Shown here: positions 1 to 64,000 of the stretch, piece by piece
Layout of the letters: every line of letters begins with the position of its first letter
Position numbering within the stretch: position 1 is the stretch's first letter
Source: Leucoraja ocellata
Lineage: Eukaryota
Assembly (NCBI GenBank): GCA_036785375.1
Contig: JAWMAR010000748.1
Location: 62,001 to 126,000 of the forward strand
Reading direction: 5' to 3'
Length of the DNA: 64,000 nucleotides
Notes under the pieces: generated by a model
Seen by the model: only the letters and a program-made list of their open reading frames with translations
The model's database searches: none
Told to the model about the DNA's origin: nothing
Position numbers and translations under genes: made by a program

Positions 1-655
1 AACGTACAAACTCCATACAGACAGCACTCCCTAGTCGGGATTGAACCTGGGTCTCCGGACTCTACCGCTGCTCCAACGTGCCGCCCATGAGTTTCTCAGC
101 ATTTTGTGTCTATTTGGGGAACTGAGCAGGTCAAACAGCATCTATGGAGGCAAAGTATCCACCGTCCTTTTGCTCCACACATGTTCAGCAGTTTTGTTTT
201 TTACTCCAGATTCCAGCATCTGCAGTTTTGTATCGCCACAAAGAGACATCTTCTTCTTCTTGCGTACAGCGTGCACAGCCTAAAGTTGTAGGACAACTTG
301 TTCTATTTGATCTTATTTCATTGTGCACACTGGGTTGATTGTATTCGTCGAAACAGGGCGGACCACGTGAAGGTGCAATCTCCCACCCCCACAAAGAGCC
401 ATGATTCTACTTAATGTGTCGGAAAGAACTGCAGATGCTGGTTTAAATCGAAGGTAGACACAAATGTTGGAGTAACTCAGCGGGACAGGCAGCATCTCTG
501 AAGAGAAGGAATGGGTGACGTTTCGGGTCAAGACCCTTCTTCAGACAGGTTCCACTTAATCATATTAAAACCACTAACTAAACATTTAATGAGCTCTCTG
601 AACAGCCAACTAAATATTTCAAACTATCTGGATAGTTTTAAAGGAAAACCTTTTT

Positions 656-962
656 GGGCAACACGGTGCCGCAGAGGTAGAGTTGCTGACTCACAGCGCC
701 GGGGACCCGTGTTCGATCCTGACTACGTTTGCTGTATGGAGTTTGTACGTTCTCCCCGTGACCTGTGTGGGCTTTCTCCGAGATATTCGGTTTCTTCCCA
801 CACTCCAAAAACGTACAGGTTTGTAGGTTAATTGGCTTGGTATGAATGTAAATTTGTCCCTAGTGTGTATAGGACAGTGTTAATGTGCGGGGATCGCTGG
901 TCAGTGCAGACCCAGTGGGCCGAAGGGCCTGTTTCCATGCTGTATCTCTAAAATAAACTAAA
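656..962 (+). mobile_element. tRNA-derived HE1/V-SINE-like element (representative; other copies near 2950, 11400, 27220, 28005, 37843, 47318, 49450, 54155, 60405, 61800, 63300)
   Basis: tRNA-like head with A/B boxes (GGTAGAG...GTTCGATCC), V-domain-like core (GGAGTTTGTACGTTCTCCCCGTG...TTCCCACACTCCAAA), CR1-like tail ending in (AAACT)n. Confidence 0.85.
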
Positions 963-1487
963 CTACACCAAAACTATAGGTAGACACAAAATGCTGGAGT
1001 AACTCAGTGGGACAGGCAGCATCTCTGAGAAAGAATGGGTGACGTTTCGAGTTGAACCCTTCTTCAGACCTCTTGACCCGAAACGTCACCCATTTTGTGT
1101 CCACCTTCGATTAAAAGCAGCATCTGCAGTCTTTCTTAAACCAAAAGTATTGCAGGTTGCGATCAAGGATGATTTCTCTCCAGTCTATGAGTGGTGATTT
1201 CTGTCAACTACTAGTTTCACGGCCATGATTCATCTCCTTTCATAATCTCGATATCCCCAACCACTTTGGAGTAAATTAAGGACCTCTGAAGTGTGGTCAA
1301 GCTGGGGAGAAGACAGGAACGGGGTACTGATTGGGGATGATAAGCCATGATCACATTGAATGGCGATGCTGGCTCGAAGGCCGAATGGCCTAACTCCTGC
1401 ACCTATTGTCTATTGCAATGTGGGAAATGCAGCATGTAAAGTATCACAAAATCAATTGAGATAGATGAGTAGATTTTTAATTTTAAT

Positions 1488-1493
1488 TTTATT
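1488..1493 (-). terminator. Candidate POLM polyadenylation signal AATAAA
   Basis: First AATAAA noticed on the minus strand downstream of the stop (~520 nt). No transcript evidence. Confidence 0.3.
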
Positions 1494-2012
1494 TTCCCCT
1501 TTATGTTAGAAAAGTTTACAAGGCCACTATCTTGGGAAGATTTTTCCTTACCATGGCACCCTGGGATATTTTATGTGTGGATGAGGAAGACATGATCACA
1601 AATTTACAGTAGCTCTGTCAGTGCATTAATCTCACAATGCAAAGGTAGACACAATATGCTGGGGTAACTCAGCGGGTGAGGCAGCATCTACGGAGAGAAG
1701 GAATGGGTGACGTTTCAGGTCTGCCTCACCCGCTGAGCTACCCCAGCATTTTGTGCCTACCTTCGATTTTATCCAGCATCTGGAGTTCTTTCTCAATGCA
1801 AACTTGGATTGTGTGTTCTTTGAGTTGGAGTCGACTCCAGAGATTTGATAGTGAGGGGGATCCCATTCAACAACTGACACACATTCAGACAGAGATGGGT
1901 GAATGTCCAGCTTTTACCCAGTTTAAAGTGATGATAACAGTGCAATAAATATCTTTGTCCAAGGCCTTTCATTCAGGTGCTCTGCGTGTTTCTACAGTGT
2001 GAACTCAGCTGA

Positions 2013-2099
2013 TCAAGCATTCCTCTCCTGTGGTGGAATGTACTCCAATCCAAAATGTGCAAAGATTTCTTCTTCTGTGGTAGCTGGCAAATATATATT
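2013..2099 (-). CDS. POLM: DNA polymerase mu, last coding exon 11
   Basis: ctttatttcAG|NIYLPATTEEEIFAHFGLEYIPPQERNA* (TGA 2015-2013); canonical Pol mu/TdT C-terminus (EEEIF...ERNA). Confidence 0.94.
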   Translation of the reverse strand, partial: NIYLPATTEEEIFAHFGLEYIPPQERNA

Positions 2100-2285
2100 C
2101 TGAAATAAAGAAGAAATGTATTCTGAAATATGGAAGATAAATTCTGTTTAAACAATTAGCATTATTTACAAAAGTCAGAAAAATAGCAAAAAAATATATG
2201 AAAGTTCTATATGGCGAGGATGTTTCCAGTAGTGAGAGAGTCTAGGATCAGAGAGCATAGCCTTAAAATAAAGGACATTGTTTTA

Positions 2286-2511
2286 AGGGCCTGTCCCACT
2301 TTGTGATTCTGCCAACGGCATTTCAATGTCGTCGCTCGATTTTGAACATTTCAAAATCGAGCAGTGACAAAAAAAATGTTGCGACACTTGAAAAAGCACC
2401 GCGCGCCATACATCATCACGCCACATCACACCGCGTAATTTTCAGTGACCTAATACGTCAGGCAATGATGCCGGCAGTCGCCGAAAAAAATCGGCAAGTG
2501 GGACAGGCCCT
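2286..2511. mobile_element. PIF/Harbinger-type MITE
   Basis: TIR AGGGCCTGTCCCACTT, TTA duplication; inserted in a CR1. Confidence 0.82.
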
Positions 2512-4051
2512 TTAGAATGAAGAAGAGGAGGAATGTCTTTAGCCGGAGGGCGGCAAATCTGTGGAATTCATTGCCACAGACGGTTGTGGAGGCCAAGCCA
2601 TTGGGTATGTTAAAAGCAGAGATTAATAAGTTCTTGTTTAAGGGCATCAAAGTTTATGGGGAGAGAATGGCAGGAGAATGGGGTTGAGAGGGTAAAATAG
2701 ATCAGACATGATCAAATGACAGAGCAGACTCAATGGGCCGAATGGCCTAATTCTGCTCCTATTTCTTATGAACTGACTTCACCTTTAAGAAAGTTTACTC
2801 TTAAAATGTGATGTCACCTCCTGGAATGCCAAAGCCTTTCCACCGTCTGCAAGATTGTAATGTGATGCACACACTCCACTTGCCAAGATGAGTGCAGCTC
2901 CGATGATATACAAGAAGCTCGTGAATATGCTAGGACAAAGGAACTCATTCACCATCCCAAACATTCCCCCCCCCCCCCCACAGTGCGCACTGTCACAAAA
3001 ATGCCACACAGCGGCACACCCTCAATGCCAGAGACACAGATTCAATCCAGACCTCAGGTGCTGTCTGCATGGAGTTTGCAAGTTCCATCTGTGATTGCGC
3101 AGGGGATTTCCGGCTTTGTACCATATGCCCAAGATGTGTGGGTTTGTTAGTTAATTGGCCGATGTCAAATGGTCCCCAATGTAAAGCGATGGATGAGAAA
3201 GTGGGATCATTTAGAACTGGTGATCGGACCGATGGTTGTCATGGACTCGGTGGGCTGATGAGGCTGTTTCCACGCCACCACTCTAAACTAAACTCAAATG
3301 CACCGCAGTTACTCACCCTGCATTGCCTCATCTCAATACCACTCTCCTCAAGAAGGCGGAGAACACCTAACACAAGCCATCCACACTCTTGGCTCCAAGT
3401 TACACAGCAACCTCACTCAGTCACACACTGCTGTACCTTCATTGTTCGTAAGGCAAAGGAGCAGTATGACGCCATTCGGCCCTTCCAGTCTACTCTGACA
3501 TTCAATCATGGGTGTTCTATCTTTCCCTCTCAATCGCTTTTTCCTGCCTTCTCCCCATAACTTTTGACATACTAATTAATCAAGAACCTGTCCGTCTCAG
3601 CTTTGAAAATACCCAATTAATTGGCCTCCTGTGCAATGAATTCCAGATTCACTACCCACTGACTAAAGAAATGTCTCCTCATCTCTTTTCTCAAGGTACA
3701 TACTTTTATTCTCAGGCTGTGACCGCTGGTCCTCGACTCTCCCACTAGTGACATGCAAGTGGGTGGTATTGTGGATAGTGAAGATGGTTGTCAAAGATTG
3801 CAGCAGGATCTTGATCGGTTAGGCAGATGGGTTGAGGAATGCTTGATGGAATGTGAGGTATTGCATCTTGGGAACACTAACATGGGCCAGACCTACACAG
3901 TGGATGGTACTGTAGGTCTCTGGGGAGCGTTGTAGAGCAGAGGGATCTCGGAGTACAGGTACATAGTTTGTTGAAAGTGGCACCACAGGTACATCAGGTG
4001 GTCAAAAAGGGCTTTGGCATATTGGCCTTCATCAGTCAGAGTATTGAGTAT

Positions 4052-4242
4052 GGAATGTTTAAGAAGGAACTGCAGATGCTGGAAAATCGAAGGTACACAA
4101 AAATGCTGGAGAAACTCAGCGGGTGCAGCAGCATCTATGGAGCGAAGGAAATAGGCAACGTTTCGGCCCGAAAAGTTGCCTATTTCCTTCGCTCCATAGA
4201 TGCTGCTGCACCCGCTGAGTTTCTCCAGCATTTTTGTGTACC
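4052..4242. mobile_element. Penelope-derived fold-back short insertion with 10-bp TSD
   Basis: Near-perfect ~70-bp inverted arms with the apex at the hammerhead helix II sequence; TSD TATTGAGTAT at 4042-4051 and 4243-4252; interrupts a CR1. Confidence 0.88.
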
Positions 4243-5606
4243 TATTGAGTATAGAAGTTGGGAGGTCATGTTGCAGTTGTATGTGACATCGGCGAGGCAA
4301 TACATATAGAGTATTGTGTTCATTTCTGGGCACCATGTTAAAGGAAAGATATTGTCAAACTGTAAAGGGTGCAGAGAAGGTAGACACAAAATGCTGGATA
4401 ACTCAGCGGGTCAGGCAGCATCTCTGGAGAGAAGGGATGGGTGATGTTTCGGGTTGAGACCGTTCATGTTGAGAGGAAGAGAACTTCTTCAAAGTCGGCA
4501 TACCGTGAGGAGATTTCGCATTGGAGCGGACAAAATGTGTTGGAAAGAACTGCAGATGCTGGTTTAAATCGAAGGTAGACCAGGGTGCAGAGAAGATCTA
4601 CGAGGATGTTGCCAGGGCCCGAGGGCCTGATCTATAGGGAGAGGTTGAGCAGACTAGTACTCTATTCCTTGGAGTGCAGGATGGTGAGTGATGATCTTAT
4701 AGAGATGTTCAAAATCATGAGAGAATTAGATCGGGTAGTTGCACAGGGTCTCTTGCCCAGAGTAGAGGAATCGAGGATGAGAGGTTTAAGGTGAGGGTGA
4801 AAAGATTTAATAGGAATCTGAGGAGTAACTTTATCACACAAAGAGTGGTGGGTGTAGAGATCAAGCTGCCGGAGGAGGTAGTTGAGGCAGGTACTATTGC
4901 AACATTTAACATTTAGACAGGTACATGGATAGGACAGGTTTAGATGGATATGGGCCAAACACAGGCAGGTGGGACTAGTGTAGATTGGATATGTTGGGCG
5001 GTGTGGGCATGTTGGGCCAAAGAGCCTGTTTCCACGCTGTATGACTCTAGTGGAGACAACCTTCCCACTTCCACTCTATGCAGGCCTTTCACTATTTGGT
5101 AAGTTCCAATGAGGTCCTCTCATCCTTCTAAACTCCAGCGATTACAGGCACAATCTTAGCTAAATCTTGGAACTCCCTACACTAACAGTGAGGAAGCCCC
5201 TTTACCAGAACTGCTCACCAACAACTATCAAGGGCTACTGAGGCTGGGAAACTAACATAGGCCTCGCCAGCTATGTCCAGATCCCAAAAAGTGAGTTAAA
5301 ACACTGTGCTGACATGTTACCTGACTACAGAACTCAAGTCCTTTTTTACTTGCCTCATTTTGTGGTTTAATTAATGATGAAAAATGCTCCTTGTTTAAAC
5401 TCAACTAATTCACGTACTAGTACGCAGTAGGTCAGCACCCAAAACCAACTCTCCTCAGTCCCGTTCCCACTCTTAGGTTTAGATTTATTATTGTCACATG
5501 TACTGAGGTACAGTGAATAGGTTTGTTGTGCTTGCTGTCCAGTCAGCCCAGATAACTCTACACATAAAGACAAATGAAGCCAAACTCAAGTACAATAGGT
5601 GGAGTG

Positions 5607-5731
5607 GGGGTGGGAGATTGCAACCTTCACGTGGCCCGCCCTGTTTCGACGGATGCAATCAACCCGGCGTGCACAATCAAATAGAACAAGTTGTCCCACA
5701 ACTTTAGGCCGTGCACGCCATACGCAAGAAG
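5607..5731 (+). mobile_element. Short retroposed repeat with (GAA)n tail (other copies 249-391 and, split, 28820-29917)
   Basis: Ends TACGCAAGAAG; 13-bp TSD AATAGGTGGAGTG at 5594-5606 and 5732-5744. Confidence 0.75.
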
Positions 5732-6539
5732 AATAGGTGGAGTGTAGGGAAAGTTACCTTTCTCAGCGTTATAATGCATCAGCTCCAGAGACAAAGTCCA
5801 ATGTCCGCAATGGGCTAGAGGAGAATCGGACAGTACCCTATCTTATGGATGGACCATCTAGAAGCCTGATAACAGAGGGGGAAGAAGCTGGTGTGGTATG
5901 CGCTTTCAAGCTTCTGCCCAATGGGAGTAGGGAGATAGAATGACTGGGGTGGGAAAGGACTGGAGATAGATGGAGTTAGTAGTTATTCCCCTAAAACCCT
6001 GCAATTAATCTCTCCCAAGCTCATCAACACTCATTTGATTTGTTTACTTTTTGCCTACACGAGCAGAAATTTGATGTGGCCAATTCACCTACTAGCAATA
6101 GAAACATGGAAGCGGGGTCGTGACCTGAAACGTCACCTGCCCGGGTTCTCCAGGGATGCTGCCTCACTCGGCGAGTTACTGCAGCATTTTGTGTCTACCC
6201 TACTAACAGTCTTTGGGATGTGGTTGGAAATCGGAACAGCCAGGGGTGACCCACGCCGTCATGGTGAGAAGATGCAGACTCAACATGCTGTGAGCACGGG
6301 AGGTCAGGATTGAAGCGTTCTTGTTGTGGGGCTGTGAGGGAGTGTGACTAACTGCAGCATCACATGTGTCACCCAACAGCAACATGGAAAATGCAGAGGG
6401 GCACATTATCTGCCCTCTGGGTGGTGCGATTCACTTCATGTGGTGACACCACATGGCAGCACAAGCTTAACGTTACTTAGGATCACACAGCAGCAAGCAG
6501 GCCAGACACTCCATCTTGTCCAAACTGCAACACAGACAC

Positions 6540-6700
6540 AGACAATCAGCATCTCACAGTCAGACAGTCAGCATCTCAGACAGTCAGCGTCTCAGACAGT
6601 CAGCGTCTCAGACAGTCAGCGTCTCAGACAGTCAGCGTCTCACAGTCAGCATCTCACAGTCAGCATCTCACAGTCAGCATCTCACAGTCAGACAGTCACC
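6540..6700. repeat. 14/16-bp minisatellite (CAGTCAGCRTCTCA[GA])
   Basis: About 10 tandem degenerate units in POLM intron 10. Confidence 0.9.
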
Positions 6701-6777
6701 ATCTGAGTCAGCTGGGTGGATTCCCCTCCTTTAACCCTGTTTGGCAGGCCGAGAGAGAAGCTTAGATTACTTCCTAC

Positions 6778-6861
6778 CTGCTCATTGTCAAACAAAGAAT
6801 GGCTGCTGAGACTCATGTTCTTTACGTGCTTGGCATATCTGCGCAGGTCTCGTTCGAAGAG
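6778..6861 (-). CDS. POLM: DNA polymerase mu, coding exon 10 (thumb)
   Basis: LFERDLRRYAKHVKNMSLSSHSLFDNEQ; AG/GT boundaries; 84 nt. Confidence 0.93.
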
Positions 6862-7623
6862 CTGCAAGACAGCAGGAAACAAGCCATTTAAAATTACATT
6901 CAAAACGGAGTTATTCCCTAACAAGTTGAATAAATCTCTGCACCTGTTTCACTACATTTCCAGAATCTACACTTTGTTCCCTTTTTATTCCAACCATTTA
7001 GTAGTCTAAAGAAGGGTTTTGTCCCGAAACATCACCCATTCCTTCTCTGCTGCCTGTCCCTCTGAGTTACTCCAGCATTCTGTGTTTATCTTCAGTGTAA
7101 ACCAGTGTCTGCAGTTCCTTCCTACACATTTAATAGTCTTGGACAGATTGCGTTTTGGGTTGGGAAATGTCTTCTGTGTCGAGAAACCAAAATGTGGTCT
7201 GTCCATTCCCTCCATGGGTGCTGCCTGACCCACCGAGTTCCTCCAGCACTTTGTTTATTGCTCAGGTTTCCAGCATCTGCAGGCTACAGGGTCCCCAGTT
7301 GCCAGCCATCCATCAACCCCTGCTCATGTAGTGCCCTAGCTTTAATAAAATAGTTAATCTTCAGCTAAAAACAGAAGCCCTTTTAGAAGAGATGTGCATA
7401 TTACATTCAAATGGTATCTCCTGGGTGTCTGCTGGCATGTATGAGGAGTGCTGATCCAGTCTGGAGTTTCCCGACATTCCAGCTCATATCAAGCAACTCA
7501 TTTCAGAAGGATGTGCAGGAAAGAACTGGTTTACATCAAAGACAGACGCAAAATGCTGGAGTAACTCAGCGGGACAGGCAGCATCTATGGAGAAGGAATG
7601 GGTGACGTTTCAGGTCAAGACCT

Positions 7624-7651
7624 CTGAAGAAGGGTCTCGACCCGAAACGTC
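7624..7651 (+). ncRNA. Minimal type-I hammerhead ribozyme motif (Penelope-associated)
   Basis: CUGAAGA-A-GGGU[CUCG]ACCC-GAAA-CG-UC; intact cores also occur on the minus strand at 517-544 and 20432-20459. Confidence 0.6.
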
Positions 7652-7853
7652 ATCCATTCCTTCTCTCCAGAGATGCTGCCTGTCCCGCTGAGTTACTCCA
7701 GCATTTTGTGTCTATCTTCATTTCAGAAGGTTGGTCCCCGAACGGAAACATCCTCTCCATGTTCCCCAGAGATGCCACCTGACCTGAATAGATCAATCTA
7801 TTTCAGAAATGAAGAATTTGGTTTACGTACTCTGAAATAAACCGGGGTGTTTA

Positions 7854-8267
<414 letters not shown>

Positions 8268-8737
8268 TCACCGTGAGAAATATCTGACTTGTTGATAACT
8301 TTCATTAAGAATCTGGCTGTTTGGGTGAATGGGATTCAGCAACAATACTTCTTAAGCTGTGTTAATAATTCTACAAGACTTTCATTATTAACTTTGCTTT
8401 GCAACCCATTCCTTCAAATCTTCTTCAACAAATCTTAACATGAAGATAGTTGGGGGAAAAAGCATACACAAAACATTAAAATCAAGAGGTTTTTCAGGCT
8501 TTGACACCGTTACTAAAAGTGAGGCACAAATTGAGTGCAGAATCAGGGGGGACATAGTTGCAGAAAGTTGCTGAGATGATGCGAGTTTTACTCTTAAATG
8601 CTTTGAGAGATCAGAGGAAGGTGCAGGTCACCAGTGATGCTCAGCAAGGTTGTAATTTTGACCGGCATGTTTTAAACAGTTTGGAGCTTGATTAGGATGT
8701 TAAGACTGGACAGGTAAGTGAAAATTATCAAGACTTA

Positions 8738-9045
8738 TGGGCCTGTCCTACTTACCCGATTTTTTTGGCGACTGCCGGCACCCCGTCATAGGTCGTTACA
8801 GGTTGCCGGAAAGTTTCAACATGTTGAAAATCCAGCGGCGACCAGAACAGGTTACGACTCTTTTGGCGACTACTCACGACCATACAGGCTTCACCCCGCG
8901 ACATGTCGCCAGTAGTCGTGAGTCGTCTCCTCAGTCGCCCAAAGAGTCGTAGCGTCTTTCCATGTTGAAAATTCTCGGCGACCTGCAACGACCTATGACA
9001 GGTGCCGGTAGTCACCGAAAAGGTCGCGTAAGTGGGACAGGTCCA
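8738..9045. mobile_element. PIF/Harbinger-type MITE (same family)
   Basis: TIR (T)GGGCCTGTCC(T/C)ACTTA, TTA/TAA flanks, long internal palindromy. Confidence 0.8.
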
Positions 9046-9852
9046 TAAAGATAACAAGAGCACAGATAAGATTCCTTGCTGCACAGGAATAGATATGGCA
9101 GTCAGTGATGTTATGGAGGTGAGTATAAGTATTGAGAAATAGAAAGAGGACGTTTGGAGTGAAGGTTATGATTAAACTAGGTTTCACCTACACTAATTCA
9201 GCTCAAGAAAGGGGGCAAGGAGGTGAGGACAGAAATTAGGAATAAAGTTTGTGGAAAACAACAAAAGCATGGCTTTTGCGGCCATCCTAACATCAATCAG
9301 TTATGTTAAAGTCAGTCACACTGCACAGAAATAGGCCCTTCGGCCCAACCTGTCCATGTTGACCAGGATGCCCCATCTACCGTAGTCACACCTGCCCATA
9401 TCCCTCTAAACTTTTCCCATCCATATACCTTCTCCAAATGTCTTTTAAATGTTGTGATAGTACCTGCATCAACTACCTCCTCTGGCAGCTCCTTCCATAC
9501 ACTCACCACCACCCTGCTAAGATTTGTAGGATAACTTCAACCAAAATGGTGGACTAAAGATAAAGCAGATCAAAAATTAAGAGGCGGGGCGATATCCTAT
9601 TATATACCACCAAGTTATTACTCGAGATGAGTAGAGTTCGGCAATATTATCCAGAATAGATTAAATCACAATCAAGGGAATTTTAAAAATGAGCAAAAAT
9701 ACAGTGGGACAAATCTGAAGAAGGGCAACACAGGGGTGCAGCGGGAGAGTTGCTGTCTCACAGCTCCGGAAACCCGGGTTCAATCCTGACTACGGGTGCT
9801 GTCTGAGCGGCGTTTGTACATTCTCCATGTGACCGCGTAGGTTTTCTCCGGA

Positions 9853-10461
9853 TAGAAACATAGAAATTAGGTGCAGGAGTAGGCCATTCAGCCCTTCGAG
9901 CCTGCACCGCCATTCAATATGATCATGGCTGATCATCCAACTCAGTATCCCGTACCTGCCTTCTCTCCATACCCTCTGATCCCCTTAGCCACAAGGGCCA
10001 CATCGAACTCCCTCTTAAATATAGCCAATGAACTGGCCTCGACTACCCTCTGCGGCAGAGAGTTCCAGAGATTCACCACTCTCTGTGTGAAAAAAGTTCT
10101 TCTCATCTCGGTTTTAAAGGATTTCCCCCTTATCCTTAAGCTGTGACCCCTTGTCCTGGACTTCCCCAACATCGGGAGCAATCTTCCTGCATCTAGCCTG
10201 TCCAACCCCTTAAGAATTTTGTAAGTTTCTATAAGATCCCCTCTCAATCTCCTAAATTCTAGAGAGTATAAACCAAGTCTATCCAGTCTTTCTTCATAAG
10301 ACAGTCCTGACATCCCAGGAATCAGTCTGGTGAACCTTCTCTGTACTCCCTCTATGGTAATAATGTCCTTCCTCAGATTTGGAGACCAAAACTGTACGCA
10401 ATACTCCAGGTGTGGTCTCACCAAGACCCTGTACAACTGCAGTAGAACCTCCCTGCTCCTA
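9853..10461 (-). mobile_element. 5'-truncated CR1 LINE inserted into an HE1-like SINE (9724-10650)
   Basis: RPHLEYCVQFWSP...RLRGDLIETYKI...VVNLWNSLP; the SINE halves rejoin on either side. Confidence 0.88.
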
Positions 10462-11150
10462 AATGCTCCGGTTTCCTCCCACATTCCAAACATGTGCAGG
10501 TTTGTAGGTTAATTAGCTTTTGAAAATTGTCCCTAGTGTGTGGGGTAGAACAAGAGTATGGTTGATCTTTGGTCGGCATGGAGACGGTGGGCCGATGAGC
10601 CAATTTCTACATTGTTTCTCCAAACTAAACTAAAAAAGTAAACTAAGATAATTTTGCACAATTTAATCCCCAACTAAGCGTGCTGCTCCACAGGGAGAAT
10701 GTACACACTCCGTACAGACAAGCACCCCTAGTCAGGGTCAAACCCAGGTCTCTGGAGTTGTAAGGCTGTAGTTCTACCTCATTGCAGCCATTGGACTTTA
10801 TCTCAGGAACTGGTGCCGAGAACTGTATTTTGCACTCTGTATCTTCCCCTTTACTCTAGGTATTTGACGATAATATTCTGATTTAATTGGACTGTATATA
10901 AAACAGAGCTATTCACCATACCTCTGTACACATGACGATAATACACCTAAACAGACTCTAAATTTACAGTGTATTTCGCAGCATGCTCTTCACAAGCTTT
11001 GGGATTATTAACTCATTTCAAGGAAAGATTGGATCTCACTCCCTTGGATGTGGCTATAGAATAGTTTGGATATGCTTCCAGGTCAAGGTGGATGAACTTT
11101 CAATTATCCACTGGACATTGCCAATGTTAGTAAAAATCTACCAGTCCTAC

Positions 11151-11253
11151 CTTGGTGGTCATCCAATTAACCACTTGGTAAATAATACCCTCCTCTTTGC
11201 CTTCGTCTGGGTGGGTTATGAGAAGATCAACGTCGTGACCACACTCCTTCCCC
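11151..11253 (-). CDS. POLM: DNA polymerase mu, coding exon 8 (catalytic DxD)
   Basis: GKECGHDVDLLITHPDEGKEEGIIYQVVNWMTTK; catalytic GHDVD with the conserved His; LITHPxEGxE is Pol mu-like; 103 nt, phase 2 to 0. Confidence 0.94.
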
Positions 11254-12251
11254 CTGATGAATACAATTGAACACAAAACCAATTAGGAAACTGAAAGGCG
11301 TATCCAAATTAATAGACAAATCTCTTTCTATGGAGGAAAGACAAAAAGATAATGAAGTGAACCATTTAATAATAGTGTTGTTTTCAAATGACTTTAGTTT
11401 TGTTTAGAGAAACATCACAGAAAAAGGCCCTTCAACCCATCAAATCTGCAACGACCAGCGATCCCTGTACATCACCTCTACCCAACACACACTTGGATCA
11501 ATTTTTACATTGTAAAAATATTCATACCAAGGCAATTAACCTACAAACTTGTACGTCTTTGAGGTGTGGGAGGAAACTGAAGATCTTGGAATAAAACCCA
11601 CGCAGGTTACAGGGTGAACGTACAAACTCTGTACAGACAGCACCCGTGGTCAGGATCGAACCCGGTCTCTGGCGCTGTGAGGTAGTAGCTCTAACACCAC
11701 CATAATGTTGTTTAGAATGGGATCAGTGGTTGCTGACACTGCTAACAAGGCACACTATTCATGGTGATTCCAAATGGCATTTCCCACACAGCTTCATTTA
11801 CTCCAGTTCCCCTTAGAAACATAGAAACATACAAAAATAGGTGCAGGAATAGGCCATTCGGCCCTTCGAGCCTGCACTGCCATTCAATATGATCATGGCT
11901 GATCACCCAACTCAGTATCCTGTACCTGCCTTCTCTCCATACCTCCTGCTCCCTTTAGCCACAAGGGCCACATCTAACTCCCTCTTAAATATAGCCAATG
12001 AACTGGCCTCAACTACATTCTGTGGCAGAGAATAGTAAGATTAAACGAGAACTTACCAGTTTGAAGTTTGATCTGTATTTTATGAGGAGGAACGTTGAGG
12101 GAATACGTGAAGAAGCCCGCTTACGGCGCATGCGTGTCATCCTTCAAAGCAGCGGTGTGAGGTCACAGATACACTATAATGACCTAAAATAGCAAGATTA
12201 TTAAAGAGATACCAGTTTAAGATATGACCATATGAGGGTGGGAGCGGAGGG

Positions 12252-12364
12252 CACGTATTCCCTCAACGTTCCTCCTCATAAAATACAGATCAAACTTCAA
12301 ACTGGTAAGTTCTCGTTTAATCTTACTATTTTACTTCGGAGTCACGTGAGTGACTACGTGAAGA
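12252..12364. repeat. DIRS internal complementary region (ICR)
   Basis: 12252-12327 is the reverse complement of 12034-12109; ATT at 12328-12330; 12331-12364 is the reverse complement of 17121-17154. Together these reproduce the circular junction exactly. Confidence 0.93.
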
Positions 12365-12544
12365 TTTCAAAGCTCTGTGACCTCACGCCGTGGAACGAGT
12401 CCATGCTTCACAACTGCCTTGGTAGTTTGGGAGAAATTGTTAATGATATTCAACAAAAAAAACATTGATACCAATTATTTAACGTAACAATAAATAATAT
12501 TTATTAATTCAAATCATAAACCCTTGTTCTTCAGGGATAAATTA

Positions 12545-13492
12545 TCATACAGAACTTAAAAGTTTCCCCGAAAACGTTGCTATACTGCTAACTGGTTTAT
12601 TATAAAATTTTTGAAACGTCTTCTCCGACGACCATCCTGCAATCCTGAGGATTTGGTCCATGGATACATCAAGGCGTTTTGCTGCGGATGTAGCTGCCGC
12701 CCTGGTGGAGTGAGATTTAAATATATTAGTGTCCACTCCCGCCTTTGTTAACCCATATTTCAGCCACCGTGAAATGGTCTGAGTAGACACCCTATGGTAT
12801 GGTTTCTTATAGCTGATTAACAGCCCCATTTCCTTGCCTCTGATAGCCTTTGTCCGTTCAATATATAACAAAATGTGTTTCACTATACAGAGGCGTTCGT
12901 CCTCCGGGTAGGCCAGAAATTCTATGACCTGCCCCGCTGATCCTGGTCTATTTTGTTTAATAAGGTCCTGGATCACAAAAACCAAACGTCCTGCCGCCAT
13001 AGTCAAGCCATCCAGTCTTAATTTTTGCAATGACTGGACCCTTTGTGCTGTGACCAGTGCCATCAGCATGACCATTTTTCTAGTTAAAGTGTCCAGAGTT
13101 AATGCTGTAGCCGGCGACCAATTCCTTAGCATGTTGAGGACCACACTTACATCCCAGATCTGGTTATATCTTGGTTTGGGTGGCCTGGTGTTAAAAATGC
13201 CTCTTAAAAGTTTAACTACCAGCGGATGTGATCCCACTGATTGACTTTCTGTTCCTTGCCACAAAAAGGTTGATAATGCACTTCTGGCACTATTCACAGT
13301 GCTGTAACTAAGTCATTCATAGTGCAGACTGGTGAGAAACTCTAGCACTGCCGGAACATTCTTATTTCTGTGGTCCAGATGATTATTATGGCAGTAATTA
13401 ATCCATTTCCTAATATGACTTAAATATTGCTTTTGTGTTGAGCTTCTTTGTGCTGCTGTGATCATGTCCACAGTTCATTTTGATAGCCCCAT
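12545..13492 (-). pseudogene. DIRS tyrosine recombinase ORF (316 codons) with two premature TGA stops
   Basis: ATG 13492; in-frame TGA at 13477-13475 and 13315-13313. The catalytic signature remains: TAQR, HSTR, AGW, FQKFY. Confidence 0.88.
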
Positions 13493-13509
13493 GTCCCGTA
13501 GTGGTTCTT

Positions 13510-15570
13510 TCAGAGTCTACAAGCCAATAAATCAATATTTTTATGACATGGATGGCTATCCTGAGTTACCGGATGCACCAGCAACTTAGGACTATGTTTT
13601 AAATTCATACATGGTTCTAACACCATATTCTGTATCACCAAGAACCATGGTTGTGTAGGCCAATCAGGTACTATGAGAATCCCAGATGCCGAATCCTGTT
13701 GAATTTTCCTTAGTACCCGATTGATGAGGCAGAAAGGAGGAAATGCATATATGAACCATTTCCCCCAGTGCAGTGAAAATGCATCTGTAGCTTCTGCCCC
13801 AGGATCTGGTTCCCATGATACATACCTTGGTAACTGGTGATTTAACCTGGATGCAAAAAGATCAATATCCGGCATTCCATACTTTACTGTGATTTCAGCA
13901 AAGACCGTTCTATCCAACATCCATTCTGTATTTTCATTAAATTTTCGTGACCTGGCGTCTGCCACTGAATTTAGTATCCCTGGTAGATACGTAGCCGATA
14001 ACCAAATATTCCTTTGGATACACCATTGCCAAATTGAGTTTGCCAATTTATCACAAGATGTTGATATATTTCCACCCATATGATTTATATATGCCACCAC
14101 CGTGGTATTATCTATCTGCAATCTAACATGCTGCTGTTTCATTCCTGAGCAATAAGACTTTAGCCCATAAAACGCACTTAACATTTCTAAGTAATTTATA
14201 CCCTTAGTATTCAGTAGGTTAGCTTCTTGAATATTCCATCTCCCTCCACAGCTCGAGATGGTATCCGTTGCACCCCAACCAATTGCACTGGCATCTGTTT
14301 GTAATACCACAGACGGGTTGTCAATAACTATTGGGTTGGAGCCATACTTAACATTGTGTTCCCAGCATTGTAATTCTTTTATAGCTTCAATTGTTAGCTC
14401 CATTGGCCTATCAAAATGGCCTCTATTAATTTTGAGTGCTCTTATTTTCTCTCTCTGTAAATTTTGGTAGTGTAATGGCCCAAATTGTATGGCAGGAAAT
14501 GTGGCCACAATTTTGCCAATCATCCTGGCTACCCGTCTAATGGATGGTTTAAAGGTATTAATAAGCTCTGTGCAATCCTTTTGTAATTCTGTGGCTTTCC
14601 CTATTGGTAAAGTCACTAACATATCAATTGAGTTAATGGTGAACCCCAAGTAATCAATATTAGTTGATGGTGTTAATTTAGACTTAATTGGATGGATAAT
14701 GAATCCCAGCTGTTCAAACAATTGCTTTGTGGCAACCACTGCCTGACATGCCAATTCATAAGTTTTTCCCACTATAAGTATATCATCCAAATATGCCATT
14801 ACTCTATGTTTTTGTTGTCGCAGCAACGCCAAAGCTGGTTTAAGAATTTTTGTAAATAACCTGGGCGCTGACGTTAGCCCATTTGGCAAAGCCTTGTACT
14901 GCCAAAGCTGTCCCATCCAGTTAAATTTCAAAAACCGTCTATGTCTATCTCTGATGGGTATTGTATAGTAAGCATCTTTAAGATCAATACTTGCCATAAA
15001 ATAGCCTGCTGAAACTAACTCTTTAGCAGTGCTAAACGTATCCATTTTAAAATGAACATATTGCACAAATTTGTTAAGCGTTGATAAATCAATAATAATA
15101 CGGCAACCCCCATCTTTCTTATTTCTAATAAATATGTTTGAGACAAACTCGTGTTGTTCAGGTTTGGTTTGTTCAATTACCCCTTTAATGAATAATCTTT
15201 GTAGTTCTATGTGAGCTTTAGCTTGTTCCAATTTAGTAAGCATGTATATTCTGTCCGGTGTATGTTGTACTGGAGGGTTTTGTTTGTGTAGAAACGCTAT
15301 CAGATATCTCTTAATACTGCTAAGGATATATCTGTCCATAGTTATATTGCACCATGCTTCCAAATGAAGTTGCAATGTCCCTCCAACTTCCGTGCTCCCT
15401 ATAAATTCTGGAGCCCCAGATTCACCTACCTCCATGGTTATCGGTGGTAATTGAGTTATTTCCTCATTTTTATTCGTGGTTGTGGAGGGCCTTGAGGTTG
15501 AGGTTGGGATAGCTGCTGAAGTACAGGCTTCCGCATCTTCCACAGTGGTCGTCCCGGGCCAAACCCCTAA
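13510..15570 (-). CDS. DIRS pol ORF: reverse transcriptase, RNase H and Dam-like methyltransferase domain
   Basis: RT motifs IDLKDAY, LPNGLTSAPRLF, YLDD. RNase H motifs TDAS, INYLE, IDN, NSVADARSR. DIRS MT-like domain DLFASRLN...YAFPPF...PDWPTQPW. Uninterrupted to TGA 13510. Confidence 0.9.
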   Translation of the reverse strand, partial: LGVWPGTTTVEDAEACTSAAIPTSTSRPSTTTNKNEEITQLPPITMEVGESGAPEFIGSTEVGGTLQLHLEAWCNITMDRYILSSIKRYLIAFLHKQNPPVQHTPDRIYMLTKLEQAKAHIELQRLFIKGVIEQTKPEQHEFVSNIFIRNKKDGGCRIIIDLSTLNKFVQYVHFKMDTFSTAKELVSAGYFMASIDLKDAYYTIPIRDRHRRFLKFNWMGQLWQYKALPNGLTSAPRLFTKILKPALALLRQQKHRVMAYLDDILIVGKTYELACQAVVATKQLFEQLGFIIHPIKSKLTPSTNIDYLGFTINSIDMLVTLPIGKATELQKDCTELINTFKPSIRRVARMIGKIVATFPAIQFGPLHYQNLQREKIRALKINRGHFDRPMELTIEAIKELQCWEHNVKYGSNPIVIDNPSVVLQTDASAIGWGATDTISSCGGRWNIQEANLLNTKGINYLEMLSAFYGLKSYCSGMKQQHVRLQIDNTTVVAYINHMGGNISTSCDKLANSIWQWCIQRNIWLSATYLPGILNSVADARSRKFNENTEWMLDRTVFAEITVKYGMPDIDLFASRLNHQLPRYVSWEPDPGAEATDAFSLHWGKWFIYAFPPFCLINRVLRKIQQDSASGILIVPDWPTQPWFLVIQNMVLEPCMNLKHSPKLLVHPVTQDSHPCHKNIDLLACRL

Positions 15571-16976
15571 AAAAGGACGCTGCTGCTGCTGGGGACCTCT
15601 GGCCTCTCTCCAATTCTTTGTGCTATTATAGAAACTACCCTTCTTAGGAAGCTCATAAGGTTGATATCTCTTCCCTAGATATCCTTTGGCTGCCCTAATC
15701 AGCCCCAAAGTCTTGGCCTCCTCATCCAAATCTTTAACCTGTTTGGACAGGTCTCCCCCAAATAACAGGGTTTGGGGTTTTATAGCCCTTTGCTTACATA
15801 ATATGGCAAACTTAGGGTCTAGAGCTGGCTGAATAGCCCCCTTTCTTATATTATTTAATTCAAATTGCACATTGCAAAATAGTGCTAAGGCATCCTTATG
15901 ATCACTTGTCATGTCCACCTTCTCTAACGTGCGGGCCAAAGCTGTTATGCCCGCCGTGAGACCTTTCAGGGCATTTTGGACTTTAAGATCCTGACTCCTA
16001 ATGCCCGCCCCAACATGTTTCCAAATGCACCGGTTTACACTGGCTACATTCAGCGCAGCACAATTTCCCGGTGGTAAGTGCCTTGCCAACACTTCAGCAA
16101 ACGTATTAGCTTGCAGCTGGTGGGTGGACATGTACTCTATACTTGCAGCCATCCTGTCCTCGAGATTCTTCCCGGTTTGTTCCTGCTGGAAGTACTGTCC
16201 CACCATGTCCAGCAGGTTGTTTTTCTTCCCTTCAATGGGAGAAGATGGCTCCACCTCTTGCTCAGACTCTGAGCTAGTCAGACCTTCCATATCCTCCTCA
16301 GAGGAGTCTGATATATCCTGCAGCCCTTTATGGGAAACTGCTGTGGGACTTATATTATGCCCACTGTGGCTATCCTCCCTATCACGGAGCCTGCCACTCT
16401 GGATAATTTCATCCAGCAGCCGCTCCAGCCGACTTCCGTGCTCTCGGGCACTAGTCGATCGCGGGTGCTTAACTCTATCGGACCGCTCCTGCTGACCTTG
16501 GTGCTCTCGGGCACTAGTCGCTCGCGGTTCCCACAGCCGGTCCCCATGCCTCCCTGCACTGGTCGCTCCCGGCCGCCCGATATTCTCCTGCCGCCCCTCA
16601 CGGCCCCGGTACTCACGGGCACCTGTCGCCGGCGGCTGAATATCCTCCAGCCATTCGTAGCGGCTTTCCAGCTCCGTAAAGCTGGCGCTCCTGGCTGCTC
16701 CATCTCCCGCAGCTGCTCGTCGGTTCTCCGGTACTGGTAAGTACTATCTCGCTGCTGCTCCGTGACCATATCAGTTTGAAGGTGATGCGACTTTTGCTTT
16801 ACCTTCCCGCCCGGCCGAGCAGTAGATTTTGCCGGCGCGGGGTTCAAGTCGGGCACAGCTGGTTCCTCCATAGGTAACTCCTGTGGCGTCGGCTGCTGCT
16901 GCTGCAGGTCCCCGGCTCCTTCCCGACTTACGTGCTGCACCTTCCTCACCGACTTTCTGCGAGTTGCTCTGTCCAT
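15460..16976 (-). pseudogene. DIRS gag-like ORF1 with two apparent 1-nt indels
   Basis: Starts MDRATRRKSV at 16976. An apparent missing T near 16679 switches it to the frame that stays open to 13510 (FTELESRYEW...HLPPGNCAALNVASVNRCIW). A likely natural C-terminus FGPGRPLWK...RIKMRK* lies in the +1 frame after 15564. Confidence 0.7.
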
Positions 16977-17157
16977 TTCCTACAACAAAGTTAGAAATGC
17001 AGAGTCACTTACCTGCCGTTCGTCGGCTTTTTGTGTTCTCCCATTCAAGGGGACGTCCTCCCCAGGTGTGACTCGTCCATGCGTGTATGCGATATGACAC
17101 GCATGCGCCGTAAGCGGGCTTCTTCACGTAGTCACTCACGTGACTCCGAAGTAAAAT

Positions 17158-18680
17158 TTCACAGATTAACCACTCTCTGTGTGAAAAAATGTTTTCCTCA
17201 TCTCGGTCCTAACAGATTTCCCCCTTATCCTTAAACTGTGACCCCTTGTCCTGGACTTCCCTAACATCGGGAACAATTTTCCTGCATCTAGCCTGTCCAA
17301 CCCCTTAAGAATTTTGTAAGTTTCAATCTTCTAAATTCTAGCGAGTACAAGCCGAGTCTATCCAGTCTTTCGTCATATGAAAGTCCTGACATCCCAGGAA
17401 TCAGTCTGGTGAACCTTCTCTGTACTCCCTTCTATGGCAAGAATGTATTTCCTCAGATTAGGAGACCAAAACTGTACGCAATACTCCAGGTGTGGTCTCA
17501 CCAAGACCCTGTACAACTGCAGTAGAACCTCCCTGCTCCTATACTCAAATCCTTTTGCTATGAATGCTAACATACCATTCGCTTTCTTCACTGCCTGCTG
17601 CACCTGCATGCCTACTTTCAATGACTGGTGTACCATGACACCCAGGTCTCGTTGCATCTCCTCCTTTTCTAGTCGGCCACCATTCAGATAATAGTCGACT
17701 TTCCTGTTTTTGCCACCAAAGTGGGTAACCTCACATTTATCCACATTATACTGCATCTGCCATGCATTTGCCCACTCACCCAGCCTATCCAAGTCACCTT
17801 GCAGCCTCCTAGCATCCTCCTCACAGCTAACACTGCCCCCCAGCTTCGTGTCATCCGCAAACTTGGAGATGTTGCATTCAATTCCCTCGTCCAAATCATT
17901 AATATATATTGTAAATAGCTGGGGTCTCAGCGCTGAGCCTTGCGGTACCCCACTAGTCACTGCCCGTCATTGTGAAAAGGAGTCGTTTACTCCTACTCTT
18001 TGCTTCCTGTCTGCCAGCCAGTTCTCTATCCACATCAATACTGAACCCCCAATACCGTGTGCTTTAAGTTTGTATACTAATCTCTTATGTGGGACCTTGT
18101 CGAAAGCCTTCTGAAAGTCCAGATATAACACATCCACTGGTTCTCCCTTATCCACTCTACTAGTTACATCCTCGAAAAATTCTATAAGATTCGTCAGACA
18201 TGGTTTACCTTTCATAAATCCATGCTGACTTTGTCCAATGATTTCACCACTTTCCAAATGTGCTGCTATCCAATCTTTAATAACTGATTCTAGCAGTTTC
18301 CCCACCACCGACGTTAGACTAACTGGTCTGTAATTCCCCGTTTTCTCTCTCCCTCCCATTTTAAAAAGTGGGGTTACATTAGCTACCCTCCAATCCTCAG
18401 GAACTACTCCAGAATCTAAAGAGTTTTGAAAAATTATCACTAATGCATCCACTATTTCTGGGGCTACTTCCTTAAGTACTCTGGGATGCAGCCTATCTGG
18501 CCCTGGGGATTTATCGGCCTTTAATCCATTCAATTTACCGAACACCACTTCCTGGCTAACCTGGATTTCACTCAGTTCCTCCATCTCATTTGACCCCCGG
18601 TCCCCTGCTATTTCCGGCAGATTATTTATGTCTTCCTTAGTGAAGACAGAACCAAAGTAATTATTCAATTGGTCTGCCTT
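17158..18680 (-). mobile_element. CR1-clade LINE ORF2 fragment (continues at 11815-12030 past the DIRS insertion)
   Basis: KSPGPD, NYRPVSLTS, QHGF, YLDFQKAFDKV, GVPQGS, FADDTK motifs; stops and frameshifts; 3' tail at 11815. Confidence 0.92.
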
Positions 18681-19004
18681 TTTGCAGGCCACCCTCGGGT
18701 TATGGATGGATTCCATTTTTACAGGCGTCCCCAAATCAATTTTGTTCACAAAATTGGAAAAAAGAAAAAAACAAAAACGACTTGATTTGGTAACCATGCC
18801 GCCACAGTATTGTGAGGCCGAGTCGAGAGGCTCCAACGACACAGAGGCTCGACCAGCCCCGACCCGGGGTTCGATCGACGGCGCGGGGGAGCTGACATTC
18901 CCCCCGATGCAAGAGCTGATCGCTCCGATGCAGAGGGTCCAAACGCCGCCGGCTACGAGAGTCAAGGTTGTCCCGTCAACGGAGGGCTCGAGGCCCCCGA
19001 CCGT

Positions 19005-19520
19005 GGGAGAGCAATTCTTGCTATTGAGGGAGTGCAGCGTAGGTTTACAAGGTTGATTCCCCGGATGGCAAGACTGTCATATGCTGAGAGAATGGAGCAG
19101 CTGGGCTTGTACACTTTGGAGTTTAGAAGGATGAGAGGGACCTTATTGAAACATATAAGATTGTTAAGGGTTTGGACACGCTAGAGGCAGGAAACATGTT
19201 CCCGATGTTGGGGGAGTCCAGAACCAGGGGCCACAGTTTAAGAATAAGGAGTAAGCCATTTAGAACGGAGACGAGGAAACACTTTTTCCTCACAGAGAGT
19301 GGTGAGTCTATGGAATTCTCTGCCTCAGAGGGCGGTGGAGGCAGGTTCTCTGGATGCTTTCAAGAGAGAGCTAGATAGGGCTCTTAATAATAGCGGAGTC
19401 AGGGGATATGGGGAGAAGGCAGGAATGGGGTACTGATTGGGGATGATCAGCCATGATCACATTAAATGGCGGTGCTGGCTCGTAGGGCCGAATAGCCTAC
19501 TCCTGCACCTATTGTCTATT
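19005..19520 (+). mobile_element. CR1 LINE 3' fragment
   Basis: ORF2 C-terminal remnants and the CR1 3' tail (ctcctgcacctattgtctatt). Confidence 0.85.
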
Positions 19521-20925
19521 GTCAAAGAAGGGAAGAGATTGAACATTTTTTCGCCTTCCATCACAGTGAGGAATGTGGAGGAGTCACTGTGGTGGATGTT
19601 TATGTTAAAATGCATTTTATGTGTTCCGTTACTTTTTATTTGCATGATGACTGACTAGGCAAATGAAATTCCTCGTATGTTGCAAAACATACTTGGCTAA
19701 TAAAGTATTATTGTGATTGTATTATAATGAATGGTGTTGGGAAGGGCCAATTAAGGACACATTAGGGAACATTAATATTCATCTGGTCTGAAGAAGGGTC
19801 TCAACCCAAAACGTCACCCATTTCTTCTCTCCAGAGATGCCGCCTGTCCCGCTGAGTCACGCCAGTATTTTGTGTCTATCTTCCATTAATATTTCTTTTC
19901 TTTTCTTCCCCAGCCAGGTCACAATGGTAGAGAAACAGGATGTCCCATGCTTTATGGCTGGTTTCAATGCTCGTGTCAGTGACTGTTACATTGCACAATG
20001 GACTTGTTGGACAAGTGTCAATGGGCACGAGTGCTTATCAGTTTCCAAAGCAACTCTCTCAATCTCCCCCAGTGAAACCGACTGCCCGTGTTTATAAGAG
20101 ACAATGGGGTCTGTTCATTTGTGCTTCATTTGAATTGAATAATATTTATTAGAACTCAATCGTAAATATGAGATATCCATAACTTGGGCATTCATAACCT
20201 AGGAGGCCTATATACCCACCCAGTTAAATCCAAAACAAATAAGTCAGTGTGATGTAGATCTAACAATGTTACTACATTTCTGGGGTTCAGGATGACACAA
20301 CAGCATATTTCAAAATTGTCCCTTTGTCAATGAGACAAGTGCAACTACAGAGCATGTCTTTTTAGAGATTGACACAAGAAGCTGGAATAACTCAGCGAGG
20401 CAGGCAGCATCTCTAAAGAAAAGGAATGGGTGACGTTTCGGGTCGAGACCCTTCTTCAGACTGATTAGGGATAATGGAAAAGAGAGATATAACATGGTGA
20501 TGTGGAGAGATAAAAAACAATGAATGAAAGATATGCAAAAAAGTTACATTAATAAAGGAAGCAGGCCATTGTTGGCCATTTGAAGGGTGAGAATGAGAAG
20601 ATAGTGCGACTTGGCTGGAGCCGGTTTGTGGCGACTGCATGCTGTTTCGGAAGTCAATCTATTATATTAATGACAGACACAAAATACAGCATTTCTGGAG
20701 AGAAGGACTAGGTGACGTTTCAGGTCAAGACCCTTCTTCAGACTATATCATTGTATGATATGATTTGATGGATAGCACGCAGAACGAGCATCTTGCTGTA
20801 TCTCTGTACACGTCACAATAAAGATCCCACTAATCCAAAATTCCTTTCCCAGCTGCTGGGCTTCAAGCTTGTACAGAAATGAGAAGACAAAACTATGATG
20901 CAAACAAAAGCTACAATGCTCTAAC

Positions 20926-21058
20926 CTTCGGAAGCCGCCTGTTAACGTTATAATTGCATCAGGCAGAAATCTGCGTACAGCTCTTTCCACAATGTGCTTG
21001 ATCCAATCTGCCTCTGCCCTTGTAACTGGTACACAGAGGTCATTATGATACAACAGAC
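20926..21058 (-). CDS. POLM: DNA polymerase mu, coding exon 7
   Basis: GLLYHNDLCVPVTRAEADWIKHIVERAVRRFLPDAIITLTGGFR(R); TGGFRR motif; 133 nt, phase 1 to 2. Confidence 0.93.
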
Positions 21059-21271
21059 CTGGAAAACAAAAGAGTTACCCATAGTAAAGCAAGGACAATT
21101 TGTCAACTATTTGAAATGTTTTGAAATATCGTCCAGTTAACACAGTTTCTTATCACCCACGATGACTAAAGGGCGCGTGGCTCCAAGGCTTTTACAACAA
21201 TTACTGCTGCCATTATGTTAGCATTTGGAAACTCCGCAACTTACTGCCCTAATGTACAGTAATGTACAGCT

Positions 21272-22005
21272 CTGCATTTGGAGTATCGTGAGCAATTTTG
21301 GGCCCCATATCTGAGGAAGGATGTGCTGGCTCTGGAGAGGGTCCAGAGGTGGTTTATGAGAATGATCCCGGGAATAAGTGGGTTAACATACGATGAGTTG
21401 ACAGCACTGGGCCTGTACTCACTGAAGTTTAGAAGGATGAGGGGGACCCTCATTGTAGCTTACCGAATAGTGAAAGGCCAGGATAGAGTGGATGTGGAGA
21501 GGATGTTTCCAATTGGGGGAAGAGTCTAGGAACAGAGGTCATAGCCTCATAACTAAAGGATGTTCCTTTTGGAAGGAGATGAGGAGGGATTTCTTTAGTC
21601 AGAGGGTGGTGAATCTATGGAATTCATTGCCACAGAAGGCTGTGGATGCCACGTCAATTTATTCAAGAAGGAACTGCAGATGCTGCAAAATCGAAGGTAG
21701 ACAAAAATGCTGGAGAAACTCAGCGGGTGCGGCAGCATCTATGGAGCAAAGGAAATAGGCAACGTTTTGCTCCATAGATGCTGCCGCACCCGCTGAGTTT
21801 CTCCAGCATTTTTGTCTACCAAGTCAATGTATGATTTTAAAGCAGAGATAAATAGATTCTTGATTAGTACAGGTGTCAGAGGTTATGGGGAGAAGGCAGG
21901 AGAATGGGGTTGGGAGGGAGCGATAGATCTGCCATGATTAAATGGCACAGTAGACTTGATGGGCCAAATGGCCTAATTCTGCTCCTATGACTTATGACCT
22001 TATGA
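21272..22005 (+). mobile_element. CR1 LINE 3' fragment containing a Penelope-derived fold-back insertion (~21662-21820)
   Basis: EYREQFWAPYLRKD...VVNLWNSLP; palindromic insert flanked by a degenerate direct repeat. Confidence 0.82.
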
Positions 22006-22534
22006 GCAACATCTCCATTAGAGCAGAGGAACACGTTAACATTAACAGGTTAATGGGTCAAAAGTGAGTTAATTCTTGTTTTTCTTTCCTCTGCTTCCTT
22101 CTTCCTCTTTTACTTGCTCATTAAACATAATCTGCATTTCAATTTCTCATGTAGAAAGAAACAAGGAACTGCGGATGCTGGTTTACGAAGACACAAAATA
22201 CTGGAGTAACTCAGTGGGTCAGGCAACATCCTGGAGAACATGGACAGAGGAGGTTTTAGGTTGCGACCCTTCTTCCTAATGTGGATAGGTGATGTTTCGC
22301 TTCAGGACCCTTTTTCCGAACAGGGGTAGTGACGTTTCCGGTTGGGACCCTTCTTCCATCATGGATAGGTGAAGTTTCAGGTCAGGACCCTTCTATCTAA
22401 CAGAAAAGGTGACGTTTTGGGTCGGCACCCTTCTTCTCAATTTCCCATGCCTGCACCCCCACCTCTGTGGAGGTGGCACAGTGGCAGAGTTGCTGCTATC
22501 CAGCGCCAGAGACCCGGGTTCCATCCTGAGTGTG

Positions 22535-23330
22535 GGTACTGGTGGTTGACTTCAGGAGGGCGGGGAAACAACACCATACACCTCTGCACATCGACGGAGC
22601 TGATGTGGAAAGGGTCAGCAGCATGAAGTTCCTAGGACTACATCTGTCTGATGACCTGACGTCCACGGCCAACACCACAGCTCTGGTCAAGAGAGCCCAG
22701 CAGCGACTTCACCCTCTCCGAAGACTACGTAAAGCAGGCCTCCCCACTACACACCTACGGACTTTTTATAGGGGGACTGTCGAGAGCACATTGACCTACG
22801 GCATCACTTCCTGGTTCGGGAGCTGCAAGGCGTACGAACGGCACCAACTAGACAGGATAGTGAAGACCGCCAGCAGGATTATTGGTGCTCCACTCCCCTT
22901 CCTGCTGGACATATACAGGAAGAGATGTATCAGCAGAGCCATCTCCATCATCAAAGACCCTTACCACCCATCGCATGACATTTTCTCCATCCTGCCATCT
23001 GGGAAGAGGTACAGGAGCATTAGCTGCAAAACCAGCAGGATGCTCCTCAGCTTCTTCCCACAGGCTATAAGACTGCTAAATGGACTTTGCCCCCTGCCAA
23101 GTATCGCGCACAAACCCCCACACTGCAGCAGAGCCACTGTTGTGCCGCTGCCGGTCGGAACGCCTGTTGAATGTTTAGTAGAGTGTTAAATTTGTTCATG
23201 ATACATGTATTTTTTTATTTCTATTTATTTTTCATGCACACTGAATGGACACTGGTTGAGCAACGTTTTTTTGTTTCCTCTGGGTATGCGAATACTTAGG
23301 AAATGACAATAAAGATATACAATACAATAC
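22535..23330 (+). mobile_element. Rex1/Babar-like LINE 3' fragment inserted in a SINE
   Basis: LVVDFRR...VERVSSMKFLG...KRAQQRL..LRRLRK...FYRGTVESTLTYGITSW...SFFPQAIRLLN; AATAAA plus an (AATAC)n tail. Confidence 0.82.
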
Positions 23331-25918
23331 TGCCTGGAGGGAGTTTGTACGTTCTCCCTGTGATCGTGTGGGGTGCTCACGTTTCCTCCCACACTCCAAA
23401 GACGTACAGGTCTGCAGGTTAATTGGCTTCGGTAAAAATTGTTCCCAGTGTACGTGGTGATCGCTGGTCAGCACGGACTCGGTGGGCCGAAGGGCCTGTT
23501 TCCACGCTGTATCTCTAATATCAAAGTCTCATTTATAACTTCATGCAGACCTAGAGTATTGCAGCATCCCTCCATTTCTTTAATTCTGACCTGTGACTCT
23601 CGTCATTCAAGCACGATAATTACCACTCAATTCCCCATATTCATGATTCTAGGAACACACTAACATGACCAAGCCTTTAGTTACTTCTTCTAACTTCACC
23701 TCTATTGCTTGGGGTAAACTTTTGCCTGGTTATGCAACTATGAAACATCTGTGATTTGTTAGTCCAGACCACTGGATTACTAAAATAGTTTTTTTTTAAA
23801 GCCAGTATGCTAATCATGGCGTGACTCTGTGCAAACACTACAATGTTTCTGCTGCCCTGAATGTCTCACACGATTACTAACAGGCACTTCAGGCTTCTTC
23901 AGCCTTTGCCAAGTTGTAAAGCAAAGCTGTCCAAAATCCACAAGGAGCAAGCCCAACAGGCACCACTGTGTAATAAAATAGAAAACTGTGAGCTATGAAT
24001 TTGGCAATGCTGCAATATCCTATCCTTACCCTCTTTCCGTTCCCATAAATAGGGTCATCGAGTCACATAGGCCCTTCAACCCGGCTCATCCATGCTAACA
24101 AGGAACCCCTATCGACCCAGGTTTGGCCCATATCCCTCTAAATCTTTCATATCCATGTACCTGGTCAAATGTCTTTTAAAGTGTTGTTATAGTACTTGTC
24201 TTAACTACTTCCTCTGGCAATTTGTTCCATGTACCCGCCATCCCTTGTGTAAAAAAAAAATTGCCCCTCAGGTTCCTATTAAATCTTTCTTTCTCACCCT
24301 AAACCTCTGTCCTTGAGTTCTCGATTTCCCTAACTTAGGAAAAAATCCACTGTATCTATTTGCCTCATGATTTTATACACTTCTCAAAGATCAAAATTCG
24401 GACCCCTGTGCTCCAAGGAATAAAGTGCTAGCCTGGTCAACCCAAGCCCTGATATCCTGGCAACATCCTTATAAATCCTCACTGCACTCTTTCCAATTTA
24501 ACGCCATCCTTCCAAAAGCGTAGGTGACCAAAACTGAACACAAAAATATCCATATTCTGCCTCTTATACAACTGGAACATAACTTTCCAACTTCTATACT
24601 CAGTTTCCTGACTGATAAAGGCCAGCGGGCCAAAGGCCTTCTTCACTACCCTATCTTCCGGTGACGCCATTTTCACAGAACCTGTACATTTACTCCTTGA
24701 TTCCTTCCCAGGGCCCACCGTTCACTGTGAAGGTCCTGCCCTGGTTTGTTGTCTCAAAATACAAGAGCTCACTCTTATCCAAATTAAACTCCTTTGCCAT
24801 TGCATGACCTACGTGCTCAGCTGATCATCATCTGCTTATTCTTGATAACCATCTTCCTTATCAATGATACCACCTATTTTAGCATCTGCAAACGTAAACA
24901 TTCCTTGAACATTCTCATCCAATTTCCTGTCCACTTTCCCACAGTGTCCTTGGATATACCTGATCACGGCTGGGAGATTTTTCTACTTCCATTGATAAGG
25001 CTGAATGATGTTAAAAATATAAGAATATATTAAATTGGTTCCTGGGTCAGCTTACAGCTTATATTTAGTCTCAAATCAGGCTTTTCTCCAGTAGATTAAG
25101 GCAAGTCTAGGCTTGCCTCAGGTTGCTGTGTATTGAGATAATGAATGACTATAACATTTGTCTACCAAGTGACGAGAGAGTCACTAAGGGGTATTGACAA
25201 ATGGCTGATGCCTTTAATATGCAAGATATCTTGTACCAAATGTCCGATGCCTTTGTCCTTGTACCATACGACAAGATGCCTTTGATGTGACGCATCCTGT
25301 AGTAACCTTTATTCTCTGTACCTCTGACCATAACTAATGTTTGTGGAATGTGCTAAGGTGACAAAAAAACACTATATAATACGATGTAATTCTGTTGTTC
25401 GGAGAAGTGGAATGAGGACAGTGAAGTGTCTCTATTGCTCACTTGACTGGAGTTCTCCCTGCCACTTCCATCGGCCGATAATAAGTAAAGTTTTGAACTG
25501 GTCTACCAAACGTTTGTGAGTTGTCAGTTTATTAAGAAGCGAACCTGTTTGATTGTTATAAAAGTAACTTTTTCACCATGTGTTGTACGACATTCAGCAT
25601 TTTTCTACTGCAATACAGGCTTTCGTCAAGAAATCGTCATTAACTGTCCCAAGTTCCCTGGACTTTGTGTCCTACCTATACTTCTACAGGAATTTCTGAT
25701 AATTCATCTATGAGATTTGACATTGTCAAAAATTGTCCTCCCGTGAATAGTCTTCCTTGTTATAAAATGGAAATCGATCTTTTGTCTACAATTGGAAAGA
25801 TTTATTTATCAAAGTATTAGCTGGTTCCCACTTCATCCCAGAGTCTTTCAGCAACAAAAATATATTTCGAAAAGTTGTGCTTTTGCGTAGCGGCACTTTA
25901 AAAAATGCAAGTATTTTA

Positions 25919-26059
<141 letters not shown>

Positions 26060-26230
26060 CTACAGGACCAGAAACAAGCCTTACACATCGGGGTAACCAG
26101 TTACTGACCAACTTGTTACAGTTAATCACAGGGTCCTGTCCAACTGATTGCTATTTGCAAATAAGTAAAGAATTCCAATTGCATTACAACCATCTCAACC
26201 AAGCACTTCACAGCTAAGTTAAAAGCATTA

Positions 26231-26376
26231 AGGGCCGGTCCCACTTACGCAACTTCCTCGGCGACTGCCGACACCCGTCCTAGGTCACCGAAAATTTTCA
26301 ACATGTTGAAAATTTTTGGCAACGTATGACGGGTGCCGGCAGTCGCCGAAAAAGTCGCGTAAATAGGACAGTGCCT
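26231..26376. mobile_element. PIF/Harbinger-type MITE (short palindromic copy)
   Basis: AGGGCCGGTCCCACTTACGC...GCGTAAATAGGACAGTGCCT with TTA on both sides. Confidence 0.75.
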
Positions 26377-28606
26377 TTAGCAGTCTGAAGAAAGGTCTCG
26401 ACCCAAAACGTCATCCATTCCTTCTATCCAGAGATGCTGCCTGTCCCGCTGAGTTACCCCAGCATTATGTGTCTCTCTAATAGCATTTCCAGTTTTGTCT
26501 CTATTGTAATGCACAATCTCTGGCAGATATTTTCTGTGTAGCGAACACTCACAACAGGGATGATGTTATCTTACTTTTTTTAAACATGTTGATTGAGCAG
26601 TAAATGTTGGCCAAAACATTAAGCCTACCCTCCACAGCTCTTTAAAATACTACCAGCTGATCTTTTCCCATCCATTCAGAGAACAGCTGGATATTGGATT
26701 AACATGTCATCTGAAAGGCAGCAAGAAGCAAAATGCAGAAGGAACTCAGTGAGTCAGGCAGCATCTGTGGAAGCAGAAGCATTATCGATGTTTCGGGGTG
26801 AGACCCTGCAATAGGAAACGAGTTCTTCCACTGGTTTGTCTTTCACTCCAGATTCCAGTCTCAGGTCTTCAGATGAAAGACACTTTCTCCAATGTTGCAA
26901 CATTCCTTCACTACCTGACTTTGACGCAGAGACAACAACCTGGCTACTCAACACCCGGCTTGAGATCTAACTATTCCTTTGGTTTATGTTTCATTCGCAA
27001 GAAGGAGACTACCTGACTGAATTGTCAGCCTGGATTTTGTGCGCAAGTTGCTGTGACAATGGACTGCACTCGTCTCATTTATCAAAAACCCTGCTTGCAT
27101 ATCAAAATTAGATGAAACATTTCCTGCATAGCAGAAACATGAAGCTATAATTGATCACAAAAGCAATTTGAAACTCAGAATCAAGAAACTGCAGATGCTG
27201 GTTTATACCAAAGATAGACTCAGGGGCGTAGCTATAGAGCTACTGACTTATAGCACCAGAGACCCGGGTTCGTTCCCGAGTACGGGTGCTGTCTGTACGG
27301 AGTTTGTACGTTCTCCCCATGACATGCGTGTGTGTTCTCCGGGTAATTCTATTGTCTATTAGCTTCAGTTTCCTCCCACACTCCAAAGATGTACAGGTTT
27401 GCAGGTTAATTGGCTTGTATAAATGTAAAATTGTCTCCAGTATGCATTGGGTAGTGTTAATGTGCAAGGATCGCTGGTCGGTGCGGACTCGATGGGCCGA
27501 AGGGCCTGTTTCCGCACTGTATCTCTAAACTCAACTAAAGTGAACTAAGCAAAATGCTGGAGTAACTCAGCAAATCAGGCATCATCTCTGGAGAAAATGG
27601 GTAGGTGGTATTTCGAGTTGGGATCCTTAATCAGACTTCTTCAGTCTGAAGGGTTCCGACCCGAAACGTCACCCATCCATTTTCTCCAGAGATGATGCCT
27701 GACCCACTGAGTCACTGCATTTTGTGTCTATCATTTGAAAAATACTATAGTCATCTCCTGAGCAACTTCTGGATGAGCAGCTGGATTACCATTTTGATTT
27801 GAACCTTTACTTGAGGACACCAAGACTCCCTGGAAGGGTCTCGACCCGAAATGTCACCCATTCCTTCTCTCCAGATATGCTGGCTGGCCCGCTCAGTTAC
27901 TCCAGCATTTTGCGTCTACCTTCGAAACGTTGGTCTTTTCAAAAAGTGATTGACATTAACCACTGAAAAATTATCCTAGAAATAGTCATTGTATTAATGT
28001 TAGTTTAGTCTAGTTTAGATATAGCATTGTCCACGTCGACCAGCGATCGCCCATTCACACACCGTTCTACACACCTTACGCACCAGGCACAATGTACAGA
28101 GTCCAATTACTCGACAAACCCAAAGCTCTATGGGGTGTGGAAGGAAACCGGAGCATCCAGAGGAAACCCACACGGCCACAGGGAGAACGTGCAGACTCGA
28201 CACAGATAGCATCAGGGGTCAGGATTGAACCTGGGTCACTGGCGCTGTGAGACAGCGACTCTAACAGCTGTGCCATTCTAACCAACTACTTTTCCTGATA
28301 TGTCCAAGACTCGGTCCTGAAACCCATCTGTGAATCGTGCAAACAATAGAGTGCTGGAGGAGCTCACAGGGTCAAGTAGCATCTGTGGAGGGAAATAGAC
28401 TGACGATGTTTCTGGTCAGGATCCTTCTTCAACCTCGACCTGAAACGTCGCCTGTCCTTACCATTCCCCGCCATAAATGCTACCAGACCTCCGAGTTCCT
28501 TCGGCAGTTTGTTTATTTGTTCAAGATTGCAGCTTCTGCAGTCTCTTCTGTTCCATGTGTATTCTCCATATACTTATGGCAAAACACTATTCTCACTCAG
28601 GCCTAC

Positions 28607-28678
28607 CTTTAGAGTATGATATCTCTCATTCTGGAGTATATTTCCAACTTCACTACAAGTTCCATCTTCAAGGATTTC
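28607..28678 (-). CDS. POLM: DNA polymerase mu, coding exon 5
   Basis: EILEDGTCSEVGNILQNERYHTLK; acceptor ctttgctgcAG, donor AAG|GTAGGC; 72 nt. Confidence 0.92.
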
Positions 28679-28836
28679 CTGCAGCAAAGAAAAAGGAGAC
28701 TTTTCTTCATTTCTTGCAAATAGCTAGAACAGCAACTCTCAATCTTGACATTTTCTAATCTTAATTTTTCCTCTAGAAAGTAATTTCATTTTTCTGCATC
28801 AACATTAAGACTTAAGTGACTTCTTCTTCTTGCGTA

Positions 28837-29380
28837 TGATTCAGATTCAGATTCAATTTTAATTGTCATTGTCAGTGTACAGTACAGAGACAACGAAATG
28901 CATTTAGCATCTCCCTTGAAGAGCGACATAGCAAATGATTTGAATAAATAATAATAAGTGTCCGGGGGGGATGGTGATTGGCAGTCACCGAGGTACGTTG
29001 TTGAGTAGAGTGACAGCCGCCGGGAAGAAGCTGTTCCTCGACCTGCTGGTTCGGCAACGGAGAGACCTGTAGCGCCTCCCGGATGGTAGGAGGGTAAACA
29101 GTCCATGGTTGGGGTGAGAGCAGTGCTTGGTGATGCTGAGCACCCTCCGCAGACAACGCTTGCTTTGGACAGACTCAATGGAGGGGAGCGTGGAACCGGT
29201 GATGCGTTCGGCAATTTTCACCACCCTCTGCCATGCCTTCCGGTCGGAGACAAAGCAGTTGCCATACCATACTGTGATGCAGTTGGTAAGGATGCTCTCG
29301 ATGGTGCAGCGGTAGAAGTTCACCAGGATCTGAGGAGACAGATGGACCTTCTTCAGTCTCCTCAGGAAGAAGAGACGCTG
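28837..29380 (-). mobile_element. Rex1/Babar-like LINE 3' fragment
   Basis: QRLFFLRRLKK...FYRCTIESILTNCITVWYG...NSFFPAAVTLLN; (GAATCT)n tail. Confidence 0.82.
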
Positions 29381-29508
29381 CACAGCCTAAAGTGTGGCGT
29401 GCACAGCCTAAAGTTGTAGGACAACTTGTCCTATTTGATGTTATTTGATTGTGCACGCCGGGTTTATTGTATTCATCGAAACAGGGCGGACCACGTGAAG
29501 GTTGCAAA

Positions 29509-29898
29509 CAAAGATCCTATAGCGAGCAAGATAGTCCACTCGACGAAAAAGACATAGTATGGTCATGGGCAGATTCATGGGTAATGTTCGGCCCCATTTC
29601 CATAACCGGCTTCCATCTCCGCACCAAAGATCCCATAGCGGAGACGGAATCCAGTTACGGAAACATCCTCGTAAAAATAAAAGTGCTTTGGTAAAAATCT
29701 TCTCCTCATTTTCAGAATTATGATTTATTAACACAAACTGTTTCCCCGCAATGTTGGTTACACTGCGAGTCGGGTCGGGTCGGGTAGGGTTACTGAAATT
29801 GATGAAAAAAAGGCCCACGTTCCGCTCCGTTGCGTACTACACGTCAGCCCATTGCATTTAGTAGGACTGGTCTATCTTGCTCCGCTATAGGATCTTTG
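29509..29898. mobile_element. Non-autonomous DNA transposon (P- or hAT-type MITE), 8-bp TSD
   Basis: TIR CAAAGATCCTATAGCG(G)AGCAAGATAG; flanks GTTGCAAA/GTTGCAAT; internal inverted repeats. Confidence 0.85.
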
Positions 29899-30019
29899 GT
29901 TGCAATCATGCACCCCACTTAAGTGACTGCAATGCAAGTAATGGTCCATATAAACAGCAGTTATACTGCTGGATATCCAATGAATGTGACAGACCATAGG
30001 AATCATATCATGCCATTAC

Positions 30020-30190
30020 CTTAATCACCTTTCTGGAATGGACACCGAGATTGGGAATCCCTTGAAGGTCTTCCATTTTGGTCACAGTGTACGGCAAAGA
30101 CTTTAGAATTGAAGATGCTCTTGAGAATGCCAAGTATCGCCCTTCACTCTCACTTAACTCTGCACTTTCAGCCAGAACCTTCAATGCTTC
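30020..30190 (-). CDS. POLM: DNA polymerase mu, coding exon 4 (8-kDa domain)
   Basis: EALKVLAESAELSESEGRYLAFSRASSILKSLPYTVTKMEDLQGIPNLGVHSRKVIK; AG/GT boundaries; 171 nt. Confidence 0.93.
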
Positions 30191-31544
30191 CTAAATATCA
30201 AGACAAAAGATTAATCTCAATCCATTTTAAAATGGATAAAATGTATATAAAACATATAAAATTCTTAAGGGATTGGACAGGGGAAATGTTCCCGATGTTG
30301 AGGGAGTCCGGAACCAGGGGTCACAGTTTAAGAATAAGGGGTAGGCCATTTAGGACTGAGATGAGGAAAAACGTTTTCACTCAGAGAGTTGTGAATCTGT
30401 GGAATTCTCTGCCACAGTGGAGGCCAATTCACTGGAGGTATTCAAGAGAGAGTTAGATTTAACTCTTAGGGCTAACGGAATCAAGGGATATGGGGGAAAA
30501 GCAGGAACGGGGTATTTGGAACGATTCTGGATGAGTTGCCATGATCATATTGAATGGCAGTGCTTGCACAAAGAGCCAAATGGCCTATTGCACCTATTCT
30601 CTATGTTTCTATTTAGAGAAGTCTATTGCAGTGTCTACATTTTGACATGGCCAATTTTTAGCACAATGAAAATCCAGTAATCTGCTGTCAGTGTGGAATT
30701 CCCGAAGGTTTAATGTCTGGCTCATTGAAGACCTTTGCTCACTTCCCTCTTACTGTGGCCCTGGTTCCTGTGCTACCTTCCTCTTGCTGGGAAACCCGTT
30801 CCATATAACCATATAACAATTACAGCACGGAAACAGGCCATCTCGGCCCTACAAGTCCGTGCCGAACAACTTTTTTCCCTTAGTCCCACCTGCCTGCACT
30901 CATACCATAGCCCTCCATTCCCTTCTCATCCATATGCCTATCTAATTTATTTTTAAATGATACCAACGAACCTGCCGCCACCACTTCCACTGGAAGCTCA
31001 TTCCACACCGCTACCACTTTGAGTGAAGAAGTTCCCCCTCATGTTACCCCTAAACTTATGTCCCTTAATTCTGAAGTCATGTCCTCTTGTTTGAATCTTC
31101 CCTATTCTCAAAGGGAAAAGCTTGTCCACATCAACTCTGTCTATCCCTCTCATCATTTTAAAGACCTCTATCAAGTCCCCCCTTAACCTTCTGCGCTCCA
31201 GAGAATAAAGACCTAACTTATTCAACCTATCTCTGTAACTTAGTTGTTGAAACCACATTCCCTTCCACCCTCTAGAGCCCTGCTTGCTTCCTGACCTGGC
31301 TCTGGTTCCTTGTGATTTACGTGCATTGTTTCACAAGCTCCCCTGGGTCACTGGTACATTTATTATTGTACTATTTTTTTAAAAGCGTGAATTAGCAGCG
31401 TGTTAGATTATTATTGGAATAAATCCAATAACCCAGACAATCTGCAAGCCCAATACCAAAGCCCCAGGCTTGTAAGATTCATGGAGTTATAACGTAACAT
31501 TCTCAGGTATTCAAACAATTGCTCACGTTATCCACCGCATACAT

Positions 31545-31735
31545 GTGTTTAAGAAGGAACTACAGATGCTGGAAAATCGAAGGTAGACAAAATTGCTGGA
31601 GAAACTCAGCGGGTGCAGCAGCATCTATGGAGCGAAGGAAATAGGCAACGTTTCGGGCTTTGGCCCGAAACGTTGCCTATTTCCTTCGCTCCATAGATAC
31701 TGCTGCACCCGCTGAGTTTCTCCAGCATTTTTGTC
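31545..31735. mobile_element. Penelope-derived fold-back short insertion with 16-bp TSD
   Basis: Palindrome centred on GGGCTTTGGCCC; TSD TATCCACCGCATACAT at 31529-31544 and 31736-31751. Confidence 0.88.
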
Positions 31736-32006
31736 TATCCACCGCATACATATTGAATCATAAGTATTCTTCCTTTTTCATCTGTTTCAACAGCCACCAA
31801 TCCTGACTGTGAATGTTGAGAGAGTAGGGAACTGTCTGAGCTCAGTCGTGTCACAACTGTGGCATTTTACATGCATTTGTAAACAGGTCAAGTAATGAAT
31901 GTGAGCAGCACCCTCATTCCCCTGAAAGTGCCAACAAGCTCTGAAATAATTCCCGCCTAAGGTTTGGGGTCAGAGTGAGTGGGCTGTGTTATCTGTTGAT
32001 CATTAC

Positions 32007-32102
32007 CGTAAATAACATGTTTTTATTTCTTAGCGTCGTCCTTCTTTGACAGGCATATGATGAAATAGGTGCCTCACTGGTTGCAACAGCTTCTGTCGAT
32101 AC
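32007..32102 (-). CDS. POLM: DNA polymerase mu, coding exon 3
   Basis: Read manually (below the ORF-track cutoff): tttttAG|VSTEAVATSEAPISSYACQRRTTLRNKNMLFT|GTAATG. Contains the conserved YACQRxT motif; 96 nt. Confidence 0.92.
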
Positions 32103-32489
32103 CTAAAAATTAAATACAATTAGCAAGCATTTAACTATTTCTTTGACAAAAGGAAACATCCCAAACCCCTTGAAAATAAAAAAAAAGGCCAATCATTAAT
32201 GAAAAGCATGGTCATCATTAGAAACATAGAAAATAGGTGCAGGAGGAGGCCATTCGGCCCTTCGAGCCAGCACCGCCATTCATTGTGATCATGGCCGATC
32301 ATCCCAAATCAATAACCTGTGCCTGCCTTCTCCTCATATCCCTAGCCCCTAGAGCTCTATCGAACTCTCTCTTAAATCCATCCAGTGATTTGGCCCCCAC
32401 TGCCCTCTGTGGCAGGGAATTCCACAAATTCACAACTCTCTGGGTGGAAACGTTTTCTCTGACCTCAGTCTTAAATGGCCTAAATGAGA

Positions 32490-33545
32490 TACTTTATTAG
32501 CCAAGTATGTTTTGCAACATACGAGGAATTTCATTTGGCAAGTCAGTCATACAAATAAAAAGTAACAGAACATACAAAATACATTTTAACATAAACAGAT
32601 TACAGATTACAGATTTCCTTTATTGTCATTCAGACCGAAGTCTGAACGTAATTTCGTGCCTGCAGTCATACATACAATAAAAAACAATAATAACCACATA
32701 TTAACATCCACCACAGTGAGTCCACCTAGCATCTCCTCACTGTGATGGAGGCAAAAGTCTTAGGTCTGCAGTCTCTTCCCTCCTCTTCTCCCTCTGCGCT
32801 GAGGCGATACCCCACCGGGCAATGTTAAAAACAGTCCCGTGGCTCAATCACCGCGCCCCGGGGTGGTCGAAGCTGCCGCCCACCAGTCCTGCTGACGCAG
32901 CCGCTGGCCCACGGCCGAACCCCAGACTCAGAAACATCCACCACAGTGACTCTTCCACATTCCTCACTGTGAAGGAAGCCGAATAAAAAAGTTCAGATCT
33001 CTTCCCTTTGCTCTCCCGAGGTCGGGGGCCTCGAGCCCTCCGTTGACGGGATGTTCTCGATTCCCGTAGCCGGCGGCGTTTGAGCCCTCCGCATCAGAGC
33101 GATCAGATCCTGCATCGGGGGGGAGATGTCAGCTCCCCCGTGCCGGCGATTGAACCCCGCGTTGGGACTGGTCGAGCCTCTGCGTCGTTGGAGCTCCCGA
33201 CTAGCCTCTCCCGAGACTGTGAGCTCTCGATGTAAAGTCCACAGACTTGCCTGGAGCGATCCCAGGCAGGGAATTGGCTCTGATGTTAGGTCCACACCCC
33301 GGGCTGGGGCTCAAAGTCAGTCCGAGGAGGTTTCCAGCTCCATCGATGGTAGGCCGCAGATCAGCCGGAGATACGATCCAGGGGAAACAAACGCATCTCC
33401 GGCAAGGTAATAAACTGAAAAAAAAAATTCCCCCGACCCCTGACCCCCGACCCCTACATAAAACAAACCGGAGAACATTTACACAAACTTTTAAAACGCA
33501 CTAAAAATTAAATAAAATATAAAAAGACACACAGACTGTTGATGA
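32490..33545 (-). repeat. Unclassified GC-rich interspersed repeat (related pieces at 18690-19005, 19520-19720, 45950-46500)
   Basis: Shared blocks such as AACATCCACCACAGTG...TCCTCACTGTGA and GGGGGCCTCGAGCCCTCCGTTGACGGGA; probably a LINE-related 3' region. Confidence 0.55.
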
Positions 33546-35250
33546 TTGAGCAGGCTCCCAGCTCAAATAAGAACCAATGTCATCAGATGTATCTACGAGC
33601 TCTGGGGACACAAGGAACTGCAGATGTTGGAATCTTGAGCCAAAGACAAAGTTCTGAACCTGCTCAGCGGGTCAGACAGCATCTTTGGAAGATATGGGCA
33701 GGTGACATTTTGGGTCAGTGCTTTGGAATTTGTTCACTCAACTTTAAAAATCTGCTGGCCGATGTCTAAATGGGTGATGTTTTTGGATGATCGACGATTG
33801 GAATGATAGTACAGATAACCACAGAGCAGGGAATGGTGTCCATAAATGCCGATTGTCTGCTTTAAACCAAGAAAGTGATTCACTCCAACCACCTAATGGT
33901 CACTCCATGAAATGATGAGTTGGTTTCAAATACAAAGTTATTTTTAAACAAAATATGTATTTTTGTTTCTGCAAGCTAAAAAGACCAAATGCTGTTTGAA
34001 TCGATCGAAGCAATTGCTTGTCAATTTCAATGCCCTCCCACAGTTTAGTTTATTTTATTGTCACTTGTACCCAGTGAAAAGCTTTCCTTGTGTGCTAACC
34101 AGTCAACGGAGAGACAATACAAGATTACAATTCAACCATTTACTGTGTGTAGATACATGATAAGGGAATAACTTTCAGTGCAAGATAAAGCCAGTAAAAT
34201 CCAATCAAGTCCGAGGGTCTCCAAATGAGATGGACAGTAGTTCAGGCCTGCTCTCTAGCAGTGTACCAAGCAGTCTGTGTTTTTAAAGAGACAGTGGTGG
34301 ATAATTACTGTGGTGATGCGCTGTACGCTGGACCCAACATCCGTTATACAGAGGTCCATAAGAATAAGGGTAGACTGTCATCTATTAACTGGTAAACAAT
34401 GATTTAATTTGGCCTCATTCTGAAGTATTATTGCTCATATTAACTTACAAATGCATCTAAGCTGTCTAGACACAGACCTGGAAAGTGGCCCTTATAGAAG
34501 TGTGGTTACATTCCACTGGTTGCCTGGAATCCACACACCTGAACTTTTCATACACTGTGCAGGCCTCAAAATATTGGTCAGGCGTGTCCTGATACAACGA
34601 AAACCAAAACAAAGTTGAAAAATGGTTAACGGGTGGATATTTTACAGTAACTTCAGATTTCCCTTAACATTTCCAACGTCAATAGAATTGCGGTCGTGTG
34701 TTTGAAGGAATACATTCTTCTTGGCTTGGCCTGCGCAAATATAAACAATAAACAAGGAACTTGATCAATCAGTTACACCAGTCCATTGGATCCTTGACAG
34801 TAACCGTTTAATTTAGAGATACAGCATGGAAATAGGCCCTTCAGTCTCCTGAGTTCTCACCGACCAGCAATCCCCGCACACTATCACCATCCTACACACA
34901 CTAGGGACAATTTACAATATTACCAAACCTATATGTCTTTGAAATGTGGGTGGAAACTGAAGCACCCAGATAAAACGCACAATCTTTAGATATGTATAAA
35001 GGAAAAGATTAGTGAAACAAATGTAGGTCCCTTAAAGTCAGAGACAGGTGAATTTATAATGGGGAAACAAAGAAAGGGCAGAACCGTTAAGCGAGTACAG
35101 GTACTTTGGTTCCGCCTTCACTAAGGATGACTAAGGATATGGTTCTCCAATTCCTGTTGTATTTATTCCCTTTGTGTTTATAACCGAATGGGACGATGCC
35201 CTTCCTCATGGATTCTGACATGTTGCCAAACAGATACATACCATTGTTTA

Positions 35251-35478
35251 AGAGGGAACTGCAGATGCTGGAGAATCGAAGGTTACACAAAAAAGCTGGA
35301 GAAACTCAGCGGGTGCAGCAGCATCTATGGAGCGAAGGAAATAGGCAACGTTTCGGGCCGAAACCCTTCTTCAGACTGATCGGGGGCGGGGGTGGGCGGG
35401 GACAAGAATGGGAAAAGGAGGAGGAGCCCGAAGGCTGGGGGATGGGAGGAGACAGCAGGGGGGCTGAGGAAGGGGAGG
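35251..35478 (-). mobile_element. 5'-truncated Penelope pLTR insertion with 19-bp direct repeat
   Basis: AGATACATACCATTGTTTA at 35232-35250 and 35479-35497; contains an intact hammerhead core. Confidence 0.85.
35347..35374 (-). ncRNA. Minimal type-I hammerhead ribozyme motif (Penelope-associated)
   Basis: CUGAAGA-A-GGGU[UUCG]GCCC-GAAA-CG-UU: conserved core, helix II with a UUCG loop, palindromic ACGU helix III. Helix I pairing is weak. Confidence 0.6.
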
Positions 35479-38285
35479 AGATACATACCATTGTTTATTT
35501 CCAGCAGGTTTGGGCTCATCCAGTCCCAGAGCCAAATACAACTTCACCCGCAAGTTGAGAGGTTTTGGGATTTGTATTCATCTCAAGTGAATGGATGAGC
35601 CGGTCAACTCCTTCAGGATCTGACCCAAAACATCAGCGATCCATGTTCTCCAGAGATGCTGTGTTACCCGCTGAGTTATTCCAGCACTGTGTAGCACAGG
35701 CTAACTGGCTGGTGCATACTCTCCTGTTTGACGTTGTCTGAATGATCACCGGATGACAATTCCTGGGAGGCTGTGCTATCTGTGTGCTTTTTGGCAAACA
35801 CACTGGCATTGTAGGATCTGCATGATAGACGATAGACAATAGGTGCAGGAGTAGGCCATTCAATGTGATCATGCCTGATCATCCACAATCAGTACCTCGT
35901 TCGTGCCTTCTCCCCATATCCCCTGACTCCGCTATCTTTAAGAGCCCTATCTAGCTCTCTCTTGAAAGTATCCAGAGAACTGGCCTCCACCGCCCTCCGA
36001 GGCAGAGAATTCCACAGACTCACAACTTTCTGTGTGAAATTGTGTTTCTTCATCTCCTTTCTAATTGGCTTACCCCTTATCCTTAAACTGTGGCCCCTGG
36101 TTCTGGACTCCCCCAACATCGGGGACATGTTTCCTGCCTCTAGCGTGTCCAAACCCTTAACAATCTTATATGTTTCAATAAGATACCCTCTCATCCTTCT
36201 AAATTCCAGAGACCCTTTTCCACAGGGATTGCAGCCATTCAATGCCAATGTCCGGCCTCTTAAACACACAGTGAACAGGCATTCAACATTGCCTACTCCA
36301 GCAATGTCCACTTCCAGTGAGTGAATAAAAACAACCAAGTTAAATTGCAATGTTGGGAAATCCCTGTTGCAAAGCAACACGGAACTATACTGATGTAATC
36401 ATTGACTGCAACTCTTTAGAAAATATGTTCAGTATTTGAAATGCTCATCTGTCAACATCAAGCTTCATTGACTTCTCTTATTCGGAATATATGGAGAAAT
36501 ATTACTAGAGTCATAGAGTCTCAGTGTGGAAAGGCCCGTCCACCCAACCTGCCCACACCAGCCAATATCTCTCATCTACACCAGTCCAACCTGCCTGCAT
36601 TTTGCCCATATCCCTCTCAACCTGCCCTAACCATGCACCAGTCTAAATGATTCTTAGTTGCCATAGTACCTGCAAAGTACTCTTGAATAGATTTGATTCT
36701 ATCATGTACAAAAAGACTTGTGCAGGATGTTGGCAAGGCCGCACTCTATACAGCGTTCGGTTTTGATCGCCCTGCTATAGGAAGGATGTTGCTGAACTGC
36801 AAACATTGTGCAGAGGATTCATGAAGATGTTACCAGGACTTAGGGGCTTGAGCCATAGGGAGAGGTTGGGCAGGCTAGGCCTTTACTAGAAGGAGTCTAG
36901 AGATATGGATGGGTAAGGTGTGAAAACGAAAGATCAAAGCGGACGATGCTAAGGAAATGTAGAATGGTTCAATGTTAGCTGTGGGGAAGTTTACAAGGAG
37001 GCAAACAAACAGTAACATTAATCAGGACAGTGAACTGTGGGGTGGGGGAGGGACAGAGAGAGAGAGAGAGAGAGAGGGAATGCAAGGGTTACTTGAAGTT
37101 AGCAAAATTCATAATGTTGGGTTGTAAGCTACCCAAGCTAAATATTAGTTTAGTTTAGTGTAAAGCTGAAACTCGCATTAAAGTGGCTGCTGACCTCACT
37201 ACCTGACACAGACAAGGCAGACTCTGCTCAGCTTCCTAAAAGTTTTAAAATAGTTGAAATGAAGGACACTTTGGTCGTGATTCAGGCTGTCCCTGCAGAC
37301 CACTGTATATCCATCGCTGATGGAGGAGCGTTGAACCTTATGGGACTCCTGGCTCCTATTGCCTTCTCTCATGAACAGGATCTGAGGCTAATCTCTATTG
37401 CCCTCCACATCCTGTTCCCTCACCAGTCCCCTGTCAGAACATAGAGTAATACAGCCCAGGCGGCACGGTGGCACAGTGGTAGAGCTACTGCCTTACAGCA
37501 CCAGAGACCCGGGTTCGATCCTGACATGCAGGTCACATTCTCCCAGTGTTCCTGGACCTGGAGTTGTCCGTCAGCCACATTCGGTTACGGACGGCTTCTG
37601 CACAGGAAAGGCCAGCAGACGGACTGCTTGACCTCTCACTACATTGATGGCCTTCCAGTCACTGTTGCTTCCAGATGGGATCAACGTGGATACAGAGCCA
37701 GATATTGAGTGTGAACTATGCGATTATAGCTATCAATATCAACAATGACCTAATCATGAATCAAACCTTCCTGTTGTATTTGACAAATTATCACAAACTA
37801 GGCCCGAACTCCAAGTGCCACCTATCCGTTCCTTCCACACATGCGGCATGGTGGCGCAGCAGTAGAGTTCCTGCCCTACAGTGCTTTCAGCGCCAGGGAC
37901 GCGGGTTCGATCTGTACGGGTGCTGTCTGTACGGAGTTCGTACATTCTCCCTGTGAACACGTGGGTTTTTGCCGAGATCTTCGGTTTCCTCCTCCACTCC
38001 AAAGACACACACGTTTGTAGGTTAATTGGCTTGGTTATGATGTAAAATTGGCCCTAATGTGTGTAGAACAGTGTTAATGTGCGGGGATCGCTGGTCAATG
38101 CGGACTCGGCCCAAAGCGCTGTATATCCAAACTAAACTAGGATGCTGCATGACCTGCCAAGATACTCCAACATTGTATTTTATTCAAGATTTCAGCATCT
38201 GCAGTTCCTTGCATCTCAAAAAATGAATGCTTACACTTTTTTAAATTATTAAATTGTGTTATCCAAGAAAGTTTTCATTAAATAC

Positions 38286-38466
38286 CTGAAGTCGATGGCG
38301 ATTTTCCACTTCCAGGGGTCTTTCCGCCCCCATACTCTCAGTAAACCATGCAATATCCACCAGGACTGCATCAAACCCAGCTCTGCAAATTCCATTCTGT
38401 TTTTCCAGCAATTCCAAAACCTCGTTGCCAGTGTTATTCTCTGCCACAACATGAGTAACCAAGTCG
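38286..38466 (-). CDS. POLM: DNA polymerase mu, coding exon 2 (BRCT second half)
   Basis: ttccttccAG|C GAC TTG...; (S)DLVTHVVAENNTGNEVLELLEKQ...LVDIAWFTESMGAERPLEVENRHRLQ; donor CAG|GTATT; 181 nt, phase 2 to 0. Confidence 0.93.
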
Positions 38467-39898
38467 CTGGAAGGAAGAAACAGTAAAATTCACAAAACTC
38501 AAAACTACCCCACGTACAAATCAGAACGTGGCACAAATAAAATTCCAGTTAGAGCCTACATCTGAAATATTAACGGCTGTTTTTCTTGAAAACAAATTGG
38601 AATTAATCCTGTCATGAGTTGATATGTGCGTTGTGAAATTAGGAGTATTCTAAAATGGCTTTCGTACTTAGTTCTCTGATCTCCCAACTCATTTTCTAAA
38701 AATGTCTTTCTGGTTTGGCTTGTGGATCCATTACTTTGCAAACAGAGGGACGGAAGAAATCAAGGACATAAAGCAGAGGATTTGGTGTGTACTGGAGAAA
38801 ATTAGACAACATTATGGATGGCACTGTAAGTCAGGTTTGCTAAGCTAACTGGAATACCATAAATTTGATGTTGCTATTGGACAGGCAATGGTAAAGATGG
38901 AACACAAGGAACTGCAGATGCTGGTTTACAAGAAGACACAAAGTACTGGAGTAACTCAGCAGGTCAGGCGACATCTCTGGAGAACATGAACAGCTGACAT
39001 TTCGGGTCGGGACCCTTCTTCAAACTGACTGTAGTAGGGGGAGGGGAGAAAGCTGGGAAAAAGGGAGGGCTTAGACAAAGCCTGATGTTGTAGGTGTACA
39101 CAGATGAGAGGGGGTTTGGTTGGTGGATGGGTGATCAAAGGCTACAGATGTAAAGGAGACAAGAGGGTGTACGGTGAGGAGAGGAGTGAAATGTGAGGCC
39201 AGTGGAAGGGATATGGGTGGAAGGGGACTGGGATGGGGAGGAGGAGGGAAAGGGATAACGAGGTATTGAGAGAAATGGTTGCACACCTCGGTAGGGCACA
39301 AGAGAAGGGAGAAAAATAAAGAGGAGAGGGGTCAAGAGGGTCTATTTTGTCTCAAAATGTTGCTGCAGAGCAACAAAATATACACTCCGGTTATCAGGAC
39401 ACAGTTAGCCTCCTTGACAATCCCACCATTATGAGCACAAAAGCAATGGATAAGATGCCAGGCGAGTATTCTGGGACATCTTTAAATATACGGGACTAAT
39501 TGGTGGCCATTGGTCATTTTTTAAAATTTGGATTTAATTCCAGATGCAAACTGCTGTTTAACTTCATTCCAGTGATTTTAAATACCAGTATTGGCTAAAG
39601 ATCAACAGCCCAAACATATAAAAAGTATTTTGGCTTATTTTGCAAAGAGGTGTGTTTGTTAGATTTCATTCCTCTCATTGTGGCATTTACCCTGTGAACT
39701 GGGAGCATTCCGCAAAACAGGCCCTGCAGCAATTCCAATGCATTGCAGATAACAGAAGAGTACCATTAAATCGCAAGTTAATAAATATTTCATTTTGATT
39801 CACTGCCATCAACGTTGACTCACCACGGCAATACTTCTGGTAAACTACCCAAATCACTATTAATGAGCAGGCAGCATATGAACCCAATCCTACCCTTA

Positions 39899-40455
39899 CT
39901 CACTGTCTGGCAGTACACATTTCCACCTAGATTTCTGGATGGCAAACAGAATCAGTATTTGACTCGGTTCATTATGGAAGGCTGATCCAGAAGATCTAGG
40001 CATAAGGGAGCCACAGTGACTTAGTAGATTGGATTCAAACTTGATTTGGCTACTGCAGTCTGCTTCCTGTGCAACAGATCCACAGCAGATCTCATAAGTG
40101 ATAGGAAGACAGAGGGAAGCGGACACGGATGGGACTCCCGGAAGATGACGGACACGGCCCAGCAACAACTCCACAGCGGCCACAGCGCTAGGCCCGACCC
40201 CGCCAGTCCAGGGCTGCCGGCCAACCTAGCGGGGCAGGCAGAGCCGAGCTGGAGCCAGCGGCTGCAAGTCCAGGGCCGACCTGCCAGCCCAGGGCCTACC
40301 CCGGACACCTCCGGTCAGGGACGGGGCCCAGCAGCAACACTGCGCACACAGCGCCGGAGAGCCAGGCCGGACCACGGCATCCGACGATACGCAATCCTGC
40401 ACACAACGCAGCACCACAGTTGCCCAGACTGTTTATAGCGAGTGACCTATGACCT
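39899..40455 (-). promoter_or_regulatory. Candidate intronic promoter/alternative first exon in POLM intron 1
   Basis: Minus strand reads AGGTCAtAGGTCA (perfect DR1, 40455-40443), 5 nt, TATAAA (40437-40432), then a CpG-rich tract and tandem donors GTGAGT/GTAAGG at 39903/39899. Confidence 0.4.
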
Positions 40456-43400
40456 GGGCATGTGCAATCGGAATACCGAACTCTCTTATTGTCAGAGTGA
40501 GGCCCAACACAAAGTGAAGGAACAGCATCTCATATTTTGCTTGGCCAGCTTACACCCCAGTGGTATGAATATTGATTTCTCTAACTTCAAGTAACCCTTG
40601 CATCCACTCTCTCTCCATCCCTCCCCCACCCGAGTTCTCCGACTAGTATCGTCCTTCTGATTAGTTTTCCTGATTCCTTGTCATCTTCCCCTCAGCTAAC
40701 AATGAACCACGCTACATTTCTTTATCATCGTCTGCTTTGATCTGTCGTTTTCACACCTTTAGACTTCCTCTCCCCTGACTCTCTGTCTGAAGAAAGGTCT
40801 TGACCAAAAACGTTACCCACTTTCTCTCCAGAGATGCTGTATATCCCGCTGAGTTACCCCAGCAGTTTGTGCCTATCTTCAGTGTAAACCAGTATCTGCA
40901 GTTCCTTCCAACAGTATTACAACTGTCCAGCTCATGGTCCAATCTATTCAAAATTCGGGCACAGAAGTATAGAATAACAACAAAACCTTTTCTATCTTTG
41001 TCAGCTTTACAGAAAGAATATATTGCAGACATTTCCGTGTTTCACATGTGTTTAACAAATCATAAGATGATCATGTCCTTTGCGTCATGTTATGTCACAC
41101 TTTGCAACCTGCTGCAGCATGTATAAGCTTCCAATTTCTCAATGTTTCATTTCCTTTATTCCCGCGACTGCAGTGAATCTTGCAACACCGTTTTCAAAGC
41201 CTGGGATAGTTGCGTTTTCCTCCATGATAGTAAACTGCTTCTAGTTTACAAACTGCTTTCATGTTTCACGGCTCCAGGCTGGTGTCCCGTCAGTCCAGGC
41301 AGGGCTGTAGGTTAACCCGGCGAGACAGGCAGAGTTGAGCTGGATTTAGCGCTGCCTCTCTGCACTGCCTGGGGGCAATGCTCCCTATCGACTCCTGATG
41401 TCTGGACGGGGATGGTCCAGTGGCGGTTCGGCAGCGATTGCGGCGCTGGAGACCCGGGATAGATCCTGGCTGCAGATGAGGCGCAGGTCTATGTCCATGC
41501 CGCGGCACGGCTGCCAAGCATTTTTATCGCTTGTGACCTTTGACAAATCCCATGATTCCTTGCGTTTTTTCGGAATACCAAACTCGCTTATTCTGAGGCC
41601 ATGACCTCTAGTCCTCGACTCTCCAACTAGTGGAAACATCCTCTCCACATCTAAAGTTTACACCATAAAAAACACAGAAGCCTCATCTTCCTTTGGTAAA
41701 CTATAAGCTAATTCTGTACGCACTCATACACTACTACGCTGTGCTTTATCCAGATTCTGATGGTCCTCCATTCCCTTTATATATTGATTTCAAAATTTGC
41801 CTCAATTTTTCTTTATCTAGCTTTTTTCAGCTCTGCAACCCTATTTATATCTCCTGGTCAAAGTACAAAGTGTTCGAATAACTCAGTGGGTCAGGCAGTA
41901 TCTGTGGGAGAAAAAGAGAAATGAAGAAGGGTCCCGACCCAAAACGTCATCTGTTTATCCCCTCACAGATGCTGCCTGACCTGCTGAGTTACTCCAAAAC
42001 ATCATATGCCTTGGAAATACATCTTTGGTTGTCGGCTCTAAAGCTTTGAACACCCATCCAAGACCCTTCACCAGGAATGTACTAACTTTGATAGTGTTAT
42101 TCACTACTACCTTCACAAGGCCAATTAAGTCTGGACAGTAAATACACATGGCCAGGAAATGAAAAATACTTCAAATAAATTAAGAAAACACGAGAGACAT
42201 TTATGGCAGTAAGCTGCAGTATTTTCAGCATTTTCTGTTTTTATTTCAGATTTCCAGCAACTGGAAGATTTTGCTTTGGTTACAAAAAACATCCAAACTG
42301 CTTAAACATTTGCTATAGACAGACATGAAAACTGGAGTAACTCAGCGGCACAGGCAGCATCGCTGGAGAGAAGGAATTGGAGACGTTTCGGGTCCAGACC
42401 CTTCTTCGGACTGATCATTCCTTCTCTCCAGAGATGCTGCCTGTCCCGCTGAGTTATCCCAGCTTGTTGTGTCTATCTTCGCTTTAAACCAGCATCTGCA
42501 GTTCCTTCTTAAACATATGCTGTTGTCTCTTGCAAAAGAAAAGCACTTAATATTTGCTTCTTCTGCATTGCCCATCTCACAAAACAGTTGGCATTTCATT
42601 AGACACAAGGAATTGCAGATGCTGGTTTACAGCGTCGCTCAGTGGGTCAGGCAGCATCTCTGGAGAACATGTCTCATGTGCGAATTGTGAACACAGAGAA
42701 ATTATTTTCCTTACAAACAGTCCAATAGTGTATTGCCATGCCCCCAATTGGCAAGTGTACCAAAATAAGTAAGGCTTAAAAAATAAGAGGCACCATGTTT
42801 TGGTGCCATTTCCAAAGTCCACGCATTAGGCTTCATAAGCGACGTCTGTTCCAGGCAAGTTCCAGGCAGCTGCGGGACTTCAGCCGTCTCCTTCCTTGGA
42901 CGGCATGTCCCTCTCCTCGCCTGTCCATCTTTGTTCCACGGGGTGCCTGCCTGCCGCAGCCTACGACGAGGGCTCGGTAGGCCAGACCCTGGTCCCCTCT
43001 CCTCTCCTACTGATCCTACTCCTCGCCTGTCATCGCTGGCTTCATCCTCCCAGTCTCCGATGGACAAACAGGTGATGGCACGGTGGTCTCCTCCTTCCAG
43101 GCCGGTGGTCCGCCGGGTCCAATGAGCAGGGGACCAGTTTGTTCCTGGACTCCAATTTAGTGGGCTCCCCTGAAGCTCAATCCACCTCACCTTTAGTCAA
43201 GTCAAGTCAAGTCAAGTCAAGTTTATTTGTCACATACACATACGAGATGTGCAGTGAAATGAAAGTGGCAATGCGGACTTTTGTGCAAAAGACAAACAAC
43301 AAAACAACCAAACAAATTATAAACACAATCATACACACATATTATTTTTTATAATAAATAATGGAAGGAAAAACGTTCTGTAGAGTTAGTCCCTGGTGAG

Positions 43401-43726
43401 ATAGGCGTTTACAGTCCGAATTGCCTCTGGGAAGAAACTCCTTCTCAACCTCTCTGTTCTCACCGCATGGCAACGGAGGCGTTTGCCTGACCATAGCAGC
43501 TGGAACAGTCCGTTGCAGGGGTGGAAGGGGTCTCCCATGATTTTAGGTGACTTTTCACCTTCTCCCGCCTAACAGAGATGCTGCCTGGCCCACTAAATTA
43601 TACCAGCACTAAGTGTCTTGTTTTTTGGAGTTTCATTACATTAGTCCTAAGTTGTGTTCAATTTACTGTTCAGCTTATTTCAAGTTTGTCAGATTCTAGA
43701 GTCAGGTACAACTCTAGCCCACTCAC

Positions 43727-43938
43727 CTCATCTGCTCTTCCACGCGAAACCCCTTTTTCCAAGCGAGCTCCGTCAGGAACCTTCTCCTGCTTGACCCCAT
43801 CCTCCTCTCGACCAGAAATACACCAACGTCACCAAACTTGACCTTCTTGCCAACTGTGCTGTTTCCATCCAAAGAGCCGTCGTATACAGAAGTCACCGCT
43901 ACATCTTTACACCTCTTCTTACGAGGCATCAGCGCCAT
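43727..43938 (-). CDS. POLM: DNA polymerase mu, coding exon 1 (NLS-like basic patch and first half of BRCT)
   Basis: Kozak-like accATGG at 43938. MALMPRKKRCK...VKFGDVGVFLVERRMGSSRRRFLTELAWKKGFRVEEQM matches the Pol mu/TdT BRCT start. Donor AG|GTGAGT at 43727/43726 (phase 2). A pyrimidine-rich acceptor (ttttctccctcAG, 43963-43962) implies an upstream non-coding exon. Confidence 0.92.
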
Positions 43939-44819
43939 GGTTGCGGGCAAGGCAAGGGAACCTGAGGGAGAAAATGGTGGGACAACAGTTAACATCAAAA
44001 CAAGGATAGCAACTGGGTCAATATCAGGAGTGAAACTTAAACAGATTAACTTTCTATGATTGACAAGTTTTATTCTGAAACTTAACTCCTGATTTTGGCT
44101 GTTGCCCTTCACATTTCCTTCCATCAAATTCCACATTATAGTTATTAAACTTAACTTTTCTACTTTGCCGCATCTGTTTCCTTGTCGACTACGTTAATTA
44201 ATATTAATTTTATAATTTGAATAAGCTGGGGATGGCAACATGGCAAAGGTCGGGGGGTAACATTTAGCAGATAAAACAGGCCAATTGTTGGAGAAATATG
44301 GTGTCAACATGGACTCAATGTCCTGAGCAAAATTTAAGATAAAAGCTAACATAGTTGACAAGGAAAACATAGAAAATAGGTGCAGGGGTAGGCCATTCGG
44401 CCCTTCGAGCCAGCGCCGCCATTCAATATGATCATGGCTGATTGTCCAGAATCAGTGCCCCGTTCCTGCTTTCTCCCCATATCACTTGATTCCTTTCGCC
44501 CTCAGAGCTAAATCTAACTCTCTCTTGAAAACATCCAGTGAATTGGCCTCCACTGCCTTCTGTGGCAGAGAATCCCACAGATTCACAACTCTCTGGGTGG
44601 AAAAGTTTTTCCTCATCTCAGTCCTAAATGACCAACCCCTTATTCTGAAACTGTGTGACCCCTGGTTCTGGACTCCCCCAACATGGGGAACATTTCTCCT
44701 GCATCTAAAATTGAACAGAAAAGTCACATTTAACAAAAAAGTTACATTTAATTGTTATAATGTGGATTTTAATTGCGGGAAACGGCCAAAAGGAGGAGTT
44801 AAGTTTAACAAATGAAACT

Positions 44820-45420
44820 TGTTAATTATAAAAAGGAGAGGGGACGTGCGTTGAGGAGAGAGCGTGCTGTACCGGGGAAGGTGAGCCGGTGTGCAGTCGC
44901 CTCCTCCGGGCGAGGGGGTGAAAGCGAGCCCGAGGCCTGGCCCGGCGCAGGCCGCAGGCTGGAGAGGAGACGCGCCTGGAGAGGGGACGCGCGCGGGCAC
45001 GGGCACGGCAAGCGCGCTCCCGCCGCTTCCCTCCTTCCGCGCGCGTGCACGCGCATCACCTCGACACGGGCGCGCGCCTCCCCTTGCCCCCGTGCACTTG
45101 TCAACGTCCCGGGGACAATCCCTCGAAATAAACATGCATTGCAAGGATTCCCACACACTGCTGGTTTACACCCAAGAACAGACACAGACACTAACTTATA
45201 TATGTAACCTTATATTGCAAGGTGGTAACATTTGCTGGTTGCATTGCATCCCATGTAAATAACCCTGTGGACAAGGGTTGTTCCGCAGAGCTCAACCTGT
45301 CTTCAGCCTGTGACTGCTGCAAAGTTACAATTGAAAGACCCGACAGCAAAATGTGTTAATTGACACTCCAATTACCCCGTAACCAGACCTCGCACGTCGC
45401 GAACTGCCATATTTTGATCA
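44820..45420. promoter_or_regulatory. CpG island, probable POLM promoter (possibly bidirectional)
   Basis: Very CpG-dense stretch 44840-45110 about 1 kb upstream of POLM coding exon 1. Candidate minus-strand donors GAG|GTGATG (45059) and GGG|GTAATT (45375). A plus-strand TATAAAAAG (44827) and donor AAG|GTGAGC (44881) are also present. Confidence 0.6.
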
Positions 45421-47797
45421 TGTAGAATGTAATGTACATGGATAGGACAGGTTTGGTGGGATATGGACCAAACACAGGCCAGAAAGATGGCCAGAGAGGT
45501 TTACAAAACATGTAGGAAGGAACAGCAGATGTTGGTTTACACCGAAGATAGACGAGTATAGTTGGGATATGTTGGCCGGTGTTGGCACGTTGGGCCGAAG
45601 GGCCTGTTTCCACACTGTGTCACACTGTGACCCTATGATACCAATCAACAAAATATCTGACCCACTGAGTTACTCCAGTTTTTTGGGTCTATCCGATTTA
45701 AACCAGCAGCTGCAGTTTCTTCCAAAAAATGTAATCAGCTCAAAGAGTGTGTAGCACATATTGTGAGTGTATATACCTTTAAGGATGATGTATAGAATTT
45801 GGTATGACTTCTGATACCCTGTAGCGTAGAGAAGTTGAGAGTTTATTTTAGTCCACACCCCCTCCCCCAAACCCCCCTTCCCACACACCACCTCCCCCAC
45901 ACCCCCCTCCCGTGTGACTGGGACCCAACGGTCCCACTTAGTCTAGTACCAAGTGAAAAGCAACAAGACACATAAAAGTTAACATAAACATCCACCACAG
46001 TGGATTCCACATTCCTCACTGTGACGGAAGGCAATAAAGTTCAATCTTCTTCATCTTTGTTCTCCCGCGGTCGGGGCAGCCAAACCATCCGCAGGCGGGG
46101 CGATCAAAGGCCCCGCGGCCGATGATCAAAGTCCCCGTCGGGGTGATCGAAACGTCGGGGCAATTGAAACTCACTCCGCGGCATGGAGCTCCCGAATCGG
46201 CCTCTTCTTACCAGAGGCCGCGGGCTTCACGATGTTGAAGTCCCACAGGCTCCCGTTCCTGCTTCGAGCGCCGGGTCGGTCTCCAGGAAAAGCCACCAAC
46301 TCCACAATGTTAAACTGCAGTGGGGAAGGAGATACGATACGGAAAAAAAATTGCATCTCCGGCGAGGTGAAAAAATGTCACCCCCCCCTCCCCCAGCACC
46401 CACATAAACAAACCGAGGAACACTAAAACATACTTTTTAACACATACTAAAACTAACAAAAAAGAAAGGACAGAAAGACTGTTGGCGAGGCAGCCACCCG
46501 GGTCATGCAGCAGCTCTGGGGAAGATTGAACCAAACCGTCACCTCGCCATGGTCTCCAGAGATGCTGCCTGACTGGCTGAGTTACTACAGCACTTTGTAC
46601 TTTTTGTAAACCCACATGAGCAGTTCCCTGTGTCTAGGCTTTGTCCTGCCCCCACCTCTCTTCTAGCCATCTCCCCACCACAATAAACCTGAAGAAGGGT
46701 CCCGATTCAAAACATCACCTTGCCATGTTCTCCAAAAATGCTGCCTGTCCCACTGAGTTACTCCAACACTTGATGTATTTTTATTGAGATCAATAGTACT
46801 TTCTGATATCAATTAGAATATAATGAATCACACACACACTTATAATCTGTTTGATTCAGTAACACAAAGGTCAGGGTAATTACTCATTGAGGAAGAATGA
46901 AAGTTTTGAGCAATATCAAAGATAACCGTGTCGGAAGGAACTGCAGATGCTGGCTTAAACCGAAGATATGACACAAAGAGGTGGAGTAACTCAGCGGGTC
47001 AGACATCATCCCATGAGAAAAGGAATAGAGTCTCGACCTGAAACGTCATCTATTCCTTTTCTCCAGAGATGTTGTCTGACCCGCTGAATTACTCCAGCAT
47101 TTCGTGTCCTTCGAAGGTAACCAGTTCCAGGGGCAACTAAACGTATATCCTACAACTAAAACATTAGAAGATATCCCAAAGGAATTTTGTTTTGCAGAAA
47201 CCAAAACAGTAGCAGAGAGAAGAGAGTGAAGCTAAGTTTGTGGTGAGAAAAAAGACTTGGTTAAAGATGTTTGAGACAATTTATTAAAACAGAACAAGAA
47301 GTTGCAACAGGGATTAGAATGGCACAGTGGTGCAGCGGGTAGAGCCGCTGCTTCACAGTGCAAGAGATCCGGCTTCTGTTCTGACCTCGGCTGCTGTCTG
47401 TGAGGAGTCTGCACATTCTCCCTGTGACGCGTGGGTTTCCTCTGGGGTCTTCCTCTCCGATCCCTGCTGGCATGTGGGGTGATTGGCCTCTGTAAATTGC
47501 CCCTAGTGTAGGGAGTGGATGAGAAAGTGGAATAACGTGGAACTAGTGAGAACGGGTGATTGATGGTCGGTGTAGACGGTGAGTCGAAGGGCTTGTTTCC
47601 GTGCTGTATCTCAATACTAAACTCCAAACTAGAACTTAACAGTGACCTTCATAGACCTAGTGCTTAACAGCTGGTAAATGGTAGAGCATGGGGTAGGGAG
47701 GCTCTGTGTTAGAGAAGGGGTGGTTGCAGATAAACTGGAGAAGGCCAGTAAACCAACATCTGCGGTTTCTTGTGGCACCTTAGTACTAACTATATTT

Positions 47798-48020
47798 AGT
47801 CATGGAGATATACAGCACGGAAACAGGCCCTTCAGCCCAACGCGTCCATGCCGAACAAGATGCCTGATCTAGCTAGTGCCCATATGCCCATAATTGACCC
47901 ATATACAGTACCTGTTTCCGACATTCATGGGCAGATGGGCACCAGCTAGATCAGGCATCTTTTTCGGCATGGACGCGTTGGGCTGAAGGGCCTGTTTCCG
48001 TACTGTATATCTCTATGACT
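47798..48020. repeat. Inverted duplication of a CR1 3' tail (~94-bp arms, ~35-nt spacer)
   Basis: 47798-47891 is the near-perfect reverse complement of 47927-48020. Confidence 0.85.
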
Positions 48021-50837
48021 GTAAATGTTGTATAACGTTAGTACCTCCACCAATGTAAAGCACTTTGGCCAACGAGAGTTGTTTTTTAAATGTGTTATAG
48101 AAATAAAAAGAGATCCCTGTAAATCTTTTCGATCCATGTACCTGTGCAAGGCCCATTCCAGACTGCTGAGGGACTCACTGAAGTTCTGCTCAGCAATTGC
48201 CAAAGCTCTGTGGTAGACGACCACAGTCTAGAGTCCTTCCACTGCTGGACATTGAGGAGCAGAGTCTGCTGGGGACACCAGGTCCCTACCTGATCGGAGA
48301 GGCAGCTTTTCTCCGGGCTGCAATTTCGATCTGTCCTCGCGGCCTACCAGCGGGCCTGGAGCGAGGTTTCCTGAGGGGACCGCCCAGAACCTCGGCTTTG
48401 GCGGCGGCATAGCGCTGGAGCGCTATCGCGGAGCGGGCAATGCCTTACCCGGGTCGCCGCGCTAGAGCTCCGGTGACCTGAAGACCGCCGATGAACATCG
48501 CTGAGCTGCGGGACTGTGGAGCGGCCAGTCGCAGGCGGCGGTGCTGACTTTAACATCGGGAGCCTGGGATCTCTCGCTGAGATCGCCAGTTGTGGAGCTC
48601 CATCCAGCGCGGCCTGTCGGCTTTGGAAGCCGCTGTCTGGAGTAAGGAGGCGGCCGTTCCAGGTGTCCCATGCCGCTGAGAGGATTCTCCCGACGCCGGA
48701 GCACCATCCCCCGGCGAGAACGGCCTGGAACATCAGGCCTCTGTAGCGGCGACTGCGGAGGCCTCAATAGGCCCGACTATGGGTGGACATGGGGATGGGA
48801 CTGGACTTAGTGCCTTCCCTCATAATGGAAACCATTGTGGGGGGATGTTTTTTATGTTACATTTCTTTATTATTGTCATGTTCGTATTCTTTTTTTTATG
48901 TGCTGCATTGGCAACAAGCATTTCACTACACCAATTGGTGTAGGTGACTAATTAAGAAACCTTTGAACCTTTGAACACCCATCAAACAGGTGAAGGGTTA
49001 TCACCTCCGGATCGCAAGATCCCAAGAAATTGCAGAAAATTGTGGACACAGCCCAGACCATGACACAAACCAACCTATCTTTCATTGATTCCATTTACCT
49101 CACGCTGCCTCGGCAAGGCCAGCAGCATAATCAAGGACAAGTGGCGCCCTGGATGAACCATCCTACCACAACTAGAGAGCAGGTCTGAACTGTTATTTTG
49201 ATCGGACTTTACTGGCTTTATCTTGCACTAAACGTTCTTCCTTAATCGTGTAGCTGTACACTGTGAATGGCTCGACTGTAATCATGTATTGTCTTTCCGC
49301 TGACAGGATAGCACACAACAAAAGCCTTTCACTGTACCTCGGTACACGTGACAATAAACTAAACTAAGGGGGCAACATGAGTGACAAGGATGTTTTATTT
49401 GAACATATGTGTGAACATTACTGATTATTGTGAATGTCTGAAGAGTTTAGTTTCCAGTTGCAGTAGGGAAAATGGTCCTTCAGTTCACCAAATCCATGCC
49501 GACCATCGATCATTCACTTACAGTTCTATTTTATCTCAGGCTCTCATCCACTCTACACACAAAGGGACAACTTACAAAGGCCCATAAACCTACAAACCTG
49601 CACGTCTTTGTGATGTGGGCGGAAACCGGAGCACCCGGAGGAAACCCCCAAGGTTACAGGGAGAACGTGCAAACTCCACACAGATAGCTCCCGAGGTTAG
49701 GATCGAACCCTCTCTGGCACAGCGAGGCAGGAGGAGGTAGTTGCGACAGGCACTATCGCAACATTTAAGCAGCATTTAGATAAGTACATGGATAGGAGAG
49801 CTTTAGAAGGAAAATGCTGGAGAAACTCAGCGGGTGAGGCAGCATCTATGGAGCGATGGAAATAGGCAACGTTTCGGGTTAAAACCCTTATTGGGGCAAA
49901 TGTAGGCAGGTAGGACCAGTGTAGATGGGACATGCTGGTGGGAGTGGGCACGTTGAGCTGAGGGACCTGTTTCTGCGCTGTATGACTCTGAATATAGTTA
50001 TAGCACCTGCTTTAACTTCCTTGTCTGGCAGCTCGTTTCATTTATCACCAAATAAGAAACTTATTTGAAGAGCTTGTTTAAAAATAATCAATTAAAGTGA
50101 CCATAATCAAAGGAGGGGAACATTTTATTACCCTCAATGCCAATGGCCAACTGATTAAAATGCTAGATAGTCACAAAAAGCTGGAGAAACTCAGCAGATC
50201 AGGCAACATCTCTGGAGAAAAGAAAAAGGAATAGGAAAATATTTCAGGTCGAGATCTTTCTTTGAGGGCCAGGGGGAAGGGGAACAAGAGATATAGATGG
50301 TGATATAGAGAGAAATCAGGCAAATGAATGAAAGATGTGCAAAAAAGTAACAAAGAACAAGGAAACAGACTAATGTTGCATGTGGGCTAGCTGTTACCAA
50401 GTTATACAGAAATGAAACTCAGTGAAACTAGTACAACAACTAGAGTGGGGGAGGGAAGGTTTACTTGAAACTAAAGAAATCAATATTTGTACTGCTGGGT
50501 TGTAAGCTGCCCAAGTGAAATATGAGGAGATGTTCCTCAAATTTGTGTGTGGCCCGGGACAGAAAGGTCAGTGTGGGAATGGGAGGGGGAGTTAAAGTGG
50601 GATCTACGAGAGATCACATAGGCCAAGACAAAGACAGACAAGACAAGACAAAGGTGTATGACCTTTGTCACACCTGACAAAGGTGTGTTCAGCGAAACGA
50701 TCGTCCAGTCTACATTTGGTCTCGCCAATGTATAAGAGTCCACACCTGATACAGTAGATGGGGTTGGAGGAGGTGCAAGTGAACCCGGTTCAGTAGATGG
50801 GGTTGGTGGGGGGTGCAAGTGAACCTGTTGCAGTAGA

Positions 50838-51990
50838 TAAAAGTGCTGGAAAAACTCAGCGGGTGTAGCAGCATTTATGGAGCGAAGGAAATAGGCAATG
50901 TTTCGGGCCGAAACCCTTCTTCAGACTGATGTAGGGTGCGGGGGACAGGACGGGGAGAAGAAAGGAAAAAGGAAGAGGAGCCCAAGGGCTGAGGGAGAGC
51001 TGAGAAAGGGAGGGGACAGCAAGGGCTACCGGTAATTGGTGAATTCAATATTTATGCCGCTAGGGTGCAGACTGCCCAAGCGGAATATGAGGTGCTGCTC
51101 CTCCAATTTCCGGTGGTGCTTACTCTGGCCAAGGAAGGTGGCCCAGGATAGGAGGTCGGATTCAGAATGGGATGGGGAATTGAAGTGCTGAGCCACAGGG
51201 AGATCAGGTTGGTTAATGCAGACCGAGCGGAGGTGTTCGGCGAAATGATCGGCAAGCCCATGCTTGGTCTCACCGATGTAGATCAGCGGACATCTAGAGC
51301 AGTGGATGCAATAGATGACACTGGAGGAAATGCAGGTGAACCTCTGTCGCACCTGGAATGACTGCTTGGGTCCTTGAATGGAGTCGAGGGGGGAGGTAAA
51401 GCAACAGGTGTAGCACCTCTTGCGGTTGCAAGGGAAAGTGCCCGGGGAAGGGGTGGTGCGGGAGGGAAGGGAAGAATTGACCAGGGAGTTACGGAGGGAG
51501 CGGTCTTTGCGGAAAGCAGACGGGGGGGGGGGGGGGGAGATGTGGCGAGTGGTGGGGTCACGTTGGAGATGGCGAAAATGACGGAGGGCTATATGTTGTA
51601 TGTGACGGCTAGTGGGGTGAAAGGTTAGGATTAGGGGTACTCTGCCCTTGTTACGAGTGGGGGGATGGGGAGAGAGAGCAGTGTTACGGGGTATTCAAGA
51701 GACCCTGGTGAGAGCCTCATATATAGTAGGGGAGGGGAACCCCCGTTCCCTGAAGAATGAGGACATTTCCGATGCCCTGGTGTGGAACACCTCATCCTGG
51801 GAGCAGATGCGGCGTAGACTGAGGAATTGGGAGTAGGGGATGAAGTCCTTACTGGAAGCAGGATGGGAAGAAGAGTAGTCTAGATAGCCCTGGGAGTCGG
51901 TGGGTTTATAGTGGATGTTGGTCAGAAGTCTATCACCTGCAATGGAGATAGTGAAGTCAAGAAATGGTAGGGAAGTGTCGGAAATGGTCT
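50838..51990 (-). mobile_element. Penelope-like element remnant: RT C-terminus, GIY-YIG endonuclease and 3' pLTR with hammerhead motif
   Basis: YKPTDSQGYLDYSSSHP...IPYSQFLSLRRICS (51700-51920), then FTCISSSVIYCIHC..CPLIYIGETK...FAEH...VAQHFN...EQHLIFRLG..HPSGIN (51026-51352), then CTGAAGAAGGGTTTCGGCCCGAAA. An inverted terminal tail follows at 51991-52035. Confidence 0.9.
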
Positions 51991-52036
51991 AGGTGTCTAC
52001 CTTCGATTTTTCAGCATCTGCAGTTCCTTCTTAAAT

Positions 52037-52236
52037 AACCTGTTGCAGTAGATGGGGTTGGATGAGGTGCAAGTGAACCTGGTGCAGTAGATGGGGTTGG
52101 ATGAGGTGCAAGTGAACCTGGTGCAGTAGATGGGGTTGGATGAGGTGCAAGTGAACCTGGTGCAGTAGATGGGGTTGGATGAGGTGCAAGTGAACCTGGT
52201 GCAGTAGATGGGGTTGGATGAAGTGCAAGTGAACCT
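52037..52236. repeat. 39-bp minisatellite, 5 copies, derived from Penelope endonuclease coding sequence
   Basis: Unit AACCTGGTGCAGTAGATGGGGTTGGATGAGGTGCAAGTG; the minus strand encodes RFTCTSSNPIYCT repeatedly. Confidence 0.9.
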
Positions 52237-52259
52237 CAGCCACACCTGTTGCTGTCCTT

Positions 52260-52517
52260 GGCTAGAACGCGACCAGACCATTGGTGGGCACGGTCCCTTT
52301 TATGCTAATATATCTCAAAGGGGCGGGCTGATCAATGCGATTGGTTGTCTGAGGCAGACGTCGCCCGCGGTGTTAAAGCGCTGCGCTGGCGGAGGGCGGC
52401 GCTGTGGAGTGGAGGCAGGAAGCCGGAGACAAGCACAGTCCTGTCCCGTCTGCTCCAGGTGGCCGGTTCGATCCCCGCATTTCCTTCCCGTCCGCCCGCG
52501 GAACTCGCCCCTTTGCC
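52260..52517 (+). promoter_or_regulatory. CpG-island promoter/5'UTR of the GNS-like gene
   Basis: CpG-rich; reverse CCAAT boxes (ATTGG at 52280 and 52340) and a GC box GGGCGGG near 52321; directly upstream of the ATG. Confidence 0.65.
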
Positions 52518-52649
52518 ATGAAGCTGAAGCTGAACCTGGCAGCCTTTCTGCTGCTGCTGCTGGCGGCGTGCTGCGGCTCGGGCCGCTGCGCCGGGAGGAA
52601 CATCGTGCTGATACTGGTGGACGATCAGGACGTGGAGCTGGGAGGAATG
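52518..52649 (+). CDS. First coding exon of an N-acetylglucosamine-6-sulfatase-like (GNS/SULF family) sulfatase; later exons not found in the window
   Basis: gccATG; signal peptide MKLKLNLAAFLLLLLAACCGSG followed by the sulfatase N-terminal strand RNIVLILVDDQDVELGGM; phase-0 donor ATG|GTAGGT after GGM, the position of the first intron in GNS; lies in a CpG island. Confidence 0.8.
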
Positions 52650-55600
52650 GTAGGTAGGTAGGTGGGTGGGTGGTGCCAGGTGGAACACGCCTCTCCTCGG
52701 GGCAGCTGCAACTTCAGCCCCAGGCAACTCAGCTAGGCGCCGAGGCTTGCAAGGAGAGGGGCGGCGAGAGTGGGACAGCCAGGAGACGTTACGGGACGGG
52801 ACCCCTTGGTGGGACACCCACAGTCCCAGTCCCTTCTCCCTCCACGGGTGAAGCGCCCTGGTTGGTTTCGTAATTCACACAGAGGGGGTTTATACACCGT
52901 CCAGATGGCAGCTTGTCAAACCTCCCAGATCAACATTAACGCACTTTACAGGAAAAAAAAGTTTCAGCAAAACACAAACGTTTTAGAGGAACTCTGGAGG
53001 TCGGGCAGCATCTGTGGAGAGGAGTGGACAGGCCACCTTTCAGGTCGGGACCCTTGAGACTCTGGCATCTGCAGTTCCTTGTGTCTGCTGACACGTTTCC
53101 AGGTTTATTGAACCGGGCGGTATTTACCTGAGCCACTACTATGTTTTCTCCTGTGCAGGATGTTGCCCGGACTCGAGGGCCTGAGCTATTGGGAGAGGGT
53201 GAGCAAGCGAGGACTCTATCCTTTGGAGTACAGGAGGATGAGGGGATGATCTTAGAGGTGTGCAAAATCAGGAGAGGTATAGATTGGGTAGATGCACAGA
53301 GTCTCTTTCCCACAGTAGGGGAATCGAGAACCTGGGGTGAAGATTTAATAGGAGCACAAGGGGTAACCTTTTTACACAAAGGTGTATGGAACGGGTTGCT
53401 GGAGGAGGCAGTTAAGACAGGTTTGCATAGGACAGGTATAGAGGAATGTGGGCCAAATGCAGGCAGGTGGGACCAGTGCAGATGGGACATGTTGGGCTGA
53501 AGGGCTTGTTTCCACACTGTATGACTCTAAAGTGCTGCCTCGCCCTGCACTTCCAAAAAGTTTAAAAAGTTTTTGTTTTAACTGTTCTAACTGGCCGATA
53601 CCTAATTGTTAGGTTGCGAAGATAGGTGCACAATGCCGGAGCAACTCAGCGGGACAGACAACATCTCTGGATAGAAGGAATGGGTGATGTTTCAGGTCGA
53701 GACCCTTCTTCAGACTGAGACAAAGTCTGAGACTGAGGGCAAATCTGAGCAGAGAAATGAAACCATGTCAGAAGTAGGGTCTCGACCTGAAACATCACTC
53801 ATTCTTTTCTCCAGAGATGCTGCCTGTCCCGCTGAGTTACTCCAGCTTTTTATGTCTTATCTTCGAAATGAAACATTAAACTGAGCGTGAGCTTGTAATT
53901 TAGAAGAGACGGGCAGTGAGGAAAAAGGATGGCTGTTGGTGGCACTGGTACAAAAGTCGGGGAGGGTTTTGGCTCAGCAGATCATGGTGTGGAATCAATT
54001 TCGAGTTAAGGAGAACACAGAATACGTTGGCAGTGGTTGTTTATAGGCCACTGAATAGTGGTTATAATGTTGAGCACATACCAAACCAGAGATTCTGATG
54101 TAAACAAAGGAAACTAAATATTAATAGGTCACAAGGAAAATAAATATCAAAAAGGGGGGCATGGTGGGACTGCAGTAGAGTCGCTGCCTCACAGCGCCAG
54201 AGACCAGGGTTCGATCCCGATTACGGGTGCTGTCTGTACGGAGTTTGTATGGTCTCCCTGTAACAGTGTGGGTTTTCTCCGAGACCTTCGCTTTCCTCCC
54301 ACACTCCAAAGGTTTGTAAGTTCATTGGCTTGGTATAAATTTAATTTGTCCCTCGTCTGTGCAGGATAGTGTTAATGTGCGGGGATCGCTCATCGGTGTG
54401 GACTCGGTGAGCTGAAGGGCCTGTTTCCGTGCTGTATCTCTGAACTAAAACAAAACACACCAGGTGCTGGAGGTCAGGCAGCATCTCTGGGGACCGTGGA
54501 TAGGTGACATTTTATGACAATAGACAACGGGTGCAGGAGTAGGCCATTCAGCCCTTCGAGCCAGCACCGATCATCAATCAATGTGATCATGGCTGATCAT
54601 CCCCAATCAGTACCCCGTTCCTGCCTTCTCCCCATATCCCCTGACTCTGCAGTCTTTAAGAGCCCTATCTAGCTCACTGTTGAAAGTATCTGGAGAACCA
54701 GCCTCCACCGCCCTCTGAGGCAGAGAATTCCACACACTCGCAACTCTCTGTGTGGAAAAAGTGTTTCCTCGTCTCCGTTCTAAATGGCTTGCCCCTTATT
54801 CTTAAACTGTGGCCCCTGGTTCTGGATCTCCCACTTCCCCCATTTTGAACTGGCACCCTTCTTGAAAACAAATATATTAAGGACATGTTAACAATGGTAG
54901 GTTAGGCCACTGTATTAAATTGCCTGGCAAAAGCTGCCAGTTACATTGACACCACATATTCTGCCACAAATGTACATTCCTTTATGACATGGTATGAAAA
55001 GTGGGTCAACTGTAGATTACAGGGGAAAAAACCTATCACATTAAAAAGGCTTAATATAAGTTGCAAAAAAAGGTTGTTAGCCGAAGGATTGTGTTTTGGA
55101 ATTTGACAAAGGATCAGGACTGGACGGGCTGCAGCCTTAATCACAGCCCTGCTGATGGTGGTACGGTGGTGCAGCTGGTAGCAACTTAAGTTCGATCCTG
55201 ACCTCTGATGTTTCTTGTGTGGAGTTGGCACGTTCTCCCTGTGACTGTGGGTTTCTTCTGGGTCGTCCAGTTTCTTCCCACATAGCAAAGACTTGCAGGT
55301 TTGTAGGTTAATTAGCATCTGGAAATTGCCTCAAAGTTTATAAGGTATAGGAGCAGAATTAGGCCATTCAGCCCATCAAGTCTACTCCATTCATTTGTGG
55401 CTGATCTATCTTTTTCTCTCAACCCCATTCTCCTGCCTTCTCCCGTAACCCCTGACACCTGTACTAATCAAAAATCTGTCTATCTCTGCCTTAAAAAATA
55501 TCCATTGACTTGGCCTCCACAGCCTTTTGTGGCAAAGAATTCCACAGATTCACCATCTTCTGACTAATAAATTCCACCTCATCTCCTTTATAAAGGTACA

Positions 55601-56869
55601 TCCTTTATTCTGAGGCTGTGCCCTCTGGTCCTAGTCTCTTTACATTCACTCTATCCAGGCCTTCACTATTCAATAGGTTTCAATGAGGTCCCCTGTTGTA
55701 CTTCTAAACTCCAGCGAGTGCAGGCCCAATGTCATCTAACGCTCATCGTATGTTAAAGTTATTGATCCTGCGATCATTCTTGTAAACTTCCTCTGAACCA
55801 TCTCCAGAGCCAGCACAGCATACCTCAGATGTGGGGCCCAAAATTGCTCACAATATTCCAAATAGTGTAAAAGGAATGGATGAGAAAGTGGGATAAGATA
55901 GAGCGTGGTGGTGGTTGATGGTTGGTGTGGGACGTAGGGTGTGTTTCTGTGCTGTATCAATTCAAATCTGTAAATTGACTGAGGAAACCAGAGTGAGAGT
56001 AAACTAACCTAAAGCTTATAAAAACAGGTTTTAAGAGCTTCAACAGAACTGAAAAAGGATAAAACTTGTAAGCGTAAGACAGATATTTACCGTATACCTT
56101 ATGGACAACTCAGGAATAGGTCCTTTGACTCGCGATAGGCGGTAGGCTGTTGGAAGGAAGTCTGATTTATTGTATTCACTGTAATTTAGAAGGATGAGAC
56201 GGGATCGTATCGAAACATAACATTCTTAAGGGATTGTGCAGGCTAGATGCAGGAAAAATGTTCCCGATGTTGGGGGAATCAAGAACTAGGAGTCACAGTT
56301 TAAGAATAAGGGGTTGGCCATTTAACACTGAGATGAGGAAAAACGTTTTCACTCGGAGAGTTGTGAATCTGTGGAATTCTCTGCCACAGAAGGCAGTGGA
56401 GGCCAATTCACTGGATGTATTCGAGAGAGAGTTAGATTTAGCTCTTGGGGCTAACGGAATCAAGGGATATGGGGAGAAATCGGCAACGGGGTACTGATTT
56501 TGGATGATCAGCCATGATCATATTGAATGGCGGTGCTAGCTCGAAGGGCCGAATGGCCTACTCCTGGACCTATTTTAATGTTTTTGTTGTTCAAGATGTT
56601 CTGCAGTTTGGGGAGCATCCTCCCCTCCCAAGACCACCTCCAGTGGCCTGTTGCAATGAATGGTCCAACCTGTGATATTAAACTGATTGAAATCTCAGCA
56701 CCGACCAGTTGCCTCTCTGCCTGGGCATGTGGTGAAAAGTAACCGTGTTTAATAACATCTAGTGCGGAGCGCTCCCAGTATTGTGCGGTGCCACCCCACC
56801 GGGGCCCCACCTGTAATCGAACCCCTGGCAGCCGGGGGTCGGGTCACGAGACTGGGTAATGGCGGGAAG

Positions 56870-57248
56870 CAAAGATCCTATACCGAGCAAGATAGTCCAC
56901 TCGACGAAAAAGATTCATGGGCAGATTCATGTGTAATTTTAGGCCCCATTTCCGTAACCGGCTTCCGTCTCCGCACCAAAGATCCCATAGGATACTAGTG
57001 CGGAGACGGAAGCCGGTTACGGAAACATCCTCGTAAAAATAAAAGCTATTTGGTAAAAATCTTCTCATTTTCAGAATTTTTAATTTATTAACACAAACTG
57101 TTCCCCTACAACGTTGATTACACTGCGGGTCGGGTCCGGTTACGGAAATGGATGAAAAAAAGGCCCACGTTCCGCTCCGTTGCGTACTACACGAACGGCC
57201 ATTGCATTTAGCGGGAGAGGTCTATCTTGCTCCGGTATAGGATCTTTG
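56870..57248. mobile_element. Second copy of the CAAAGATCC MITE
   Basis: Same TIRs; perfect 8-bp TSD GCGGGAAG (56862-56869, 57249-57256). Confidence 0.88.
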
Positions 57249-58844
57249 GCGGGAAGCAGTTGTCATGCGGTTTAGAGGTGTGCCCTTGTATAAGTATGGA
57301 GACCTGGGTCAGACCCCCCCCCCTTCTTTGTTTTCACCTCGCATGGCTCGTTTAATCGCCCGCCATAATTGTGTGGTTTTCACACTATGTCCACAAGCTG
57401 TCTTGCTGTCTTCTAAATATGGGCATTACAGCACCCAACACAAGTCGTACAAGCCCCGCTTCTCTGCCTCTTAAAGTCTGCCCTAAGACATGTGGTTACC
57501 TCTGAGTGAATGCTAGCCAGTGAAAATGTGACTGCACTCTGAACAACTGAGTCTTGTGCGTTGGAAGGAACTATGGACACTGGTTTGAACCGAAGACGGA
57601 CACAAAATGCTGGAGTAATTTAGCCAGTCAGACAGCATATCTAGAGAAAAGGAATATGTGACGTTTGGGGTCGAGACCTTTCTTGAGACTGAGAGTCGGG
57701 CGAAAGGGAAATGAGAGATATAGACTGTGATGTAGAGAGGTATAGAACAAATGAATGAAAGATATGCAAAAAAAGTAACGATGATAAAGGAAATGGGTCA
57801 TTGGTAGCTGTGGGCTAGGTGAGAACGAGTACAGACAACTTTGAAGCTGGTGTGATTTGGAAGGGGGAGGGATAGAGAGAGATGGAATGCACGGATTACT
57901 TGAAGTTGGAGAAATCCATATTCATCATCCCACTGGGTTGAAAGCTTGTGTCCTGGGAGAGACATGACTAAACTGCGAAGAAGGATTTAGGCCCGAAACG
58001 TTGCCTATTTCCTTCGCTCCATAGATGCTGCTGCACCCGCTGAGTTTCTCCAGCACTTTTGTCTAACTTCTCACTAAACTGAAGGGCTGGCATTTTCTTG
58101 CACCTTCTTGAGAAACAAGAAAATGGGTGCCGGAGTAGGCTCACAAAAATGCTGGAGAAACTCAGCGGGTGCAGCAGCATCTATGGAGAAAAGGAAATGG
58201 GTAACGTTTCGGGCTGAAACCCTTCTTCAGACTGATAGGGGGTGGGGGGTGCAGGAGTAGGCTGTTCAGCCCTTCGAGCCAGCACGGCCATTCAATATGA
58301 TCATGGCTGATCATCTGAAATCAATACCTCGTACCATAAGACAAGGTGATGTGGTATTGTTGACTTTTGCAAATGATGCATTGACCCTGACTAGAAATGA
58401 TATCCAAATGATTTGTTTGTGTATGAAAATGGCCTTGTGACATTCTCCGAACTGAAGGCCAGTCAGCGTGTCATTCAGCCTTATAGTTTCATTTCCTATC
58501 TGTAACCCGAGGTTTTTCTCGTGGATGTTCAGTCTGGAGATAGTGTTGCTTTGGGGGAAGTGGACGTGCTGCTGGGACGGGGTGCAACACGTACCTTCCG
58601 CGTGGCAGTCATCTGTTCTGGCTGAACGTATCCGCCCGCACATGAGTGTGGTCAGGGGTTTGAGTGTCATTGGAGCCTCACCTGACTGACTGACTGACTG
58701 ACACTCCCATGCACCACTGTCAATCCTGGATTGGCAAAACAAATGTTAAAGTCAAGAGTTTTAGTGTCATATGTACCAGATAGAACAATGAAATTATTAC
58801 TTGCAGCAGCACAACAGAATATGTAAATATAGTACGCTGTAAAC

Positions 58845-59000
58845 CAGGGGCCGGCAACGTACGCCCCCCCCGGGCCGAATACGGCCCGTAACACAATCAT
58901 CTGGCCCGCTGCTGGATTTTTTTCCCCGTAATCATCCGGCCCGACGAGCACCACGAGCAGCAGCCGAGCGCATTGAGCAGCGGCCTAGCGCCGAGCTCTG
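58845..59000 (+). mobile_element. hAT-like transposon end fragment
   Basis: Begins CAGGGGCCGGCAAC followed by GGCCCG/CGGGCC subterminal motifs; the other end was not found. Confidence 0.5.
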
Positions 59001-59197
59001 GCTACACCACATCCATGTTTAAGAAAGAACTGCAGATGCTGGAAAAAAATCGAAGGTGGACAAAAGTGCTGGAGAAACTCAGCGGGTGAGACATGCAAGG
59101 ATTGCATGAGGTTGCCTCACCCGCTGAGTTTTGTCTACCTTCTGTGAACACGTGATTTGATGCCTGCCATCTGGGGTGGGATCCATGTGTACACATG

Positions 59198-59898
59198 ATA
59201 GAAACATAGAAAATAGGTGCAGGAGTAGGCCATTCTGCCCTTCGAGCCTGCACCGCCATTCAATATGATCATGGCTGATCATCCAACTCGGTATCCTGTA
59301 CCTGCCTTCTCTCCATACCCCCTGACCCCTTTAGCCACAAGGGCCACATCTAACTCCCTCTTAAATATAGCCAATTAACTGGCCTCAACTACCTTCTGCG
59401 GGAGAGAATTCCAGAGATTCACCACTCTGTGTGAAAAAAGTTTTCATCATCTCAGTCCTAAAATATTTCCCCCTTATCCTTAAACTGGGACCCCTTGTTC
59501 TGGACTTCCCCAACATCGGGAACAATCTTCCTGCATCTAGCCTGTCCAACCCATTAAGAATTTTGTAAGTTTCTATAAGATCCCCCCTCAATCTTCTAAA
59601 TTCTAGTGAGTACAAACTGAGTCTATCCAGTCTTCATATGAAAGTCCTGACATCCCAGGAATCAGTCTGGTGAACCTTCTCTGTACTCCCTCTATGGCAA
59701 GAATGTCTTTCCTCAGATTAGGAGACCAAAACTGTACGCAATACTCCAAGTGTGGTCTCACCAAGACCCTGTACAACTGCAGTAGAACCTCCCTGCTCCT
59801 ATACTCAAATCTTTTTGCTATGAATGCTAACATACCATTCGCCGCCTTCACTGCCTGCAGCACCTACTTTCAATGAATGGTGTACCATGACACCCAGA
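59198..59898 (-). mobile_element. CR1 LINE 3' fragment
   Basis: ANGMLAFIAKRFEYRSREVLLQLYRVLVRPHLEYCVQFWSP; near-identical to the copies at 9853 and 17158. Confidence 0.88.
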
Positions 59899-62715
59899 TG
59901 TGGCTCGCCATCTGCTCACAGACCATGCGTCCCGGCCCCTATGCAGAACAAGGTTGCCCACCCCTGCTGTAGACAATACACTATGCGAGAAAAATAAGTT
60001 GGCTGATGTAAAATTTGGGTGGTATGGTGGTGCAGCTGGTAGAGAGCTGCTGCCCGGGTTTGATCCTGACCTTGGGTGCTGTCTGTGTGGAGTTTGCATG
60101 TACACATTAGTGCTAAGTCATCACACTTTTGCATCAACTGCCCACAGGCCTTCCCAAACCTGTTGTGCTGCTACAAGTAAAAATGTAATTGTTTTGTTAC
60201 AGATGACACTAAAACATTCTTCCCGCTCTTGACTATGTGACTCCGTGGGTTTCTTCCCTCATCCCAAAGACGTGTAAATTTATCAGATAATTCTCCCCTG
60301 CAAGTTGCCCCCCCGGGTGAACGGGTGATCAATGGTCAGCATGGCCATTGTGTCGCTGGGCTGAAGGGCCAGATTTTAGGTGGAATCTCTAAACTAGACT
60401 AAGGGCCAGCCGGCTCACTGGTGCAGCTGCAGAGTTGCTGCCTTACAGTGCCAGAGAACCAAGTTCGATCCTGACTACAGGTGCTGTCGGCACGGAGTCT
60501 GTATGTTTTCCCTGTGAAACTGTGGGATTCTCCAGGTATTCCAGAATCTCCGGGTACTCCAGATTCCTCCTACACTTCAAAGGCGTGCAGGTTTGTAGGT
60601 TAAATGGCTCCTATCAATTGTCCCTAATGGGTAGGATAGAGCTAGTGTGTATGGGGTGATTACTTCTCGGTGAGGACTCAGTGGGCCGAAGGGCCTGTTT
60701 CCGCACTGTATCTCTAAAGTTTAAATTAAACTAAGCTAGAAGTTTTTTGGATACAATTTGAATATCATGTTCCGAATATCATTTTTGGTTTCTTGAATAC
60801 CATGAACAACAGCGGTTAATGGCTTCTTGTGCAGAATACCTGGAATTTGAGGAAAAGTTCTATCAGTAAGTTGAAGTCAAATTTCAATGCAAAGATTTTT
60901 CCAGCATACATATTGTCTTGTGTAGGAAGGAATTACAGATGCTGGTTTAAACCGAGGATAGACACAAATGCTGGAGTAACTCAGTGGGAGAGGCAGCATC
61001 TCTGGAGAGAAGAAATGGGTGATGTTTCGGGTCGAGACCCTTCTTCAGATAAAATATTATCAGGGACAGTCAGACTGGTGGGAGAATTATGAAGGGGAGG
61101 GATGGGGAGAGAGGGGAAACAAGGAATACTTGATGTTAGAGAAGTCATTCTGTTTATTCTCCCTCTCCATCTGATGGGGAGAGAGATTGTCTTTCTTGCC
61201 TTTTTCAGTTGCTTGTTGAGATTCTGACGTCTTGCTGTTTCTCTTGATTAGATGGCTTATGGCTTCCCAGCCATTTCCCTTTTTGTTGCGAGTTCTCTGC
61301 TGATTTGTTTGTACGTGGCTTTTGTTTAATTTTGAGTAAATACAGATGGTGCTGCAGGTACTCAGTGGGTCAGCCAGCATCTATCATGCCATCGTATATG
61401 TTGATATTTCGGGCCAAGACCATGCATTGGGGCTCGGAGTGTCTGAGTTTCTGATTAAATTGGTCAGAATTTTGTCCCTGGAAATGGATAGTTTATATGT
61501 CGAGTGTGAAAGCTGTGATGCAGTGTTAGGGTGTGGGGATTTCGAGACTAGTTTGAAAGCCCAACAATGAAGGAAGTGGTGAACACTGCCTGGTCCATCA
61601 GGGGTAATGAAGATCACACTATTGAAGTGATCTGTAGGAGGTTGCTGCCTCAAAAAGGCAGCCAGCATCTTCAAGGCTCCTCGCCACCCTGGGCATGCCC
61701 CCATTTCACTCCTGCCGTGAAGGTGGAAGGTATAGGAGCCTGAAATCTATGACCTCCAGGCTCAAGAACAGCTTCTTCCCAATGACTGTCTGGCACTAGA
61801 ATTGTGGCACAATGGTAGAGTTGCTGCCTCACATAGTCAGAGACCTGGGTTAGACAATAACTATGGGCGCTGTCTGTACATTCTACCTGTGACCACCTGG
61901 ATTTTCTCCGAGTGCTCCAGTTTCCTCCCACGTCCCAAAGACGGGCAGGCTTGTAGACTAATTGGCTTTGGAAAATTGTCCTTGGTGTGTAGGATAGAAC
62001 CAATGTATGAGGGGATTGCGGTTGGCGTGCTGCGGGCCGAATGGCCTGTTTCCACGGTGCATCTCTAAACTAAACTACAAACAATAGCTAAACCGTGAAC
62101 TATGAAATGTCTTCTCTGCACTAAGTACTTTAGGCATTTTTGCACTAACATTGCATTTTAAAAATGTATTGGATTTTTTTTGTTCATTCCGGTATGTTAT
62201 CTGTCAGTGCTGTGTTTCTAGTCCTGTTATGCTGCTGCAAGAAAGAGTATCATTGCTCTGTGTTTGGTACATATGGCAATTAAACATTCTTGAATTGAAC
62301 AGTGTAGAGAAGGATTTATTTTGCACATAACCAACTGGCCTATCTCGGATGGCAATGCTTAAGATGAATACTTGATTGGAGTGCTTTAGGTTTCACACCA
62401 ATATTTTAGAATTCATTAAGATCTGTTTCTCTTTCCTTTTCTTTCAACGAAACTTCTAATTAATCTCTATTCTACATTTCTATCTTGAATCTGAAGTGGA
62501 AGTGTCAACATGGCCACATCCTACCACAGTGATGCAGCCAGCTACAAGTTCTGAAGATAAGGCACAGAATATTAAGAGTAACTCTGGAGAACATGGACAG
62601 GGGTTGTTTTGGGTGGGTAGCCTTCTTCAGTCTGTGTTCTGAAGGACATCAGTTCTGTTCCAGGCCTGGGCAATTCCTGAACACACAAACAACCACTCTT
62701 GTGAACAGTGATAAT

Positions 62716-62753
62716 CAAAGATCCTATAGCAGAGCTCTGCTATAGGATCGTTG
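62716..62753. mobile_element. 38-bp minimal palindromic copy of the CAAAGATCC MITE
   Basis: CAAAGATCCTATAGCAGAGCTCTGCTATAGGATCGTTG flanked by a perfect TSD GTGATAAT. Confidence 0.8.
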
Positions 62754-64000
62754 GTGATAATGACTCCATCTAAGATAATTACAGACATCTTTTAAAAGTA
62801 AAAGTAACATAGGGAACTGCCAAAGCCCCGAAGGGTCCTGAGCTGAAACATCATCTATCCAAGTTCTCCACAGATACTGCCTGTTTCACTGAGATACTCC
62901 AGCACATTGTGTGTTTTCTTCCAAAAATAAAATCACTCAATCCCCACATGTCAATTAGTTTATAGAATCAACATAGAGGCAGGAAACATGTTCCTGATGT
63001 TGGGGGAGTCCAGAACCAGGGGCCACACACAGTTTAAGAATAAGTAGTAAGCCATTTAGAACAGAGAGTGGCGAGTCTTGTGGAATTCTCTGCCTCAGAG
63101 GGCGGTGGAGGCCGGTTCTCTGGATGCTTTCATGAGAGCGCTAGATAGGGCTCTTAAAAATAGTGGAGTCAGGGGATATGGGGAGAAGGCAGGAACGGGG
63201 TACTGATTGGGGATGATCTGCCATGATCACATTGAATGGTGGTGCTGGCTCAAAGGGCCAAATGGCCTACTCCTGCACCTATTGTCTATTAACATGGTGA
63301 CAGGCTCTTCAGCCCATCGAGTCCAGGTTGCCCCTCACCCATTCACGCAACTTCTATGTTATTCCACTTCGGCATCCATTCAAGAGTTACGAGTGCATGT
63401 GATTTATACACTTCCCTACTCCCATTAGGGGACAATTTACAGGCCGATTAACCTTTAAACCCTTTGGGATATGGGAGGAAGCCAGAGCACAAGGAGGAAA
63501 GCTATGCCGTCACAGGGAGGTCATGCAAACCACACGTGGACAGGTCGGGATTGAACCTGTGTATCTGGCGCTGTGAGGCTGTGGCTCTACCAGCTGCACC
63601 ACAGTGCCCAACCGCTAATGAAGCCTTTGTGAGGGGGACTGATCCTTCAGTAGAATTCTAATCCTGTGTTTAGTGACTTTGTCATCTATCCTCTACGGTA
63701 CCGTTACAGTGCAGTACAAGTCTGAAGAAGGGTCTCGACCCAAAACGTCACCCATTCCTTCTCTCCAGAGATGATGCCTCTCCCGCTGAGTTACTCCGGC
63801 TTTTTGTGTCTACCTTCGGTGTAAACAGCATCTTCATTTCCTTCCAACACAGGACAATCCATGTTTATCTGTGATTGCATTCCTGAGTGTTTCTGTTAGC
63901 ACTTTGGATGTTTGTGCTTGGGCTCAGGACGTTTTATTGAAGTTGTCTTTGCAGTTCGAGCTTTATAGAGAGGCCTGAGGAGTAGATACAGTACATTACA

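Follow-up and report, generated by a model that had tools for sequence, protein, structure and literature searches.

How does a DIRS1-type retrotransposon translate its reverse transcriptase (RT) and its tyrosine recombinase (YR) when pol lies in another reading frame than gag, and YR in another frame than pol? The question is raised by a 64,000-nt stretch of Leucoraja ocellata DNA (contig JAWMAR010000748.1, positions 62,001 to 126,000; hereafter the window), in which one such element has a T TTT TTA heptamer at the gag/pol junction and gag and pol are fused into a single open reading frame (ORF).

The DIRS1-type copy and its gag/pol junction

The element in the window belongs to the DIRS1-like group. 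It has gag, pol (RT/RH) and YR ORFs, with RVT_1 and Phage_integrase above their Pfam cutoffs. It also carries inverted terminal repeats, together with a pair of internal complementary regions (ICRs) that share a 3-nt circle junction (Table 1). The repeats and ICRs were found as self-matches, and the ATT ends and AAT junction by reading. All of these features are shared with the DIRS1-like elements of PMC3266345 and PMC9210276, whose excerpted text describes gag, RT/RH/MT and YR ORFs, inverted terminal repeats, ATT ends, a length of ~5.1 kb, two ICRs overlapping at a 3-nt junction, and ORF overlaps of a long and a short type. A Dam-like methyltransferase match after RH is weak (E 0.002, below the Pfam cutoff), and several homologues carry PF05869. 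Among named proteins, RefSeq models from skates come closest.

We fetched 20 copies of the family, four of which have all three ORFs open and are 98–99% identical to the window copy. The family is young and the window copy is dead: its gag has a private 1-nt deletion near 16686, and its YR has two in-frame stops on the minus strand (13477-13475 and 13315-13313).

An earlier note on this DNA, made from the letters alone, had placed U UUU UUA in the gag frame at the gag/pol junction and had read the GGGG behind it as a one-base insertion that fuses gag to pol in a 926-aa ORF. Heptamer and G run are as described, and the fusion is borne out by a stop-to-stop ORF on the minus strand (16743-13510, 1077 aa) that spans gag into pol and, by arithmetic, measures 926 aa from the ATG at 16290. 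The length of the G run in the family had been set beforehand as a test. An exact genome-wide pattern count returned GGG 257 times and GGGG once, in the window copy itself (reversed controls, 0); GGG is thus the family state, which speaks against a native fusion. Among the best 30 loci, 28 carry GGG, one (the window copy) GGGG, and one could not be parsed.

In the GGG copies, gag ends in the peptide predicted for one G fewer, with its stop 39 codons past the heptamer. Pol is in the −1 frame, as the earlier note had proposed, but its frame does not begin at the heptamer; it is open from 16 codons upstream. The extra G is indeed private to the window copy. The in-frame gag-pol fusion that it hard-wires is an accident in a dead copy and without consequence, because that copy also carries the private gag deletion and the two YR stops. 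The extra G is ordinary decay or an assembly error. One-base indels fall in runs of three or more bases in 26 of 44 cases across 19 copies, and the T run itself is T7 instead of T6 in 2 of the 20 copies.

Table 1. Positions in the window of the DIRS1-type copy, its genes and the observed and predicted signals
Feature	Position	Strand	Remarks
DIRS1-type tyrosine-recombinase retrotransposon copy	12031..17157	minus	~5.1 kb; ATT ends
Left inverted terminal repeat	17094..17157	minus	self-match; pairs with about 12077-12140
5' UTR splice-donor-like site	17007..17014	minus	GT at 17012; kept in both families examined in the L. ocellata genome
gag	15456..16976	minus	ATG 16976; family stop TAA 15458-15456
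Slippery heptamer T TTT TTA (TTTTTTA)	15574-15568	minus	gag codon phase; codons of the conserved P-F-L-G motif
G run	15564..15567	minus	GGGG in the window copy; GGG in 257 other genomic matches
−1-frame linker, heptamer to donor	15430..15567	minus	48 codons from the heptamer; stop-free in family copies
pol ORF	13510..15567	minus	RT PF00078, E 5e-20; RNase H region assigned by position
In-frame pol ATG (rival start)	15433..15435	minus	strong context; 20 nt past the gag stop
Predicted 5' splice site	15424..15432	minus	GT at 15429; phase 0 in the pol frame
Predicted optional intron	13517-15429	minus	1913 nt; spans pol
Predicted 3' splice site	13517..13535	minus	AG at 13518-13517; the TAG of this site is a stop, behind which the YR frame opens
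YR ORF	12545..13516	minus	PF00589, E 1.6e-6
ICRs	12252..12364	minus	overlap at the AAT circle junction 12330-12328

Conservation of the slippery heptamer

Outside loci were collected from a pol alignment; the gag alignment was too divergent to start such a search from. Keeping the best 80 of 497 relatives gave 69 loci, to which one locus from a viral collection was added. After 18 of these 70 had been dropped (pol start, anchor or gag missing), the other 52 represented 35 distinct elements. Pol is in −1 in 30 of these; five are not in −1, look broken and were set aside. The pol tree omits five short rows, and the 40 proteins of alignment A1 were hand-picked as full-length. Pol proteins of the outside elements show 33–75% identity (median 49.5%); these elements are related, and counts over them are not independent draws.

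Gag homologues were clustered at 50% identity and 152 were examined. A Phe-Leu pair (F-L) occurs in the C-terminal tail of 110 of the 119 whose tail is long enough, mostly as P-F-L-G, in a tail that is otherwise variable. Among the 30 elements with pol in −1, every one of the 24 F-L motifs is coded NNT TTT TTR (21 TTA, 3 TTG), against a background of 2.3% for NNT TTT TTA coding, and T TTT TTA in gag phase is absent from 9,410 gag-body codons of related elements. The six elements that do not have F-L all carry other in-phase X XXY YYZ heptamers in the overlap: A AAA AAC in four, G GGT TTT in one, and T TTA AAA together with G GGA AAC in one. The background of in-phase heptamers is 26 per 9,410 codons, by arithmetic ~11% per overlap. 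On the pol tree, A AAA AAC requires three changes, forced by the starred branches.

Taken over the 30 outside elements, a strict X XXY YYZ stands in the zero-frame phase in 27, and the non-canonical T TTT TTG in three more. The downstream ORF is open in −1 from the site in the family copies and in the outside elements; this is partly built in, as the heptamer search was confined to the open pol frame, and the F-L codon test is independent of it. The heptamer, whose conservation the earlier note had wanted checked, is thus kept in gag phase across elements at the pol divergence given above, and other families in the L. ocellata genome likewise keep T TTT TTA in gag phase. Judged from these alignments, the conserved feature is slipperiness and phase, not the peptide, because all 24 F-L pairs are coded NNT TTT TTR and other slippery heptamers stand where F-L is absent. 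The comparison supports what the earlier note had proposed for this family: −1 frameshifting at the heptamer very probably makes Gag-Pol in this group of DIRS elements.

Slippage at the T run could also occur during transcription, with one base added so that the frames are fused in the RNA. One-base gains do occur in genomic copies (T7 in two of 20 and G4 in the window copy), which shows that some polymerase, or the assembly, slips readily on this run. In all 24 F-L motifs, however, the codon phase is the same, and the runs in substitutes such as G GGT TTT are just four bases long; a fixed phase and short runs fit re-pairing of tRNAs and not polymerase slip, which leaves transcriptional slippage with hardly any probability.

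Frameshift sites usually, if not universally, have a stem-loop or pseudoknot 5–9 nt downstream, and in pseudoknot-free folds we found no conserved structure. The fold suggested for checking by the earlier note did not materialize in this family, whose downstream RNA folds no better than shuffled sequence (z −0.26 to −1.48). Averaged over 38 elements, z comes to only −0.5 to −0.85; six to eight of them fall below −2, and some of the 38 have neat hairpins. An Rfam search of the downstream region gave no match above threshold.

Another possibility is that pol and YR each use an ATG of their own, reached by termination-reinitiation or leaky scanning, with P-F-L-G kept for protein reasons. The window family offers such starts, namely the pol ATG in strong context shortly past the gag stop (Table 1) and a YR ATG 17 nt past the pol stop, 8 codons into YR. 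A Met just before the donor described below is kept in many families of the L. ocellata genome, and an early YR Met is present in 10 of 17 outside elements. Between heptamer and RT core, however, 16 of 27 outside elements have no Met at all (11 of 27 have one in the linker), and a constraint on the protein leaves both the uniform NNT TTT TTR coding and the replacement heptamers unexplained. We regard initiation at own ATGs as an improbable substitute for the slip; it could operate alongside frameshifting in the window family.

A further reading takes the T run and the AG that follows as a 3' splice acceptor, which would pair with a donor in the 5' UTR to give a gag-less pol mRNA. The site is acceptor-like in 18 of the 30 elements, and the 5' UTR donor is kept in both L. 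ocellata families examined. In the other 12 there is no AG (three TTA-T, three TTG and six other heptamers), a strong 5' donor was seen in just one of 20 outside elements, an acceptor has no need of gag codon phase, and the 16 elements with no linker Met offer no later start codon. This makes an acceptor at the T run very improbable. As a separate candidate, a 33-nt stretch from donor to acceptor in the 5' UTR was considered as an intron and rejected as too short; vertebrate introns have a lower length limit above 33 nt.

A predicted optional intron spanning pol

Just past the gag stop lies a conserved splice donor, which is absent from the earlier note. In most elements the last residues of the −1-frame linker are E/Q/K-V, and a splice-donor consensus stands there in the DNA. 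In 26 of the 30 elements, a donor with five of the six consensus positions is found no more than 63 nt from the gag stop, and 25 of these donors are in phase 0 of pol; the same match was found in 5 of 703 control windows and in 0 of 30 windows just upstream.

Candidate acceptors occupy two positions near the end of pol. In 22 of 37 distinct elements an AG directly follows the pol FPPF codons, the serine after FPPF being coded AGY with a pyrimidine tract ahead, and from that point on 21 of the 22 have an open YR frame. Of the remaining 15, 13 have stops in that stretch, and nine have a YAG at the terminal pol C-R codons, as does the window family at 13517 (six were scored, and three read by eye where the pattern ended one Cys early). 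Neither acceptor is present in 6 of the 37. Among elements with a pol end, 17 of 20 have an acceptor; the frame behind it is open for 250 aa or more in 13 of these 17, and three of the other four are cut by contig ends.

Consensus donors and acceptors thus occur in compatible phase, as for a GT-AG intron. Five intact copies have a frame-compatible donor and acceptor, with a 1913-nt intron followed by 320–324 open YR codons, and the YR frame of the window family overlaps pol by only about 7 nt, opening at the TAG of the acceptor itself. We therefore predict that pol is an optional intron, because a phase-0 donor lies past the gag stop and the acceptors lie where the YR frame opens. That removal of pol gives a Gag-recombinase through the same slip appears reasonably likely.

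In a RefSeq sea-urchin model (XP_071502116.1), gag is followed by an FFR linker that leads directly into YR, with YR similarity from the predicted register; this is a gene-model prediction, and the frame change in it is made by an intron, not by a slip. The linker was found at the N-terminus of 0 of 120 YR homologues. We also looked for the predicted-intron junction in eight RNA runs labelled as one species, four searched with the window copy and four with a copy of a second family (one of the latter being contigs presumed to be RNA). No joint fitting the predicted intron was seen among reads that covered ~5–25% of each raw run, were mostly <95% alike, came from both strands and reached a depth of <1 to ~20 per strand near donor and acceptor, a coverage too thin to count against the splice.

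If the frameshift gives Gag-Pol only, YR could be reached by a second −1 slip in the pol/YR overlap, at an ATG of its own or through the 5' UTR donor. YR is indeed −1 to pol in nearly all intact elements, a frameshift has been suggested for the RT/YR overlap of Ngaro (Poulter and Butler 2015, as quoted in the excerpted text of PMC13003380), and the exact spliced junction, searched as an exact pattern for one family, has 0 matches in the genome. These routes leave the phase-0 donor of 25 of the 30 elements unexplained, and an overlap of only about 7 nt, opening at the acceptor's TAG, also speaks against them in the window family. We consider it rather unlikely that YR is reached in one of these ways.

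Proposed scheme and known systems

In the preferred reading, frameshifting combined with optional splicing, translation would begin at one start codon and produce Gag, most ribosomes ending 39 codons past the heptamer. A minority would slip back by one base on U UUU UUA, read a linker of 46–50 codons and continue into RT, and the slip probably works without a strong conserved 3' stimulator. On some transcripts a donor 2–44 nt past the gag stop would be joined to the acceptor at the start of the YR frame, removing pol, and on this spliced RNA the same slip and linker would run into YR to give Gag-YR. One start codon and one slip site may thus provide Gag, Gag-Pol and Gag-YR, with both enzymes tethered to Gag for packaging. 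Tethering of enzymes to Gag for this purpose is retroviral practice.

The scheme as a whole, Gag-Pol by a −1 slip and a predicted Gag-YR by slip and pol splicing, is in our judgement probable, on signals read from genomic sequence. Its extension to animal DIRS1 elements at large, where one −1 slip ahead of an optional pol intron would yield the three products and two acceptors would explain the long and short pol/YR overlaps, is somewhat likely. For DIRS elements, which are abundant in animal genomes, the signals give a precise and testable proposal, in which a known slip mechanism stands ahead of an optional intron. If it is true, the amounts of two enzymes would be set at a single recoding site, the puzzling overlaps of pol and recombinase would be explained, and Gag-fused YR and RT would be expected in particles. 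Annotation would have to be corrected, as pol and YR would in many cases lack their own start codon, and the elements would offer a large number of natural U UUU UUA sites that have no conserved stimulator. In animal LTR retrotransposons with pol in −1, the integrase is encoded within pol, and no splice is required to reach it.

The literature on DIRS1-like elements, in the portions available of PMC3266345 and PMC9210276, describes the ORF overlaps and not how pol or YR is translated; the available text of PMC3266345 has 0 mentions of splicing, introns, translation or slippery sites. That paper distinguishes long and short overlap types, which the two acceptor positions predicted here would explain. 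In the literature searched, as far as the accessible text of each source extends (PMC3266345, PMC6681497, PMC5009743, PMC13003380, PMC7192593, PMC3783388, PMC9210276, PMC5911963 and PMC9341512 among them), we found neither a slip site nor a splice for DIRS; an earlier mention is possible in the 2003 survey, in work by Poulter, Butler and Goodwin, or in Repbase notes.

The closest parallel to the heptamer comes from HIV-1 gag-pol, which according to the excerpt of PMC5009743 has the same U_UUU_UUA at the gag/pol overlap and pol in −1, the arrangement from which we predict Gag-Pol here. Unlike HIV-1 as described in that excerpt, the DIRS elements show no conserved 3' stem-loop that we could find, and their site is predicted to serve two downstream enzymes; they also differ in having neither a protease nor a DDE integrase (PMC3783388, in part). 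Animal LTR retrotransposons with pol in −1 (28/51 in a 2003 survey summarised in the same portion of PMC5009743) likewise have classical tandem shift heptamers at their gag/pol overlaps, although they are a different order of element. For Ngaro, also a YR retrotransposon, the suggestion of frameshifting quoted in PMC13003380 concerns the RT/YR overlap and not a DIRS gag/pol junction, and as quoted it names no site. DIRS and Ngaro elements together make up 2.1% of the zebrafish genome, by the figure in the available text of PMC9341512.

Insertion site of the element and RNA reads

The DIRS1-type element is flanked on both sides by a LINE, which we take to be CR1-like. RNA reads of other LINE copies mark the empty site, running from window position 17155 into sequence resembling the far-side flank. 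Along the element, RNA depth at the internal complementary regions and right end (L098:5545-5700 in the second-family copy L098; window 12040-12385) is at least ten times that over the coding region, and a few RNA reads connect L098 position 5679 back to 833-835. The high depth and these back-joining reads possibly reflect short non-autonomous derivatives.

Directly upstream of the gag ATG, a donor-like GTAAGT lies 33 nt from an acceptor-like site. This donor-like motif is kept in both families examined in this genome; of 20 outside elements, just one has a strong donor at a comparable 5' place.

Features of the window and their coordinates
Feature	Window position	Strand
LINE flank	12001-12030	
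LINE flank	17158-17330	
GTAAGT donor-like and acceptor-like sites	16980-17012	(-)
Tandem array of near-identical 39-nt units	51998-52275	

Variant copies at the heptamer and in pol

Two genomic copies of the family carry T7 in place of T6 at the heptamer (L047:2314 and L045:2323). The T7 of L047 puts gag and pol in one frame, as the extra G does in the window copy. Two separate copies, L039 and L041, have an intact gag frame but lack the same internal stretch of pol, ~380 nt lost in frame; they may belong to a small non-autonomous subfamily.

Distant relatives

A DIRS-like element also occurs within a viral-collection record (L200, viral_contigs); no other branch in the tree is as long, and the element contains two candidate heptamers. 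For P0237 and P0270, two distant relatives, a single called ORF spans the gag-like and pol regions, which may reflect either a native fusion or an accident in the individual copy.
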